Below the pieces are notes generated by a model, which had not been told where the DNA came from, did no database searches, and saw only the letters and a program-made list of their open reading frames with translations. A program made the position numbers and the translations under genes. A DNA stretch of 62,614 nt, the filler included, from Candidatus Babelota bacterium (GTDB lineage Bacteria; JAGOBX01), in the NCBI GenBank assembly GCA_017999075.1. It is 5 parts of 5 records of this genome, joined end to end, with 100 filler letters (N's around TTAATTAATTAA, not from the genome) between each part and the next. Parts side by side here need not be neighbours in the genome. Positions count along the whole stretch, not along the records: positions 1 to 14,866 come from JAGOBX010000032.1; 4 more parts are not named here. One strand, 5' to 3'. Below, one piece after another: positions 1 through 62,614 of the stretch. Within the stretch, counting starts at the first letter, position 1, and every line of letters starts with the position of its first letter.

Positions 1-1411
1 GAATTAATGGGATTTTTTTTAAATTCAATTTTATATTTATATTTTGATGCTGAATATTATAGGAAAACAGCAATAATGTGTTTTTTATTATTTCGTTTAT
101 ATCTTTATCTTTGAATTTTATTGGAGTTGGTTTTGCAAATTCAAGAAGTTCTTTTACAACGTTGTTTATTCGGTCAATTTGCTTTAATATTATATCTATT
201 TCTTTTAAATCTTGTTTTTTTAAATATCTGTTGTGAATTGTTTGAACCATCATTTTTATCGAACTGAGCGGGTTTCTTATTTCATGTGAAATACCTGCTG
301 TTATCTGACCAGCAACAGCAAGTTTGGCTGTTTTTATCATGTTATCCTGAAGCTGTTTTATTTTTTTATTGTATATTTCTATTTTATCGAGAATATTGTT
401 GAAACTGCCTGCAATCATTCCGAATTCGTCATTTTTTATCAGATTTATTCTGGGTTTAAAATTGTCAAAATTTATGTGCGCCAGAGGTTCAAGTATAAGT
501 TTTAAAGATTCATAAATATCACGCGCAAGAAAAAAATAAATGATAGCTGCTATAATCATGCCGCTTATTACAAAAATTATTAATAAGTTGCGGGAATTAC
601 GTAAAAATATGTTTTCAGAATTTTTTGATAATGCCATTCCCAAACATCCCCAGTATTTATTGTTTAAAAATATAGGTTTTAATATAAGGTAATGTTTGTT
701 TCCGTTTAATGTAATGTCATTGAAAAATATGTTTTCCCTATTTTTTAATTTTTTTAATGTGGAATTGTTTAAATAATCCAAATCATTATATGTGGCTATT
801 ATTTTTTTGTTTTCGTTATAGATTCCGTTTTCCATCCCTGTTAATAATTTGTTTTGGTCTACAAATTTTTTTGAAAATGAAATGCCGGCCATCAATAATC
901 CAGTCAATTTATTATCAAAAAATATTGGCGCTACGGTCCTGATTCCGAAACCTGAATGCCCTTTTTCATAACTGACTCCTGATTTGCCGGAAAGCCCGTA
1001 TTTAATTATGTCCTGGTCAACTTTCATATCTCCGTAAAAACCGGGATTGTGCCCGCGGATGAGAACTACTCCCTGCAGATTTTCTATTTCAATCAAATCA
1101 ACAACGCCGAGATTATATATTTTTACTAATTTTTCTTTTAATGCAGAATAATTTTTGTTTAACAAGAAATCTTTAATTTCAATATCACAGGCGAGTTCTT
1201 TTGAAATTTTAAGGCAATATTCTTCGCGTATCCTGATTTCATTCGAAAATCCTTCAATAGTGTCTTCCATTCTTTTTTCTATTTCAAATTCGGATGATTT
1301 TTTTATAAGATTATACCCGAAAAAAAATGAAATTAGCGCAGGAATAATAACAATAAAAAAAAATGAAAAGAAAATTTTTAAACTTAATTTGTATTTTAAA
1401 AATTTAAACAT
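1..1411 (-). CDS. Membrane sensor histidine kinase (periplasmic sensor, HAMP, HisKA); 3' end runs off the window
   Basis: Not in the ORF track; translated by hand from ATG at 1411 (MFKFLKYKLSLKIFFSFFFIVIIPALISFFFG). Shows a second TM segment, HAMP-like 'KNDEFGMIAGSFNNILDKI' and H-box 'LAVAGQITAGISHEIRNPLSSI...IDRINNVVKELLEFAKP'. Confidence 0.88.
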   Translation of the reverse strand, partial: MFKFLKYKLSLKIFFSFFFIVIIPALISFFFGYNLIKKSSEFEIEKRMEDTIEGFSNEIRIREEYCLKISKELACDIEIKDFLLNKNYSALKEKLVKIYNLGVVDLIEIENLQGVVLIRGHNPGFYGDMKVDQDIIKYGLSGKSGVSYEKGHSGFGIRTVAPIFFDNKLTGLLMAGISFSKKFVDQNKLLTGMENGIYNENKKIIATYNDLDYLNNSTLKKLKNRENIFFNDITLNGNKHYLILKPIFLNNKYWGCLGMALSKNSENIFLRNSRNLLIIFVISGMIIAAIIYFFLARDIYESLKLILEPLAHINFDNFKPRINLIKNDEFGMIAGSFNNILDKIEIYNKKIKQLQDNMIKTAKLAVAGQITAGISHEIRNPLSSIKMMVQTIHNRYLKKQDLKEIDIILKQIDRINNVVKELLEFAKPTPIKFKDKDINEIIKNTLLLFSYNIQHQNINIKLNLKKIPLI

Positions 1412-1586
1412 CTGTATTATTATATTTTTGTTTGATAAAAAATACAACTTATTATAAAATTTTTACTTGTTTTTTTATATTGAAAACTTAAAAGAATTAT
1501 ATAAAAATCTTGATTTATTTAAGATATGGAGTAAAATAATTTGTATAGATTAAATTAATTAAAGTATATTTATACAGATAAAAAAA

Positions 1587-2486
1587 ATGAATGAAATAAG
1601 AAAAGAGAATATATTTAATAACTCGTTAGTTAGCAAAGTTGGAAATCTTACTTCTGTTCTGGTGGAAGATAATCTTTTGAAAATTATGGCTAAAGATAAA
1701 AAATCAGAAGGAGAAGAAGAACTGAATGAATACCAGCGTTTTTTAAAAGAACGCCAGGGTTCTATTTATGGAGATATAATATTCAGTTTGACAGGGATCA
1801 GATTTGAAGAAAATGAAGCTGTTAACAGGTGGAATGATTTACTTAAACATAAATATGAAATTTCCACCAAGCTCGGTAGAAATGTTGGAATAAAAGTGTC
1901 TGCGATAGATTATTTTTATAACATTACAAAAGAACTCGATGATTTTACTGTTGTTGATAATAAAAATTTTGTCGATACCAAAATTAAAACTATTATAGAT
2001 TTGCATACCGGTGCGTTTAATAAAGATTTTTTGATAAATTATCTTACTGAACTATGTAGCATAGGGAAACTTAAAAATTATGTTTTTTCTGTTTTGTTTT
2101 TTGATTTGGACAATTATAAGAAATTTAATGATACTTTCGGGCATATATTAGGTGATTATCTGCTGATAAGCCTTGTGAATTTTATTAAAAAAAGATTGAA
2201 TGAACACGATTTGATATTCAGGTTTGGGGGAGAAGAATTTGTTGTTTTTTTTGCTAAACTTGATAAATCTGAAGCTTATAAGAAATCGGTGGAATTATGC
2301 AGAGATATAGCTGAAAATAATTTTCAGGATGAATTGAAAACATGCAATCCTGTCCATATTACTATAAGCGACGGACTCGTAACATTTCCTGAAAATGGAA
2401 CAGATCCTTTTGAACTTCTTGAACTTGCTGATGGTTATCTGTATAAATCAAAGCGGTTTGGTAAAAATAAGATACTTATAGAATAA
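1587..2486 (+). CDS. Diguanylate cyclase (GGEEF) with uncharacterised N-terminal domain
   Basis: 'FFDLDNYKKFNDTFGHILGD', 'FRFGGEEF', 'ADGYLYKSKRFGKN'. Confidence 0.9.
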   Translation: MNEIRKENIFNNSLVSKVGNLTSVLVEDNLLKIMAKDKKSEGEEELNEYQRFLKERQGSIYGDIIFSLTGIRFEENEAVNRWNDLLKHKYEISTKLGRNVGIKVSAIDYFYNITKELDDFTVVDNKNFVDTKIKTIIDLHTGAFNKDFLINYLTELCSIGKLKNYVFSVLFFDLDNYKKFNDTFGHILGDYLLISLVNFIKKRLNEHDLIFRFGGEEFVVFFAKLDKSEAYKKSVELCRDIAENNFQDELKTCNPVHITISDGLVTFPENGTDPFELLELADGYLYKSKRFGKNKILIE

Positions 2487-2490
2487 ACTT

Positions 2491-2904
2491 ATGTTTAATG
2501 TTTCTGAACAAAAAGAAAAATTTTTATTTGAAAAAATGAGTATGCTTGGAATTAGTGAATCTGATATTGAAGAAACTTTTGTGAAATCTTCAGGACCAGG
2601 CGGCCAGAAAATAAATAAAACTTCCACTTGCGTATGTTTGATCCACAAACCTACAGGAACTATTGTCAAATGTTCATCATCAAGGCAGCAATCGCTTAAC
2701 AGGTATTATGCCAGGCAGATTTTGGTAAAAAAAATAGATGCCCTGGTTAATGGAAAAATAAGCGAAGAAAAACGTAAAATAGAAAAGTTGCGGAGACAGA
2801 AGTATAAACGTTCAAAACGGGCTAAAGAAAAAATTCTTGCCGACAAAAAACATAAAAGTAAAATGAAACAGAACAGATCTGTTATATCCATTTTTTCCAT
2901 TTGA
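2491..2904 (+). CDS. GGQ peptidyl-tRNA hydrolase / ribosome rescue factor (ArfB-like, RF-1 domain)
   Basis: 'ETFVKSSGPGGQKINKTSTCV', 'RQQSLNR', long basic C-terminal tail. Confidence 0.88.
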   Translation: MFNVSEQKEKFLFEKMSMLGISESDIEETFVKSSGPGGQKINKTSTCVCLIHKPTGTIVKCSSSRQQSLNRYYARQILVKKIDALVNGKISEEKRKIEKLRRQKYKRSKRAKEKILADKKHKSKMKQNRSVISIFSI

Positions 2905-3859
2905 AAAATTGGTAGGTGCAGCCGGCAATTCCTGCTGAAATAAGCAGAAATATTAAATATTGAATTAACCAGCTGTCAGAAGACGCTCCGGTTATCATTG
3001 ACCATTCCGACATTCCTCCTATTCCTGAAAGCAGAGTTAACGGCATGAATATAGTTGTAATAAATGTCAGGCGTTTCATAACTTTGTTCATTTTGTATGA
3101 CGAAATAGATAAATGCGCGTTTAATGTGTCATTCCCCATTTCAATATAATCTGCAAGAATATTTCTTATTCTTTGAAGATTATTGGTTAAATCGTTAAAA
3201 TAAGCTATACTCTCATTTGAAAAATATTTGTTTTCAAATTTCATAATTTCGTTCATAACTGAAAGTTGAGGTATTAACACTTTTTTTATGATTGATAAAC
3301 TTCGTTTTAATTTATAAATATCATTTATAGTATCGTGTTCCGTAGAAGTTAAAACTTCATTTTCCACTTCATTTAGCTTTTTATTGATACTTGATAAAAC
3401 AGGGTAATAGCTGTCAACTTTAGCAGTTAAAATAAACGCTACCAGAAAATCTATTCCTTTGATCAGGTTTTCATCGAGATTAAGCAGCTTTGTCTTTATG
3501 TCGTCTAAATGCTGAATAGGTTTTAAGTGATTGGTTACCAGAAAATTTTTCCCCACAAAAAAATCGAGTTCCCATGTTGCAGTTCTTAATTCTTGTTCAT
3601 GGTAAAACAAAGAATGAAACACTATAAATAAATAATTTTCATATTCGTCGATTTTGGGGTGATCGATAAATATCCCGCAATCTTCAATTGTTAAAGGATG
3701 AAAATTAAAAAATTGTTCAAGAATTAAGTCTGATTCGTTTTTGTTTGCTGCATTTAAATCTATCCATATAAATCCTTTTGCGGGTGGATAAATTTTTTTT
3801 AATTCGTCGCATGAAATTTTTTTTGCCGAGTCGCCGTTATAATATGTTATATCAATCAT
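2882..3859 (-). CDS. corA: CorA-family divalent cation transporter
   Basis: 'WIDL', 'FHPLTIEDC...HPKIDEY', 'MNKVMKRLTFITTIFMPLTLLSGIGGMS' and two C-terminal TM helices; the GMN motif reads GMS. Confidence 0.88.
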   Translation of the reverse strand: MIDITYYNGDSAKKISCDELKKIYPPAKGFIWIDLNAANKNESDLILEQFFNFHPLTIEDCGIFIDHPKIDEYENYLFIVFHSLFYHEQELRTATWELDFFVGKNFLVTNHLKPIQHLDDIKTKLLNLDENLIKGIDFLVAFILTAKVDSYYPVLSSINKKLNEVENEVLTSTEHDTINDIYKLKRSLSIIKKVLIPQLSVMNEIMKFENKYFSNESIAYFNDLTNNLQRIRNILADYIEMGNDTLNAHLSISSYKMNKVMKRLTFITTIFMPLTLLSGIGGMSEWSMITGASSDSWLIQYLIFLLISAGIAGCTYQFFKWKKWI

Positions 3860-3887
3860 ATTTTAACTTTCTTAAAATATAATTTGA

Positions 3888-6128
3888 TTAAAAAATATTA
3901 CTGGGTTTATAAATAACATTTTCATTAATAGAAGCAATGTCCGGGCAGCCTGTTAAGAGCATTGATTTTTCGAGTTGTTTTTTTATATCGTCAATATACA
4001 TTTTCACTCCTGTTTCTCCACCGCCAACCGCATAAATAATTACAGGTCTTGCGATAAGAACTGAGGATGCCCCTAATGCTATTGCTTTTAAAATATCTTC
4101 ACCTGTTCTGAATCCGCCGTCAACAAGAACAGGTATTTTATTATTTATTATTTTTATTATATTTGGAAGTATTTCTATAGTTGAAGGAAGATTGTCTATT
4201 GTTCTGCCCCCGTGGTTTGATACTATTATAGATGAAGCTCCGCATTCTAAAGCTGCTTCGGCGTCTTCTTCAGACATAATACCTTTTAATATAAAATTCA
4301 ATCCGGAATTTTTTATTAATTGAGATAATTCCTGAATTCCCCGCGATTTGGTTTTATTTCCTTTCATAGACATTGTGGTGAACATCAGCGCGTCAACATC
4401 AATCCCTATAGTTTTAACAGAATATTTTTTTGAAAGTTCGATTCTTTCGTAAAGGTCCTTATCATAAAATCTTGGTTTGAAAATAGGAATAGCCCATCCT
4501 CCGAATTCGCTTATTGCCTGAAATATTGTTTTATATTTGTTTGTGCTGGCTCCGTCTCCTACAAATGCTATTGTTCCTGCTTTGCATGCGCCGCCGATAA
4601 CATATCTTGTGTAATCAAGTTCAGATACACATCCGTTTAGATTGGTTACTGCTCCTGTTACAGGAGCTATCATAACAGGAAGTTTTAAACTGTATTCAAG
4701 AAATTTTACAGAAGTATCTATTTCATTTATTGAATGAATAACACGTTGTTTGAGATTTATTTTTTGAAGAGCTTTAACGTTATTTATAAAAGTCTGGCCT
4801 GTGCCTGCTGAACCCATACCAGGCATTTGTCCGGCGCATATGACTCCGTTGCATATTTTGCATATGCTGCATATCCCGTAAAGTTTGCTTTTTGCTTTAT
4901 TTTTTATTTGATCAATTGTTATTTCAGGAGGCGGTCCGACTTCAATATTTATGTAGGACATAGCTTCTTTAACAATGCTTTCAGCTTTTTCCAAAGTTTC
5001 TCCTACAGCAATTATATTGCCTGCTTTATCCATATTTGAAGTAGGAGAATATATTATGTCTCCTATTTCAACTTTCATAAATATGTTTTTTACGCCTTTT
5101 ACCTGTGAGGCTTTTTCAATCCCGTCAATTTTTAATATTTGTCCGGGGTTTGGAATAATAGCTCGTTCAACAGAATAAAAATAATTGGTGAATTTTCTTA
5201 TTATAGGTTTTATTCCAAGGGCGATTTGAATTGCATATTTTATTATGCTTTCACCGGTAGAATACGGAAATGTATATGCAGACATGAATCCGCCGGATAA
5301 CCTTGCGGCAAGTTCTCCGATTTTTGGACCTGTTTCTGTTATTTTAATATCGCCTTTAGCAGCGCCTGTATCGATACCTAATGCTTTACAACCCTTAATC
5401 ATTACTTCAAGAGCTTCATTAATAATTTTCTGATCAAGTGAAGACGGTAAAGTATGACCTATTTCAATAAAATAAGGTTCTCTTGTGATTATTCTGTCTG
5501 CAATTCCGTATATTACAGGTTTGTTTTCCCATAAAAGCATATCTATGCTTAGTTCAGGTCCATTCATATATTTTTCAATGATTATTTCGCCGCTTGGAGA
5601 TGCTGATTTGGCCTCTGAAAAAGCTCCGAACAGTTCGTCTTCATTTGAAACTTTTTTAACTCCGCGGGCGCCCATATTGTCAGAAGGTTTTATAACAAGG
5701 GGAAACCCTAATTTATTAGAAAATCTTATGGCTTCATCGTATGTCCATATTCCGTAAAAATCAGGAGACGGAACTTTATGTTTTTTAAATGCATGACGCA
5801 TTTTTATTTTATTGGTAGCTCGTTCGGCAACTTCAAATTTTAAACCAGGAAGACCTAAAGCGTTTGACACTGCTGCGACTGTCATTGAAGCGTCTGTTCC
5901 GACAGTTATAACTCCATCGATTTTCATGTATCCTGAATAATTTTTTGCTACCCGGACAGCTCCTTCGATATCTTTTGTGCTCATAACTATAGGAATATCG
6001 GCAATCTGCATTCCTATAGCGCTTGAATCGTAATCAAGCACTATTGTCTTTAAACCCATATCGCGCGCAATTCTGATTGCCGGTTCCTGCATTATCCCGG
6101 CGCCGATTATCATTAATGTTTTTTTCAT
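3888..6128 (-). CDS. Fusion of an ATP-grasp ligase domain and an FMN-dependent alpha-hydroxy-acid dehydrogenase domain
   Basis: N-half: 'IIGAGIMQ', 'NKIKMR', 'GFPLVIKPSDNMGARGV', 'IIEKYMNGPELSID', 'IGELAARLSGG'. C-half: 'ILKGIMS', 'VSNHGGR', 'VLVDGGFRTGEDILKAIALGA', 'IARP'. Confidence 0.85.
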   Translation of the reverse strand: MKKTLMIIGAGIMQEPAIRIARDMGLKTIVLDYDSSAIGMQIADIPIVMSTKDIEGAVRVAKNYSGYMKIDGVITVGTDASMTVAAVSNALGLPGLKFEVAERATNKIKMRHAFKKHKVPSPDFYGIWTYDEAIRFSNKLGFPLVIKPSDNMGARGVKKVSNEDELFGAFSEAKSASPSGEIIIEKYMNGPELSIDMLLWENKPVIYGIADRIITREPYFIEIGHTLPSSLDQKIINEALEVMIKGCKALGIDTGAAKGDIKITETGPKIGELAARLSGGFMSAYTFPYSTGESIIKYAIQIALGIKPIIRKFTNYFYSVERAIIPNPGQILKIDGIEKASQVKGVKNIFMKVEIGDIIYSPTSNMDKAGNIIAVGETLEKAESIVKEAMSYINIEVGPPPEITIDQIKNKAKSKLYGICSICKICNGVICAGQMPGMGSAGTGQTFINNVKALQKINLKQRVIHSINEIDTSVKFLEYSLKLPVMIAPVTGAVTNLNGCVSELDYTRYVIGGACKAGTIAFVGDGASTNKYKTIFQAISEFGGWAIPIFKPRFYDKDLYERIELSKKYSVKTIGIDVDALMFTTMSMKGNKTKSRGIQELSQLIKNSGLNFILKGIMSEEDAEAALECGASSIIVSNHGGRTIDNLPSTIEILPNIIKIINNKIPVLVDGGFRTGEDILKAIALGASSVLIARPVIIYAVGGGETGVKMYIDDIKKQLEKSMLLTGCPDIASINENVIYKPSNIF

Positions 6129-6166
6129 ATCGACATATTAAATTAGGTTGTTTCAAAAATCAACTG

Positions 6167-7051
6167 TTATTTGAGAATTCCTTCATTCCAAATGGCTGCG
6201 CATAATATTGCTGTCATTTGAGAAACTATTGAAACACTGTCGAATTTTTTTGGAATGCATATATTGGCAGCTTCTGATACAATTATAAAATCCCTATATA
6301 ATTCTCTTAAATCGCGTTTTCCCATATCATTCGTGTTTGACCAGTGATTAACGCAATCAACTATAATGTCTTCGTCCTGTTTAAGAATATCGCTTAAAGG
6401 AGAATATTTTTTTGTTTTGGAAGATGATAATTTTGCGCGTTCAGTGATTTCAAGTAAATCGGACATTAAAGATTTCGCATCTTCGGCTGATCCTTTGGCG
6501 CATAATTTTATGAAATCGTCTGTAAGAGTCCATCTTGCAGGTTTATGGTCTTTATTGCTTAATAAAATTGCAAAATATTCCTTGATATTTTTGTTTTTTT
6601 TGTCTACATTCCAGCATCTCTGCTTTAAAAAATTATCGTTGTATTTGCTGAATAAAATATTTTTGTCGATTGGATCGTTTATTATGAATTTTTTTTCAGA
6701 ATCAGAATAACCCAGCAAAGCTATCCAATGATTGAAATTGTCAACACTTAAAATTGCAGGGAAACCGTTCGATATATGTTCTTTAAGTTTTTTTATATAA
6801 ATTCCGCCTTTGTTTTTACTGGAAAAAATAAGAAATTCGCTTTTAACTCCAAATGCTGAAGCAGCGCGTTTTAAAGCTAATTCATCACATCCGCCTTTTT
6901 TTCTCTGCCACCAGCTTAATCCTGTGGAATCAGCTATTTGATGCTGGTTGGCATCTTTTCCAAGTATGAAAAAACAATAACTCATACTGCATGGGCCACA
7001 ATAAGATTCTTCCTGTAACTCCTGAAAAATTGAAAATGTTTCGCCGGACAA
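6167..7051 (-). CDS. Papain-fold (C39-like) cysteine peptidase domain plus unknown C-terminal domain
   Basis: 'QEESYCGPCSM' (Q..C), 'NHWIALLGY' (H), 'IINDP' (D); TTG start preceded by 'caggag'. Confidence 0.7.
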   Translation of the reverse strand: MSGETFSIFQELQEESYCGPCSMSYCFFILGKDANQHQIADSTGLSWWQRKKGGCDELALKRAASAFGVKSEFLIFSSKNKGGIYIKKLKEHISNGFPAILSVDNFNHWIALLGYSDSEKKFIINDPIDKNILFSKYNDNFLKQRCWNVDKKNKNIKEYFAILLSNKDHKPARWTLTDDFIKLCAKGSAEDAKSLMSDLLEITERAKLSSSKTKKYSPLSDILKQDEDIIVDCVNHWSNTNDMGKRDLRELYRDFIIVSEAANICIPKKFDSVSIVSQMTAILCAAIWNEGILK

Positions 7052-7108
7052 TTTTTTTCTCCTGATAGAATAAGTTTATAATATTTTGCGCAGATTTTGA
7101 ATTTGTTA

Positions 7109-8467
7109 TTACTGTTTAACTGCTTTGTTGAACAGCATACGCGTTAAATCTTTGACAATATGACATACTTTATCGTCTGAAGTAATCATATCTTTTATTT
7201 TACCGCATGCATGGGTTATAGTAGCTTTATCAACTTTTCCGAAATCCGTAGATATTTTTTTTAAGCTGAAATCAGTGAGTTCTCTGCATAAATACATAGC
7301 TATATGCTTTGGGAGAATAATATCTTTTACTCTTGTTTTTGATTTTAAATCATCGCAATTTATATTAAAATACTGTGATACCTGTTTTTGGATTTCATTT
7401 ATAGTGATTATTTCAGGCATGGTAGTTATTCGTGCAAATATTTCGTCAATTACTGATTCGCTTATGTTTTTTTTTGTGACTGATAAATACGCTATTAATT
7501 TGTTCGAATATACGTCGATTTTTTTTAAATCGTCTGTATGGCACTGTTCGATAAAATATGATATGAGTTCTTCAGGAAAATACATTTCACATTCATTAAA
7601 TTTATTTTTTATATATTCTGTTTTTAAAGATTTATCTGGATTTTTTATATCTACAACAAGACCTGTTTTGAACCTGTTAATAAGTCTCGGCATAAATTCC
7701 ATAAGTTTATCCGGTCTGTGTTTTGATGTAATAACTAATTGAAAATTGTTTTGAATCAAATCATTGTATATGTTAAAAAATTCTTCCTGCACATTGTAGC
7801 AGCCTTCAAGTTCTTCAATATTTTCCATAATAAATATATCTGCTTTTCTGAATCTTTCGCGGAATTCTATAAGATTGTTTTTGCGCATTGAACTTAGATA
7901 AAGTTCTTTGAAAGAATGTGCATCGAAATATTTTAGGTTGATTTGAGGAAATATATTTTTTACATATTTAGCTATTGACTGAACCAGATGGGTTTTCCCG
8001 CAGCCGGTGTTTCCGTATAAAAAAAACGGATTGAATAATGAACCGAGGTTTTGAGTTACATTTATTGCGCTTATGTAAGCAAATTTATTTGTGTCTGCAA
8101 CAATAAAGTTTTCGAAATCGAATTTTGGTTCAAGTTTATTGATTACTTTGTTTGTATAAAAAAGTTCAAGCTGAACAGGTTTCTGATTATAAGTGCATTT
8201 TAAATTGCCGTTAATCTTTTTTTCACGGATGGAATATTCAATGTTTTTAAGGGGAATACTCATTTTTTCCGCAGCTATAAAAAATATTGAATGGAACAAA
8301 TTTTTTAATTTAGAGTTGAAAAATGAATTTTCTCCTATTATCTGAAGATAATAATTGGAATATTCAAACTCAAGGTTTTCAATCCAAAATTTGTATTTTG
8401 AATCGTCTTTAATAAGTTTTTTTAATTCGTTTTTATATAAATCAGCGTTAAAATTTGTGAACGCCAC
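7109..8467 (-). CDS. Divergent DnaA paralogue (all four domains present, catalytic and DNA-reading motifs degenerate)
   Basis: 'FDFENFIV', 'FNPFFLYGNTGCGKTHL', 'QEEFFNIYN', 'RLINRFKTGL', domain IV 'HIAMYLCRELTDFSL'. No dnaN nearby, and Walker B, sensor I/II and RDHTT are altered, so the dnaA symbol is withheld. Confidence 0.85.
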   Translation of the reverse strand: MAFTNFNADLYKNELKKLIKDDSKYKFWIENLEFEYSNYYLQIIGENSFFNSKLKNLFHSIFFIAAEKMSIPLKNIEYSIREKKINGNLKCTYNQKPVQLELFYTNKVINKLEPKFDFENFIVADTNKFAYISAINVTQNLGSLFNPFFLYGNTGCGKTHLVQSIAKYVKNIFPQINLKYFDAHSFKELYLSSMRKNNLIEFRERFRKADIFIMENIEELEGCYNVQEEFFNIYNDLIQNNFQLVITSKHRPDKLMEFMPRLINRFKTGLVVDIKNPDKSLKTEYIKNKFNECEMYFPEELISYFIEQCHTDDLKKIDVYSNKLIAYLSVTKKNISESVIDEIFARITTMPEIITINEIQKQVSQYFNINCDDLKSKTRVKDIILPKHIAMYLCRELTDFSLKKISTDFGKVDKATITHACGKIKDMITSDDKVCHIVKDLTRMLFNKAVKQ

Positions 8468-8490
8468 TAATTATCACCGGCATTGTATTA

Positions 8491-8638
8491 AAAAAGAATG
8501 GGGATGACCAATAAGTTGATTTTTATAATGTAAATCAATGCTCTGCATTGATTAAACTGTTTAGTATCAACTATAAAATTTTCCTCAAACCTGAGATTTG
8601 AGTTACTTTTTCAACTTATTAGTCAGTCCCAACTTTTT
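8491..8638 (-). repeat. Structured intergenic element: ~20-bp terminal inverted repeat enclosing two hairpins
   Basis: 8500-8519 GGGGATGACCAATAAGTTGA versus 8611-8630 TCAACTTATTAGTCAGTCCC (17/20 complementary). Inner stems 8533-8541/8545-8553 (9 bp perfect) and 8584-8589/8597-8602. Confidence 0.7.
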
Positions 8639-8666
8639 GTTTAAATATTTAATCATGAAAAATTAT

Positions 8667-8740
8667 TACGCCCAAGAGGAGTCGAACCTCTAACCTTCTG
8701 GTCCGTAGCCAGACACTCTATCCAGTTGAGCTATGGGCGC
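8667..8740 (-). tRNA. tRNA-Arg (anticodon ACG), CCA not encoded
   Basis: Reverse complement GCGCCCATAGCTCAACTGGATAGAGTGTCTGGCTACGGACCAGAAGGTTAGAGGTTCGACTCCTCTTGGGCGTA; acceptor GCGCCCA/TGGGCGT, anticodon arm TCTGG-CTACGGA-CCAGA, T-loop GTTCGAC. Confidence 0.97.
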
Positions 8741-8853
8741 AACTTGTTATTTTAACTTTGAATTCCGCAATTTATAAACTGAATAGAATATAATTCTTGA
8801 AATTAAAGTTAAATTATTTTTAATTATTATAATCTTTAATTCTGATATTCCCG

Positions 8854-8881
8854 ATTATAACAAAAAAAAAAATGTTGTCAA
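8854..8881 (-). promoter_or_regulatory. Consensus sigma70 promoter upstream of tRNA-Arg
   Basis: Minus strand TTGACA-N16-TATAAT with extended -10 (TGtTATAAT). Confidence 0.75.
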
Positions 8882-10465
8882 TCAAATTTTTTTTGTTTTT
8901 TTGGAAAATCTTTTTGGTTCAATATTAAATTTTTTTACCCGTAATCCTATTATACGTTCTGTTATGCCGAGTATCTGCGCAGCTTTAGACATATTTCCGT
9001 TTGTTGACTTTAAAGAATCAAGAATCAGTTCTTTTTCAACCCGTTCAAGACGTTCTTCAAGTGTTCCTGTAAAAGTTGTGCCGCTTTCTTCCGCTGTTTG
9101 TAATGTAGGAGGAAGATGATGACTGTGCAGAACATCGTCAGAACTAAGTAAAACAGCGCGTTCTATGCAGTTTTCTAGTTCGCGTATATTGCCTGGCCAA
9201 TGATACGACATAAGCATATCTATTGCAGGAGTGGAAATTCTTCTTATATTTTTATTGTTTATTTTATTGTATTTTTCAATGAAAAAATCAGCAAGAAGAG
9301 GAATATCCGTTTTTCTTTCGCGAAGCGGCGGGAGATGTATTGGAAAAACATTTAGTCTGTAATATAAATCTTCTCTGAATTTTTCTTCACTCATGAATTT
9401 TTCAAGGTTTCTGTTGGTGGCTGCAATTATTCTGGCATTTATTTTTATTGTTGCCGCACCCCCAACCCTTTCAAATTCTTTTTCCTGCAAAACACGAAGC
9501 AGTTTTACCTGCAGGTTAGGAGACAGGTCTCCTATTTCATCAAGAAAAATTGTCCCGTTATCAGCTAATTCAAATCTGCCTTTCCGCTGAGATAAAGCTC
9601 CTGTAAATGCGCCTTTTTCGTGACCGAACAGTTCACTTTCTATAATTGATTCTGGCAGAGCCGAGCAGTTTATTTTTACAAAAGGACCGGTGGCGCGTAA
9701 ACTGCTGAAGTGTATTGCGTTTGCAACAAGTTCTTTTCCTGTTCCGCTTTCTCCTCGTATTAAAACCGTTGAATTGCTTTTTGCAACATGATATATTAGT
9801 TGATATATCTTATGCATTGAATTCGAGTTTCCTATAATGTTAGTTGGAGTTGTTAGATTCTTAAGTTCTTCCTGCAGACGTATATTTTCTTCTATCAATT
9901 GATTATTTTTTTCCTGAAATGTCTGACGCAGTTTAACTGCCTGCGCTATCATAGTAGCTATTATTGAAAGGAGTCTGACATCTTCGTCTAAGGATACAGT
10001 GTCAGCGAATAGCCTGTCCACGCTTAAAGCCCCTATAGTTTCGGTTCCTGTTTTTATAGGCACGCATATGAAAGATATATCTTTTTTTTTGAGATCTGTC
10101 CTTGCGCCGGTTTTGTTTAAAAATAGAGGATTCTTAGAAATTAGAGGTATTACCGCGGAACATCCTGATTGAACGACTTTACCTGTAATCCCTTCTCCAA
10201 GTTTGTATTTTCCGCGTTCCTGCTGATTTTTTGACAATCCGAAAGCAGTTTCAATATTTAATTCACCTGTTTTTCTGTTTAATATTGTAAGAGTTCCTCG
10301 CGTCATTCCTCTGACTTCTGCGAGTTTTTTTAAAATATTATATAATGCTGTTTTCAGATCTGCAGTCAAATCAAGAATTTGGTTTATATCAAAAAGCAGA
10401 GATAATTCTGAAACGGTTTTTTTTACTGATATAGTTTCAATTTTTTCGGATTCAGATGTTTTCAT
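8882..10465 (-). CDS. Sigma54-dependent activator, NifA-like architecture (GAF-AAA+-HTH)
   Basis: N-terminal GAF ('GEGITGKV', 'SFICVPIK'), 'RGESGTGKE', 'ESELFGHEKGAFTGA', 'FLDEIGD', 'WPGNIRELEN', Fis-type HTH 'GNMSKAAQILGI'. Confidence 0.92.
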   Translation of the reverse strand: MKTSESEKIETISVKKTVSELSLLFDINQILDLTADLKTALYNILKKLAEVRGMTRGTLTILNRKTGELNIETAFGLSKNQQERGKYKLGEGITGKVVQSGCSAVIPLISKNPLFLNKTGARTDLKKKDISFICVPIKTGTETIGALSVDRLFADTVSLDEDVRLLSIIATMIAQAVKLRQTFQEKNNQLIEENIRLQEELKNLTTPTNIIGNSNSMHKIYQLIYHVAKSNSTVLIRGESGTGKELVANAIHFSSLRATGPFVKINCSALPESIIESELFGHEKGAFTGALSQRKGRFELADNGTIFLDEIGDLSPNLQVKLLRVLQEKEFERVGGAATIKINARIIAATNRNLEKFMSEEKFREDLYYRLNVFPIHLPPLRERKTDIPLLADFFIEKYNKINNKNIRRISTPAIDMLMSYHWPGNIRELENCIERAVLLSSDDVLHSHHLPPTLQTAEESGTTFTGTLEERLERVEKELILDSLKSTNGNMSKAAQILGITERIIGLRVKKFNIEPKRFSKKTKKI

Positions 10466-10536
10466 TGAATTTATGTGTTTCCTTTGTTTAATTTAAAATA
10501 AAAAATTGAGATATAAAATTTTATGAAATTGAAATT

Positions 10537-11829
10537 TTATAGCCTTAAGGAATTATTTCTTATTTCGTAAGGATTATAAATGTTATAACCTGCCGGAATA
10601 TAGGAATAAGATTCATAATTTGTTGAAGGAAGTGAAAATAAATCTATAGGGGTTCTTAAATATTCGCTTAATTCTTTATTTAATATTTTGGTTAATCCTT
10701 GATGCCCTGAAACTGTGTTTTCAAGGTAAGACAGATTTGTGTCAATAGATAGCTCAAGTTTTTTTTCATCAATGGAAAAAGTTTTTTTCTTGAAATCAAT
10801 AGATACGCCAATTTCCTGCAAAGCTCCTGAAATAGGTTTTAAATTATTGAATATGCTGTCAATGGTATTTTTAGAATGAGTATCTCCTGATGATTTAAGC
10901 TCTTCAATAAAAGTAGAAGTGTTTTTTAAATATGAAGAAATTATATATCCGATATATTTTGTGTTTTTGCTTAAGTTTATGTTTTGGGTATCTGAATCCT
11001 GTGATTTCAGCTTTATAAGTATGTTGTATTCTTCGCTAATTATTTCGTTTGAAGGAGATTTGATTTCAGAATTATTTAATGTTATTACAGCATCACGGCC
11101 GATTTGAATTATGTTTTCATCTGCATTAGGCATAAATAAAGACTGTAATTCGCCGATTACGTCTGAAATAACAAAATTGTAATCTTCCCCCGTTTCATCT
11201 GCTGATATGACAAGATGCTTGTTTGATGAATTGAAATTGTCGGAATTTACCGCAGCAGTTAAACCAATGTCGCTTGAATTTATAGAAGAAGCTATTTTGT
11301 TTAGAATTGACGAATATTGTTCGTTATTTGAAACATTTACAGAAATAAGATTGTTGCTTTCAGCTGTCCTGACATTAAAAACATAGGTTCCGTTTTGAAT
11401 CCCTGAATTGGATGATGCAGCAACACTGGTACCTTTTACAATATGATTTTGCGCTGTTTGATTAATCTGGAGCGTGAATCCTCCTTTTGATAAAGGAGAT
11501 GTGATTATTTCTGCAGAACTGTTTCCGTTTGAAATTAATGAATTATAAATAAAATATGCGGATTCAGGAGAAGATAATAAACTTCCAGTTTCAATAAGAT
11601 TGACTGCGCGTTCATAATTTTCATCTGAAACAAGGTTGCTTCTGACATAATTTACATTGAAAGATTTTAAAATAGAAGGAGAAATAAAAGGATTAGCATT
11701 TGGATTTATTGAAAGTCTGACGGAATTTTTAAAAGATTCATTTTTTTCAGGTTCTGTTACAGGACTGTATAATTCGTATGATTTGGTAATTTGGTTTACT
11801 GAATTTAATAATTGAAGTCTTGCATCCAT
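10537..11829 (-). CDS. FliD-like (flagellar cap-related) protein, atypical and orphan
   Basis: 'ILNKIASSINSSDIGLTAAV...HLVISADETG..NFVISD' and 'GRDAVITLNNSEIKSPSN' resemble FliD middle/C-terminal regions. Start moved to ATG 11829 (AAGGAAG upstream). Confidence 0.55.
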   Translation of the reverse strand: MDARLQLLNSVNQITKSYELYSPVTEPEKNESFKNSVRLSINPNANPFISPSILKSFNVNYVRSNLVSDENYERAVNLIETGSLLSSPESAYFIYNSLISNGNSSAEIITSPLSKGGFTLQINQTAQNHIVKGTSVAASSNSGIQNGTYVFNVRTAESNNLISVNVSNNEQYSSILNKIASSINSSDIGLTAAVNSDNFNSSNKHLVISADETGEDYNFVISDVIGELQSLFMPNADENIIQIGRDAVITLNNSEIKSPSNEIISEEYNILIKLKSQDSDTQNINLSKNTKYIGYIISSYLKNTSTFIEELKSSGDTHSKNTIDSIFNNLKPISGALQEIGVSIDFKKKTFSIDEKKLELSIDTNLSYLENTVSGHQGLTKILNKELSEYLRTPIDLFSLPSTNYESYSYIPAGYNIYNPYEIRNNSLRL

Positions 11830-11916
11830 ATCAGAATTCTTCCTTGATTTATAAATAATTCCGAATATATTTAATTTAAATATATTCAAAAATTAAATTA
11901 TTTCCTTATTTATTAT

Positions 11917-11945
11917 AATATACACGATAATAATTGCTGTGTCAA
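11917..11945 (-). promoter_or_regulatory. Putative sigma70 promoter for the FliD-like gene
   Basis: Minus strand TTGACA-N17-TATATT. Confidence 0.55.
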
Positions 11946-11992
11946 GATATTTTTATTTGATTTTTTTGAATTATATTATAAATTATTCAACA

Positions 11993-13471
11993 ATGATATT
12001 ATTAAATTATGCTTTTGAAACGAGTTTAAAAAAAATTAAGTTTAAAAATCAGAATATCTGTAATGTAAAACTTATCGGGAATCATTTATGCCATAAAAAT
12101 CAAATTATTGAGGATGAAAAAAAGTTTTACGGATTTATACTGAAAATACGGATATTCAATAAAACTGAAAAATTTGTATATTTAGTTTTAAACGAACCGC
12201 TCTCCACTTTTTTAGTAAATAATACTGAATTTTTTGCAACTGATTTGAATCTAAAAAATGTTATAGTTAAATTTGGGAATATGGTTATTTCCGAACTGCA
12301 GAAAATATTGAACGTTCAGTTGAAATTGCAGGATATCAGAATTAAAATTACAAATTGCTCCGAAGGGTCGGCTAAAATTAATAATAAATTTTATTACATT
12401 GAATCTGAACATCAGATTAATTCAATATATTCAGGCAAATTAACGATGTTCTATAAAATTGAAGACTCAGATTTCTTAAAATCAAATTTTTTTATAAATA
12501 TTATTCCTGCTGATTGTAAAATAGATTTTCCATCTTTGTTTAATGCTTCAAAAAGCGATATACAGATGATGCTGAATATTTTTTTAAGAAATGGTGCGAG
12601 AATAACAAATCTTGCTGAAATTGCATATTGTTACCCTCAATTGAAAACTAAAATTTTTTCTAATATATCAAAGAATAATAAAAACGTGTTGATTAGATTA
12701 TTAGAAAAATTTGAAAAAGAAGAAGAACCGGAATTGAAAATTAATGTAAATGTTCTTTCTTCGTCTTTAAATGAAAATATAATGCCTGTTATTGCTTCAA
12801 TAATTGAATCTAATAACCTGCAGATTAATTCTTATTTGAAAATTAAAAATTTAAATGATATTTTTGAGTATTATTTGCTTAAACAAAAGTTTTATGATAA
12901 GCCTTTTGAATACTGGCTTGAAATAATTTTTAAATCAGAAAATAAATCTGTTTATGAATCTGAATTGTTGAAAAAACAATATATCATAGGCCTTTGCGAT
13001 ATAGACGAACTTCTTATAAGAACTTTATTTTCAAATCTTTCAGAAAAATCATTTGAAAATTTAATTGAAGATTTGAAATATTTAAAAAAAATTAATTCTG
13101 AACTTGATGTTTTGAAAAGTAAAAATAAAATTGTTTCATTGATAACAGAATATGAAATAACCGATGAAATGTTTGAAAAAACGCGATTGAAAGTTATTGA
13201 ATATTTTCAGGATACAAAAGACGGATTGTCAGTTCAGTTTATAACAAGACAGCTTAATCAGCAGGATTTATTTATTGCCTTGAAATATTTGAACAATAAA
13301 TCTGTTGAACAAAAATTTTTGGATAATTTCAGCAAAAATACAAGAAATGATTATTTGGCATATAATCCAGTGTCTATTTCAAAATATAAAGCGTATTCTT
13401 CTATTAAAAATATTATGAATAAATATATTGATTTATTTGAAAATTCAAAACTTAAAATTGAGAAGATTTAA
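11993..13471 (+). CDS. Protein with three FliG C-terminal-like repeats and a possible CheC/CheX-like N-terminus
   Basis: Repeats 'KIFSNISKN', 'LFSNLSEKSFENLIEDLKYL...DVLKSKNKIV', 'SVQFITRQLNQQDLFIALK...KFLDNFSKN'. ATG 11993 preferred over GTG 11939. Confidence 0.55.
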   Translation: MILLNYAFETSLKKIKFKNQNICNVKLIGNHLCHKNQIIEDEKKFYGFILKIRIFNKTEKFVYLVLNEPLSTFLVNNTEFFATDLNLKNVIVKFGNMVISELQKILNVQLKLQDIRIKITNCSEGSAKINNKFYYIESEHQINSIYSGKLTMFYKIEDSDFLKSNFFINIIPADCKIDFPSLFNASKSDIQMMLNIFLRNGARITNLAEIAYCYPQLKTKIFSNISKNNKNVLIRLLEKFEKEEEPELKINVNVLSSSLNENIMPVIASIIESNNLQINSYLKIKNLNDIFEYYLLKQKFYDKPFEYWLEIIFKSENKSVYESELLKKQYIIGLCDIDELLIRTLFSNLSEKSFENLIEDLKYLKKINSELDVLKSKNKIVSLITEYEITDEMFEKTRLKVIEYFQDTKDGLSVQFITRQLNQQDLFIALKYLNNKSVEQKFLDNFSKNTRNDYLAYNPVSISKYKAYSSIKNIMNKYIDLFENSKLKIEKI

Positions 13472-13528
13472 ATTGTATTTATCTCAAAAATTGTAAAATA
13501 TTTAAATTGCCGATTGGAAACATCCTGA

Positions 13529-14167
13529 TTATTCGGTTCCGAATAACCTGTCTCCGGCATCTCCGAGTCCGGGAATTATATATCCTTTTTTATTAAGTCT
13601 TTTATCTACATAAGATGTGTATACATCTATGTCAGGATGACGTTTGTTGAATATTTCAAAACCTTCAGGACATGAGATAAGACATACGAATTTTATGTTT
13701 TTGCCGCCGCGTTCTTTAATTATGTCCGCGCTTTTAGCTGCGCTGTTTCCTGTAGCAAGCATAGGATCAATAATTAACGTGAGTGCTTTGGAAAGATTGG
13801 ATGGAAGTTTGCAAAAATATTCTACAGGCTGCAATGTCTTATGATCGCGGTATAACCCTATATGACCGACACGAGCAGTCGGTATTAGATTCAATATACC
13901 TTCAGCCATAACAAGGCCTGCTCTCAATATAGGAACTATCACTATCGGCTGCGTCAGTTTGTAACCGACAGAGTTTGCAAGAGGAGTCTGTATCATTCCT
14001 GTGGTTACTTCAACATTTCTAGTGATTTCATAAACCATGAGAGCTGAAAGTTCTTTTAACAATTCACGGAACGATTTGTTGTCTGTAGTTTTTTTTCGCA
14101 TGATTGTTAATTTCTGAAGTATCAGAGGGTGTTTAACAACATTAAATTTTAAATGGTTTACAGTCAT
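13529..14167 (-). CDS. upp: Uracil phosphoribosyltransferase
   Basis: 'VPILRAGL', 'IDPMLATGNS', 'GYIIPGLGDAGDRLFGT'. Confidence 0.97.
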   Translation of the reverse strand: MTVNHLKFNVVKHPLILQKLTIMRKKTTDNKSFRELLKELSALMVYEITRNVEVTTGMIQTPLANSVGYKLTQPIVIVPILRAGLVMAEGILNLIPTARVGHIGLYRDHKTLQPVEYFCKLPSNLSKALTLIIDPMLATGNSAAKSADIIKERGGKNIKFVCLISCPEGFEIFNKRHPDIDVYTSYVDKRLNKKGYIIPGLGDAGDRLFGTE

Positions 14168-14694
14168 TTTTTAAAAACTCCTATATAAGGTAAATTACGG
14201 TATTTTTGGTTGAAATCCATTCCATAACCGATTATAAATTCGTTTTCTATTGTTATCCCTGTATAATCAGGTTTTATGTCAATTACCCTTCGGGCAGGTT
14301 TGTCAAGAAAAACGGCTATTTTTAAACTGCGAGGTTCGTATTTTTTTATTTCGTCAATTGTTTTTTCAAATGTTATTCCTGTATCAAGTATATCATCGAC
14401 AAGAAGAACATCACGGTTTTTTAAGTTGCTTACAGGTTTTTTTAGAAGTTTTACTGAACCGGTTGATTGTGTTTCTTCATAACTTTTTACCCATATGAAA
14501 TCAAGTTCTAAAGGCAGATCAATATGTCTTATTAAATCGCATGTGAATAAAATAGATCCTCTTAGAACGCTTATCACAACCATATCTTTTCCTTTAAAAT
14601 CTTTTGTTATTTTCATTCCAAGTTTTTTTATTTTAGACTGAATTTGTTCTTCAGTAAACATTATTCTTTTTATATTTTTTTTTGCGAATTTCAT
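14164..14694 (-). CDS. hpt: Hypoxanthine phosphoribosyltransferase
   Basis: 'VLLVDDILDTGIT', 'FIIGYGMDFNQKYRNLPYI'; RBS GAGGAGG; 4-nt overlap with upp. Confidence 0.95.
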   Translation of the reverse strand: MKFAKKNIKRIMFTEEQIQSKIKKLGMKITKDFKGKDMVVISVLRGSILFTCDLIRHIDLPLELDFIWVKSYEETQSTGSVKLLKKPVSNLKNRDVLLVDDILDTGITFEKTIDEIKKYEPRSLKIAVFLDKPARRVIDIKPDYTGITIENEFIIGYGMDFNQKYRNLPYIGVFKK

Positions 14695-14866
14695 GAATGT
14701 TCCCTCCTCGTTAAATTTATATAAAAATTAAATCGAAAGATGGAGAATTTATTTTATTAGCCTTATACTTTAAATATACGCTCATTTATTATTTTTGTCA
14801 ATAATTTTAAAAAAAAAATATATTGACATATTTTTATAATTATGTAAAATTCAGTCAATTATGATT

Positions 14867-14966
14867 NNNNNNNNNNNNNNNNNNNNNNNNNNNNNNNNNN
14901 NNNNNNNNNNTTAATTAATTAANNNNNNNNNNNNNNNNNNNNNNNNNNNNNNNNNNNNNNNNNNNN
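14867..14966. other. Artificial contig spacer
   Basis: N44-TTAATTAATTAA-N44 (stops in all six frames). Confidence 0.98.
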
Positions 14967-14967
14967 A

Positions 14968-17900
14968 TACGACGATGTTCTTAAAATATCTTCAATCATA
15001 AAATTAACAGATGACCAAAAATATTTTAATATAAAATTTTTCGAAGCTTCTTCTTATTTTCATTTGAAAAAACACCAAAAAAGCATTACAGAATTAAAAT
15101 TGCTCCTTACAATAAAATCTATTCAGGAAAGTTTAAAAATTAAAATATTTAAACTTCTTGGTGACAATTATTTCGAACTCGGCGATTACAAAACTGCCGA
15201 AAATCAATATTTAGAAATAGCTGATGTCGAAAGTAAAGATTTACACCGAGATGAAATATACGCTAAAATAGGATTGTGTTATATAAAACAAAACAAAATT
15301 GAACTTGTAGAAGCATTGATAAAAGTTATCTATGAAAAATACATTGATTCGTATAACCTTAATTATATGCTGTTTTCATATTCTAAAACTACTCCTGATA
15401 AAATAAAAAAAGAATATTATTTAAATGAAATAGTTAAAAACAGCAAATCAGAAGAACTAATAAATAATTCATTGTATCAGCTTGCTCTTATCAATTTTGA
15501 AAACAAACAATATCATACAGGAATATCTAATTTAAAAAAAATAAATTCTAAAGAACTGGAACACGAAAAAAATTATTTGATAGCAGCCCATTATTTTTAT
15601 TTAGATGAATACAGAAAATCAATTGATTTTTTAAATAAAACAAAACCTGAATTTGTTGAACCCGATAAATATTATAAACTAATGTTATTGAATTACTATA
15701 ACTTAAAACAATATTCTAATTCTTTACAGTATGCAGGATTGTTATCCGATAAAGAAAAACAGGTTAAAACTTTTTACACCGCAGTTTCAGAATATTATCT
15801 TGGAGATTTTAAAAATTCAAATAAACTTTTTGAAACCTATATAAATAATTATCCTGGTTCAGACAATTTTTTCGAAGCTTTATATTTTTATGGAATTTCT
15901 TTGTATAAACTCGGGGATTACAGCAAATCAAAATTAACATTCCTGCAGCTTGAAAATAAAAAATCAGAATCAAAAATAGGATATAAGAAATATCTCGCAT
16001 ATTTATATCTGATAGAAAACAATATCGATAAAACTTTGCGTACAATAAACGAATATGAAAATGAAATGAAAAAAAGTCTCAACGAAATCGATATTGCCGA
16101 AATCAATTTTATTAAAGGCCAATCTTATTATGAATTAAAAAATTATTCAAAATCAATAGAATACTTAAATAAAATCAGTGTTAACCATGCTCAATCAGCG
16201 GGATTCATTAAAGAATATCATCTTTTGAAAGCAAACTGTTATCAGGCGCTTTTTAATTATTCCGAAGCAAACAGCAATTATTTCAGTTTTACAAAATTAT
16301 CAAATGAGGTTAATTTGCTTACTGATATAAACTTAAAAATACTGATGAATATGTCAAAACTAATGCACTATAAAGACGTTATATCTCACGCTGATATGAT
16401 ATCTGAAAAATATAAATTATCACAGGAAGATGAAATTTTAAGAATTCTGCAAAAAGCAAAAGCATATTTTCAAATGCAGAATTATGACGAAACAATAAAT
16501 TTTTTAAATGCCAACAATATCCCTGAAAATAATTATAATATAGAAAAAATGTTTATAATAGCAGGCGCATATTTCAATAAAAAAGACTATAAAAATTCCA
16601 ACAAATATTATCTGGAACTTCTTGATAAATACTCTGACAACAAATATTCCGGAGATATCAAAATGGCTGTAGCCACTAATTACAAACTGCTCGGAGATAT
16701 GGATAATTTTGAAAAATTTAAAATAAATATTGTCAATTCAGCAAGCGATGAAAATTCTATTAACGAATCAATGTTTGAATTGGCCGCCTATTATTATTCT
16801 GTTCAAAAATTTGATTCTTCCGTATATTACCTCAACAGAATAATAAATATTTCGAATGACAGAATAATACTTGAAAAGTCTTACAGGCAGTTAGCAAATG
16901 TCTTTTTCAAACAAAAAGAATATGCTAAATCAATTGAAATAGCTAATCTTTATCTGAAAATATACCACGAATCAAAAGATATTGATAAAAACGAGGTAAA
17001 CCTTATTCTGGCTGACAATTATTTTTCATCAGGAGAATTCACCAAATCAATAGAAATTTACAACAGACTTCCGAAAAACGATTATACCCTGTATCAAAAA
17101 TGTCTTTCATATTTCAATATGAATAATTATGACAATTCTATAAAACTTGCTTCAGAATTTACTGCATCATTTCCAAATTCCAGATACATTTATGACGCGA
17201 AATTCATTGCAGCATACAGTTATTACAAACTGAATCAAATGCCTGCTTCAATAAAAATTTTAAATGACATCTATGAAAAAATTTCAAATGAAAGCAACAA
17301 AATAATCGCGCTTCAGATTTTAATCGAGTTTTATATGTCAGTAAAAGATCACCAGAATGCTATTAAATGGCTCACAATACAATCTGAAAATCCAAAATTA
17401 TCAACCCCGGCAGCCGATTATAATTTAAGCGAAGTTTATTATTCAGCAGGAGATTACTCAAATGCAGTAAAACACATTATGAAAATAATAAACAGTTCTG
17501 ATTTTGAATCTGTAAAACAAAAGAATTACAGAAAACTTGTTGATTGCTATATAAAACTTAAAAATTATAATATGGCGTTATCAACTATAGAATTATACGA
17601 TTCCAAATCAGACGGAAATTTTATTATTTTAAAATCAGAACTTTTAAGCAAATCAGGAAATGATACTGAAATGATAAAAATCTGCATTGACTATATTGCA
17701 AAATTAAATGTAATAGAACAAGAAATTGATATAAAAATCATAAATATTGCGCTTGACAAATATAAAAACATTGACAAAAAATCTTATTTTGATTTTTATA
17801 AAAACTTAACGGAATCAAAAACTTTTAAAGATAAAAATGTCCTGGCGAATTTTATTGCGGATTTAGCGGATTCATTTTATAATGAAAACGATTTTAATAA

Positions 17901-18102
17901 TGCGCTGGTATATTATTGGAAAATAATTTTATCTGTTGAAGCAAGAGATTTTTTCGAATATACTTATTTTAAAATCATTAATTGTTATTTGAAAATCAAC
18001 GACATTGCAAAAGCAAAATATCAATATAACAATTTTAAAACAGGATTTCCTAAAAGTAAATATCTATATGAACTTAATAAAAACGGAGTGTTGACAAAAT
18101 GA
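14968..18102 (+). CDS. Large TPR-repeat protein, 5'-truncated by the contig edge
   Basis: Frame is open from the contig edge (YDDVLKISS...). Many TPR-like units, e.g. 'LGDNYFELGDYKTAENQY', 'YPGSDNFFEALYFYGISLYKLGDY', 'FPNSRYIYDAKF'. Confidence 0.85.
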   Translation, partial: YDDVLKISSIIKLTDDQKYFNIKFFEASSYFHLKKHQKSITELKLLLTIKSIQESLKIKIFKLLGDNYFELGDYKTAENQYLEIADVESKDLHRDEIYAKIGLCYIKQNKIELVEALIKVIYEKYIDSYNLNYMLFSYSKTTPDKIKKEYYLNEIVKNSKSEELINNSLYQLALINFENKQYHTGISNLKKINSKELEHEKNYLIAAHYFYLDEYRKSIDFLNKTKPEFVEPDKYYKLMLLNYYNLKQYSNSLQYAGLLSDKEKQVKTFYTAVSEYYLGDFKNSNKLFETYINNYPGSDNFFEALYFYGISLYKLGDYSKSKLTFLQLENKKSESKIGYKKYLAYLYLIENNIDKTLRTINEYENEMKKSLNEIDIAEINFIKGQSYYELKNYSKSIEYLNKISVNHAQSAGFIKEYHLLKANCYQALFNYSEANSNYFSFTKLSNEVNLLTDINLKILMNMSKLMHYKDVISHADMISEKYKLSQEDEILRILQKAKAYFQMQNYDETINFLNANNIPENNYNIEKMFIIAGAYFNKKDYKNSNKYYLELLDKYSDNKYSGDIKMAVATNYKLLGDMDNFEKFKINIVNSASDENSINESMFELAAYYYSVQKFDSSVYYLNRIINISNDRIILEKSYRQLANVFFKQKEYAKSIEIANLYLKIYHESKDIDKNEVNLILADNYFSSGEFTKSIEIYNRLPKNDYTLYQKCLSYFNMNNYDNSIKLASEFTASFPNSRYIYDAKFIAAYSYYKLNQMPASIKILNDIYEKISNESNKIIALQILIEFYMSVKDHQNAIKWLTIQSENPKLSTPAADYNLSEVYYSAGDYSNAVKHIMKIINSSDFESVKQKNYRKLVDCYIKLKNYNMALSTIELYDSKSDGNFIILKSELLSKSGNDTEMIKICIDYIAKLNVIEQEIDIKIINIALDKYKNIDKKSYFDFYKNLTESKTFKDKNVLANFIADLADSFYNENDFNNALVYYWKIILSVEARDFFEYTYFKIINCYLKINDIAKAKYQYNNFKTGFPKSKYLYELNKNGVLTK

Positions 18103-18518
18103 ATATAAAATCAATTTTATTTTCTTTAATTATCATAATCGTATTATTTAAAATAACTGCTGCCGCAGAAAGCAGTTATTCAGGAGTTATATACTCTACT
18201 GATATAGATAAACCTGATACAAAAACCCAATTGATAGATTTACGCGATAAAAGTATGGATTTTAAAACCGAACAAAACGGTTTGAAACTTCAAAAAACAA
18301 AATCAGACGATTTATCGGTTGAAACAAAAGAAACGCCTGTGAAATCCGAGTTATCCGGCAGTAATCAAGTTATAAAAAACGATGCTGACATTCAGATAAA
18401 TGATAAAATAGAAAAATCAAAATCTACAGTGGAATTCAAACCGGAAAAGAAAAAAAAATCAAAACTGATATGGTATATTCTCGGAGGCATAGCTGTCATT
18501 GCAGCTATTTCAGCTTGA
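18099..18518 (+). CDS. Hypothetical exported protein with C-terminal basic-hydrophobic tail
   Basis: N-terminal signal peptide; ends 'KKKKSKLIWYILGGIAVIAAISA'; 4-nt overlap with the TPR gene. Confidence 0.65.
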   Translation: MNIKSILFSLIIIIVLFKITAAAESSYSGVIYSTDIDKPDTKTQLIDLRDKSMDFKTEQNGLKLQKTKSDDLSVETKETPVKSELSGSNQVIKNDADIQINDKIEKSKSTVEFKPEKKKKSKLIWYILGGIAVIAAISA

Positions 18519-18608
18519 AATATATTTTATTTTTCAGGTTCCGGAGTGTTATTTATAAAAATATAATTATATAAATTTTAAACCTAAATTATATTATAAA
18601 AAAACATT

Positions 18609-19709
18609 ATGGAAGACAAAGAACAAACTGTATTATTTATTGATGATGACGCAAGTATCAGAAAACTTATTTCAGAAATTTTATTATCATCCGGATATTC
18701 GGTTATATGTCCTGAGATAATAACCCGTGAATCAATTTCTGCAATAGCAAGCCAAAACAAGTTTGATCTGGCCATACTTGACATTATGATGCCTGAAATA
18801 TCAGGAATAGAAATATGTTCGATGCTGAAAAACAAAACTCAAAACAACTTGAAATATCTCCCTGTTATTTTTTTAACTGCAAATCAAACAGATGATATCT
18901 CTGATAAATGTTTTGAAGCCGGAGGAGATGATTTTTTATTGAAACCTTTTAAAAAAAAAGAGTTTCTTTATAAAATAAAATCTCTGCTGCGGATAAAAAA
19001 ACTGAACGAAACCATTACTATGCAAAAGTTTCTCAGGGACAAAATGATGTACACTGTGGTTCATGAGCTACGTGCTCCGTTAACGTCAATAATAACAAGC
19101 AACGAATCTATGATGGTTAATCTGAATAATATGGAAGAAGACGAAAAAATACTTTATATAAGCGCTATAGCTGAAGAATCTGACAGAATGATGCAGATAA
19201 TCAATAAACTTCTTGAAATAGGGAAGTATGATAATGATAAAATAGAACTTATTCTTGAAAATACAAATGTTATTTCAATGCTTACAAAAGTATTTGCGTC
19301 AATGAAACAACCTGCTGAAAAAAAAAATATCACTTTAAAACTGGATATACCTGAATTCAGACTGTTTATTCAGTGCGATAAAGAAAAAATAGAACAAGTT
19401 ATTTACAATCTTGTCAGCAATGCTATAAAGTTTACTTCTCCTAACGGTGAAATTGTCATAGGCGCAAATAAAGAAAATTCTAATATTAAAGTATATGTCC
19501 GGGATACAGGTTTAGGAATTAAAGAAGACGAAATGAGTAATCTTTTTAATGAATTTCAACAGCTGAGTTCCCGCCCAACTGCCGGAGAATCAAGTACAGG
19601 TCTCGGATTAGCTATTTCCAGAAGAATTATAAATGCGCATAAAGGAAAACTCGGAGTGGAAAGCGAGTGGGGTAAAGGTTCGTTATTTTATTTCACCCTT
19701 CCTGTTTAA
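18609..19709 (+). CDS. Hybrid receiver-histidine kinase (REC-HisKA-HATPase)
   Basis: 'FIDDD', 'LDIMMPEISG', 'KPF'; 'VHELRAPLTSI', 'NLVSNAIKF', 'DTGLGI', 'TGLGLAI'. Confidence 0.93.
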   Translation: MEDKEQTVLFIDDDASIRKLISEILLSSGYSVICPEIITRESISAIASQNKFDLAILDIMMPEISGIEICSMLKNKTQNNLKYLPVIFLTANQTDDISDKCFEAGGDDFLLKPFKKKEFLYKIKSLLRIKKLNETITMQKFLRDKMMYTVVHELRAPLTSIITSNESMMVNLNNMEEDEKILYISAIAEESDRMMQIINKLLEIGKYDNDKIELILENTNVISMLTKVFASMKQPAEKKNITLKLDIPEFRLFIQCDKEKIEQVIYNLVSNAIKFTSPNGEIVIGANKENSNIKVYVRDTGLGIKEDEMSNLFNEFQQLSSRPTAGESSTGLGLAISRRIINAHKGKLGVESEWGKGSLFYFTLPV

Positions 19710-19711
19710 AA

Positions 19712-20953
19712 TTGATGATGTTTAAAAAATCACATCATTACCCTCTGCTCATAGTCATCACAGGATTATTATCAATTTTCGCGTGTATCGGTATCGGCCG
19801 TTTTACTTTAGGGATGATTTTGCCTTCTATGTCATCGTCATTAAAACTTAATTATTCCATGATGGGCATGATAAGCGCAGGAAATTTTTCAGGGTATCTC
19901 GGTTCTGTAATTTCATGTTCATTAATTCTTAATTTTATAACTCCAAGGTTACTTATTTGTTTGGGGTTATTCCTTATAAGCTCGTGTATGATTCTTGTAA
20001 GTTTTGCAGAATCTTATATTTCTGTAGTAATATTATATACAATAACCGGTATTGGAAGCGGAGCGGTAAATGTGCCGGTAATGTCTCTAGTAAACCGTTG
20101 GTTTGTCCCTGAATATCGCGGTAAAGCTGCAGGTTTCATGGCAATAGGGAGCGGTTTTGCGATTATGTTATCAGGATGGATGATTCCTTTTATAAACAAT
20201 ATCTATGCAGATCTTGGGTGGAGAATAAGTTGGAAATTATCTTCACTAATAGTTTTTTTGAGCGCTATTGCCGCAGGATTATTTATACGCAACACTCCTG
20301 AAGATATAGGCATTAAGCCGTATGGAGAAAAAACAAATACAAATATTCCACCTGTAAAACACGAAACAACAGCATCAATTTATAAAAACCTTAAGTCATA
20401 TCATTTAGGAATTATTTATGCTTTATTCGGTTTTACGTATTCTGCGTATGTAACATTTATAATAACCTATTCAGTAAAAGAACTTCATTATACTCAGTAT
20501 TCAGCAGGAAAATTCTGGTTTTTCACAGGATTATTCAGTCTGATTTCCGGACCTGTATTCGGAGCCATATCAGATAAATTCAGCAGAAAAGCCGGATTTA
20601 TAATAGTATTCGGAATTCAATCTTTTTCTTACGCCTGCGCAGCATATGGTTACTATCCGTTATTTTTCAAAATATCAATTGTCTTATTCGGGATCACTGC
20701 TTGGAGCATTCCCGCAATAATGACAGCTGCAGTTTCTGACAATTATCCATCTCAGCAAATGGCTGCAGCTTTTGGTTTTATAACTTTTATTTTTGGGATT
20801 GGACAAATCTGCAGTCCTGCATCCGCAGGCTGGATTGCTGACAAAACAGGTTCATTTAAATATTCTTTCTTTTTAATTTCAGGGATGGCTATTACAGCAG
20901 TAATACTCGCTTCTTTCATTTCAAAAAAAAGTGATTTTAAAAAAAACAGTTGA
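19712..20953 (+). CDS. MFS transporter (YbfB/YjiJ-like)
   Basis: About 12 hydrophobic segments; 'GIGRFTLGMILPSM', 'RWF..YRGKAAG', 'GAISDKFSRK'. Confidence 0.88.
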   Translation: MMMFKKSHHYPLLIVITGLLSIFACIGIGRFTLGMILPSMSSSLKLNYSMMGMISAGNFSGYLGSVISCSLILNFITPRLLICLGLFLISSCMILVSFAESYISVVILYTITGIGSGAVNVPVMSLVNRWFVPEYRGKAAGFMAIGSGFAIMLSGWMIPFINNIYADLGWRISWKLSSLIVFLSAIAAGLFIRNTPEDIGIKPYGEKTNTNIPPVKHETTASIYKNLKSYHLGIIYALFGFTYSAYVTFIITYSVKELHYTQYSAGKFWFFTGLFSLISGPVFGAISDKFSRKAGFIIVFGIQSFSYACAAYGYYPLFFKISIVLFGITAWSIPAIMTAAVSDNYPSQQMAAAFGFITFIFGIGQICSPASAGWIADKTGSFKYSFFLISGMAITAVILASFISKKSDFKKNS

Positions 20954-21010
20954 TTTTTTTTAATTTTAATTTATAATAATTACGAAATTAGTTTTTGGAG
21001 GTTTTTTATT

Positions 21011-22024
21011 ATGTTAAAGAAAGTTTTATTAAGTTCAATGATTTTATGTCTGCTTTTTTCAAGTTCATTATTTGCAGATAATGCTGTGAAAATGCCTGAA
21101 CTGAAATTTTCCGGATTATTGGAAGTTGATTTGTTTTATCAAAACAATGAAAATGCAGCAGATAGAAGCGATGTAGAAGTTACTGATGCTCAATTAAACA
21201 TTGATGCAAAAGTTAATGACAAAATAAATGGAAATATCGTTATTTATTGGGATAACAGCTATGGCGCTCAAGGCGTTGATATTGATGAAGCAAAAATTGA
21301 TTGGACAGTAAATGATAAAATCAATTTACGCGCAGGAAAATTTTATTTACCGTTCGGAAATGGCTTGACTAATTTGATAACAGACCCTGCAACATTGGGC
21401 TATACAAGTCAATGGGGTTCATTGAACGGAATTGAAATGGATTATAAAGCAATGAATGAACTTGTATTGAAAGCTGCAATTTTTAATGCGCAGGTACAAC
21501 TAAATGATCAGTCGAATGATTATTTCAGGGATATAGTATTGGCCGGAGAATATTCCAAAAATAATTTAACTTTATCATTATCCATGATAACAAATATAGC
21601 TGAATTGTATAATCAGTCTGCTGCAGGAACTTTTGCAACAGCTACTACAAGAAACCGCGGTATAGGACTGGATCTTTATTTAAACTATAAAATCAACAAA
21701 TTAAGTTTGACAGGCGAATATCTTGATTCTGTACGCAAACCTAAAACAGATATAGCTGCAGTTATTACAGAATATGATATTGATTCATATAATCTTGAGG
21801 CCGGATATGAATACAGCGAAAAATTAAATTTTGGCGCAAGATGCGAATATTCAAAAGTTAAATCAAACGCTGCAAATCTTTCAAAAATCAAAAATTATGC
21901 TGTAGGCGCTAATTATAATGTTTATACAAACACTATTCTTAAATTTGAATATTTATTAAGCAAAAACGATTTAACTAAACTCGATACTAACACATTCACA
22001 ACCAGAGTTTCATATTCATTCTAA
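21011..22024 (+). CDS. Outer-membrane beta-barrel porin (LbtU-like)
   Basis: Signal peptide, 'FSGLLEVD', 'DEAKI', 'AGKFYLPFG...ITDP', alternating strands, terminal 'RVSYSF'; RBS GGAGG. Confidence 0.75.
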   Translation: MLKKVLLSSMILCLLFSSSLFADNAVKMPELKFSGLLEVDLFYQNNENAADRSDVEVTDAQLNIDAKVNDKINGNIVIYWDNSYGAQGVDIDEAKIDWTVNDKINLRAGKFYLPFGNGLTNLITDPATLGYTSQWGSLNGIEMDYKAMNELVLKAAIFNAQVQLNDQSNDYFRDIVLAGEYSKNNLTLSLSMITNIAELYNQSAAGTFATATTRNRGIGLDLYLNYKINKLSLTGEYLDSVRKPKTDIAAVITEYDIDSYNLEAGYEYSEKLNFGARCEYSKVKSNAANLSKIKNYAVGANYNVYTNTILKFEYLLSKNDLTKLDTNTFTTRVSYSF

Positions 22025-22047
22025 TTTCTAAACTTTTAATATTCATC

Positions 22048-22091
22048 AAAAAAATGCAGGTTGCTTTATTTTGTAACCTGCATTTTTTTTT
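22048..22091 (+). terminator. Intrinsic terminator (likely bidirectional) after the porin gene
   Basis: AAAAAAATGCAGGTTGC-loop-GTAACCTGCATTTTTTTTT. Confidence 0.85.
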
Positions 22092-22108
22092 AATAACTGG
22101 AATTACCC

Positions 22109-23287
22109 ATGCAAACAGGCGAATCAAAAATTAAGGTACTGTTAATTGACGACCAGAGAACAATAGGAATAGTTGTCACCAATATGCTAAAAGAAGAACC
22201 TGATATATCTCTGCATTTTTGTAATGTAGCTGAAAACGCAAAAAAATCAGCTGAAGAAATTGAACCAACCATAATACTGCAGGATCTGGTTATGCCTGAC
22301 ACTGACGGAATTGAAATGGTAAAACATTTCAGAAACAGATTAAAAACAAAAGATGTTCCGATTATAGTATTATCTTCTGAAGAAAATGCATCTGTAAAAG
22401 CCGAAGCATTTTCAGCAGGAGCTAATGATTATATAGTCAAACTTCCTGATAAACTCGAATTAATTGCCAGAATCAGATATCATTCAAACGCTTATAAAAA
22501 CCTGATAGAAAAAAATATAGCTTATGAAGAATTATTTAAAAGCCAGCAAAAACTTGCGTTAGAACTCAAACGAGCAGCAGACTACGTATTATCTCTTCTG
22601 CCCAAACCTCTTTCCGGAGAATTGACTTCAGATTGGATTTTTATTCCATCTGACGACCTGGGAGGAGATTCATTCGGATATCATTGGATTGACGATGACA
22701 ATTTTGCAATTTATCTTCTTGATGTATGCGGTCATGGTATCGGTGCGGCATTATTGTCAATATCAGTCATGAACGTATTAAATTCAAACAAAATGCTGAA
22801 TGTGGATTACAGGGATCCAAGCCAGGTATTATACGGACTAAACGAAACATTTCAAATGGAAAAACATAATAATATGTTTTTCACATTCTGGTACGGAGTT
22901 TACAACAAAAAATTAAGGGCATTATATTATTCTACCGCAGGACATCCTCCTGCAATACTAATTTCCGGCGACAGTGAATTTTCAAAAAAAATTCACAGAT
23001 TAGTAATAAAACAAAATCCTGTAATCGGAGTCAGCACAGGAACCTCTTTTGCAAGCGATGTAATAGAAATAGGAATTTATAATTCTCTTTATATTTTCAG
23101 TGATGGGGTTTTTGAAATATCTATTTCCGAAACTGATACTTTAGCATTCAATGATTTTGAAAACATACTTTTCAGTTCATATAAACATAAAGAAATAATT
23201 CTGAATTCTTTGTATAATGAAATAAAAAAAATAAATTATTCAAAAAAATTTGCAGATGATTTTTCCATCTTACAGATTATTTTTTAA
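22109..23287 (+). CDS. Response regulator with SpoIIE/PP2C phosphatase output (RsbU-like)
   Basis: 'LIDDQ', 'LQDLVMPDTDG', 'VKLP'; 'LGGDSF', 'DVCGHGIGAAL', 'AGHPP', 'FSDGVFE', 'DDFS'. Confidence 0.92.
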   Translation: MQTGESKIKVLLIDDQRTIGIVVTNMLKEEPDISLHFCNVAENAKKSAEEIEPTIILQDLVMPDTDGIEMVKHFRNRLKTKDVPIIVLSSEENASVKAEAFSAGANDYIVKLPDKLELIARIRYHSNAYKNLIEKNIAYEELFKSQQKLALELKRAADYVLSLLPKPLSGELTSDWIFIPSDDLGGDSFGYHWIDDDNFAIYLLDVCGHGIGAALLSISVMNVLNSNKMLNVDYRDPSQVLYGLNETFQMEKHNNMFFTFWYGVYNKKLRALYYSTAGHPPAILISGDSEFSKKIHRLVIKQNPVIGVSTGTSFASDVIEIGIYNSLYIFSDGVFEISISETDTLAFNDFENILFSSYKHKEIILNSLYNEIKKINYSKKFADDFSILQIIF

Positions 23288-23307
23288 TGTTAAAAATATA
23301 AAAAATC

Positions 23308-24309
23308 ATGTTACAAAAAAACAATTTACTTGAAGCAGCTTTAAAAAGTATAAAAACAGCATACTCAGTATGTTCTGACATTCAGAAAAAACTCAAATCA
23401 TCGGATTCTTATATAAAATCAGATAAAACTCCTGTAACCATCGCTGATTACTGTTCTCAAGCTGTTATAAGCATTATTCTAAACAAACTTACTCCTGATG
23501 TTCCTATTTTAGCTGAGGAAGACGTAATCGATCTTAATTCTAATAAAAATTCTGATATAAAAAAAAATATTTTATCGTATGTTAAAAATATTTTCCCTGA
23601 TTTTTCTGATGAGGCAATTATCAAAGCTATTGGACGCGGGGGAACTGAACAGAAGTTTTCCGATAAATTTTGGGTATTGGATCCGGTAGATGGAACAAAA
23701 GGTTTTTTGAGAAACGGTCAATACGCTATAGCTCTGGCATTAATTGAAAAAGGAACAGTCGAGATCGGAGTTTTAGGATGCCCTAATTTACCCGAAAATT
23801 TAAACAACCCTGAAAAAAAAACAGGTGTTATTTTTTTCGCGGAAAAAGGTAAAGGTTCAAAAATGTTTAAATATTCCAGTTCGGCAGATCATAATATAAA
23901 ACCAATTAAAGTCAGCAGCAGATCGAAAATATCCGATGTTTCTGCAGCAGTTTCTTATGAATCGTCTCACACAAACGAAAGTTTTACTGAAACTTTTTTA
24001 AATAATCTCGGAATAACAGATAAAATAATAAAAATGGACAGTCAGTGTAAATATGCTCTATTAGCTTCAGCTCAAACCGATATTTATTTCAGAATGCTGC
24101 CCGGAAAAAATAGTTATGAAAAAATTTGGGATCACGCAGCTGGAACTCTGATAGTAAAAGAAGCTGGAGGAATAGTCACTGATTTCAACGGAAAACCCAT
24201 TGATTTTTCACAAGGAAAATATTTAAATAAAAATTGCGGGATACTCGCAACTAACGGTTTTATTCACGAAGAAATACTCAAAATAACAAAAAAAATATTC
24301 TTAAAATAA
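23308..24309 (+). CDS. 3'(2'),5'-bisphosphate nucleotidase, HAL2/Met22-type (inositol monophosphatase superfamily)
   Basis: 'KSDKTPVTIADY', 'AEED', 'WVLDPVDGTKGFLR', 'GVLGCPNL', 'DSQCKY', 'EKIWDHAAG'. Confidence 0.88.
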   Translation: MLQKNNLLEAALKSIKTAYSVCSDIQKKLKSSDSYIKSDKTPVTIADYCSQAVISIILNKLTPDVPILAEEDVIDLNSNKNSDIKKNILSYVKNIFPDFSDEAIIKAIGRGGTEQKFSDKFWVLDPVDGTKGFLRNGQYAIALALIEKGTVEIGVLGCPNLPENLNNPEKKTGVIFFAEKGKGSKMFKYSSSADHNIKPIKVSSRSKISDVSAAVSYESSHTNESFTETFLNNLGITDKIIKMDSQCKYALLASAQTDIYFRMLPGKNSYEKIWDHAAGTLIVKEAGGIVTDFNGKPIDFSQGKYLNKNCGILATNGFIHEEILKITKKIFLK

Positions 24310-24314
24310 AAAAT

Positions 24315-25376
24315 ATGAAAATTATAATTGCAAGTTCAAAAAAAAATTCTTTAAAAAAAATCTCAACGATTTGCAAAAAAAACAGATATTCCGTGTTGAC
24401 ATTATCTATTCCTGAAAATAATCTGATTGAAAACATAAAAACATTCATTCCGGACCTCATTATACTTGATTTTAAATCGGGATTATATTATAAAAAAAAA
24501 TTAAAAATTTTATTCGCTCAAATATTCACGCCGATAATTTTTATTACCGATTCATATTCGAAAAAGGATGAATTGAAAGCATATAAAGCCGGAGCTTCGG
24601 ATTATTTTCTGCAGGATATTTCTTCTAAAATTTTCGAAACTAAAATAAAACGCCTTTTAAAAATAAAATTTTTACAAAATGCATTATATTCTAAAAATCG
24701 GAAATTAATAGATTTGACAGGGTTAATGAAAAAATATTTGCCCGGGAATTTGCAGGATGAAATATTCAGCAAATCGAAAATCAATCTCAATGCCAAAAAA
24801 AAATTTTTTGCTATATTCTTTTCTGACATACGGAATTTCACGGAATTATCTACTCATTATACTCCAGGCGAAATGCTTGATTTATTAAACTGCTATCTGT
24901 ATTTTGCATACGATAAAATAATTTTCAATAATGGCAAAATAGATAAAGTCATAGGCGACGCCATTCTCGCAGTATTTGAAAAAAGCGATGATGATTCAGA
25001 ACCTTGTTACAATGCAGTTAAAGCAGCGCTTGAAATACATGAAGAAATGAGGTCTTTTAATGAATTGATGGAGCAATCTCCTAAATTTTCTTCGGGAAAT
25101 ATTTTTCCTTTCATACAGCTCGGAATAGGAATCAATTATGCCGAAGTAGTACAGGGAAATCTTGGAACTCCTGACAGAATGGATTTTACGGTAATCGGCG
25201 ATGGTGTAAATATGGCAAGCAGATGCCAGCATATTGCGCTCGGCGAAGAAGTAATCATAACCGAAGAAGTTTATAAAAGAATAAAACAAAGGGTTGATGT
25301 GGAAATTCTGCCGCCAGTCAATATAAAAGGGAAAAAAGAAAAAATACAATTATACAGAATCGAACGGTTATATTAA
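24315..25376 (+). CDS. Class III adenylate cyclase with degenerate N-terminal receiver domain
   Basis: 'FFSDIRNFT', 'DKVIGDAILAVF', 'GIGIN', 'GNLG...DFTVIGDGVNMASR', 'IKGK'. Confidence 0.9.
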   Translation: MKIIIASSKKNSLKKISTICKKNRYSVLTLSIPENNLIENIKTFIPDLIILDFKSGLYYKKKLKILFAQIFTPIIFITDSYSKKDELKAYKAGASDYFLQDISSKIFETKIKRLLKIKFLQNALYSKNRKLIDLTGLMKKYLPGNLQDEIFSKSKINLNAKKKFFAIFFSDIRNFTELSTHYTPGEMLDLLNCYLYFAYDKIIFNNGKIDKVIGDAILAVFEKSDDDSEPCYNAVKAALEIHEEMRSFNELMEQSPKFSSGNIFPFIQLGIGINYAEVVQGNLGTPDRMDFTVIGDGVNMASRCQHIALGEEVIITEEVYKRIKQRVDVEILPPVNIKGKKEKIQLYRIERLY

Positions 25377-25514
25377 CACTGAAAATTTCTATTCTATTAG
25401 ATTTCATTTACAGAATTATCTCTGATCAAAAATGAAGAACAAAAATCCTTATTGCATTTTTTTGAATCTTTATTATATTACATCTTGTTTTAACAATTTC
25501 TGAAAAGATAAAAT

Positions 25515-25811
25515 ATGCCAAAAAAAACTTTAAAAACTAAAGAACAATTTTTTTCACAATTATTGAAAGAAATAAAATCAAAGTGTTCTGAATTCGGAAT
25601 CACTTTAATTTTCGATAAACTTGAAAATGACGGCGGAATATGTAAATACAAGGATAAAACTTACATTATTATCAACAAAATATATGACGACGAACATAGA
25701 ATAAAATTATTTTTGAATGAAATATCAAACACAGAGTTTAATTCCAATTTTGAAGATATTAAAAAAAATTTTGTTGATTATTCATCAGGCGATGCCGATG
25801 CCACGGCATAA
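25515..25811 (+). CDS. Small hypothetical protein
   Basis: 98-aa ORF with ATG start and protein-like composition ('GGICKYKDKTYIIINK'); overlaps the glycosyltransferase start. Confidence 0.6.
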   Translation: MPKKTLKTKEQFFSQLLKEIKSKCSEFGITLIFDKLENDGGICKYKDKTYIIINKIYDDEHRIKLFLNEISNTEFNSNFEDIKKNFVDYSSGDADATA

Positions 25812-27000
25812 AAAAAAACTTTTATTCCTTACAAACGATTATCCTCCAAACGAAGGAGGAATGGAAACATGCGCCCTTGAACTTTCTGAAGGTTTTAAAA
25901 AATTTTATGATGTAACTGTGATTACAGGTTCGCCTGCCACAAAAAAAAAATCTATTAGGTTTTGCAGCAATGGTACTTCATCTTCTTCAGTTACAAATAA
26001 AAATGAAACATCTGTTTGTTTTTTTAAAATCAAACGCATCAATTATCCTCGATTTTACCCGCTGAAATTTTTTATTATATTTTTCACGCTTATTTATGAA
26101 GCTTTAATCTCAGGTTATGATTTAATCTATATTAATACCTGGTCCCCATTCGGATTACCGGCTCTATTAATTTCTAAAATATTCGGAATTAATTATTATA
26201 TAACATGTCATGGACTTGATATTATTGAACCTATAAAAAGTAAATTCCATAAAAAATGTATGTACATTGTTTTTAACAGCGCTTCAAAACTTTTCTGTGT
26301 GAGCAGATATACTGCCAATATCCTTTCAACTACAACTATTATCAAAAATCCTGAAATTATAAAAGTTGTAAATAATGGAATAAATATTTCGAAATTTTAT
26401 CCTATAGATAAAATCAAATCCAGAAAAAAATTAGGTATTCCTGATAAATTTGTTATTCTTACTGTTTCAAGGCTGACAGTCAGAAAAGGACATAAAACAG
26501 TCATTAAAGCATTATCTAAATTAACTGATATTCCTGATATCATTTATATTGTTTGCGGGCGCGGGGAATGCGGGAAAGAACTGCATGATTTTACCAAATC
26601 TATGAATTTATCTGATAAAGTTTTATTTACTGGATTTGTGGACAATAAAGATTTGTTATACTATTACAATGCATGCGATGTGTTTGTAATGTTAAGCGAT
26701 GAATTTTTTGAATCAGGCGAAGTGGAAGGATTTGGAATATCTTATATTGAAGCGAATGCATGTGGAAAACCTGTAATAGCTTTAAAAAAAGCCGGAGCAG
26801 TTGATGCGGTAAAACATAATTTTACAGGATTTTTGATTGAACCAAAATGCGATATTGAAACAGAATTTGCAAACATTTTAAGAAATTTATATAACGATAA
26901 AACACTTTTAACCGCTATTGGAAATTCCGCGTTAAAATATGTTACAGAAAACTATTTATGGGAAAGACAAATAGAAAAATACCGCATTGAAATGGAATAA
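25792..27000 (+). CDS. Glycosyltransferase family 4
   Basis: 'LTNDYPPNEGGME', 'HGLD', 'VSRL..RKG', 'EGFGISYIEANACGKPV'; start set at ATG 25792 (alternative 25798). Confidence 0.92.
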   Translation: MPMPRHKKKLLFLTNDYPPNEGGMETCALELSEGFKKFYDVTVITGSPATKKKSIRFCSNGTSSSSVTNKNETSVCFFKIKRINYPRFYPLKFFIIFFTLIYEALISGYDLIYINTWSPFGLPALLISKIFGINYYITCHGLDIIEPIKSKFHKKCMYIVFNSASKLFCVSRYTANILSTTTIIKNPEIIKVVNNGINISKFYPIDKIKSRKKLGIPDKFVILTVSRLTVRKGHKTVIKALSKLTDIPDIIYIVCGRGECGKELHDFTKSMNLSDKVLFTGFVDNKDLLYYYNACDVFVMLSDEFFESGEVEGFGISYIEANACGKPVIALKKAGAVDAVKHNFTGFLIEPKCDIETEFANILRNLYNDKTLLTAIGNSALKYVTENYLWERQIEKYRIEME

Positions 27001-27024
27001 ATTTTGGTTTCTATAAAAAAATAT

Positions 27025-27606
27025 TTATTTTTTTATAATCCATATTCCATCAGGAAGTTGAATTCGTTCACCGGAAACAGCAGTATCCCGCTTCATTGAA
27101 GCATAAATATTCTGAACTTTTTTAATATCATTATCTTTCAAATTTATATTTGTGCTTAATATCCGTTCCATAACTATATTTCTGTCTTCATTTTCCTGTC
27201 TGACTATTTCAGTTAAAAAATTTTTTTGTTTTTCATCAAGGTCAGTTAATTTGTCAAAAAAAATTTCTAAAAAACCTTTATTATTCTCTCCAATATAATT
27301 TTTAATTTTAAAATCAGACACATCATCAGAATTAAACGAAATCCTCTGCAAAGCTGCAATAACTTTTTTTTTATCTTCGGCAACAGGCTGAACCGGATTC
27401 AATTTTCCATTTGAATCAACTGCCCTGACAGAAGACATATAATAAACTTCTTTCCCAAAATCACTGAATTGCCCAAGAATTTGTTTTTCAAGTTCTGATT
27501 TTTCATCAACAATAGTTACAGTGGCAATTTTTTTCCCGCAGTTTATAAATAAAATAAATAATAATGAATCAAGTAAAATGTAAAAAACAATTTTTTTTAA
27601 TTTCAT
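27025..27606 (-). CDS. DUF1318/YdbL-like lipoprotein
   Basis: Lipobox-like 'FINCG', 'EKSELEKQILG', 'IGENNKGFL', 'ENEDR', 'GERIQLPDGIW'. Confidence 0.72.
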   Translation of the reverse strand: MKLKKIVFYILLDSLLFILFINCGKKIATVTIVDEKSELEKQILGQFSDFGKEVYYMSSVRAVDSNGKLNPVQPVAEDKKKVIAALQRISFNSDDVSDFKIKNYIGENNKGFLEIFFDKLTDLDEKQKNFLTEIVRQENEDRNIVMERILSTNINLKDNDIKKVQNIYASMKRDTAVSGERIQLPDGIWIIKK

Positions 27607-29475
27607 TCATATTTCCATAAAATCAAATATTCTATTTTTCAATGATTCATCATCAAATCCGAAAGTCGAATACAACTCCTCAACTTCTCCTGCTTCAATA
27701 AACCTGTCAGGTATAGCTATATTTAATATTTTTTTATTAAATATTCTGTTTTCATTTATAAAATTATTTATGTATGCGCCGAATCCGCCAATTACAGAAT
27801 TTTCTTCTGCAACAATAATTTTTTCAAATTTAGAAATTAAATTTTTATAAAAAACCGCATCAATAGGTTTCAAAAAACGGCAATTAACAAGCGCAGCAGA
27901 AATTTTTTCAGAATCAATAATTTTTTTAAGGCGTTTAACAACAGGTCCTACTCCAAGAATAAGTATTTTCCCTGATTCAGATAAAATTTGCGGTTCACCC
28001 AATTTTATATCACATTCTTCAGGCGCAGGAACTGAATCGCCTTCGATATTTCCCCTCGGATACCTTATCGAGCACGGCATATCAATTTCTGAAGCAAGTT
28101 TCATCATTCCTACAAGATCAAATTCATCCGCAGGAGCCATAACACACATATTTGGAATCATCAGCATATAAGACAAATCAAGCGTACCGTGATGGGTGGG
28201 TCCGTCAGCTCCAACCAACCCCGCTCTGTCAATGGCAAAAACAGGACATATATTTTTTTGAAGCGCAACATCATGATATATCTGATCTATGCTTCTCTGT
28301 AAAAAAGTAGAATAAATTGCAATAAAAGGTTTTTTACCTTCAGCTGCAAGTCCTGCTCCGAAAGTTACGGCAAAATCTTCAGTAATTCCAACATCAAAAA
28401 ATCTGTCAGGAAATTTATCTTTAAAAGCATTAAGCCCTGTTCCATCAGGCATAGCTGCTGTTATAGCAACAATATTTTTATTTTTTTCAGCAAGTTTTAC
28501 CAGTGTTTCTCCAAATGTTTTTGTAAAAGAAATTTTTTCTCCTGCAGTAGTTATTTTTCCGGTTAATATATCAAAAGGTCCCAGTCCATGATAAAAAGAA
28601 GGATTATTTTCAGCAAACAAATATCCTTTTCCTTTTATTGTTCTAATATGCACAATCTTAGGGCCTGAATAATAAAAAACATTTTTAAACAAATTTATAA
28701 GTTCATCTATATTATGCCCGTCTATCGGACCAAAATATCTAAACCCGAATTCTTCAAATATAATTTTCGGAACAACAAGATTTTTCAAACTCTCCTGAAT
28801 TTTTTTTGAAATAATTTTTGTAACACCTCCGATTCTCGGAAGATTATACAACGCAGTTTCCAATTCATCCTTTATTTTATTGTACTTAGGATTTGAAATC
28901 AGCTTATTGAGATATTCTGACATTGCCCCAACATTAGGAGCTATAGACATTTCATTGTCATTAAGTATGACAGTCATTCTGGATTTTAAAGACGAAGCAT
29001 TATTCAAAGCTTCAAGAGCAAGCCCTGAAGTCAATGCACCATCTCCTATAACAGCGACTACACGATTATTCTTATTATTCAAATCTCGGCCTTTTGCATA
29101 TCCCATTGCAACTGCAATAGAAGTGCTGCTATGTCCTACAGTCATAGCGTCAAATTCACTTTCAAACATGTTTGGAAACCCGGAAATTCCTTTAAATTTA
29201 CGCAATGTTTTAAAAGAATTGTATCTGCCTGTCAATAATTTATGAGCGTATGCCTGATGACCCACATCCCAAATTATCTTGTCCTCAGGGCAATTTAAAA
29301 CATAATGTAAAGCTATAGCCAATTCTACAGCTCCCAAACTCGCGGCAAGATGTCCGCCATTATTTGAAGTTGTTTCAATAATTACATTTCTTAATTCCAA
29401 AGCAAGTTCATCAAGATCAGTTATATTAATTTTTTTCAAATCAGCCGGATTTGTTATTTTATCTAAATATTTCAT
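27607..29475 (-). CDS. dxs: 1-deoxy-D-xylulose-5-phosphate synthase
   Basis: 'GGHLAASLG', 'WDVGHQAYAHK', 'GHSSTS', 'GDGALTSG...LNDN', 'DRAGLVGADGPTHHG'. Confidence 0.97.
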   Translation of the reverse strand: MKYLDKITNPADLKKINITDLDELALELRNVIIETTSNNGGHLAASLGAVELAIALHYVLNCPEDKIIWDVGHQAYAHKLLTGRYNSFKTLRKFKGISGFPNMFESEFDAMTVGHSSTSIAVAMGYAKGRDLNNKNNRVVAVIGDGALTSGLALEALNNASSLKSRMTVILNDNEMSIAPNVGAMSEYLNKLISNPKYNKIKDELETALYNLPRIGGVTKIISKKIQESLKNLVVPKIIFEEFGFRYFGPIDGHNIDELINLFKNVFYYSGPKIVHIRTIKGKGYLFAENNPSFYHGLGPFDILTGKITTAGEKISFTKTFGETLVKLAEKNKNIVAITAAMPDGTGLNAFKDKFPDRFFDVGITEDFAVTFGAGLAAEGKKPFIAIYSTFLQRSIDQIYHDVALQKNICPVFAIDRAGLVGADGPTHHGTLDLSYMLMIPNMCVMAPADEFDLVGMMKLASEIDMPCSIRYPRGNIEGDSVPAPEECDIKLGEPQILSESGKILILGVGPVVKRLKKIIDSEKISAALVNCRFLKPIDAVFYKNLISKFEKIIVAEENSVIGGFGAYINNFINENRIFNKKILNIAIPDRFIEAGEVEELYSTFGFDDESLKNRIFDFMEI

Positions 29476-29511
29476 AATTAAATTATCACATTTTTATATA
29501 AGTATATAATC

Positions 29512-29762
29512 TTAATTTTTTCTTAAAACAAGCATTTTAGCCAAATCTATCATCAATCTGGAATCTACAGGAATATTTTCTAATAATTTTATAGCACTGT
29601 CAAGCAATTGTAAAGCTATTTTTTCTGATTTTGCAATTCCGATAATAGAAGGATATGTCGATTTATTTTTTTTTAAATCGCTTTTAGAAGGTTTCCCGAG
29701 TTGTTCGGTGGTAGAAGTTAAATCAAGAATATCATCTATTATTTGAAATGCAAGTCCTATAT
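29512..29762 (-). CDS. ispA: Polyprenyl (farnesyl) diphosphate synthase, C-terminal fragment cut by the contig edge
   Basis: Hand translation '[41 protein letters not shown]...' (second DDxxD motif); classical ispA-dxs order. Confidence 0.88.
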
Positions 29763-29862
29763 NNNNNNNNNNNNNNNNNNNNNNNNNNNNNNNNNNNNNN
29801 NNNNNNTTAATTAATTAANNNNNNNNNNNNNNNNNNNNNNNNNNNNNNNNNNNNNNNNNNNN
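29763..29862. other. Artificial contig spacer
   Basis: N44-TTAATTAATTAA-N44. Confidence 0.98.
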
Positions 29863-30358
29863 GCATAGGTCTTATTAAAATATGCGTTTTCTTAAATGTG
29901 ATTTCTTTTATGCATTCCAACCCTTGAAGCCCTGTTCCGCGGAGGAGCCTCATAAAAAATGTTTCTATATTGTCGTCGGCAGTGTGAGCTGTAAATAAAT
30001 ATTCTATTTTTTTTTCTTCAATAACTTTTTCAAATTCCATGTATCTTAAATCTCTTCCGGCAGTTTCTATTGAAATTTTATTATCTTCAGAATATTTTCT
30101 GACATCAATTTTTTTTATAACCAGTTCAAGATTTCTGTTTTTACAGTATTCCGAGACAAAATTTTCGTCGTTAGATGCATTCTGTCTTAAATTATGATTA
30201 ATATGACAACAAACAACTCTGTTTTTTTCGAAAATTTCAGAAATGGATTCAGCCAAAAAAACAGAATCTGCACCGCCGGACAAAGCCACTAGAACTTTTT
30301 TTTCAAAATCAACATTTAACTTTTTTAATTTATCCAGGATTCTATTATATAAAATCAT
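29863..30358 (-). CDS. tilS: tRNA(Ile)-lysidine synthetase, N-terminal part (cut by the contig edge)
   Basis: 'VALSGGADS', 'HINHNLR', 'ETAGRDLRY', 'TAHTADDNIETFFMRLLRGTG', 'IRPM'. Confidence 0.93.
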
Positions 30359-30394
30359 ACTTGATGTTTTTCAATGGTTTTAATTTTAACAGGA

Positions 30395-31225
30395 TCAGCT
30401 TATTTTCAATGACATATCAAAAGCTTTTACACTATGCGTAAGATTTCCAACTGAAATTATATCAGGTTTTTTTTGACAATATTTTTCAAGATTCTCAAGG
30501 TTAATGTTGCCGGAAACTTCAACTATAGCTTTTTTATTAATAACCTCAATAGCTTTGTCTATATCGCATAGTTCAAAATTATCCAGCATTATAATTTCAA
30601 CTTTATTATTTAACGCTTCTTCGACATCTTTAATATTAAACGTTTCAACCTCTATTTTTACCGAAAAATTCTTTTTTTTACGTATAAGATTAACTGCATT
30701 TGTAATACCTCCTGCAGCTTTTATATGATTATCTTTAATTAATACCATATCGTATAATCCCATTCTATGATTTTTCCCTCCGCCTTTGACAACCGCATAT
30801 TTCTGCAAATATCGGAGATTCGGAAGGGTTTTTCTTGTATCAACAATCTGAACGCCATATTTTTCTGCTATGGCAACATATTTCGATGTAAGCGTAGAAA
30901 TACCGCTTAGATGCTGAATTATATTTAACGCTGTTCTTTCACCTTTCAATATACTAACCCCGCTTCCTGTTATTTCTGCTATTATATCGGATTTTTCACA
31001 CTTATCTCCGTCTTTTTTGTAAAATTTGAACTTAATATTATTATCTAATATATTAAATGTTTCTTCAAAAGCATCGATTCCGCAAATTATCCCTGAATCT
31101 TTTGCCATCAATTTCCCTGTAAATATTTTATCTGATTCAAGTATGCTTTCTGTTGTAATGTCACCTGAACCGATATCTTCAATTAAAGCTTTTTCCAATA
31201 TTGATTTTAAAATTGTTCTTTTCAT
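30395..31225 (-). CDS. nadC: Quinolinate phosphoribosyltransferase
   Basis: 'EDIGSGDITT', 'ERTALN', 'DTRKT', 'HRMGLYD..LIKDNH', 'MLDN'. Confidence 0.96.
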   Translation of the reverse strand: MKRTILKSILEKALIEDIGSGDITTESILESDKIFTGKLMAKDSGIICGIDAFEETFNILDNNIKFKFYKKDGDKCEKSDIIAEITGSGVSILKGERTALNIIQHLSGISTLTSKYVAIAEKYGVQIVDTRKTLPNLRYLQKYAVVKGGGKNHRMGLYDMVLIKDNHIKAAGGITNAVNLIRKKKNFSVKIEVETFNIKDVEEALNNKVEIIMLDNFELCDIDKAIEVINKKAIVEVSGNINLENLEKYCQKKPDIISVGNLTHSVKAFDMSLKIS

Positions 31226-31331
31226 ATTATATTTTTCTCCATTTTTTTAAGTTATAGTATTAGTCATGATTTATTATATAAATAATATTAGACAATAAAT
31301 ATATGTTCGCATTTTTTTATTTTGACAATAG

Positions 31332-31751
31332 TCATGTCGGAGTTCCTTTTTCGTCAAAAGCATTTTCAATAACATCAATCTCATAATCATCAGGATAATT
31401 ATTTATATATACTGATGCTGCATCAAACCTGAAATAATAATCAGATATTTTTATATTGTTCACAAAACAATAATATTTTAATGCACTAATTATTTTTTTT
31501 CGTTTGGATTTTGTAATGCTTTCGGCAGGATTTTTTAATATCTCGAATTTTGCCCTTGTTTTAACTTCAACTGCAATTATTTTTTCAGAATCGGAGGTAA
31601 TAAAAATTAAATCTAATTCACCTTTTTTACAAATAAAATTTTTAGCCAATAATTTAAATTTCTTATTTAAATAATATTGTTCAACAACTGATTCTCCGTA
31701 TTTGCCAAGTTCTTTATAAGTAATAGGTTGATTTATTGATTCATAATTCAT
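31332..31751 (-). CDS. YraN (UPF0102) family nuclease-like protein
   Basis: 'GKYGE', 'KNF..KKGELDLI', 'VEVKTR', 'RFD', 'IENAF'. Confidence 0.88.
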   Translation of the reverse strand: MNYESINQPITYKELGKYGESVVEQYYLNKKFKLLAKNFICKKGELDLIFITSDSEKIIAVEVKTRAKFEILKNPAESITKSKRKKIISALKYYCFVNNIKISDYYFRFDAASVYINNYPDDYEIDVIENAFDEKGTPT

Positions 31752-32925
31752 TGACTACTGAAATGCCTAATTCTTTTGGATTGATTACTCCGACTATTTT
31801 TTTGTCGTCATTTTTTGATAAATCTATTATTTTAATTTCTGATTCTGATAAGCGTTTTAAATTTGAATCATATAATATTTTAATTATCGGTTTCAGCGGA
31901 GCCGAATCATTCACCGCCACAACTAATCCAAGTTCTTTAGAATCAAGCTGAGTCATAGTTCCTACAGGGTATATTGCCATATGCATCAAAAATATTTTCA
32001 TTATTCGCGGATCAAATTTTTTTTCCACCATTTTCAGCAATTCTTTCATTACAGTGTGCGGAACTTTTTCTTTTCTGAAACTTCTTTTTTTTGTCATTGC
32101 GTCAAAACTATCAGCTATGCTTATTATTTTTGCATATTCATGTATCTCATCGCCTTTTTTACCCAGCGGATAACCTGAACCATCATAATTTTCATGAAGT
32201 TGCAAAGCTACTTCAGCTACAGTTTCAGGAAACTGTCCATAATTCACTATTATTTTATTCGAATGTATTGGGTGGGTTTTTATAAGCTGAATGTCTGACG
32301 GCGCCAATGCTATTTGTTTTTCCCGTATATGTTTGGGAATTTTTAACATTCCTATATCGCACAATAATGCTGATATTCCCAGCAAACGCAAATTAGCATT
32401 ATTGTATTTTAATGCTTCTCCTATTATCACTGATATTATCGCCATGTTCAATGAATGTCCGTAAACATATTCCTCGGTTTCCCTCTCCTGAACAATGGAA
32501 AGAAATAATGATTTATTTTGCGGAACAACCATAACTATTCTGTCTGCTATATTTAAAATAGAATTTTTATCAACTTTAGTTCCTGATGATAAATCTTTCA
32601 GAATCTGACAAGTTGACATCATCCAGTCATCATATAAGGAAACCAGCTTGGTTTTTTTTGCTATTCCGATATCTAACAAATTTTCATCTTCTGCAGCAGA
32701 AGTTTCAGCAGAAGTTTGAGGCGTTTCAACTTTAGGTGTAACCGTATGTCCTGAAGTAATCCTTCCTTCTGTTTTTACTTTTTGAATTCCCCATTTTTTA
32801 AGAAGATTAATTTCTTCTATTGTTAATGGAGAATTTGGAGAAGCTATTCTACTGCCTTTATCATCAAATAATGGTTTATTGAATGTTATTCCTTCAACTA
32901 AATCTGTTACATTGATTTCTAACAT
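31741..32925 (-). CDS. HD-GYP domain protein (metal ligands partly degenerate)
   Basis: 'YGHS', 'LLCDIGMLKIP', 'IKTHP', 'LHENYDGSGYPLG', 'IADSFDAMT'. Confidence 0.88.
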   Translation of the reverse strand: MLEINVTDLVEGITFNKPLFDDKGSRIASPNSPLTIEEINLLKKWGIQKVKTEGRITSGHTVTPKVETPQTSAETSAAEDENLLDIGIAKKTKLVSLYDDWMMSTCQILKDLSSGTKVDKNSILNIADRIVMVVPQNKSLFLSIVQERETEEYVYGHSLNMAIISVIIGEALKYNNANLRLLGISALLCDIGMLKIPKHIREKQIALAPSDIQLIKTHPIHSNKIIVNYGQFPETVAEVALQLHENYDGSGYPLGKKGDEIHEYAKIISIADSFDAMTKKRSFRKEKVPHTVMKELLKMVEKKFDPRIMKIFLMHMAIYPVGTMTQLDSKELGLVVAVNDSAPLKPIIKILYDSNLKRLSESEIKIIDLSKNDDKKIVGVINPKELGISVVNEL

Positions 32926-33049
32926 AATATAATTCCAAAAAAATTATTTTTATTCATCTTATTATTTAATAGTAAGATAATCAAAATCAATCAAAAAAAT
33001 CTTATTAAAACTTTTATCGTTTCACAAAAATATTTTAACAAGGTCTTAA

Positions 33050-33078
33050 ATTATAATATAAACCAAAAATTAAATCAA
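33050..33078 (-). promoter_or_regulatory. Putative sigma70 promoter for the HD-GYP/yraN genes
   Basis: Minus strand TTGATT-N17-TATAAT. Confidence 0.55.
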
Positions 33079-33184
33079 GAGTTTTATTAAATTAAATAAC
33101 ATCAAATTGCAAAACATAAAAAAACATTAATTATAAAAAATGTTAAAACTAAATTTTTTTTTAATTCTGTAACTTCTGATATTG

Positions 33185-33835
33185 TTATCCCGCGGCTTCG
33201 TTCATTAAATTAAATTTTAATAATTTTTTTAATGTTTGCGGACGCGGATATTTTACTAAATAAGATAAAAAACTTTTTTTTAATTCCTGATTAGATTCTG
33301 CCAGATCTATTGATTTAATTAAAACCTGCGCTGCAACAAATGCATCAAAATCAGGTTGATGGTGTTTGCCGCAGGTTATATCTAATTCCCTAGCCACATC
33401 GCCGATGCTGCCTTTTTCAAAACCTATTATTTTTTTTGCTAATCTGCACGTATCCAAAGTGATTGTTTCAAAATGACTTTTATATTTTGTGTAATGAAGA
33501 TAATTATACATTCCGTAATCTACACCTACGCAATGCGCAGTAAAAACCATATCCGGAGTCAATAATTCTTCAAGATTTTTAAATTCTTCTTCAATAGGCA
33601 AATATTTTGAATTATTCACATCTTCTGTTTTTATTCCTATCAAATCTTCAATAAATTTAGGAATTTGCCTATTTGGATTCACATAGTTCATTACAGTTTT
33701 AGTTATCTCATATTTTTTTCCAGTATTTTCAACTATACAAATTCCATAGGCGGTTATTTTGTGACCATACCATAATGAGCCGCCGGTATTTTCAAAATCA
33801 ATTACAAAATATTTTTCTGGCATACCAGAATTCAT
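33185..33835 (-). CDS. DEDDh 3'-5' exonuclease (DnaQ-like, stand-alone)
   Basis: 'VIDFENTG', 'VNPNRQIP..I..LIGI', 'AHCVGVD', 'LDT', 'HHQPDFDA'. Confidence 0.82.
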   Translation of the reverse strand: MNSGMPEKYFVIDFENTGGSLWYGHKITAYGICIVENTGKKYEITKTVMNYVNPNRQIPKFIEDLIGIKTEDVNNSKYLPIEEEFKNLEELLTPDMVFTAHCVGVDYGMYNYLHYTKYKSHFETITLDTCRLAKKIIGFEKGSIGDVARELDITCGKHHQPDFDAFVAAQVLIKSIDLAESNQELKKSFLSYLVKYPRPQTLKKLLKFNLMNEAAG

Positions 33836-33856
33836 TATAAAACCTCAATATTTTTT

Positions 33857-35149
33857 TCAAATTCTTTCTTCAATAGGAATATAATGTCTTACATTTTCTC
33901 CTATATAAATCTGACGCGGTCTTCCTATTTTAAAAGGAATGCCTGTATGCATTTCTCTCCATTGAGCTATCCAGCCGGGCAGCCTTCCTATAGCAAACAT
34001 TACAGGAAACATATTTGTAGGTATTCCCAGCATTCTAAATATCAGTCCGCTGTAAAAATCAACATTAGGATACAAATTCCGTTCAATAAAATAGCTGTCA
34101 GTCAATGCACGTTCTTCTAACTTTAGCGCAATTTCAAGGCGTTTGCTGTGTACTCCATATTTGTCAACCATTTCATGACATGTTTTTTTCAAAACTTTAG
34201 AACGCGGATCATATGTTTTATATATTCTGTGGCCGAATCCCATTAATCTGAAATTAGAATTTTTATCTTTAGCTTTATCAACATAAAAATCTATACTATG
34301 TCCTTCTTCTACTATTTTATCAAGCATTTCCATAACCTTTTGATTGGCGCCTCCATGAAGAGGTCCCCATAAAGCACATATTCCGGCGCAAATAGAAGCA
34401 TATAAATTTACCTTACTGCTTCCCACAAGACGAACAGTTGAGGTAGAACAGTTCTGTTCATGATCAGCATGAGTTATCAATAATTTTTCAAGAACTTTAA
34501 CATTAAACGGATCAACTTGATAATCTCTGGTATAACTCGAAAACATCATATTTAAAATATTCGTGCAATAAGAGTATTCACGTTTTGGATAAACAACAGG
34601 TTCTCCTATTGATTTTTTATATGAAAACGCTGCTATGGTGCGTATTTTAGACAGCAATCTCGGAACATTTATATCATTGTCAGGTTCGTCTTCAAATAAA
34701 TGAAAGGCATCAGGATAATACACAGACAATGAGGAAACCATAGAAGATAAGATTGCCATAGGGTGGGCTTTTGACGGATAACCCTCAAAAAAATGAAGCA
34801 TATCTTCATGTATTAAAGAATTTTCTGTTAATAATGCTGAAAACCTTGATAATTCTGATTTACCCGGCAGTTTACCGTAAACAAGCAAATATGCAGTTTC
34901 TATAAATGTCGATTTTTCTGAAAGTTCATCAACAGGATATCCCCTATAATTTAATATTCCCTTTTCTCCGTCAATAAAAGTGATAGCACTTTTACATGCA
35001 CCAGTATTTTGATAACCGCTGTCCAAAGTTATAAATCCTGATTCTTTGCGCAAATTACTGATATCCACAGCTTTTTCATTTTCCGACCCTATAACTATCG
35101 GCAACCTGTAAACTGAACCATCAATTTTTAATTCAGCAAAATTTTCCAT
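33857..35149 (-). CDS. gltA: Citrate synthase
   Basis: 'ITFIDGEKGILNYRGY', 'HADHEQNCSTS', 'GPLHGGAN', 'MGFGHRIYK..DPR', 'YPNVDFYSG'. Confidence 0.97.
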   Translation of the reverse strand: MENFAELKIDGSVYRLPIVIGSENEKAVDISNLRKESGFITLDSGYQNTGACKSAITFIDGEKGILNYRGYPVDELSEKSTFIETAYLLVYGKLPGKSELSRFSALLTENSLIHEDMLHFFEGYPSKAHPMAILSSMVSSLSVYYPDAFHLFEDEPDNDINVPRLLSKIRTIAAFSYKKSIGEPVVYPKREYSYCTNILNMMFSSYTRDYQVDPFNVKVLEKLLITHADHEQNCSTSTVRLVGSSKVNLYASICAGICALWGPLHGGANQKVMEMLDKIVEEGHSIDFYVDKAKDKNSNFRLMGFGHRIYKTYDPRSKVLKKTCHEMVDKYGVHSKRLEIALKLEERALTDSYFIERNLYPNVDFYSGLIFRMLGIPTNMFPVMFAIGRLPGWIAQWREMHTGIPFKIGRPRQIYIGENVRHYIPIEERI

Positions 35150-35240
35150 TTTTTACCCCTTTAAAACAATGAATTATTAAAGGAATCAAGTATACTTTAA
35201 ATATATTTTTTTTGCAATATTATTTTATAATATTTTTTTA

Positions 35241-35268
35241 TTGATTTTATATTTTTAACTTGTATAAT
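35241..35268 (+). promoter_or_regulatory. Putative sigma70 promoter for the SphA-like gene
   Basis: TTGATT-N16-TATAAT; it overlaps the track's TTG start, which supports ATG 35329 as the real start. Confidence 0.5.
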
Positions 35269-35328
35269 CAACTACCGATTGTTGAATTATTTTTTATAGT
35301 AAATTTATTAAAAGGGGTTGTTGGAATT

Positions 35329-36216
35329 ATGAAAAAAAAATTTTATATTTTTATTTCATTTTTTTGTGTTTTATTTTTTTTCAGCATTACGGTTCTTAAC
35401 GCAGAACATTATCCGCTCGGCATTGAAGGAATAAAAGCAGGGTCGCTGCCTCCTGCCGGAAAATATCTGAAAGTATATAATCAATATTATAAAACATCTA
35501 AAATTTTAACCCACACAGGCGACAGAATCCCTGTTTCTCCAACCAAAATAACATCATTTGCAAGTGCATTCAGATTATTGTATGTTTCCAATTATGAAAT
35601 TTTAGGCGCTGCTTATGCCGCAGATATAATAATTCCTTTTGTAAATCTTGATATTAATTTTGCAAATTATGATTACAATGTATTTGGATTAAGTGATATT
35701 ACAGTAGAGCCGTTTGCTCTAGGATGGCATAAAAAAAATTATGATGTTACTGCTGCTGCCGGATATACTTTCAGAACAGGGCCTTATGATGAAATACGCC
35801 CGTTTGCTCCAAGTAAAGGATATAATACAATATTGTTAACTGCCGGAGGAACGTATTATCCTGATAAAGAAAAAAAATGGTCTTTATCTGCTCTCAGCCG
35901 TTATGAAATTCACGATAGTCTAAAATCTTCCGATACAAAATATGGTCAGAATTATTTTATTGAATGGGGTATAGGAAATCAATTTTCAAAAACTTTGGAT
36001 TTAGGCATTTCAGGATATTGTCAATGGCAGACATCAAAAGATAAAGGTAATACTGTTTCTGTTTATAAAGACAAAGTTTATGCCGCAGGACCTGAATTCA
36101 CTAAAGTTTTTCCGGATAGCAAACTTATTTTATCTTGTAAAATGCTTTTTGAATTCGGAGTCAAATCAAGAGCTCAAGGAAATACTGCAGTTGTTTCTTT
36201 GACAAGAATATTTTAA
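35329..36216 (+). CDS. SphA/MetA-pathway-like outer-membrane beta-barrel channel
   Basis: Signal peptide, 'HYPLGIEGIKAGSLPPAG', 'GLSDITVEP..LGWH', 'GPE', terminal Phe. Confidence 0.75.
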   Translation: MKKKFYIFISFFCVLFFFSITVLNAEHYPLGIEGIKAGSLPPAGKYLKVYNQYYKTSKILTHTGDRIPVSPTKITSFASAFRLLYVSNYEILGAAYAADIIIPFVNLDINFANYDYNVFGLSDITVEPFALGWHKKNYDVTAAAGYTFRTGPYDEIRPFAPSKGYNTILLTAGGTYYPDKEKKWSLSALSRYEIHDSLKSSDTKYGQNYFIEWGIGNQFSKTLDLGISGYCQWQTSKDKGNTVSVYKDKVYAAGPEFTKVFPDSKLILSCKMLFEFGVKSRAQGNTAVVSLTRIF

Positions 36217-36250
36217 TTTGAAAAAATTATATAAATATATTTATTTCCAT

Positions 36251-36307
36251 ATATTGAAAGATTGACTAAACCAAATATTTTATAAGGAATAGTCAATTTT
36301 TCAATAT
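36251..36307. terminator. Long hairpin between convergent genes (probable bidirectional terminator)
   Basis: ATATTGAAAGATTGACTA (36251-36268) pairs with TAGTCAATTTTTCAATAT (36290-36307), 17/18 plus one G-U. Confidence 0.6.
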
Positions 36308-36326
36308 TTTAATACAATTTTAAAAT

Positions 36327-37871
36327 TTATATTTTTCTTTGTTTTATTTTTTCCAGCAGGTTCAACCCGTTAAATATAGCTTTTCTATTCGCTTTTCTGG
36401 TATCATCATGAATACCTCGGCATGTTATTTTCAATTCAGAATCAGTATCCATCAATTGTATTTCAGTCATAGCTTTTGACTGAGATCCTTTTTCTTCATC
36501 TATTGCAATCTGCTTGTAATGAATAAGTTTCACATTTATTCCAGACTTATTCAATAAAGAAATAATAGCTTCTATCGGTCCTTTTCCTTCTGATATACCT
36601 TCGATTTTATTTCCATCATAATCAATAGAAATATAATATTTGCAAAGGTCTTCATTTATAACAATATCTTCAATCTTAACTAATTTATAAGGCCCCTTTA
36701 CATTAATAATTTCATCATTATAAATTTTAATCATTTCATCTTTAGACAATTCTCCAACCTGTTCAGCTTTCTGTTTCATAACAGGTTGTAAATATAATGC
36801 TTCTTCCATAGTTAACGGATAACCCGCAGCATTGATGATTTCATAAATAGCAGTCTTTCCCGATTGGCTTGTAAATCCTATAAATTCTCCTTCGCGTCCA
36901 ATAAGTTCAGGCTGAATAGGTCTATACGCGCCTTTTTTCATATTTTTTGTTTTTGCACTTCCATCCTGGTGTATTCCGCTTCTGTGAGCCAGAGCATCAT
37001 CTCCTATCAAAGGCATTTTATCATAAATTTTAACATCTGCCATTTCCGAAACAAGAATTGCTGTTTCATAAATCTTCGACATATTAATCGGGATTTCAAT
37101 TCCTGAATTATGTAAAGTTACTGCCACCTCATATAAATTTGTATTCCCGGCCCGTTCTCCAAGTCCATTCAAACTGCATTCCAGCTGACGCGCTCCATTA
37201 AAATAACTTTCAACAGTAGTAGCTGTTGCCATACCTAAATCATTATGACAGTGGACCGCTACAGTAACAGTTTCTGGAAGGGCTTTAACTACTTTGTTTA
37301 CCATTTCAATAAAAACAGCAGGTCTTACCCGTTCCACAGTATTAGGTAAATTAATAATAGTTGCTCCAGCCTCAATTATTTCTAAGAATGATTCAATTAC
37401 AAAATCTAAATTTTCATTACAATCTCCGAAATGTTCTGCGCTGAATTGAATTTCTCCTTTATCGCCAAATAAAGATTTCCCGTATTTTACAGCTTGTACA
37501 GCTATTTTTCGTATTTCCTTAGGATCTTTCTGTATTACATATTTCATATTAAACGGACTAAAAGCAATAAATGTATGTATCCTGGGTTTCGCAGCATATT
37601 TTACTGATTCATAAACTTTTTTTATATCATATTCCATTGCCCTTGCTAAACCTGAAATAACGACATCATCAGATGATATTTGCGCAAGATGTTTGCAAGC
37701 TTCAAAATCCATATCGCTGGCCCCGGAAAAACCCACTTCAATCCCCTGCACTCCGAGTTCAATAAGTTTATTAAAAATTATTTCTTTTTCTTTTAAATTC
37801 CATGGTTTTTTCAAAGCTTGATTTCCATCTCGTAAAGTTACGTCATAAAAAAACGGAATATTTTTTTTCAT
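36327..37871 (-). CDS. leuA: 2-isopropylmalate synthase (DRE-TIM family with regulatory domain)
   Basis: 'YDVTLRDGNQ', 'PRIHTF', 'HCHNDLGMA', 'NGLGERAGN', 'SGIHQDG', C-terminal 'GKGPIEA'. Confidence 0.82.
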   Translation of the reverse strand: MKKNIPFFYDVTLRDGNQALKKPWNLKEKEIIFNKLIELGVQGIEVGFSGASDMDFEACKHLAQISSDDVVISGLARAMEYDIKKVYESVKYAAKPRIHTFIAFSPFNMKYVIQKDPKEIRKIAVQAVKYGKSLFGDKGEIQFSAEHFGDCNENLDFVIESFLEIIEAGATIINLPNTVERVRPAVFIEMVNKVVKALPETVTVAVHCHNDLGMATATTVESYFNGARQLECSLNGLGERAGNTNLYEVAVTLHNSGIEIPINMSKIYETAILVSEMADVKIYDKMPLIGDDALAHRSGIHQDGSAKTKNMKKGAYRPIQPELIGREGEFIGFTSQSGKTAIYEIINAAGYPLTMEEALYLQPVMKQKAEQVGELSKDEMIKIYNDEIINVKGPYKLVKIEDIVINEDLCKYYISIDYDGNKIEGISEGKGPIEAIISLLNKSGINVKLIHYKQIAIDEEKGSQSKAMTEIQLMDTDSELKITCRGIHDDTRKANRKAIFNGLNLLEKIKQRKI

Positions 37872-38003
37872 ATTACTTTTTTATCTCCAAATATTTTTTT
37901 ATTGAATTTTAAAAATATTGTAGTAATATATATATATTATTAATATTTTTCAAGAAATTTTTTATTATGTAATAAAAAATATATTCAATTCAGGAGCAAT
38001 TAT

Positions 38004-38828
38004 ATGTATAAAAAAATAATAATCGCTACAGACGGAGCCGAACAAAGCGGTTCTGCAGTTGTAGAAGCGATTAATATAGCTGCTAAATCTAATTCTGAAA
38101 TATATCTTCTTCATGTTCTTAAAATAGTTGTTGGAGTGGACAGCGTCGGAGGAATTTCCACATTATCATTAATGCAGAAACTTGAAGAATCCTCAAAAAA
38201 ATACATGAAAACTTTCAAAGGATTGGCGGCCGACGATGGAGTGCTAAAATGTGAAACAATTATCAGGCATGGAGTTGATTTTTATACTGCGATAATAGAT
38301 GAAACAAAAAAAAAGAATGCTGATTTAATTATGATTGGGAGAAAAAATCCGTCTCACCCGTTAAAACGTTTTTTTTTAGGGAGTGTTACAGGAAAAATAT
38401 TAACTCAATCACCTTGTGATATTCTTGTAGTTCCGTTGGCTTCTCTTGTTCAATGGGAAAAACTAATGGTTCCTGTAATAAATGATTATGATATCGATTC
38501 AGTAATCTCAAAAACCATCCCTCTTGCAAAACAGAATAAAAGCAAAATTTTATTAATAGGAATATATTCGGAAGAACAAATTAAAAATAACGTAGAAAAA
38601 AAATTAACCGAATATTCATCTGAATTTACAAAAGAACAAATTCCATGTGAATCAGTTTGTACTTATGGAAATCCTGTAGAAATCATAAACAAAACTGCTT
38701 TACATAATAATGCGGATATAATTTTGATGAAAGATTTAAAAGATAAATCCATTAAAAATTTATTTTACGGTTCTTTAGCAGAACAGGTTATAGTTAATTC
38801 TATTTCTTCAATATTAATACTAAAATAG
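38004..38828 (+). CDS. Tandem universal stress protein
   Basis: 'YKKIIIATDG', 'ADLIMIG...FFLGSVT', second domain 'GNP...ADII...FYGSLAEQV'. Confidence 0.9.
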   Translation: MYKKIIIATDGAEQSGSAVVEAINIAAKSNSEIYLLHVLKIVVGVDSVGGISTLSLMQKLEESSKKYMKTFKGLAADDGVLKCETIIRHGVDFYTAIIDETKKKNADLIMIGRKNPSHPLKRFFLGSVTGKILTQSPCDILVVPLASLVQWEKLMVPVINDYDIDSVISKTIPLAKQNKSKILLIGIYSEEQIKNNVEKKLTEYSSEFTKEQIPCESVCTYGNPVEIINKTALHNNADIILMKDLKDKSIKNLFYGSLAEQVIVNSISSILILK

Positions 38829-38952
38829 CATATTTTATTTGACAAATATTTAAATTATAATATTATTTTATTATTTAATGTGAAAATTTTGATTTTTTCT
38901 ATACAAACTTTTATATAATTCGGATTTATCCGGACTTATCCGGTTTTAATAT

Positions 38953-39711
38953 ATGAAAATTTTATTAACAAACGATGACGGATTCTTATCAAAAGGAATA
39001 ATTATTCTTGCCGCTTCACTGAGACGTATTGCAGAAGTGATAATTGTGTCTCCGGAAAGTCAAAGAAGCGCAGTAGCAATGTCGTTAAGTCTGCATAAAC
39101 CATTACGAATGCATAAAATCAAAAAAAATGTATATATAACAGACGGAACTCCGGCAGATTGCATAAATTTAGGTTTATTCGCATTAATGAAAAATAACCC
39201 TCCTGATTTAATAGTGTCTGGAATAAATTCCGGACCCAATCTTGCTGAAGATGTTTTTTATTCAGGCACAGTAGGCGCAGTTCTGGAAGGAAGGTTCAGG
39301 AATATAAATGGTTTAGCAGTATCTATGTTTTCCGATAAAAATGGAGTTTATAATTACAAAATAGCTGCAGAGATTGCTGTAAATGTTATTCAAAAATTTT
39401 TTCTAAAAAATAAATTCAAACAAACTGTTTCATTGAATTTAAATGTTCCTGGAGTTTCGATGCAGTCTGAAATCAAAGGTATTAAATTCACCAAACTTGA
39501 TACTCATAAATATCCTGGAGAAATAACAGAACGAACAGACACTTCAGGTCAAAAATATTATTGGCTTGGCGGATCGAAAGCAGTATTTGCAAATTCTCAA
39601 GGTTCTGATTATAACGCGTTAACTCAGAATTACGCATCATTAACTCCCTTGTATCCTGAAATTACAGATTTTAAATTATTATCTTATCTAAAAAAAACGG
39701 CGGTGAAATAA
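38953..39711 (+). CDS. surE: 5'/3'-nucleotidase SurE
   Basis: 'MKILLTNDDG', 'GTPADC', 'SGINSGPNL...YSGTV'. Confidence 0.96.
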   Translation: MKILLTNDDGFLSKGIIILAASLRRIAEVIIVSPESQRSAVAMSLSLHKPLRMHKIKKNVYITDGTPADCINLGLFALMKNNPPDLIVSGINSGPNLAEDVFYSGTVGAVLEGRFRNINGLAVSMFSDKNGVYNYKIAAEIAVNVIQKFFLKNKFKQTVSLNLNVPGVSMQSEIKGIKFTKLDTHKYPGEITERTDTSGQKYYWLGGSKAVFANSQGSDYNALTQNYASLTPLYPEITDFKLLSYLKKTAVK

Positions 39712-39714
39712 TTT

Positions 39715-40185
39715 GTGGATATAAATTTATTAAAAAATATAAACATTTTTTCAGACTTAAACGACAATGATTTAATGAAAATATCAGGAATAGTTGAAGA
39801 ACAAAATTTCCCTGAAAATTTTTTTATTTTCAGAGAAGGTGACCGGGGACATGAAATGTTTTGTATAGTCAGCGGATCAGTGGAAATTTCCAGAAATATA
39901 GTTGCTGACAAAAGAAAACCTATAGTAACCCTTAAACCAGGTCAATTTTTTGGAGAAATGACTATATTCGATGAAGAACCTCGTTCCGCAAATGTAATGA
40001 CTCTTGAAAAAAGTGTTTTTTTAAAAATCACAAAAAAAAGTTTTTCGAGTTTTTTAGAACTCAATCCTATAATAGGGTTTAAAATATACAAAAGATTTGT
40101 TCATGAATTATGCATGAGGGTTCGTGTTACAGACGATAAAATCCAGGAACGTATATTTTGGGGTTTTGTTTCAAAAACACAATGA
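39715..40185 (+). CDS. Stand-alone cyclic-nucleotide-binding domain protein
   Basis: 'IFREGD', 'IVSGSVEI', 'GQFFGEMTIFDEEPRSA'; no HTH. Confidence 0.88.
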   Translation: MDINLLKNINIFSDLNDNDLMKISGIVEEQNFPENFFIFREGDRGHEMFCIVSGSVEISRNIVADKRKPIVTLKPGQFFGEMTIFDEEPRSANVMTLEKSVFLKITKKSFSSFLELNPIIGFKIYKRFVHELCMRVRVTDDKIQERIFWGFVSKTQ

Positions 40186-40242
40186 AATATATTTGTTCTT
40201 TTATGAAAAAATAATTTTTATTTTATAACATAACTAAATAAA

Positions 40243-40863
40243 ATGGAACAATATTCAAAAAGAAGTTTATCAATAAATTCGTTTGACAGACTTGTAAATA
40301 ATTTATCAAAACTGCCTACGATAGGTTCTAAAACAGCTGTAAGATTAGCTTCGTTCATTATAAAAAGCGAAGAAAGTTTTGTTGAAGAATTTGCTGAATC
40401 TATTACAAATGCAAAACAAACAATATCGTTTTGTAAAATCTGCGGTAATTACGCTGAAAACGAATATTGTATATATTGTTCAAATCCGGAAAGAACTCAT
40501 AAATCAATTTGTGTTGTTGAAGAACCTCTTGATATTTTCAATATTGAAAATACAGGAAATTATAAAGGTATGTATCATGTTTTACTCGGAACAATTTCCA
40601 TTCATAAAGGTATAGGTCCGGCAAATCTAAATATAGGTACTCTTCTGAACAGGTTAAAAGAAAACACAACTGAAGAAATAATAATAGCAACAAATCCTAC
40701 ATTAGACGGGGATTCTACTGCGTTGTTTTTAAAAAAAAAAATTGAAGAACTAGGAAATTTTAAAATCACAAGGCCGGCAATGGGACTTCCTTCAGGGAGT
40801 GTTATAGAATTCACTGATAGGGAAACATTATCGAGAGCTTTTGTTAATAGAATAAAATTATAA
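40243..40863 (+). CDS. recR: Recombination mediator RecR
   Basis: 'LPTIGSKTAVRLA', C4 zinc finger 'CKICGN...CIYC', 'ICVVE', 'YHVLLG', 'IIATNPTLDG'. Confidence 0.95.
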   Translation: MEQYSKRSLSINSFDRLVNNLSKLPTIGSKTAVRLASFIIKSEESFVEEFAESITNAKQTISFCKICGNYAENEYCIYCSNPERTHKSICVVEEPLDIFNIENTGNYKGMYHVLLGTISIHKGIGPANLNIGTLLNRLKENTTEEIIIATNPTLDGDSTALFLKKKIEELGNFKITRPAMGLPSGSVIEFTDRETLSRAFVNRIKL

Positions 40864-40940
40864 AAAATTTATTTTTAGAATTTAAACAAATAAATCTATA
40901 AGAACCAGGTATAAATTCTAAAAAAGGGAGTGTGTATTTT

Positions 40941-43900
40941 ATGAGTAAAAAATTGGCTATGATTGACGGCAATACGGCAGCAGCCCATATCGCGTATGCT
41001 TTAAGCGATGTTGCAGCTTTATATCCTATAACCCCGTCATCAACAATGGGCGAAGTTGCAGACGAATGGAGAGCTGCAGGCAGAAAAAATATTTTCGGTC
41101 AAACCGTACGTATAATGGAAATGCAGTCTGAAGCAGGCGCTGCAGGAGCAGTCCACGGATCTCTGGCTACAGGAGCTTTAACCACCACATTCACAGCTTC
41201 TCAAGGTTTATTATTGATGATACCCAATATGTATAAAATTTCCGGAGAATTATTACCCGGTGTATTTCACGTATCTGCAAGATCTCTTGCAGGACACGCA
41301 TTATCTATATTTGGCGATCATGCGGATGTTATGGCAGCGCGCCAGACAGGCTGGGGTTTACTTGCTTCAGCAAGCCCTCAGGAAGCAATGGATTTAGCGT
41401 TAGTAGCTCATTTAACAGCAATAAAATCAAGAGTTCCTTTTCTTCATTTTTTTGATGGGTTCAGAACTTCTGCTGAAATAGCGAAAGTTGAAATGATTGA
41501 TTATGAAGATATTGCAAAACTTGTTGATATGGAATCTCTGAACGAATTCAGAAACAGAGCATTAAATCCTGAACATCCGAAAATGATGGGTTCAGCGCAA
41601 AATCCAGATATATATTTTCAGGCACGTGAACGTTCCAATCCATATTATACAAACCTGGCTGACTCAGTTGAAGAACATATGAAAAAAGTGGGAAATTTAA
41701 CCGGCCGGCAATACGGCTTATTTGATTATTACGGAGCGCCTGATGCCAAAAATATAATTGTATGTATGGCTTCAGGATGTGATGTTATACACGAAACCGT
41801 AGATTACCTTATGAAACAAGGTGAAAAAGTAGGCGTATTAAAAGTAAGACTTTACAGACCTTGGTCAGATAAACATTTAATCAAAGCTATTCCTGAAACA
41901 GTTAAAAAAATTGCAGTTCTTGACAGAACTAAAGAATCTGGAGCATTAGGCGAACCGTTATATCTTGATGTATGCACATCTTTGCTCGAAAACTCCAAGA
42001 AAAATATTAAAATAGTCGGAGGCAGATACGGTTTAAGTTCAAAAGATTTTACTCCGTCAATGGTAAATGCTGTTTTTGAAAATTTAAAATCAGGGAAATC
42101 CAAAAATCATTTTACAGTAGGAATCGAAGACGATGTTACAAATTCATCACTGCCTATCAAAAAAACAATAATAACAGAATCGCCTAATACCATAAGATGT
42201 AAATTCTGGGGACTTGGTTCAGACGGAACAGTAGGAGCCAACAAAAATTCAATAAAAATTATCGGAGACCATACTGATGGTTATGCTCAGGGATATTTTG
42301 CTTACGATTCAAAAAAATCCGGAGGGATCACTATTTCACATTTAAGGTTTGGGCCGGAAAAAATAAGATCTTCTTATTTTGTAAATCAGGCGGATTTTAT
42401 TGCCTGTCATAATCAGTCTTATATAACAAGATATGATATTCTCGATGGAATAAAAGAAGGCGGAGATTTTTTATTAAACTGTATATGGTCAGCTGAAGAA
42501 TTAGACGAAAAACTTCCAGCAGCCATGAAAAAGACAATTGCATCAAAAAAAATAAATTTTTATATAATTAACGCTTATAAAATCGCTGAAGAACTCGGAT
42601 TGGGAAATAGAATCAATATGATTCTTCAGGCTGCATTTTTTAAAATCACAAAAGTAATAGCTGATTTTGAACAAGTACGGGGTTATATGAAACATGCAGT
42701 AAAAAAAACTTATGGTAAAAAAGGCGATGAAGTCGTCAAAATGAATAACGATGCAATTGACAGGGGAGCTGATGCATATTTAAAAGTTGAAGTCCCGGAA
42801 AAATGGGCGAAATTAAAAATCACTGCTGATTCAATTCAATATCCAAATGATTTTGTCAGAGATATACTGGTGCCGATCAATTCTCAAAAAGGAGATACTA
42901 TTAAAGTTTCAAAATTTACACCAGATGGATCATTCCCAACAGGCACTACCAAATACGAAAAACGAGGAATCGCGGTTAAAGTTCCGTGTTGGGCATCTGA
43001 AAATTGTATTCAATGCAATCAATGCGCTTACGTATGTCCTCATGCTGTTATAAGACCATATTTAATTAATGAAGACGAAACCAAAAGTCTTCCTCAAGGA
43101 ACACCGGTTTTAAAAGCAATAGGCAAAGGATTTGAAAATTTAAATTATAAAATACAGATATCTCCTCTTGATTGTACAGGATGCGGAAGCTGCGCTGACG
43201 TATGTCCTGCTCCAAAAGGAAAAGCACTTATTATGAAACCTCTTGAAGAAGTCATTGAACAGGAATCAAAACAATATACTTATTTAAATGAATTGCCTGT
43301 CCGCGATAATCTGATGGATAAATACACTTTAAAAGGAAGTCAATTCAAGCAGCCATTATTTGAATTTTCAGGAGCTTGCGCAGGCTGCGGAGAAACCCCA
43401 TACATAAAACTTGTAACTCAATTGTACGGAGACAGAATGGTTGTTGCCAATGCAACAGGATGTTCTTCTATTTATGGCGGTTCAGCTCCTGTTTGTCCAT
43501 ATACATTCAACAAATCGGGTTCTGGTCCAGCCTGGGCTAATTCATTATTTGAAGATAATGCTGAATATGGATTAGGAATGTCATTAGGAATAACTCAACG
43601 CAGATTAAAATTGGCGGAACTTATAAATGAAGCAAAAAATTCAAATTCAATTTCTGCAGAATTAAAAGACTTATTTATAAAATGGCTTGAAGAAGGACAG
43701 AATGCTGACAGGTCGTCGGAATTAAGCGGCGCTATTAAAAAAATTCTTCCAGAAACAATAAAATCTGTCAATGATCAAACCTTAAAAAATTTACTGATAA
43801 AAATTAATGAAAACTCTGATATGCTGACCAAAAAATCTGTTTGGATTATAGGCGGAGACGGATGGGCTTACGATATAGGTTATGGCGGACTTGATCATGT

Positions 43901-44492
43901 GGTTGCTACAAACAACGATGTTAACATACTTGTTCTTGACACAGAAGTTTATTCAAATACCGGCGGTCAGGCTTCAAAAGCGTCTCAAACAGGTCAAATA
44001 GCTAAATTTGCAGCAACTGGAAAAGAACAGAGAAAAAAAGATTTAGGATTAATGTTGACAACTTACGGTTACGTTTATGTAGCATCAGTTTCAATAGGCG
44101 CCAATAAAAATCATTATTTAAAAGTGTTAAAAGAAGCTGAAGCATATCCAGGTCCTTCTGTAATAATTTGTTATGCTCCTTGTATAAATCATGGTATAAA
44201 TATGACCCATTCAATCAACGAAGAAAAACTTGCTGTTGAATGCGGATATTGGCCGTTGTATATTTACAATCCTTTATTAAAAAATGAAGGTAAAAACCCG
44301 TTTGTTTTTGAAAGCAAAGAACCTAATGGAAAATTTCAGGAATTTTTAATGAGCGAAGTCAGGTATAGTTCGCTTTCAAAACAATTTCCTGAAATAGCAA
44401 AAACACTTTTTGCCAAAGCAGAAAAAGATATGCTTGAAAGGTTCAAGTATTATAAAAAATTAGCTGCTCTTTCATTTGAAGATTTTAAATAA
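40941..44492 (+). CDS. nifJ: Pyruvate:ferredoxin/flavodoxin oxidoreductase
   Basis: 'YPITPSS', 'QSEAGAAG', 'GLGSDGTVG', two CxxCxxCxxxCP motifs, 'GACAGCGE', 'GGDGWAYDIG'; RBS AAGGGAG. Confidence 0.97.
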   Translation: MSKKLAMIDGNTAAAHIAYALSDVAALYPITPSSTMGEVADEWRAAGRKNIFGQTVRIMEMQSEAGAAGAVHGSLATGALTTTFTASQGLLLMIPNMYKISGELLPGVFHVSARSLAGHALSIFGDHADVMAARQTGWGLLASASPQEAMDLALVAHLTAIKSRVPFLHFFDGFRTSAEIAKVEMIDYEDIAKLVDMESLNEFRNRALNPEHPKMMGSAQNPDIYFQARERSNPYYTNLADSVEEHMKKVGNLTGRQYGLFDYYGAPDAKNIIVCMASGCDVIHETVDYLMKQGEKVGVLKVRLYRPWSDKHLIKAIPETVKKIAVLDRTKESGALGEPLYLDVCTSLLENSKKNIKIVGGRYGLSSKDFTPSMVNAVFENLKSGKSKNHFTVGIEDDVTNSSLPIKKTIITESPNTIRCKFWGLGSDGTVGANKNSIKIIGDHTDGYAQGYFAYDSKKSGGITISHLRFGPEKIRSSYFVNQADFIACHNQSYITRYDILDGIKEGGDFLLNCIWSAEELDEKLPAAMKKTIASKKINFYIINAYKIAEELGLGNRINMILQAAFFKITKVIADFEQVRGYMKHAVKKTYGKKGDEVVKMNNDAIDRGADAYLKVEVPEKWAKLKITADSIQYPNDFVRDILVPINSQKGDTIKVSKFTPDGSFPTGTTKYEKRGIAVKVPCWASENCIQCNQCAYVCPHAVIRPYLINEDETKSLPQGTPVLKAIGKGFENLNYKIQISPLDCTGCGSCADVCPAPKGKALIMKPLEEVIEQESKQYTYLNELPVRDNLMDKYTLKGSQFKQPLFEFSGACAGCGETPYIKLVTQLYGDRMVVANATGCSSIYGGSAPVCPYTFNKSGSGPAWANSLFEDNAEYGLGMSLGITQRRLKLAELINEAKNSNSISAELKDLFIKWLEEGQNADRSSELSGAIKKILPETIKSVNDQTLKNLLIKINENSDMLTKKSVWIIGGDGWAYDIGYGGLDHVVATNNDVNILVLDTEVYSNTGGQASKASQTGQIAKFAATGKEQRKKDLGLMLTTYGYVYVASVSIGANKNHYLKVLKEAEAYPGPSVIICYAPCINHGINMTHSINEEKLAVECGYWPLYIYNPLLKNEGKNPFVFESKEPNGKFQEFLMSEVRYSSLSKQFPEIAKTLFAKAEKDMLERFKYYKKLAALSFEDFK

Positions 44493-44639
44493 ACCTTGTT
44501 TATAAAACCAGAACATTCCGGTAATAAAAGCATCGAAATTCTTTGCGCCATTTAGCTTTGCCGTTGTAAAACCTCCGGTAAACCCACTAATAAAACCAAC
44601 CAATGCAGGACACATTGTTCCTCCTGTAGCAATTGTCAA

Positions 44640-44739
44640 NNNNNNNNNNNNNNNNNNNNNNNNNNNNNNNNNNNNNNNNNNNNTTAATTAATTAANNNNN
44701 NNNNNNNNNNNNNNNNNNNNNNNNNNNNNNNNNNNNNNN
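44640..44739. other. Artificial contig spacer
   Basis: N44-TTAATTAATTAA-N44. Confidence 0.98.
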
Positions 44740-44881
44740 AATCAAATATGAAACTATAATAATTATTGTATATTTCACTAAAATAAGATTTAAAAATGAT
44801 AAATGAAATAAAATTGTTATTATTTATTTTGCCCAATAAGCACCAATTTTAAAATTGACACTTACTGGACATTTAAAATTT

Positions 44882-44911
44882 TTGAAACACTTATTTTTAT
44901 AAGTATTTCAA
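44882..44911 (-). terminator. Hairpin immediately downstream of the 32-aa ORF
   Basis: Minus strand TTGAAATACTTAT-AAAA-ATAAGTGTTTCAA, 13-bp stem with one U-G pair; weak U-tract. Confidence 0.5.
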
Positions 44912-44923
44912 TATGATTTTTTA

Positions 44924-45022
44924 TTAATTCCCTTTTTTAGCTTTTTTTTCTGCTCTTCTTTCTTTTAAAGATTTTTGAGGAGCTTTTTTAGTTTCTTTTT
45001 TTCCTTTATCCTTAGCCGCCAT
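44924..45022 (-). CDS. 32-aa lysine-rich small protein (below the ORF-track cutoff)
   Basis: MAAKDKGKKETKKAPQKSLKERRAEKKAKKGN, double TAA stop, AAGGAGGA 10 nt upstream of ATG. Confidence 0.8.
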   Translation of the reverse strand: MAAKDKGKKETKKAPQKSLKERRAEKKAKKGN

Positions 45023-45077
45023 ATAAAATCAATCCTCCTTATTTTATAAAATATAAAAATGTATTTCTATGAGTAGC

Positions 45078-45106
45078 ATTTTATATTTTATTAAGATAAA
45101 AATCAA
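45078..45106 (-). promoter_or_regulatory. Putative sigma70 promoter for the 32-aa ORF
   Basis: Minus strand TTGATT-N17-TAAAAT. Confidence 0.5.
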
Positions 45107-45172
45107 TAATAAAAATTCGGTATTTATATAATTGCTCATAATAAAAAAGTATTGTATTTAAATTTATTATTT

Positions 45173-46678
45173 TTATTCTTCAGCAGTTTCTACATCATTA
45201 AGTTCCGGCAAAATAAGTTTTGCGTCAGATTCATTTAAAGCTTCAACGCTTTTTAATTTTCTCTGTATCGCTCTTGTACGTTTCCCCATCACATCGTCTA
45301 ACTGGCTCAATCCTGTCTGTATATTGTTTTGAGCTTTTTCCATTAAGCCTCCAAATACTTCAAATTCTTTTTTTACAGCGCCTAATATCCGCCAAACTTC
45401 ACTGCTTCTTTTCTGAATAGCCAATGTTTTAAAACCCATTTGCAAACTATTAAGAAGAGCTCCGAATGTAGTAGGTCCTGTTATAATAATTTTAAAAGTT
45501 TTTTGTAATTCTTCCAACAAACTTGCTTTTCTGACTACTTCCGCATATATACCTTCAAATGGCAAAAACATAATTCCAAAATCTGTTGTGTTTGGTGGAT
45601 CAATATATTTTTCATTAATATCTTTAGCCATCTTTTTTATTGTATTTTCCAAATTTTTCTGACATTGTTCTATTTGAATAACATCTCCAGTGTCATAAGC
45701 AGTCTGTAATTGTTCATACATATCCTTGGGAAACTTTGCATCAACAGGCAGCCATACCTGCCCGTCATTATCATCTCTGCCCGGAAGCTTAATTGCAAAT
45801 TCCACCAAATCATTGCTGCTTGCTTTTGTTTTTACATTTGCCTGATACTGACATGGAGATAAAACTTGTTCAAGCAGCATAGCCAATTGAACCTCTCCTA
45901 TTCCTCCTCTCATTTTGACATTACTTAATACTTTTTTTAAACCTCCTACATCCTGCGCCAGTATCTGCATTTCTCCAAGCCCTTTTTGCACTTCAATTAA
46001 TTGTCTTCCAACAGTTTCAAAACTTTGCCCTAATCTTTCACTTAGAGTTTTTTCCAATTTTTCTTCAACAGTTGTACGAATTTTTTCCAATCTAACTTCT
46101 GTTAGTTTGGTTAACTCATTTTGCCTGGTATCCATTTGCCTGAATTTTTCCTGCTGCAAATCATTAAATGATTTAATGCTGCCGTCAAAAGTTTCTTTGA
46201 ATTCTTTCAAAGATTGCGCCAGCGAATCACGCATAAACTTGTTATCTTCTCTTGATTGATTACTTATTCTATCAAGTCTCTGAACATTTGAATTCGAAAA
46301 ATCAATAATATTTTTTGTTAATTCTTCACGATTAGATTTATTATTTTCATTTAACGAAAAATTTAACTGATTCATCTTATCAGCTAAAGTCTTTTCAATT
46401 TCTTTGAGAGCATTCATGCTTTGTTCGGCAAATGTTTTTAAAGTAGCATTGAGTTCTATACGGTTTTCTTTGGCAATAGATGCATTTTCATCTCTATTCT
46501 GTTTAAAATCATTTTTTAAATTTGATTCAATTTTATTAAGAACAATTTGAATTTCAGAAATTTTAGCATTTATTGAGACAAAATCATTCACTACTTTAAA
46601 TTTATTAACAAATATTAATAATACCGCAATGATTATTATAATCATTACTGCAGACATTATAATAAACGCTGTTTCCAT
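45173..46678 (-). CDS. rmuC: DNA recombination protein RmuC
   Basis: N-terminal TM, long coiled coil, 'NVKMRGGIGEVQL', 'LPVDAKFP', 'KYIDPPNTTDFGIMFLPFEG', 'GPTT'. Confidence 0.93.
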   Translation of the reverse strand: METAFIIMSAVMIIIIIAVLLIFVNKFKVVNDFVSINAKISEIQIVLNKIESNLKNDFKQNRDENASIAKENRIELNATLKTFAEQSMNALKEIEKTLADKMNQLNFSLNENNKSNREELTKNIIDFSNSNVQRLDRISNQSREDNKFMRDSLAQSLKEFKETFDGSIKSFNDLQQEKFRQMDTRQNELTKLTEVRLEKIRTTVEEKLEKTLSERLGQSFETVGRQLIEVQKGLGEMQILAQDVGGLKKVLSNVKMRGGIGEVQLAMLLEQVLSPCQYQANVKTKASSNDLVEFAIKLPGRDDNDGQVWLPVDAKFPKDMYEQLQTAYDTGDVIQIEQCQKNLENTIKKMAKDINEKYIDPPNTTDFGIMFLPFEGIYAEVVRKASLLEELQKTFKIIITGPTTFGALLNSLQMGFKTLAIQKRSSEVWRILGAVKKEFEVFGGLMEKAQNNIQTGLSQLDDVMGKRTRAIQRKLKSVEALNESDAKLILPELNDVETAEE

Positions 46679-46694
46679 TATTTTCTCCGTTTAA

Positions 46695-48707
46695 TTATAA
46701 TTTTAATCTTAATTTATTTTTTTCAGGATAAATTTCATCAATAAAAATTTGAACTTTATGGCCCGGTTCAAACTGTTTTGAAGTTGACAAAAAACCTGTA
46801 ACAAGATAATCTTCTAATTCTACAAAATATCCTGCAGGAATTTTTTTTATAACTATACCATTAAATAATTCATTCATCTGATATCTTTTCAAATATTCAA
46901 AAATCCATTGGGTTTTAACATTGCTCTGCAGCATCTTAATTTTATTTATTTTTTTTTCAATATCAATAAACATAGTGAGCATTTCAGAATGATCGTAATT
47001 CATTAGTTTGTTTTCAAAAAAACCTGAAAGCTGCCTTATTATAAGAAAATCATTATATCTCCTTACAGGAGAAGTATACTGAGTGTATCCGTCCAATCCT
47101 ATTGTTGAATGAGGCATACGATACATACCATATTTCGATGAAGGATATTTAGTTAACAATTTTCGAAATAATACAGGATTATATTCGCTAAAAACTCGTT
47201 CTTCCGGCAATATATCATAAAAAGGGGCATCCTGCATTCTGTAAATTATAGGTATATTGTTATCGTCACAAAATTTTGACATCAAATGATTAGCAAATAT
47301 CATCAATTCCGCTATTATCAGTTTGGAAGGAGAATCTTTATTGATTTTTGTTACCGTAATTTCATTACCATATAAACGTACTTCAACTTCTGGTTTGTTA
47401 AATATGACTGCTCCATTCCTAATTCTTTCATTTCGTAATGAATCTGTAATTTTTTTAAGAATGCAAAATTGAGCACTTATCTGATTTTCATTTTTTTTTT
47501 CATTCATTATCGTATCTACTTCAGAATAACTCAATTTTTTAGAAACTCTGATTACTCCAGGATATACCGAATACGAAATAATTCCGAATGATTTATCAAA
47601 CCTAATTTCCATTGTTACAACAGGTTTATCAGTTTGTTCAATAAGACTCGACAATCCTGCAGATAATTCCAGCGGAAACATTGGTATTACCTTGTGCGGC
47701 AAATAAATATTCATAACTCTGTTAATTGCTTCGTTGTCAATAAAACCGCCTTTATCAACATATACTGATGGATCTGAAATATATACAAATATACTATATC
47801 CAGACTCAGTTTCTTCGATAGAAACAGCATCGTCAATTATCATCGTAGATTTATCGTCAACAGTAAAAATATTCTTATCTTTAATTAAAGTTCTTCCTGT
47901 AAAATCATCAAATTCCCGCAATTTAATTACTGCTGATTTCACATCATCAGAAAATTCTTCGGTTATTCCGGCAACTAATGTAATGGGATCTGCTTCAGGC
48001 GATATACGATTCGCCCGGAATAAAATATCATATATATTTTTTCTTATATCATTTTTTTGAGGATCGATGATTTCCGAAAACATTTTTATTATTTTATCAT
48101 GGTTATTACAAAATAAAAAATTCTCAAAACTTTTAAATATAATTTCATAATCACCTGATTTTTCAATTTCTTCTTCCTCATCCAATGAAATAAGCTTTTT
48201 AAGCAAACCAAGATTTTTTTTATTTTCCTCATCATTTTTTTCTTTTTCAATATTTTTCTGAATTTGCGAAACAACTTCTTCTTCTGTTTTCGGTCTAAAT
48301 TTAAAATTGATTTGTTTAAAATAAATCGGCGATTCTTTTAATGTTCTGAATACCGATGATATATTGATATAAGAATTATCTGCAAAATTAAGGGAACTTA
48401 AATCCTGAACAGAATACTCAACCGGTTCATTTTTTATTGTTTCCCACAACAAACATATATCAATTGTTTTTGAAAGTTCTGAAACTTTTGCAATATATTT
48501 CCTGTAAAATTCGGCGAACTCAGATTCTTTGACATCTATAGAAATTTCCTGAATAATGTTTTTTCCGGAAACAGATTCATTTTTTCCTGTACCGGTAATA
48601 ACCTTATATTTTTGATTTTTTTTATCCTGAGTCTGGATTGTATTAAGCACTAACCCGAGTTTTACCGTATTTCCGTCAATATATTCTATCAGCATATTTC
48701 CCGCCAA
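46695..48707 (-). CDS. RNase II/R family exoribonuclease (RNB + S1)
   Basis: 'FTVDDKSTMIIDDAVS', 'IYLP...PMFP', 'IAELMIFAN', 'YTQYTSPVRRYND'. Confidence 0.88.
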   Translation of the reverse strand: MAGNMLIEYIDGNTVKLGLVLNTIQTQDKKNQKYKVITGTGKNESVSGKNIIQEISIDVKESEFAEFYRKYIAKVSELSKTIDICLLWETIKNEPVEYSVQDLSSLNFADNSYINISSVFRTLKESPIYFKQINFKFRPKTEEEVVSQIQKNIEKEKNDEENKKNLGLLKKLISLDEEEEIEKSGDYEIIFKSFENFLFCNNHDKIIKMFSEIIDPQKNDIRKNIYDILFRANRISPEADPITLVAGITEEFSDDVKSAVIKLREFDDFTGRTLIKDKNIFTVDDKSTMIIDDAVSIEETESGYSIFVYISDPSVYVDKGGFIDNEAINRVMNIYLPHKVIPMFPLELSAGLSSLIEQTDKPVVTMEIRFDKSFGIISYSVYPGVIRVSKKLSYSEVDTIMNEKKNENQISAQFCILKKITDSLRNERIRNGAVIFNKPEVEVRLYGNEITVTKINKDSPSKLIIAELMIFANHLMSKFCDDNNIPIIYRMQDAPFYDILPEERVFSEYNPVLFRKLLTKYPSSKYGMYRMPHSTIGLDGYTQYTSPVRRYNDFLIIRQLSGFFENKLMNYDHSEMLTMFIDIEKKINKIKMLQSNVKTQWIFEYLKRYQMNELFNGIVIKKIPAGYFVELEDYLVTGFLSTSKQFEPGHKVQIFIDEIYPEKNKLRLKL

Positions 48708-48742
48708 ATTATAAAAAATATGAGTTAGTTAAAATATTTAAA

Positions 48743-49624
48743 TTAATTTTGCAGCCTGATTTTTAAAGCTGTCCAGAGTTTGAACCAAAAAGAAAGTGAA
48801 ACTCTTCCTGTTAAAAGAGATGAATAATCATTACCTATTTTTTTCAATAATTCAAAATAAATTGATTTGATAATTTCCAATGTAAATAAATATTTTTTTT
48901 GTGTACAAGTTATATACTTATCACATTCAAAATAATAATTTTCGGCAGTTTTATCTATAAAAACAAATAATTCTTTAAGTTCTGTTATTTTCCCATCATT
49001 TATAAATTTTTCATATTTTTCATTTGTCAATCCGAATTGTGCCAGCCATTCCGCAGGGATATATCTTCTGTTCTTGTTTTTATCTTCCTTTACATCTCTT
49101 AAAATATTTGTAAGCTGTAACGCCAATCCGAGATTTTCTGCGTATTTAAACAAATCCTGAGTCCGTTCATTTTCAGGAACAAACAATTCTATGCATACAT
49201 ATGCAACACGGCTTGCAACTTTGAAGCAATAATCATATAATTCGTTAAAACCATCATAATGTGTTTTATATAAATCAGTTCTGACTCCTATTACAATATC
49301 ATATAAATATTCTTTTGATAATCTGTATTCTTTTATTATATACTGAAGAGAAGTGAACATTTCATGATTAACTTTATTTTCGGAATAACATAACTCAAAC
49401 AGTTTATCAAACTCAATAAACTGTTTTTTTTTAGTTTCAGCATCATTATTTTCATCATCTGCAATATCGTCTGCTATTCTGCAAAATGCATATACAGTAT
49501 ATATTGCCGAGCGCAGATGTTTTGGAAGAAATAAAAATGAAAAATAAAAATTTTTAGCATTTGAATAAGTTAATTTGCGGCAGTATTCGAATGATTCTTC
49601 TAAAGTATAATTTTTGTTATTCAT
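48743..49624 (-). CDS. Phytoene/squalene synthase family protein (HpnD/CrtB-like)
   Basis: 'NFYFSFLFLP', 'YAFCRIADDIAD', 'YCFKVAS', 'LGLALQLTNILRDVKED...RYIP'. Confidence 0.9.
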   Translation of the reverse strand: MNNKNYTLEESFEYCRKLTYSNAKNFYFSFLFLPKHLRSAIYTVYAFCRIADDIADDENNDAETKKKQFIEFDKLFELCYSENKVNHEMFTSLQYIIKEYRLSKEYLYDIVIGVRTDLYKTHYDGFNELYDYCFKVASRVAYVCIELFVPENERTQDLFKYAENLGLALQLTNILRDVKEDKNKNRRYIPAEWLAQFGLTNEKYEKFINDGKITELKELFVFIDKTAENYYFECDKYITCTQKKYLFTLEIIKSIYFELLKKIGNDYSSLLTGRVSLSFWFKLWTALKIRLQN

Positions 49625-49641
49625 ATTCTAAATTATTTCAA

Positions 49642-50646
49642 TCAGATTTTTTTAGAATTAAAATATTCTTCAAGTCTATCATTTTCTTTATTTTTCACAT
49701 AAATAATCATATCCGGATGAATTTCCAATATTTTTTTTATCAATGTTTTATATTCAGTTTCAGAAGCTATAACTGCCGTAGCTATAATATCAGATATCAA
49801 TGCAGTATCATAAACTACAGTCGCGCTCCTTAAAAAATCAGAATTTTTTCCTGTTTTAGGATTGAAAATATGACAATAATATTTATTTTCGAAAAATACA
49901 TATCTCTGATAATCTCCTGAAGTGGCTGCATTTTTATCGTATAAATTAAGGATTTTTAAATAATTTTCAGTATTATCAGGATCCTGAATAGCTATATTCC
50001 AATTTTCTGTTTTATTTTTTTTCCCCACCACAAAAACATCTCCGCCTGCATTTATTACTGCCCCTGAAATATTATTATTTTTTAATATTTCCACAGCTCT
50101 GTCAATAGCATACCCTTTAGCAATTCCGCCTAAATCTATTTTTATAAATTTATTTTTAAACCCTATTGTTCCGCTGTCAAAAAAAATATTTGACGTCCCC
50201 ACATATTTAAAATTTTCTTCTGATTTTTTCAATGAATTTAACACATTTGAATCTTCCGACAAATTAAAATCCCAGAATTGTCCTATTGTAAAAACAGTAA
50301 TATCAAAATATCCTTCGGTTATCTTATTGTATTCAAAACTTTTTTTTAATATAAACTCTTCTTCTTTATCTATTTTCACAATGTCTGTATTTCTATTATT
50401 TATCTTATAAACAACACTTGATTCTATGGATTTACTGAATTTGTTTTCTATTCTTTTGAATTCTTCGAATACTGAATTTATTATATTATTTGCTTGCGGA
50501 GATTCAGGTATTCTGATAGATATTATGGTATCCATCAACAATTCTTCACGCATAACATAATCCAAATCATCGGCATTTTTCCCTTTTGAACAGGAAAATA
50601 TAAACAAAACAATCGGCAACAAATAAAAAAAATTACCTATACGCAT
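49642..50646 (-). CDS. apbE: FAD:protein FMN transferase lipoprotein
   Basis: Lipobox 'FSC', 'GYFDIT', 'DLGGIAKGYAID', 'NAGGD', 'ATSGDYQRY', 'HIFNPKTG'. Confidence 0.93.
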   Translation of the reverse strand: MRIGNFFYLLPIVLFIFSCSKGKNADDLDYVMREELLMDTIISIRIPESPQANNIINSVFEEFKRIENKFSKSIESSVVYKINNRNTDIVKIDKEEEFILKKSFEYNKITEGYFDITVFTIGQFWDFNLSEDSNVLNSLKKSEENFKYVGTSNIFFDSGTIGFKNKFIKIDLGGIAKGYAIDRAVEILKNNNISGAVINAGGDVFVVGKKNKTENWNIAIQDPDNTENYLKILNLYDKNAATSGDYQRYVFFENKYYCHIFNPKTGKNSDFLRSATVVYDTALISDIIATAVIASETEYKTLIKKILEIHPDMIIYVKNKENDRLEEYFNSKKI

Positions 50647-50656
50647 AAAAATTAAT

Positions 50657-51574
50657 TTAATATCCTATTTCTTTAAGTTTTGAATCATTATGCCGCCAAT
50701 TTTCAAGAACCTTTACCTGAATTTCAAGATATGCAGGTCTGTCTATATATTCTTCAATTTCTTTTCTGCTGATTTCTCCGATTTTTTTCAACATTTGTCC
50801 TTTTTTGCCTATAATTATACCTTTTTGAGAATCACGTTCAACATAAACTATTACTCTTATATAACTTTTATTGTTTTTTTCATTTATTACTTCCGTTTTG
50901 CATGTGACAGAATGCGGAATTTCTTCTTTAGTAAGTCCAATAATTTTTTCTCTTACAAGTTCAGAAATGTATATAGAATCTGATAAATCACTTTTAATAT
51001 CAGAATCAAAAAAACGTTCGGAATTTTTCAAATATTTTTTTATAACATTTATAAGAGTATCCAGATTATATCCGCGTAGAGCAGATACAGGAACTATATC
51101 GTCAAATTTATATGTTTCTGAAATCTGTTTTATTATAACTATAAGTTCATCTTTTTTTATTTTATCGACTTTATTTAAAACAAGTATTTTCGGAGCCAAA
51201 GTTTTTTCAAGGAAATTTATATGTTCAAGAAGTTTATTCGATATGTTAGTTTTATTTATTGTTTCAAGATCAATTACTATTAACACAGCTGAAACATCAA
51301 TAAAAGAAGACACAATTTCTTTAATCATATACTTTCCTAACTGATGTTTAGTTTTATGTATTCCAGGCGTATCAATCAATACTATCTGTGAATCAGAATC
51401 ATTGAATATTCCTCTAATCTGAAACCTGGTAGTTTGGGGTTTCGGAGAAGTTATCGCAATTTTTTCTCCGAGTATTTTATTCATCAATGTAGATTTTCCT
51501 GCGTTTGGAAGTCCGGTTATTGAAACAAAACCGGATTTAAATTCAGTTGTATCAGTATTTTTATTTTTTTTCAT
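50657..51574 (-). CDS. era: GTPase Era
   Basis: 'GLPNAGKSTL', 'KPQTTR', 'DTPG', 'NKVD', KH 'SQKGIIIGKKG'. Confidence 0.97.
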   Translation of the reverse strand: MKKNKNTDTTEFKSGFVSITGLPNAGKSTLMNKILGEKIAITSPKPQTTRFQIRGIFNDSDSQIVLIDTPGIHKTKHQLGKYMIKEIVSSFIDVSAVLIVIDLETINKTNISNKLLEHINFLEKTLAPKILVLNKVDKIKKDELIVIIKQISETYKFDDIVPVSALRGYNLDTLINVIKKYLKNSERFFDSDIKSDLSDSIYISELVREKIIGLTKEEIPHSVTCKTEVINEKNNKSYIRVIVYVERDSQKGIIIGKKGQMLKKIGEISRKEIEEYIDRPAYLEIQVKVLENWRHNDSKLKEIGY

Positions 51575-51634
51575 AAATTATAACACGACTTTTAATAATA
51601 AGATTTAATGAGCCACAGGCATAAATGTTTATCA

Positions 51635-53470
51635 CTACTCAACTGTAACACTTTTGGCTAAATTTCTCGGCTGATCAATGTCGCATCCAAGAAAATCCGC
51701 GATTTGATAAGCTATAACCTGTAAAGGAATCACATTTACAATAGGCGCAAGTGCTTCTATTGTGTCAGGTAAAAATATTTTATGGTCAACAAGTTTTTCC
51801 GGAATATCTACAGATTCATTTGTAACAACTATAGTAATTCCGTCACGAGCCTTAACTTCCTGTAAATTACTTATAACCTTATCTGTTATAAAACTTTTGG
51901 TGGCTATTGTCAGTACCGGCATTTGTTCAGTTATAAGCGCTATTGGTCCGTGTTTCATTTCACCTGCCGCGTAACCCTCAGCATGAATATAAGATATTTC
52001 CTTAAGTTTCAAAGCGCCTTCTAACGCAATAGGAAAATTATAATGTCTTCCTAAAAAAAGAAAATCAGAATAATTATGAAACTTCAATGATAATTCTTTA
52101 TAATAATCAAACTTATCCAGGGCTTCCTTTATTTTTGAAGGAATTACAGATAGTTCTTTTAAATTGGTTTTATATTCCTTTTCTGAAATAATATTTTTTA
52201 TTTTTGCCATATACATTGAAAACATAAATAATACAGTTAATTGAGTGGTAAACGCTTTTGTTGAAGCCACTCCTATTTCAGGTCCGGCATTAGTATAAAT
52301 TATTCCATCGCATTCACGGGATAAAGCACTCCCGCGAACATTGCATATTCCAAGAGATAACGCGCCTTTTTCTTTAGCATTTCTAAGCGCAGCAAGGCTG
52401 TCCGCAGTTTCTCCGCTTTGAGATATTATAAGGATTAAATCATCTTTTGATACAGGAACATTTCTGTATCGGAATTCTGAAGCAATCGCTGCTTCCACGC
52501 AAATACCGCAAAATTCTTCAAGATAATATTTTCCAATCAATCCCGCATGCCAGGCTGTACCGCAAGCCACTATATATATTTTTTTAATTTTTTTAAGATA
52601 ATTATCATCTATTTTGCAATATCTGAATTTTATTTCTCCTGTTGAATCATCATATTTATCTTCGATAGTTTCAGTTATAACATCCGGCTGTTCGAATATT
52701 TCTTTAAGCATATAATGTTTGAACCCTTTTTTTTCAGCGGTCATAGCATCCCAGTTTATATTGGTAACAGCTTTATTCTGCTTATTGCCTTTAAAATCCA
52801 TAACCTCAATATAAACAGGCGTTACAACAGCCAGTTCTCTGTCATCAAGGAAAATTATATCTTTTGTATACGGCAAAATAGCAAGCATATCAGAAGCGAC
52901 AAAATTTTCTTTTTCTCCTTTTCCTATAACAAGCGGACTCCCGGATCTTGCGCAAATAATTTTATCAGGTTCTTTCAAAGATATAACGCAAACAGCATAT
53001 GAACCTGTAACAAGTTCCAATGCTGTTCTAACAGCATCAACCAAACTTGTTTTATAATTTTTTTCAATCAGATGAATCAACACTTCAGTATCAGTTTCCG
53101 ATTTAAAAATATGATTTTCCTTAATTAATTCTTTTTTAAGTTCTGCATAGTTTTCAATTATTCCGTTATGAACCACAGCAAACTGCTCAGAACAATCAAT
53201 GTGAGGATGAGAATTTTCATCTGAAGGCTTTCCGTGAGTTGCCCATCTCGTATGAGAAATACCAACATTTCCCGCCACTTTAATATTCTCAATTTTTTTT
53301 TGCAAATCAGAAATCTTGCCAACTGATTTATATGTCTGCAAAGCTGTTCCCGAACTATTTATAACACAAATTCCAGAAGAATCATATCCGCGGTATTCAA
53401 GCCGTTTCAAACCTGAAAATAATATTTTTATAGAACGTCTGAATCCTACGTATCCTACTATTCCGCACAT
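51635..53470 (-). CDS. glmS: Glutamine--fructose-6-phosphate transaminase
   Basis: 'MCGIVG', 'LEYRGYDSSG', 'HTRWATHG', 'SQSGET', 'EGALKLKE', 'QPRNLAKSVTVE'. Confidence 0.98.
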   Translation of the reverse strand: MCGIVGYVGFRRSIKILFSGLKRLEYRGYDSSGICVINSSGTALQTYKSVGKISDLQKKIENIKVAGNVGISHTRWATHGKPSDENSHPHIDCSEQFAVVHNGIIENYAELKKELIKENHIFKSETDTEVLIHLIEKNYKTSLVDAVRTALELVTGSYAVCVISLKEPDKIICARSGSPLVIGKGEKENFVASDMLAILPYTKDIIFLDDRELAVVTPVYIEVMDFKGNKQNKAVTNINWDAMTAEKKGFKHYMLKEIFEQPDVITETIEDKYDDSTGEIKFRYCKIDDNYLKKIKKIYIVACGTAWHAGLIGKYYLEEFCGICVEAAIASEFRYRNVPVSKDDLILIISQSGETADSLAALRNAKEKGALSLGICNVRGSALSRECDGIIYTNAGPEIGVASTKAFTTQLTVLFMFSMYMAKIKNIISEKEYKTNLKELSVIPSKIKEALDKFDYYKELSLKFHNYSDFLFLGRHYNFPIALEGALKLKEISYIHAEGYAAGEMKHGPIALITEQMPVLTIATKSFITDKVISNLQEVKARDGITIVVTNESVDIPEKLVDHKIFLPDTIEALAPIVNVIPLQVIAYQIADFLGCDIDQPRNLAKSVTVE

Positions 53471-54513
53471 TTAATTTTTCCATCCTTTTTTAAGTTTATA
53501 AATAATTTTTTCAAATAATCCGGAACGAACTCATTTTGAATTATAATATGATATATTCTGTTCAAGGTAGAATCAATAAATTGTTTGAAAAAAAATTTAT
53601 TCTCTATAATTCCAAGTTTAACGTAAGCTGCATTTGCCTGCATCAGCCTCTGCAAACCTGTAAAATCATATTTTTTATCAAATTCACTTTCTGAAAAAAT
53701 ATCAAATTTGCATAAAAATTTTTTTTTATAATAATCATAAAGCTCGGCATAGCAGCCGCTAATATCTTCCGCAACATAAGGATCATTCAGCAATGAAGCA
53801 ATATCATAAAAATTCGAACCAGAATATGCAGTCTGATAATCAATAAAATAAATTTTATTTCCGGAAACTATTATATTTTGAGATTGAAAATCACGGTGTA
53901 TAAAAAAACTGTTGTATCCGGCAAAACTTTTTTTATTATTTTTATCTTCCCGCGAACTGTCAGTCAAATATGAAGCCATATATTCAAAACTTTTCATAAG
54001 CGCGGAACTGTCATAATCAGCAGCTAAATATTTATCTAAAACCATATTTCTGAAATATTCAGTTTCCCATAAATAAACAGTATTATCAAATAATCTGTCA
54101 GGATATTTTTTTATAAGCTGTTCTCCGCATTCTGACTGCATAACCAGCAATTCATCGATGATTTTTTTGTATAAACTTGAAATTCCGATTTCTTTATTTT
54201 TTATTGAATTATAAACAATATTTTCACCAAGATCCTGGATAAGAATATATTTTTCGTTAAGATCAACATTCAAGATTTCAGGAACATTAATTTTTGAAGA
54301 TTTTAAAATTAAAGTAATATCAATAAACCGCTGAAGTTCTGTTTTATCATTATATTCACAATATATATAATTGTCTGAAACCGAACTTATCCTAAAATAT
54401 TTTCTTGATGATCCGCCAGTAGTTATAGGTATAATATTTATTTTTTCGGAACTAACATATTTTTTTAAAACATTATTCTTATAAATCAGTAAAGTGGAAA
54501 TATCAATTTTCAT
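53458..54513 (-). CDS. APH-fold phosphotransferase, AmgK-like (anomeric MurNAc/GlcNAc kinase)
   Basis: 'GGSSRKYFR', 'QDLG', 'HRDFQSQNI', 'IDYQ', 'YDIASLLNDPY', 'LQRLMQA'. Confidence 0.78.
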   Translation of the reverse strand: MKIDISTLLIYKNNVLKKYVSSEKINIIPITTGGSSRKYFRISSVSDNYIYCEYNDKTELQRFIDITLILKSSKINVPEILNVDLNEKYILIQDLGENIVYNSIKNKEIGISSLYKKIIDELLVMQSECGEQLIKKYPDRLFDNTVYLWETEYFRNMVLDKYLAADYDSSALMKSFEYMASYLTDSSREDKNNKKSFAGYNSFFIHRDFQSQNIIVSGNKIYFIDYQTAYSGSNFYDIASLLNDPYVAEDISGCYAELYDYYKKKFLCKFDIFSESEFDKKYDFTGLQRLMQANAAYVKLGIIENKFFFKQFIDSTLNRIYHIIIQNEFVPDYLKKLFINLKKDGKIKCAE

Positions 54514-55127
54514 AAATTTTTCTTTGCAGAATATGAAGACAAAATAGTTTCAACTGCATCTTTCGCCGCTGTAACTTGCGATTCACTTCCTGATAAATGA
54601 AGCCTGCCATATCTGCCTCTGTATCTGTAATGAACCAAATCTATATCAACTGCTTTTTCAGCTTCATTCGCTGCAATTGTTGACCAGCAAGCAGGCTGAA
54701 TTTCAAGAATATACAGAGATTGTCCTGGTATCAGTAATGAGCCTTCAGCTTTACGATTTATAATTTGAGCATGGTAATCGCTTATATTAGTTATAATTTG
54801 AGAAGTTAAAATAACAGGTTTTCTAACTTCTTTATCAGTCAGTTTATATGTTTCAAGAATTTTTCTACCTGATGTCAGAACTTCGTCCTGAGAAAAAGAA
54901 TGAAATTCTACTATTCCGTATTCTCTTTCTTCAAGAAGAACTGCGGGTCTTACTGAAGTGGTTTTCACTGCTATATCTAAAACGCGATTAATCTCTATGC
55001 CAGGCTGAATTTCTATCCACATTGAAGCCATTCCGCTTGCAGGAATATCTCCGTCAGCTTGAGCTGCGGTTAAAGCGGCAAACTGGGGCTGCATTTTATC
55101 AATATAAATATAACTTATAAGTTCCAT
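54510..55127 (-). CDS. Bacterial microcompartment shell protein, tandem circularly permuted type (BMC-T dp; CsoS1D/CcmP-like)
   Basis: 'YIYIDKMQPQFA', 'WIEIQPG...DIAVK', 'EREYG..EFH', 'HAQIINR...LLIPGQSLYILE..PA...AANEAEKA', 'GRYGRLHLSG'. Confidence 0.88.
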   Translation of the reverse strand: MELISYIYIDKMQPQFAALTAAQADGDIPASGMASMWIEIQPGIEINRVLDIAVKTTSVRPAVLLEEREYGIVEFHSFSQDEVLTSGRKILETYKLTDKEVRKPVILTSQIITNISDYHAQIINRKAEGSLLIPGQSLYILEIQPACWSTIAANEAEKAVDIDLVHYRYRGRYGRLHLSGSESQVTAAKDAVETILSSYSAKKNL

Positions 55128-55221
55128 AAAAATACTAAAAAATATTTAAAACTATTTTTTTACATTCATATATTATCTGAATATTCATTTTATTTGATTA
55201 AAAAAAAAAATCAATTTATAT

Positions 55222-55250
55222 TTGACTTTTATTATTTGTAAATATATTAT
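55222..55250 (+). promoter_or_regulatory. Putative sigma70 promoter for the 55321 gene cluster
   Basis: TTGACT-N17-TATTAT; RBS GGAGA before ATG 55321. Confidence 0.5.
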
Positions 55251-55320
55251 TTTTATCTAATAATCATAGTTTTTACAATTTTTCATGTAAATTTTATTAA
55301 TTTTCGGAGATGTTAATATA

Positions 55321-57435
55321 ATGAATAAAAAAATTATAATTTTATCCGTAGTTTTACTGGTTATAATTGGCGGTGCAGGTTTCTTGTATATGGATTCTCT
55401 CATATCTTTATTCACCGGAGATAATAATAAAGAAGCTAATTTAACTCCTCAACAACCTGCGAAAGCTCCTGCCGAACAAATGCAGCCTGTTGGAGTATTT
55501 GAAAAATCTTTTGAAAAAATTTATAATCCATTAATGAAAAGTTTTGGGCTTGAAGGTATAAACTCTGTTGATTCCATCAAATTTTTATTTAAATTTAATA
55601 TAGAATTTAATGAAGAATTTATTAAACAAATGCCTAAACCCTTACAAAAAATCAAAAATGCAGATTTTTCTTTTGGTTTAACTGCAGATAAATCCAATAA
55701 TAATTATGCATTAACAGTTGAATCTGCTATAACTAAAAAAGTTAATATTGCTTTTTTAAATAATACCGGCGTTTTTTGCGTTCCTGATTTAAAAGAAATA
55801 TATACCTTGTCGGTTGAAGATATTTCTAAAATGCTGCCATTTCCAATCCCTTCGTTAAACCTTGAAAATAAAACCACCTCTTCTGAGGCTGACAGCGCAG
55901 AAAAAAAATCAGATGAAACTGAAGATGATGAAACTGAAGATGCAAAAAAAGAAAACGAATCAAAACCGGAATCACAGCCTAAATCAGATCAGCCTGTATC
56001 TGACGACGAGGCTTCAAAAAAAACTGATAAATCCAAAAAATTACTTGACGACATAAAAAATAATTACGACATTTCACGTGAAAAAGGCGACAATAAAAGC
56101 GTTAAAATTATTCTAAAACCTAAAAAAATAATTGAATTTGCACCCGAATCATTGATTTTGTTTGTAAATAAAAAAAGTTTCGCCATAGAAAAAATCGAAG
56201 CTGCTTCAAAAGATGTTATTACTAAAGAACCAAAAAACTCAATTGCTGTCTTGGAATACGACGCTTCAGGTAATATCACTAAATTATCGGTTTCAGAAAC
56301 TCAAAAAAGCGGTGAACCCAAAAAAAGTTCATTGTCTTTAGCTTACAAAGACGGTCTGGTCGAATCTTTACAAATAGAAGCTGAAAACGTCAGTGAACAA
56401 TTAAATCTAACTTATAATGAAGAAAAAAAATTGGAGAGTATTAATTTTGAAAAAGACATTCAGGGCATAGGGAAATTATCCCTGAATATCACTGACATTT
56501 TGATAAATTCCGAATTGGAAGAAAATGATTTTGTTATTGAAGGAACTGAAAAATTCAAAAAGAAATCAAGTGAAGATTTCAATAAGGAAATAAATTCAGG
56601 AAAATTAGCCAAACGGATATGGAAACTGGATGAAAAAGCTCTGAAACAAGCAGGAAACATTATAATGTCTAATTTAATGACTGCATTTATGAGTTCCGCA
56701 AAATTAACAGTTGCCGACGCTTCTGCTGTCCAGGAAAATAAAAAAGAAACAAAAACAGATGTTAAGAATAATAAGTCTGATGATGACGAGGATCTGGACG
56801 AAGATGAAGAAAAACCTGTTTCAAAAACCAAACCTGATTTAGAAGACAAAAAAAAAGCAGTACAAAATAAAAAGGCAGAACCCAAAAAAACAGCTAAAAA
56901 TATCAAAGATGATAGCGAAGATGAAGATTCTGAAGACGGCGAAGTCGAAGAAAAACCTGTAAAAAAAGAGTCTATTAAACCTGCTAAAAAAAACAAGTCC
57001 TCAAAACCTGAAAAAAAATCAAAATTTAGTAAAAATAAAGATAATCAGGACGAAGAATCAGAAGAACAAACTTCAGTTGCCGAAGAAAAAAAAGAAAAAC
57101 CTGTTAGCCATCCTAAACGCGAACCTGTTGCTGATGAACCTGATGTTTCAGGACGAGAATATAGCGCGCAATATCTTGAAATTGTAAAATTATATAATTC
57201 GGGAAAAACCGATAAGATACAATTACTTCCAAGAATCGAAGAAATTTTAAAAGCAGAACCGACTAACGCAGAAGCACTGTATCTTGCTGCCATTATTAAT
57301 TTTCAAAACATAAAAAATAATGATGAAGCGCTCAGATACTTTGATTTAGTATTAAAACACGCAAATTTAAATAATAAAATTGACCGTCAAATTTATTATT
57401 GGTCACGAATGCTGAAAAAACAAATAATAAAATAA
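55321..57435 (+). CDS. Membrane-anchored hypothetical protein with D/E/K-rich low-complexity linkers and C-terminal TPR-like domain
   Basis: N-terminal TM, beta-rich middle, two charged disordered tracts, 'EPTNAEALYLAA...DEALRYF'. Confidence 0.7.
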   Translation: MNKKIIILSVVLLVIIGGAGFLYMDSLISLFTGDNNKEANLTPQQPAKAPAEQMQPVGVFEKSFEKIYNPLMKSFGLEGINSVDSIKFLFKFNIEFNEEFIKQMPKPLQKIKNADFSFGLTADKSNNNYALTVESAITKKVNIAFLNNTGVFCVPDLKEIYTLSVEDISKMLPFPIPSLNLENKTTSSEADSAEKKSDETEDDETEDAKKENESKPESQPKSDQPVSDDEASKKTDKSKKLLDDIKNNYDISREKGDNKSVKIILKPKKIIEFAPESLILFVNKKSFAIEKIEAASKDVITKEPKNSIAVLEYDASGNITKLSVSETQKSGEPKKSSLSLAYKDGLVESLQIEAENVSEQLNLTYNEEKKLESINFEKDIQGIGKLSLNITDILINSELEENDFVIEGTEKFKKKSSEDFNKEINSGKLAKRIWKLDEKALKQAGNIIMSNLMTAFMSSAKLTVADASAVQENKKETKTDVKNNKSDDDEDLDEDEEKPVSKTKPDLEDKKKAVQNKKAEPKKTAKNIKDDSEDEDSEDGEVEEKPVKKESIKPAKKNKSSKPEKKSKFSKNKDNQDEESEEQTSVAEEKKEKPVSHPKREPVADEPDVSGREYSAQYLEIVKLYNSGKTDKIQLLPRIEEILKAEPTNAEALYLAAIINFQNIKNNDEALRYFDLVLKHANLNNKIDRQIYYWSRMLKKQIIK

Positions 57436-57440
57436 TAACA

Positions 57441-57857
57441 ATGACGCAAAGTTTTGTCGAAAAGAGAAAACACAAAAGATATGATTTGCATGTTAAATTA
57501 TATCTCAAGTCTGTTAATTGTTCATTTAATGATTTTTGGGCAGAAACAATAAATTTAAGCGAAAGCGGCGCTTTTATAAAAACTCCTGAAGATATAGAAT
57601 TATTTGAAAGGTTTCAAGGTATTTTAGAAATTCCGGAAGACATTAAATATCCTGAAACATTTAATAAAATCAACTTTGAAGGAATTTTTATAAGAAAAGA
57701 AATACGTCTTGCCCAGCAAATCAAGGAATATTATGCCGGGATTTATTTTGAACATATTCAAAAAGAAAAGATTTTAGAGATAAAAAAGTTCATAAATAAA
57801 TTTGGAGAAAAAAATTTATTTTATAAAATCCGGGATTTTTTTATTAAGTCTGTATAA
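57441..57857 (+). CDS. PilZ domain protein (c-di-GMP receptor)
   Basis: RxxxR 'EKRKHKRY' and (D/N)xSxxG 'NLSESGAF', 'AGIYF'; start at ATG 57441. Confidence 0.85.
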   Translation: MTQSFVEKRKHKRYDLHVKLYLKSVNCSFNDFWAETINLSESGAFIKTPEDIELFERFQGILEIPEDIKYPETFNKINFEGIFIRKEIRLAQQIKEYYAGIYFEHIQKEKILEIKKFINKFGEKNLFYKIRDFFIKSV

Positions 57858-57865
57858 TAACAAAT

Positions 57866-58156
57866 ATGAGATATTGTATATTATTGAGATATAATTCATT
57901 ATATTCTGAAGTTATGGATAATTTTTTGTCAGAAACTAAAATTTCAGATTATATATTTACTAACAATATAGATTTTGTTAATTACGACGAAAGAATAAAT
58001 AAAATCCGCCCGCAAAAAAGTATCGGTCTGATAATAACGTTAAATGATAATGAATTAATAAAATTCGAAAAATTATTTAACGAATTAATATCTGCCAACA
58101 ATGATTTAAAAAACAAAATAAAATATTTTGTATCTCCAATTTATAAAGAAGGGTAA
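57866..58156 (+). CDS. Small hypothetical protein, possibly PII-like fold
   Basis: 96 aa, closely spaced with both neighbours; C-terminal 'IKYFVSPI'. Confidence 0.55.
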   Translation: MRYCILLRYNSLYSEVMDNFLSETKISDYIFTNNIDFVNYDERINKIRPQKSIGLIITLNDNELIKFEKLFNELISANNDLKNKIKYFVSPIYKEG

Positions 58157-58159
58157 ATA

Positions 58160-59374
58160 TTGACTTTCAAACAGTTTTTCATCAGTATTTTTTTTATAAA
58201 ATCTATAGTTCATCTTTGTTTAAACGCAATAAACATAAATTATCTAAAAAAAAAATCCGGAATCATTCCTCCTGAAATTGAAGGTTCGGTAAATCAAGAA
58301 ATCTCAACAAAATCAACGGAATACAATCTTGAAAAAATGAAATTCAATTTTTTAACAGATTTAATTGATATAACTCTAACATCATTTTTTTTATTTACGC
58401 CATTGTTCGGGTATTATACAGATTATATTGATCTTATTAAAACTAATCACATTGTAAAAGGATTAATTTTTTTCAACATTCTGACAATAGTTAACTTTAT
58501 CTTTAATTTACCATTCTCTTATTACTCAAATTTTTTTATAGAATCAAAATACGGGTTTAATAAATATAATATAAAAACATGGATGATAGATAATATTAAG
58601 TCAATTATTATGCAATCTTTAATTATATCAGTTTTATTAATATTGATTTTATACATGGCAGGAGAATCAGTCAATGTATTTAAATGGTCCTGGGTATTTA
58701 CAGGATGGGCTGTCATATCTTTTGTATTAATATTATTCACTTTTTTGGTTCCTGTGATAATTCTTCCTTTCTTTTATAAATTAAAACCTCTGAAATCCAT
58801 TCAACTTACAGAAAAAATCGATGAACTGCTTTTAAAATTAAATTTTAAAATTAAAGGTATATACTCGGTTGACGCAAGCATAAGATCAACTCATGCAAAT
58901 GCAGGTTTTGCAGGATTCGGAAAAAGTAAAAAAATAATTATTTTTGACACAATATTGGATGGCAAGTATTCAGACGAAGAAATTATGGCGGTTTTAGCTC
59001 ATGAAATAGGCCATGCAAAAAAAAAACACATACAGATACAAATGATTTTATCAATAATAACATTATTTTTTTTCATAACTTTCATATTATACCTTTTATC
59101 TTATGATTCAGCATACAGTTCAATGGGAATTAAAAAAAATTTTTATGCCGGAATTTTATTTGCCGGTTTTTTTTTCGAATCTGTTTTTTATTTTATCCAA
59201 CCGCTTGCAAATTTAATTTCTCAAAAATTTGAATATGACGCAGACAGCTATTCAAAAAAATCTTTAGGAACTTCTTTCCCTTTGATTTCATCGTTCAAAA
59301 AATTTGTTGTGAATGATTATGCCAATATAAATCCTCATCCATTATATGAAAAATTTTATTATAGCCACCCGTCT
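58160..59374 (+). CDS. M48 family (Ste24-like) membrane zinc protease, 3' end cut by the contig edge
   Basis: 'LPFSYY..F.IESKYGFN', 'DASIRSTHANAGFAG', 'AVLAHEIGH', 'EYDAD', 'YSHP'. Confidence 0.92.
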
Positions 59375-59474
59375 NNNNNNNNNNNNNNNNNNNNNNNNNN
59401 NNNNNNNNNNNNNNNNNNTTAATTAATTAANNNNNNNNNNNNNNNNNNNNNNNNNNNNNNNNNNNNNNNNNNNN
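59375..59474. other. Artificial contig spacer
   Basis: N44-TTAATTAATTAA-N44. Confidence 0.98.
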
Positions 59475-59554
59475 TTGTCTCCTATCTCAAATATATATTA
59501 TTTATTTCAATATTTAAAATAAACTTATAAATAAAAAAACTCTATAAATTAATA

Positions 59555-60862
59555 TCAATCTTTCAGTAACGAATATTTAAATTCAGCTTCACAAACTAAT
59601 TTTCCTTCAACATAAGCTTTACCTTTAACTACTCCACGCCTTGTGCCTGTTTTTAATGTGTCTACTTCCATTATCAGTTGATCTCCCGGAACTACCGGAT
59701 AACGCCATTTAACATTATCCAATCCCATAAAATAAGGCAGCTTGCCAAGGTTAGATGATTTTCTTAAAAGCATTACTCCGCCAAGTTGTGCCATAGCTTC
59801 AATAATCAATACACCTGGCATTACAGGAGAACCTGGCCAGTGCCCTACAAAAAATTGCTCGTTTATTGTTACATTTTTCAATCCTACTATTCTTTTTTCT
59901 CCGTCAACTCCTATAATTCTGTCAACAAGTAAAATCGGATATCTGTGAGGTATTATTTCCATAATCCTTTTTATGTCTAACATATCATCGTTTTCATTAA
60001 TATTAAGAAAACTTTTCATTCCTGAATAAGTCTTATTGTATAGCTGGTAAACCTTATTCACAATATTTACATTTGTCTCATGACCGGTTCTGATTGCAAT
60101 TATATGAGCGCATAATCTTACTCCAAGAAGACTGAAATCTCCAAGCAAATCAAGCATTTTATGCCTCACAAATTCATCTGGATATCTTAATCCGTCCTCA
60201 TTTAATATTTTATTTTCACCTATTACTATTGCATTATCTAAACTGCCGCCTTTTATCAATCCTTTCGATCTCAAATATTCAACCTCACGTTCAAATCCGA
60301 ATGTTCTTGCATTTGATAATTCTTCAATAAATGTTGTTTCATTTATCGGCAAGGTTAAATACTGCGCCCCTAGCATTTTATGTTTAAAATCTATTGTGCA
60401 TGAAATTTTTAACGAAACCGATGGCAAAAGTATAAGTAATGTTTCGTCTTTTGTTATAGAAATAGGTTCTTTAATCCTGAATACATTCCTTGGTTTAAAC
60501 TGATTTTTTTTACCTGCCTTTTTGAGTTCTTCCACTATAAGTCTGCTGCTTCCGTCAAGTATCGGAACTTCAGGCCCGTCAATTTCTATCATAACATTAT
60601 CTATTTCTAATCCGGTTAAAGCTGAAAGCAAATGTTCTACCGTATGAATCCTAACGTCGTCTTTCCCTAAAATGACTTCACGCTCAACATCTACTACATT
60701 AGTTACTATAGCTTCTACGCAAGGCTGTTCTGCTAAATCAGTTCTTATGAATTTTCTTCCATAATCCGGAGGCGCGGGTTTTAATGTGACTTTGGCTGTT
60801 TTTCCTGTGTGTAAACCAATTCCTTCCAGTTTCACTTCATTTTCAAGCGTATATTGTTCCAT
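59555..60862 (-). CDS. lpxC-fabZ: Bifunctional LpxC/FabZ
   Basis: 'GIGLHTG', 'TVEHLLSAL', 'ARTFGF', 'RHKMLDLLGD', then 'IPHRYPILLVD', 'FVGHWPG..MPGVLIIEAMAQ'. Confidence 0.95.
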   Translation of the reverse strand: MEQYTLENEVKLEGIGLHTGKTAKVTLKPAPPDYGRKFIRTDLAEQPCVEAIVTNVVDVEREVILGKDDVRIHTVEHLLSALTGLEIDNVMIEIDGPEVPILDGSSRLIVEELKKAGKKNQFKPRNVFRIKEPISITKDETLLILLPSVSLKISCTIDFKHKMLGAQYLTLPINETTFIEELSNARTFGFEREVEYLRSKGLIKGGSLDNAIVIGENKILNEDGLRYPDEFVRHKMLDLLGDFSLLGVRLCAHIIAIRTGHETNVNIVNKVYQLYNKTYSGMKSFLNINENDDMLDIKRIMEIIPHRYPILLVDRIIGVDGEKRIVGLKNVTINEQFFVGHWPGSPVMPGVLIIEAMAQLGGVMLLRKSSNLGKLPYFMGLDNVKWRYPVVPGDQLIMEVDTLKTGTRRGVVKGKAYVEGKLVCEAEFKYSLLKD

Positions 60863-60882
60863 ATAATAAATATCTCCAAATT

Positions 60883-61929
60883 TTATTTTTGCCCTTCAAG
60901 TTTTTCAAGGCGGCGCTGCAGTCTTAACAACGCCTGCTGCATAGATTGGATTAATTTTATTGTTTCAGGCATACGCGAATAAGCAGCTATAAGCTTTTTT
61001 TCTTCAGTGTGGGGCTTTGCCGGAAAACCGGATACAATGCTGTTAGGTTTTATGCTTTTAGTAACTCCTGACATTCCTACCACTACAGAATTATCTCCGA
61101 TTGTAATATGATCCCTAACTCCGCAATGACCTGCTATAACACAATTTTTCCCTATTACTGAACTTCCTGCTATTCCTGAATGCGCTATTATCAAAGAATT
61201 ATCACCAACCTGAACATTATGAGCTATGTGAACCTGATTATCTATCTTTACACCGTTTCCTATAAATGTGGAATTTGTAGTAGCTCGGTCTATTGAAGTA
61301 TGAGCTCCTATTTCTACATTGTTTCCTATTTCTACATTACCGGTCTGAGGAACTTTATAATGTCCTTTTGCAGTCAGCGCATATCCGAATCCGTCAGAAC
61401 CTATTACAACATTCCCGTGTATTATTACATTATTCCCTATTTTACAATTATAATATACAGTAACATTAGGATATATTTTTACATTATCTCCTATTTCTGT
61501 ATTTTCTCCTATATATACATTAGGATATATAACGGCATTTTCTCCTATCTTTACATTTTTTTCAATAACTGCATTAGCTCCGATATACGCATTTTTTCCA
61601 ATATTCGCAGTTTCATCTATTACCGCCGCTTTATGTATTCCAATTGGCTTTACAGGTTCAGTCTTAAATAATTCCAAAATTTGCGCAAATGCAAATTTCG
61701 GATTTTTCACTTTTATAAAAGGTTTTCCACATGATTCTGTTTTCATTCCGCATATTATTCCAGCGCATTGTGATTCTTCTGCTTCTTTTAAATGACGGTC
61801 GTTATCTGCATATGTCAACTCTCCTGGTTTAACTGCATCTATACCTTTTATTCCGGAAATTTCTATGTTCCCGTCACCAGTAAGCTGTCCTTCAATCCTT
61901 ATAGCTATTTCAGATAACCTGTATTTCAT
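60883..61929 (-). CDS. lpxD: UDP-3-O-acylglucosamine N-acyltransferase
   Basis: Hexapeptide repeats, 'IGSDGFGY', 'VPQTGNV', 'IDRAT', 'KIDNQVHIAHNV'. Confidence 0.96.
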   Translation of the reverse strand: MKYRLSEIAIRIEGQLTGDGNIEISGIKGIDAVKPGELTYADNDRHLKEAEESQCAGIICGMKTESCGKPFIKVKNPKFAFAQILELFKTEPVKPIGIHKAAVIDETANIGKNAYIGANAVIEKNVKIGENAVIYPNVYIGENTEIGDNVKIYPNVTVYYNCKIGNNVIIHGNVVIGSDGFGYALTAKGHYKVPQTGNVEIGNNVEIGAHTSIDRATTNSTFIGNGVKIDNQVHIAHNVQVGDNSLIIAHSGIAGSSVIGKNCVIAGHCGVRDHITIGDNSVVVGMSGVTKSIKPNSIVSGFPAKPHTEEKKLIAAYSRMPETIKLIQSMQQALLRLQRRLEKLEGQK

Positions 61930-62099
61930 ATATCTCCATTATCCTAATTAAAAACAAATCGGAAAACTAATGTTATGTAACGAAAATAACTTGACAACCA
62001 TAAATTGCAACATTATTGTATTTTAGTCCAAAATTAAAAATAAAAGCGTCAACTTTATTATGATACATAAAACTATTTAAAAAATCAATCTGTTACAGT

Positions 62100-62614
62100 T
62101 TATTTGCTTGTTTTTTTATTTAAACTATTAATTAATTCTGTTTTTGAACGTTCTGTCAAATCCAATGACGGTTCAATATAAATTATGTTTGCTTTATTTA
62201 TTTCATAAATTATCTGGAACCCTTCACGTTTAGCTATTCCCTGTATTGCAGTCATTACTTCTTCCAGTATCTTTCTTTTTAAATCTTCAGGCAGCGTCTC
62301 AGATTCACGTTTCTGAACTTCCCGCTGCATAGCTTCTACCATTTTTTTATATTCATCATATTTTTTTTCAAAATTCATTTTTTTAGCTTTTATAACATCA
62401 TCGCTCGCAAGCGGATTGTTTTCAAGCTCAGCATTAAGTTTTTCAAGTTCTTTCTGTTTTTCTTGAATTTTGTCGCGCTGAGGTTTTACTATTTTCTCAA
62501 TTTCTTTCAGTTTTTCCTTATATACAGGATGTTCGTCTGCCACTTCCTGGGAATCTACATATCCGTATTTAATATCTGCACTGTAACCTGCTGAACTTAC
62601 AAATGCTGCAAGTA
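62100..62614 (-). CDS. skp: OmpH/Skp periplasmic chaperone, 5' end outside the window
   Basis: Frame extends upstream of the track start: 'LAAFVSSAGYSADIKYGYVDSQEV'; coiled coil; 'IAKREGFQII...IIYI...DLT'; upstream of lpxD. Confidence 0.85.
   Translation of the reverse strand, partial: LAAFVSSAGYSADIKYGYVDSQEVADEHPVYKEKLKEIEKIVKPQRDKIQEKQKELEKLNAELENNPLASDDVIKAKKMNFEKKYDEYKKMVEAMQREVQKRESETLPEDLKRKILEEVMTAIQGIAKREGFQIIYEINKANIIYIEPSLDLTERSKTELINSLNKKTSK

Follow-up and report, generated by a model that had tools for sequence, protein, structure and literature searches.

A full-length DnaA paralogue with an intact arginine finger and a clamp-type linker motif: a probable non-initiating replication regulator from an uncultured bacterial phylum

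Introduction

What does a bacterium do with a second, full-length DnaA that has kept its arginine finger, lost the residues of its own ATPase site and lies away from dnaN? The question is raised by a gene of a Candidatus Babelota bacterium that lies in the window, i.e., the whole 62.6-kb stretch of DNA analysed here. A first, sequence-only reading of this locus took the product for a DnaA paralogue remodelled like Hda, which would not be the initiator and might act either as a clamp-recruited DnaA antagonist that evolved independently of Hda or as an intermediate between DnaA and Hda, possibly with a re-specified DNA target.

Several precedents frame the question. Of the brakes on re-initiation, the best understood is RIDA, in which Hda inactivates DnaA in a clamp-coupled manner. 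Hda and RIDA are not known outside Proteobacteria, and the coupling of initiation to ongoing replication is less well understood in most other phyla. Second full-length DnaA copies besides an origin-linked dnaA occur in Chlamydiae (DnaA2) and Planctomycetes, and some archaeal Orc1/Cdc6 paralogues and non-catalytic ORC subunits keep an arginine finger next to a degenerate ATP site of their own, serving as regulators or structural subunits.

The gene and its surroundings

The ORF begins at a GTG that is the earliest start codon past an in-frame TAA (Table 1). Its linkage to the tRNA-Arg gene is kept in the window and in two sister genomes, G001 and G002, and this tRNA gene is the sole conserved neighbour; no terminator-like site was found in the interval between the two. 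Promoter-like hexamers similar to those of the window were seen by eye in G001 and G002. Downstream, a C39-like peptidase is common to the window and G001 by ORF size (294 aa in both) and position only, and was discarded as a conserved operon partner since another ORF, a putative alpha/beta hydrolase of 318 aa, follows the paralogue in G002.

As the first reading had noted, neither dnaN nor a cluster of DnaA boxes lies beside the gene. The window has 56 ORFs of 120 aa or more; in the 40 that were scanned, no dnaN and no second DnaA-like ORF was found. DnaA boxes with one mismatch stand at background (23 in the window versus 20.2 expected), with none between positions 5034 and 13318. The GC skew shows no clear switch at the gene. 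A search for origin or target repeats between 6900 and 9000 returned two-copy repeats only, and the 17 clustered 9-mers of the window (4–16 in 10 simulations) include none that is origin-like. One repeat, AAAATTTGT, occurs three times at 8296, 8386 and 8450, i.e., inside the coding region, and was taken as chance.

Table 1. Features of the DnaA paralogue gene and its upstream region (positions in the window; residues in paralogue numbering, with E. coli equivalents or substitutions in E. coli numbering where indicated)
Feature	Position	Strand	Details
DnaA paralogue gene	7109..8467	(-)	452 aa, GTG start, stop 7109-7111
Domain I	8228..8467	(-)	aa 1-80; helix-helix-strand-strand-helix-strand fold; AlphaFold2 pLDDT ~90
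Short linker	8135..8227	(-)	aa 81-111
QLELF, candidate beta-clamp-binding peptide	8159..8173	(-)	aa 99-103; family form Q[LR]ELF[YF]T[NS]
Domain III, AAA+ module	7433..8134	(-)	aa 112 to about 345; Pfam Bac_DnaA
Walker A GNTGCGKT	7991..8014	(-)	aa 152-159, intact
Walker B FIMENIE	7814..7834	(-)	aa 212-218; D235E, D236N, Q238E
Sensor I region TSKHRP	7712..7729	(-)	aa 247-252; D269 replaced
Box VII PRLINRF	7670..7690	(-)	aa 260-266; R261 (=R281), arginine finger R265 (=R285)
Sensor II DLKKID	7514..7531	(-)	aa 313-318; R334K
Domain IV, helix-turn-helix	7112..7402	(-)	aa 356-452, including K387 (=R407K); Pfam Bac_DnaA_C
GKVDKATI, replacing DnaA signature GGRDHTTV	7217..7240	(-)	aa 410-417; R432V, H434K; D433 kept
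tRNA-Arg(ACG)	8666..8741	(-)	directly upstream of the paralogue, same strand
Perfect sigma-70 consensus promoter (TTGACA, 16 nt, TG-TATAAT)	8854..8881	(-)	upstream of tRNA-Arg

A small family that coexists with a canonical DnaA

The protein belongs to a family of six sequences, for which a profile search recovered three representatives among 1.84 billion proteins. In GTDB, the taxonomic family that bears the paralogue consists of two genomes, and its class and phylum of three; the gene was found only in G001 and G002, i.e., in two of the phylum's three species genomes. The orthologue of G001 (86% identity) is located on contig C28 and that of G002 shares 57% identity.

Both sister genomes also hold a canonical dnaA. 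In G001, this gene encodes 480 aa, lies on contig C12 and is followed by dnaN; around it, 16 DnaA boxes were counted versus 7.7 expected, a number that none of 200 shuffles reached, with six boxes just upstream of dnaA and four in the dnaA–dnaN spacer. The two G001 contigs are alike in composition (GC 0.327 for C28 and 0.332 for C12, tetranucleotide r 0.978). In G002, a dnaN fragment follows the canonical dnaA at the end of the contig. Additionally, two pairs of accession prefixes join a canonical DnaA to a paralogue, suggesting two assemblies that each contain both genes. Since a canonical dnaA–dnaN locus exists alongside it in both genomes, the gene is a paralogue rather than the initiator; on this point, the sister genomes support the first reading. 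The canonical DnaA of the window's own organism was looked for in the protein collection and not found, as the cluster of the canonical G001 protein has four members with mutual identities of 99.8–100%. Generic Firmicutes-like sequences come next among the hits of the canonical DnaA. From G001 and G002, we infer that this organism possesses a canonical dnaA as well.

Domain architecture

The described 452-aa, four-domain protein is confirmed by the ORF, by profile matches and by an AlphaFold2 model. Pfam places Bac_DnaA at residues 112–273 (1.2e-43) and Bac_DnaA_C at residues 356–424 (4.9e-24) and does not detect DnaA_N. Domain I is nevertheless real, because the TIGR00362 alignment spans residues 13–445 and AlphaFold2 folds residues 1–80 into this domain; it is well conserved in the family, including W28 in all six members, and confidently folded. 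The DnaA domain order I–IV is therefore present in full. Among known structures, those of DnaA match best by sequence as well as by fold, with target-normalised Foldseek TM scores of 0.89–0.90 against the domain III structures 8bv3 and 2z4r. Against the TIGR00362 equivalog model, the paralogue scores 318.7 bits, below the cut-off of 343.9.

Active-site and DNA-reading residues

All motifs quoted in the first reading (GNTGCGKT, IMENIE, TSKHRP, PRLINRF, DLKKID, GKVDKATI and QLELF) are present in the translated ORF, and the sequences cited for comparison, i.e., LIDDIQ, TSDRYP, DRLKSRF, NVRELE and GGRDHTTV for E. coli DnaA and QLSLPL (before the AAA+ domain), CIDNIE and the SRL arginine for Hda, were checked against the MG1655 genes. 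We compared the six family members with 255 canonical DnaAs, using E. coli numbering. Across orthologues of 56–86% identity, the altered residues are kept in all six, more than chance would give.

In the ATPase module, the nucleotide-binding loop is preserved: G152, G155, G157 and K158 (paralogue numbering) occur in 6/6 members, with T or S at position 159, and K178, R281 and R285 are likewise retained throughout. Around it, residues that are fixed or nearly so in initiators have changed. D235E, D236N and Q238E occur in every member, the first two at positions that are Asp in 255/255 canonical proteins, and R334 is Lys in 6/6 versus Arg in 255/255. The sensor I aspartate D269 (251/255 canonical) is replaced by K, T or S, and E204 (243/255 canonical) is variable. 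By these substitutions, the protein has lost the residues for hydrolysis in its own site, namely E204 and D236 together with D269 of sensor I and R334 of sensor II. The retained P-loop makes nucleotide binding likely, and with R281 and R285 still in place in box VII, the protein is predicted to be able to insert an arginine finger into the ATP site when a canonical DnaA lies next to it. K243 and R245, which we take to be the basic residues that hold unwound origin DNA, are lost in the family; K243, conserved in 241/255 canonical DnaAs, is C or S.

Domain IV has changed in a similarly consistent way. R407 and H434, presumably the DnaA-box reading residues of this domain (1J1V), are invariant in the 255 canonical sequences and have become Lys and Lys/Arg, respectively, in all six paralogues. 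R432 is V, A or I and G431 is K or R, with D433 and the helix-turn-helix fold retained. The idea of a re-specified DNA target fits R407K, H434K/R and R432V/A/I as far as the protein is concerned; the target itself was not found.

The linker motif and the sliding clamp

Residues 84–103 of the linker are predicted to be disordered in the AlphaFold2 model. Within this otherwise variable segment, Q99, E101, L102, F103 and T105 are invariant in 6/6 members, and the conservation of QLELF holds in the form Q[LR]ELF; four of the six read QRELF, in which Arg takes the place of the classical Leu. A match to Qxx[LIM]F within 45 residues before domain III is found in 6/6 family members versus 5/255 canonical DnaAs. 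The motif resembles the polymerase clamp motifs of the lineage itself: two further proteins of G001, Pol IV (QLALF near the C-terminus) and a UmuC-like protein (QQNLF), indicate that Q-x-x-L-F with a second residue other than Leu is in use in the lineage.

Similar motifs stand at roughly the same place in the linkers of canonical DnaAs from this phylum, namely QLKIF in G003, QINLPF in P0130, the sister of G003, and QITIF in G001, meaning that the motif does not distinguish the paralogue; in the paralogue-bearing taxonomic family, the canonical copies mostly lack the Gln. The linker motif was thus probably inherited rather than newly acquired, and could be a structural feature of the domain II/III border. 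On the other hand, its invariance amid a variable, disordered linker argues for a selected peptide ligand.

Docking of residues 82–121 of the G001 orthologue to a dimer of G001 DnaN gave a score of 0.38 (median of 0.38, 0.18 and 0.62) versus 0.00 for the best of three controls. This result, which the docking tool rates as 'weak support', passes a mark that 58 of 80 solved complexes attain, as do 2 of 110 mismatched pairs, within a range (at most 0.60) that accounts for only 7 of the 80 solved complexes and for both of the passing mismatches; moreover, solved structures of clamp–peptide complexes exist, and the model may have passed by having memorised the motif. Contact agreement between runs was at least 46% and partner pLDDT at least 39, with no interface reported.

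Phylogeny and relation to known systems

The position of the family in trees is unstable. One quick tree placed it beside the phylum's canonical clade (SH-aLRT 82) and another set it apart from every canonical DnaA, on a long branch. Hda formed a separate, very long branch in the first of these trees, and because of its length of 9 units, Hda was left out of a second data set; the results consist of quick trees and one AU test. A tree constrained to unite the paralogues with the phylum's canonical DnaAs was 10.55 log-likelihood units above the free quick tree (p-AU 0.72), i.e., an origin of the family by duplication within the phylum is not rejected. With Hda on its own long branch and the in-phylum clade of higher likelihood, common descent with proteobacterial Hda was not found. 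Nor is the notion of an intermediate between DnaA and Hda supported: the protein is confined to one taxonomic family of a three-species phylum, and scores 76 bits with the Hda model TIGR03420 (cut-off 194.8), compared with the 318.7 bits of the DnaA model. A further Hda model, NF006571, gives 47 bits (cut-off 297).

Hda and the paralogue are both DnaA-derived. Each has a clamp-type motif shortly ahead of the AAA+ domain (6-QLSLPL-11 in Hda; 99-QLELF-103 in the paralogue, nine residues before the Pfam domain start), a Walker B ending in N-I-E (CIDNIE and MENIE, respectively) and a box VII arginine finger of the essential type (Arg153 and R265). The only changes common to the two are D236N and Q238E. 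E. coli Hda consists of the AAA+ domain alone (233 aa, with neither domain I nor domain IV), whereas the 452-aa paralogue has both end domains. Hda also retains, besides its box VII Arg153, a sensor I Asp137 and a sensor II Arg202 (PMC5397184), both of which the paralogue family has lost. The label 'remodelled like Hda' therefore overstates the likeness. Two of these differences count against a clamp-coupled view of the paralogue: domains I and IV are conserved in the family, although an Hda-type factor can do without them, and Hda keeps the sensor I and sensor II residues that are missing from the family.

With canonical DnaA (TIGR00362; 8btg, 1l8q/2hcb, 2z4r), the paralogue shares the four-domain fold and order, Walker A, R281 and R285; it differs at the invariant D235, D236, R334, R407 and H434, lacks E204, K243 and D269, and its gene adjoins neither dnaN nor DnaA boxes, both of which accompany the canonical copy in G001. 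Like the second DnaAs of Chlamydiae and Planctomycetes, it is an extra full-length copy besides an origin-linked dnaA; in the profile search, its family stands alone. In the literature searched, neither the family nor a clamp-type motif in the linker of a DnaA or of such paralogues turned up. Orc1/Cdc6 and ORC belong to a different branch of the superfamily and to other domains of life, and the analogy with them is one of logic only.

What might the paralogue do?

Taken together, the gene is best read, as far as sequence can tell, as a duplicate that arose in this lineage from the dnaA of the phylum itself and is no longer an initiator gene, and we give a probability of roughly 85% to a non-initiating regulatory DnaA paralogue. 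How it would regulate is a more tentative matter. A clamp-coupled mechanism, in which the protein would be an Hda-like regulator of independent origin, seems to us plausible at somewhat less than even odds, and the clamp-recruited DnaA antagonist evolved apart from Hda, as first proposed, is a live hypothesis. Here, Q[LR]ELF of the disordered linker would dock in the hydrophobic cleft of the DNA-loaded beta clamp, from where the arginine-finger face would engage DnaA-ATP and either trigger ATP hydrolysis, in the manner of Hda in RIDA, or cap DnaA oligomers; with either outcome, ongoing replication would be coupled to the switching-off of initiation. Domain I may add a DnaA–DnaA contact, and the altered domain IV may place the paralogue at DNA sites of its own. 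Given the clamp-type motifs in the phylum's canonical DnaA linkers, the family is best seen as a possible subfunctionalisation of an ancestral, motif-bearing DnaA, not as kin of Hda.

Other readings draw on parts of the same evidence. A partner of DnaA that acts independently of the clamp would co-assemble with it via domain I and the arginine-finger face and, in a role comparable to that of a non-catalytic ORC subunit, cap, poison or nucleate DnaA filaments on origin DNA; the linker motif would then be only an inherited structural element. We hold this to be on the unlikely side, though a serious contender: it would account for a protein that keeps Walker A and both box VII arginines after losing its own hydrolysis residues, it gives the conserved, confidently folded domain I a role, and it sits well with a motif that is not specific to the paralogue and a docking score of only 0.38. 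It is at odds with the invariance of Q, E, L, F and T in a variable linker and with the mostly Gln-less canonical copies of the same taxonomic family, and the loss of H434 and R407 makes co-binding to ordinary oriC DnaA boxes doubtful.

If those domain IV changes are given most weight instead, the protein might be a retargeted DNA-binding factor, i.e., a DnaA-derived transcription or nucleoid regulator that recognises a new sequence, uses nucleotide as a switch only and has no direct action on the initiator. The fixed substitutions at R407, H434, R432 and G431, made on a retained helix-turn-helix with D433, speak for it, as does the position of the gene among ordinary chromosomal genes, away from dnaN and DnaA-box clusters; DnaA itself acts as a transcription factor (PMC13438810). 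We nevertheless regard it as quite unlikely, since it does not explain why R281, the finger arginine and the linker motif never vary, a search of the window around the gene showed no repeat that could serve as a candidate site and a tRNA-Arg is the only conserved neighbour. Least probable by far is that the gene encodes an initiator after all, be it the sole DnaA of the window's organism or that of a second origin or replicon. The full-length architecture, the intact Walker A and the absence of this organism's canonical DnaA from the protein collection would fit; the canonical dnaA–dnaN loci of both sister genomes, the changes at residues invariant in 255/255 initiators, the loss of K243/R245 and the lack of a box cluster, an origin-like repeat cluster or a clear GC-skew switch at the gene do not, and neither do the housekeeping genes in the 62.6-kb window (PFOR, dxs, glmS, gltA and lpxC–fabZ).

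Returning to the regulatory paralogue, a bolder and rather unlikely version of its history starts from an ancestral DnaA of the phylum whose linker clamp peptide would have coupled the initiator to the clamp without Hda, the basis being the motifs of the canonical linkers in G003, P0130 and G001. Duplication would then have split the jobs: the dnaN-linked copy would have remained the initiator, its motif losing the Gln in most members, and the second copy would have become a clamp-tethered switch-off factor that fixed motif and arginine finger and killed its own ATPase and single-stranded DNA binding.

Concluding remarks

The practical value of these findings is limited, as they concern uncultured organisms and a tiny family and are drawn from sequences and models. 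Conceptually, the family resembles a natural experiment in which an initiator was duplicated and one copy was stripped of the residues for ATP hydrolysis and for holding unwound DNA, with an arginine finger and a clamp-type peptide in place. If the clamp-coupled mechanism is true, such control would have arisen from DnaA at least twice, and DnaA itself may have been its first bearer. If the bolder history is true as well, the paralogue would represent an independent, full-length re-invention of RIDA whose ancestral state is still visible.

A second DnaA in addition to the canonical initiator

The 452-aa protein is a DnaA paralogue, a status that for the window's own organism is drawn from two sister species. 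The closer of these (G001) carries an 86% identical orthologue on a 31.6-kb contig (locus L001, C28), and a separate contig (C12) of like composition (GC 0.327 versus 0.332; tetranucleotide r 0.978) encodes a canonical DnaA of 480 aa, with LLIDDIQF, SSDKPP, DRLRNRM and DIRELEG and with dnaN directly after it. Boxes of the TTATC[CA]ACA type number 16 in the 11 kb around this canonical dnaA against 7.7 expected, a count reached in none of 200 shuffles; six lie just 5′ of dnaA and four within the dnaA–dnaN spacer. The second sister genome (G002) holds a 57% identical orthologue and a canonical dnaA, downstream of which the contig ends in the first 81 residues of dnaN. The sequence-only reading had held that the protein is not the initiator, and the occurrence in both genomes of an orthologue plus a separate canonical dnaA–dnaN supports this.

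Within the window itself, neither a second DnaA-like ORF nor dnaN was seen (56 ORFs of at least 120 aa, 40 of them scanned), DnaA boxes formed no cluster (23 one-mismatch boxes versus 20.2 expected), and neither an origin-like repeat cluster nor a clear skew switch at the paralogue gene was found. PFOR, dxs, glmS, gltA, leuA, lpxC-fabZ and signalling genes surround the paralogue, an ordinary chromosomal setting.

G001 has yet a third DnaA-family gene (C74; L003:1477–2184, plus strand), whose 235-aa product is limited to the AAA+ module. This copy has an intact Walker A, Walker B (LLIDDFQF), sensor I Asp and sensor II Arg (DIRELEG); its box VII reads DSLISW, so that both arginines are gone. The gene overlaps the beginning of another AAA ATPase gene. 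In the tree this copy pairs with G001's own canonical DnaA (support 100); no counterpart was found in G002.

Architecture and neighbourhood

The NCBIfam DnaA equivalog model (TIGR00362) aligns with residues 13–445 of the paralogue at 318.7 bits, short of its cut-off of 343.9, and the Hda model reaches 76 bits, below its cut-off of 194.8. Pfam recovers the ATPase and helix-turn-helix domains and does not detect DnaA_N. In an AlphaFold2 model (alignment of 60 sequences; mean pLDDT 86.3), residues 1–80 form a compact domain I (pLDDT about 90), residues 84–103 are disordered, and domains III and IV are predicted with high confidence. The top fold matches are the DnaA structures 8btg, 1l8q, 3r8f, 2hcb, 8bv3 and 2z4r, with the Hda structures 3bos and 5x06 well below, and a PDB sequence search likewise placed DnaA ahead.

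Features of the paralogue locus (window positions unless residues are stated)
Feature	Position	Strand	Remarks
Paralogue ORF	7109–8467	minus	452 codons; GTG, first start codon after an in-frame TAA
DnaA ATPase domain	residues 112–273		Pfam, 1.2e-43
DnaA C-terminal helix-turn-helix	residues 356–424		Pfam, 4.9e-24
Promoter-like site	8510–8482		9/12
tRNA-Arg(ACG)	8666–8741	minus	
Sigma-70 promoter before tRNA-Arg	8854–8881	minus	12/12 consensus; extended −10 element
Fusion protein	3888–6128	minus	746 aa; ATP-grasp L-amino-acid-ligase-like half and FMN-dependent dehydrogenase half
Peptidase_C39_2-like protein	6167–7051	minus	294 aa
Region of a divergent FliD-like protein and its neighbours	10537–13471		FliD-like protein: FliD_C sole match, 1e-07
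9-mer AAAATTTGT or complement	8296–8458		three copies in 163 nt

In the window as in G001 and G002, a tRNA-Arg(ACG) gene lies directly 5′ of the paralogue on the same strand, in loci that are otherwise only partly syntenic. No terminator-like site was found between the two genes in the window, and it is possible that they share one transcript. The triple 9-mer, located inside the domain I coding region, is probably a chance product of AT-rich sequence.

Just 3′ of the paralogue, the Peptidase_C39_2-like gene directly precedes the gene for the fusion protein, and the two may form a small peptide-modification pair. The FliD-like protein has as its neighbour a 510-aa protein whose sole match is the FliG C-terminal domain, adjoined by a GAF/sigma-54 activator. 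The phylum of the window's nearest relatives, represented by three species genomes only, is AT-rich (loci of 21–33% GC) and of diderm type, with lpxC-fabZ, a BamD/YbgF-like TPR protein, a porin and, within the window, flagellar genes.

Substitutions at the ATPase and DNA-reading sites

Residues, numbered as in the DnaA of E. coli MG1655, were compared between the paralogue family (the paralogue and its five orthologues) and 255 canonical DnaAs.

Residues of the six family members and of 255 canonical DnaAs
E. coli residue	Family	Canonical
D235	E 6/6	D 255/255
D236	N 6/6	D 255/255
R334 (sensor II)	K 6/6	R 255/255
R407	K 6/6	R 255/255
H434	K or R 6/6	H 255/255
E204	H, N, A, E or L	E 243/255
K243	C or S	K 241/255
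R245	N, C or S	R 138/255
D269 (sensor I)	K, T or S	D 251/255
R432	V, A or I	R 178/255, K 73/255

All six members retain the Walker A glycines, K178, T/S179, R281 and the arginine finger R285, together with the domain I residue W25 and D433. We take E204 and R334 of E. coli DnaA to be hydrolysis residues, K243/R245 and V211 to contact single-stranded origin DNA, and D433/H434/T435 to read the DnaA box. Judged by these residues, the paralogue probably still holds nucleotide and presents its arginine finger, and it is predicted to have lost its own ATP hydrolysis, its grip on unwound DNA and its reading of the standard DnaA box.

The motifs quoted in the sequence-only reading were all found in place, including QLELF at residues 99–103 (nt 8159–8173), and those it cited for E. 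coli DnaA and Hda agree with the MG1655 genes. The likeness to Hda is limited to D236N and Q238E (CIDNIE in Hda, MENIE in the paralogue). Hda, according to PMC5397184, retains the sensor I Asp137 and sensor II Arg202, whereas the family has lost both.

A clamp-type motif in the linker

Q99, E101, L102, F103 and T105 are invariant in the six members within a linker that otherwise varies. The motif, QLELF in two members and QRELF in four, closes the disordered segment and lies nine residues ahead of where the Pfam AAA+ match starts. Counted over the 45 residues that precede domain III, Qxx[LIM]F occurs in 6/6 family members versus 5/255 canonical DnaAs. Pol IV of G001 carries QLALF close to its C-terminus, and the UmuC-like proteins of G001 and of G003, the third genome of the phylum, carry QQNLF and, lacking the Gln, ELNLF; no Pol IV/UmuC-like gene was found in G002. 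Their position and the clamp motifs of E. coli suggest that these peptides, similar in kind to the linker motif, are clamp motifs.

Docking of the G001 DnaN dimer (30-row alignment) with residues 82–121 of the G001 orthologue (6 rows) gave a median score of 0.38 (runs 0.38, 0.18 and 0.62) against 0.00 for the best of three controls, which the tool grades as 'weak support'. Contact agreement was at least 46% and partner pLDDT at least 39, with no interface reported. Of 80 solved complexes, 58 reach the mark, as do 2 of 110 mismatched pairs; at scores up to 0.60, only seven of the 80 reach it, along with both passing mismatches. Because clamp–peptide complexes have already been solved, the pass may reflect memory of known complexes.

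Two of the five canonical matches come from the paralogue's own phylum, QLKIF in G003 and QITIF in G001. In P0130, a sister of the G003 DnaA (support 99), the corresponding stretch is QINLPF, which resembles the Hda hexapeptide QLSLPL, and the remaining canonical DnaAs of the paralogue-bearing clade show a weaker hydrophobic form without Gln (NIVIF, NIGYF, NFLLF, SVDGF). The motif therefore probably predates the duplication, as far as these few sequences suggest; it is strict in the paralogue and loose in the few dnaN-linked copies, whose genomes may or may not carry a paralogue.

Rarity and descent

A word-indexed search returned five relatives of 57–86% identity, followed by canonical DnaAs at no more than 38%. 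A profile of the six members, run against 1.84 billion representatives, matched only three: P0004 at 838 bits, P0006, which is partial, at 470 bits, and a putative member, the 195-aa fragment P0121, at 274 bits over 191 residues. The next scores, 271 bits and lower, belong to canonical DnaAs. Both genomes of G001's GTDB family have the paralogue, class and phylum each comprise three genomes, and the third, G003, has a single dnaA, adjoining dnaN. The other 38 relatives searched lack the paralogue. Full-text literature searches, covering few subscription papers, turned up no account of the family or of a clamp-type peptide in the linker of a DnaA.

Two quick trees disagree. In one, a stem of 2.6 changes per site leads to the six paralogues, next to the canonical clade of the phylum (SH-aLRT 82); in the other, built from more sequences, they form a long branch that falls outside every canonical DnaA. 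A tree constrained to unite the paralogues with the canonical DnaAs of the phylum had a likelihood 10.55 log units above the free quick tree (p-AU 0.72), so that duplication within the phylum followed by fast divergence is, tentatively, the simplest reading. No link of descent with Hda was found; E. coli Hda stands alone on a separate branch of 9 units.

Possible function

The architecture, the paralogy in the sister genomes, the substitutions, the conserved motif and the family's rarity are observations; nucleotide binding, loss of hydrolysis, clamp binding, an effect on DnaA and a new DNA target are inferred. We tentatively favour, at a probability of about 0.4, a clamp-tethered regulator: the linker motif would tether the paralogue to the clamp, where its arginine-finger face would act on DnaA-ATP in the manner of Hda, an arrangement that would have arisen separately from Hda by subfunctionalisation of a motif-bearing DnaA. 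Its nearest rival, itself rather unlikely, keeps this partnership with DnaA and dispenses with the clamp; it shares the retained arginine finger and accords with the low docking score, and the invariance of the linker motif speaks against it. Somewhat more doubtful is a retargeted DNA-binding factor, for which a retained helix-turn-helix with an altered H434 could point to a new DNA target, with the conserved finger and motif on the other side. The full-length architecture and intact Walker A would suit an initiator of some kind, which the separate canonical copies in the sister genomes make very improbable.

Beyond the paralogue family, clamp-type linker peptides also occur in a few canonical, dnaN-linked DnaAs, namely the QLKIF of G003 (L013:1492–2847) and the QINLPF of P0130, and further QLELNLF (G023, L021:1106–2512; P0252), QLALF (P0205) and QLAVF (P0241). 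A direct contact between DnaA and the clamp is possible in some lineages, and a survey may be worthwhile.
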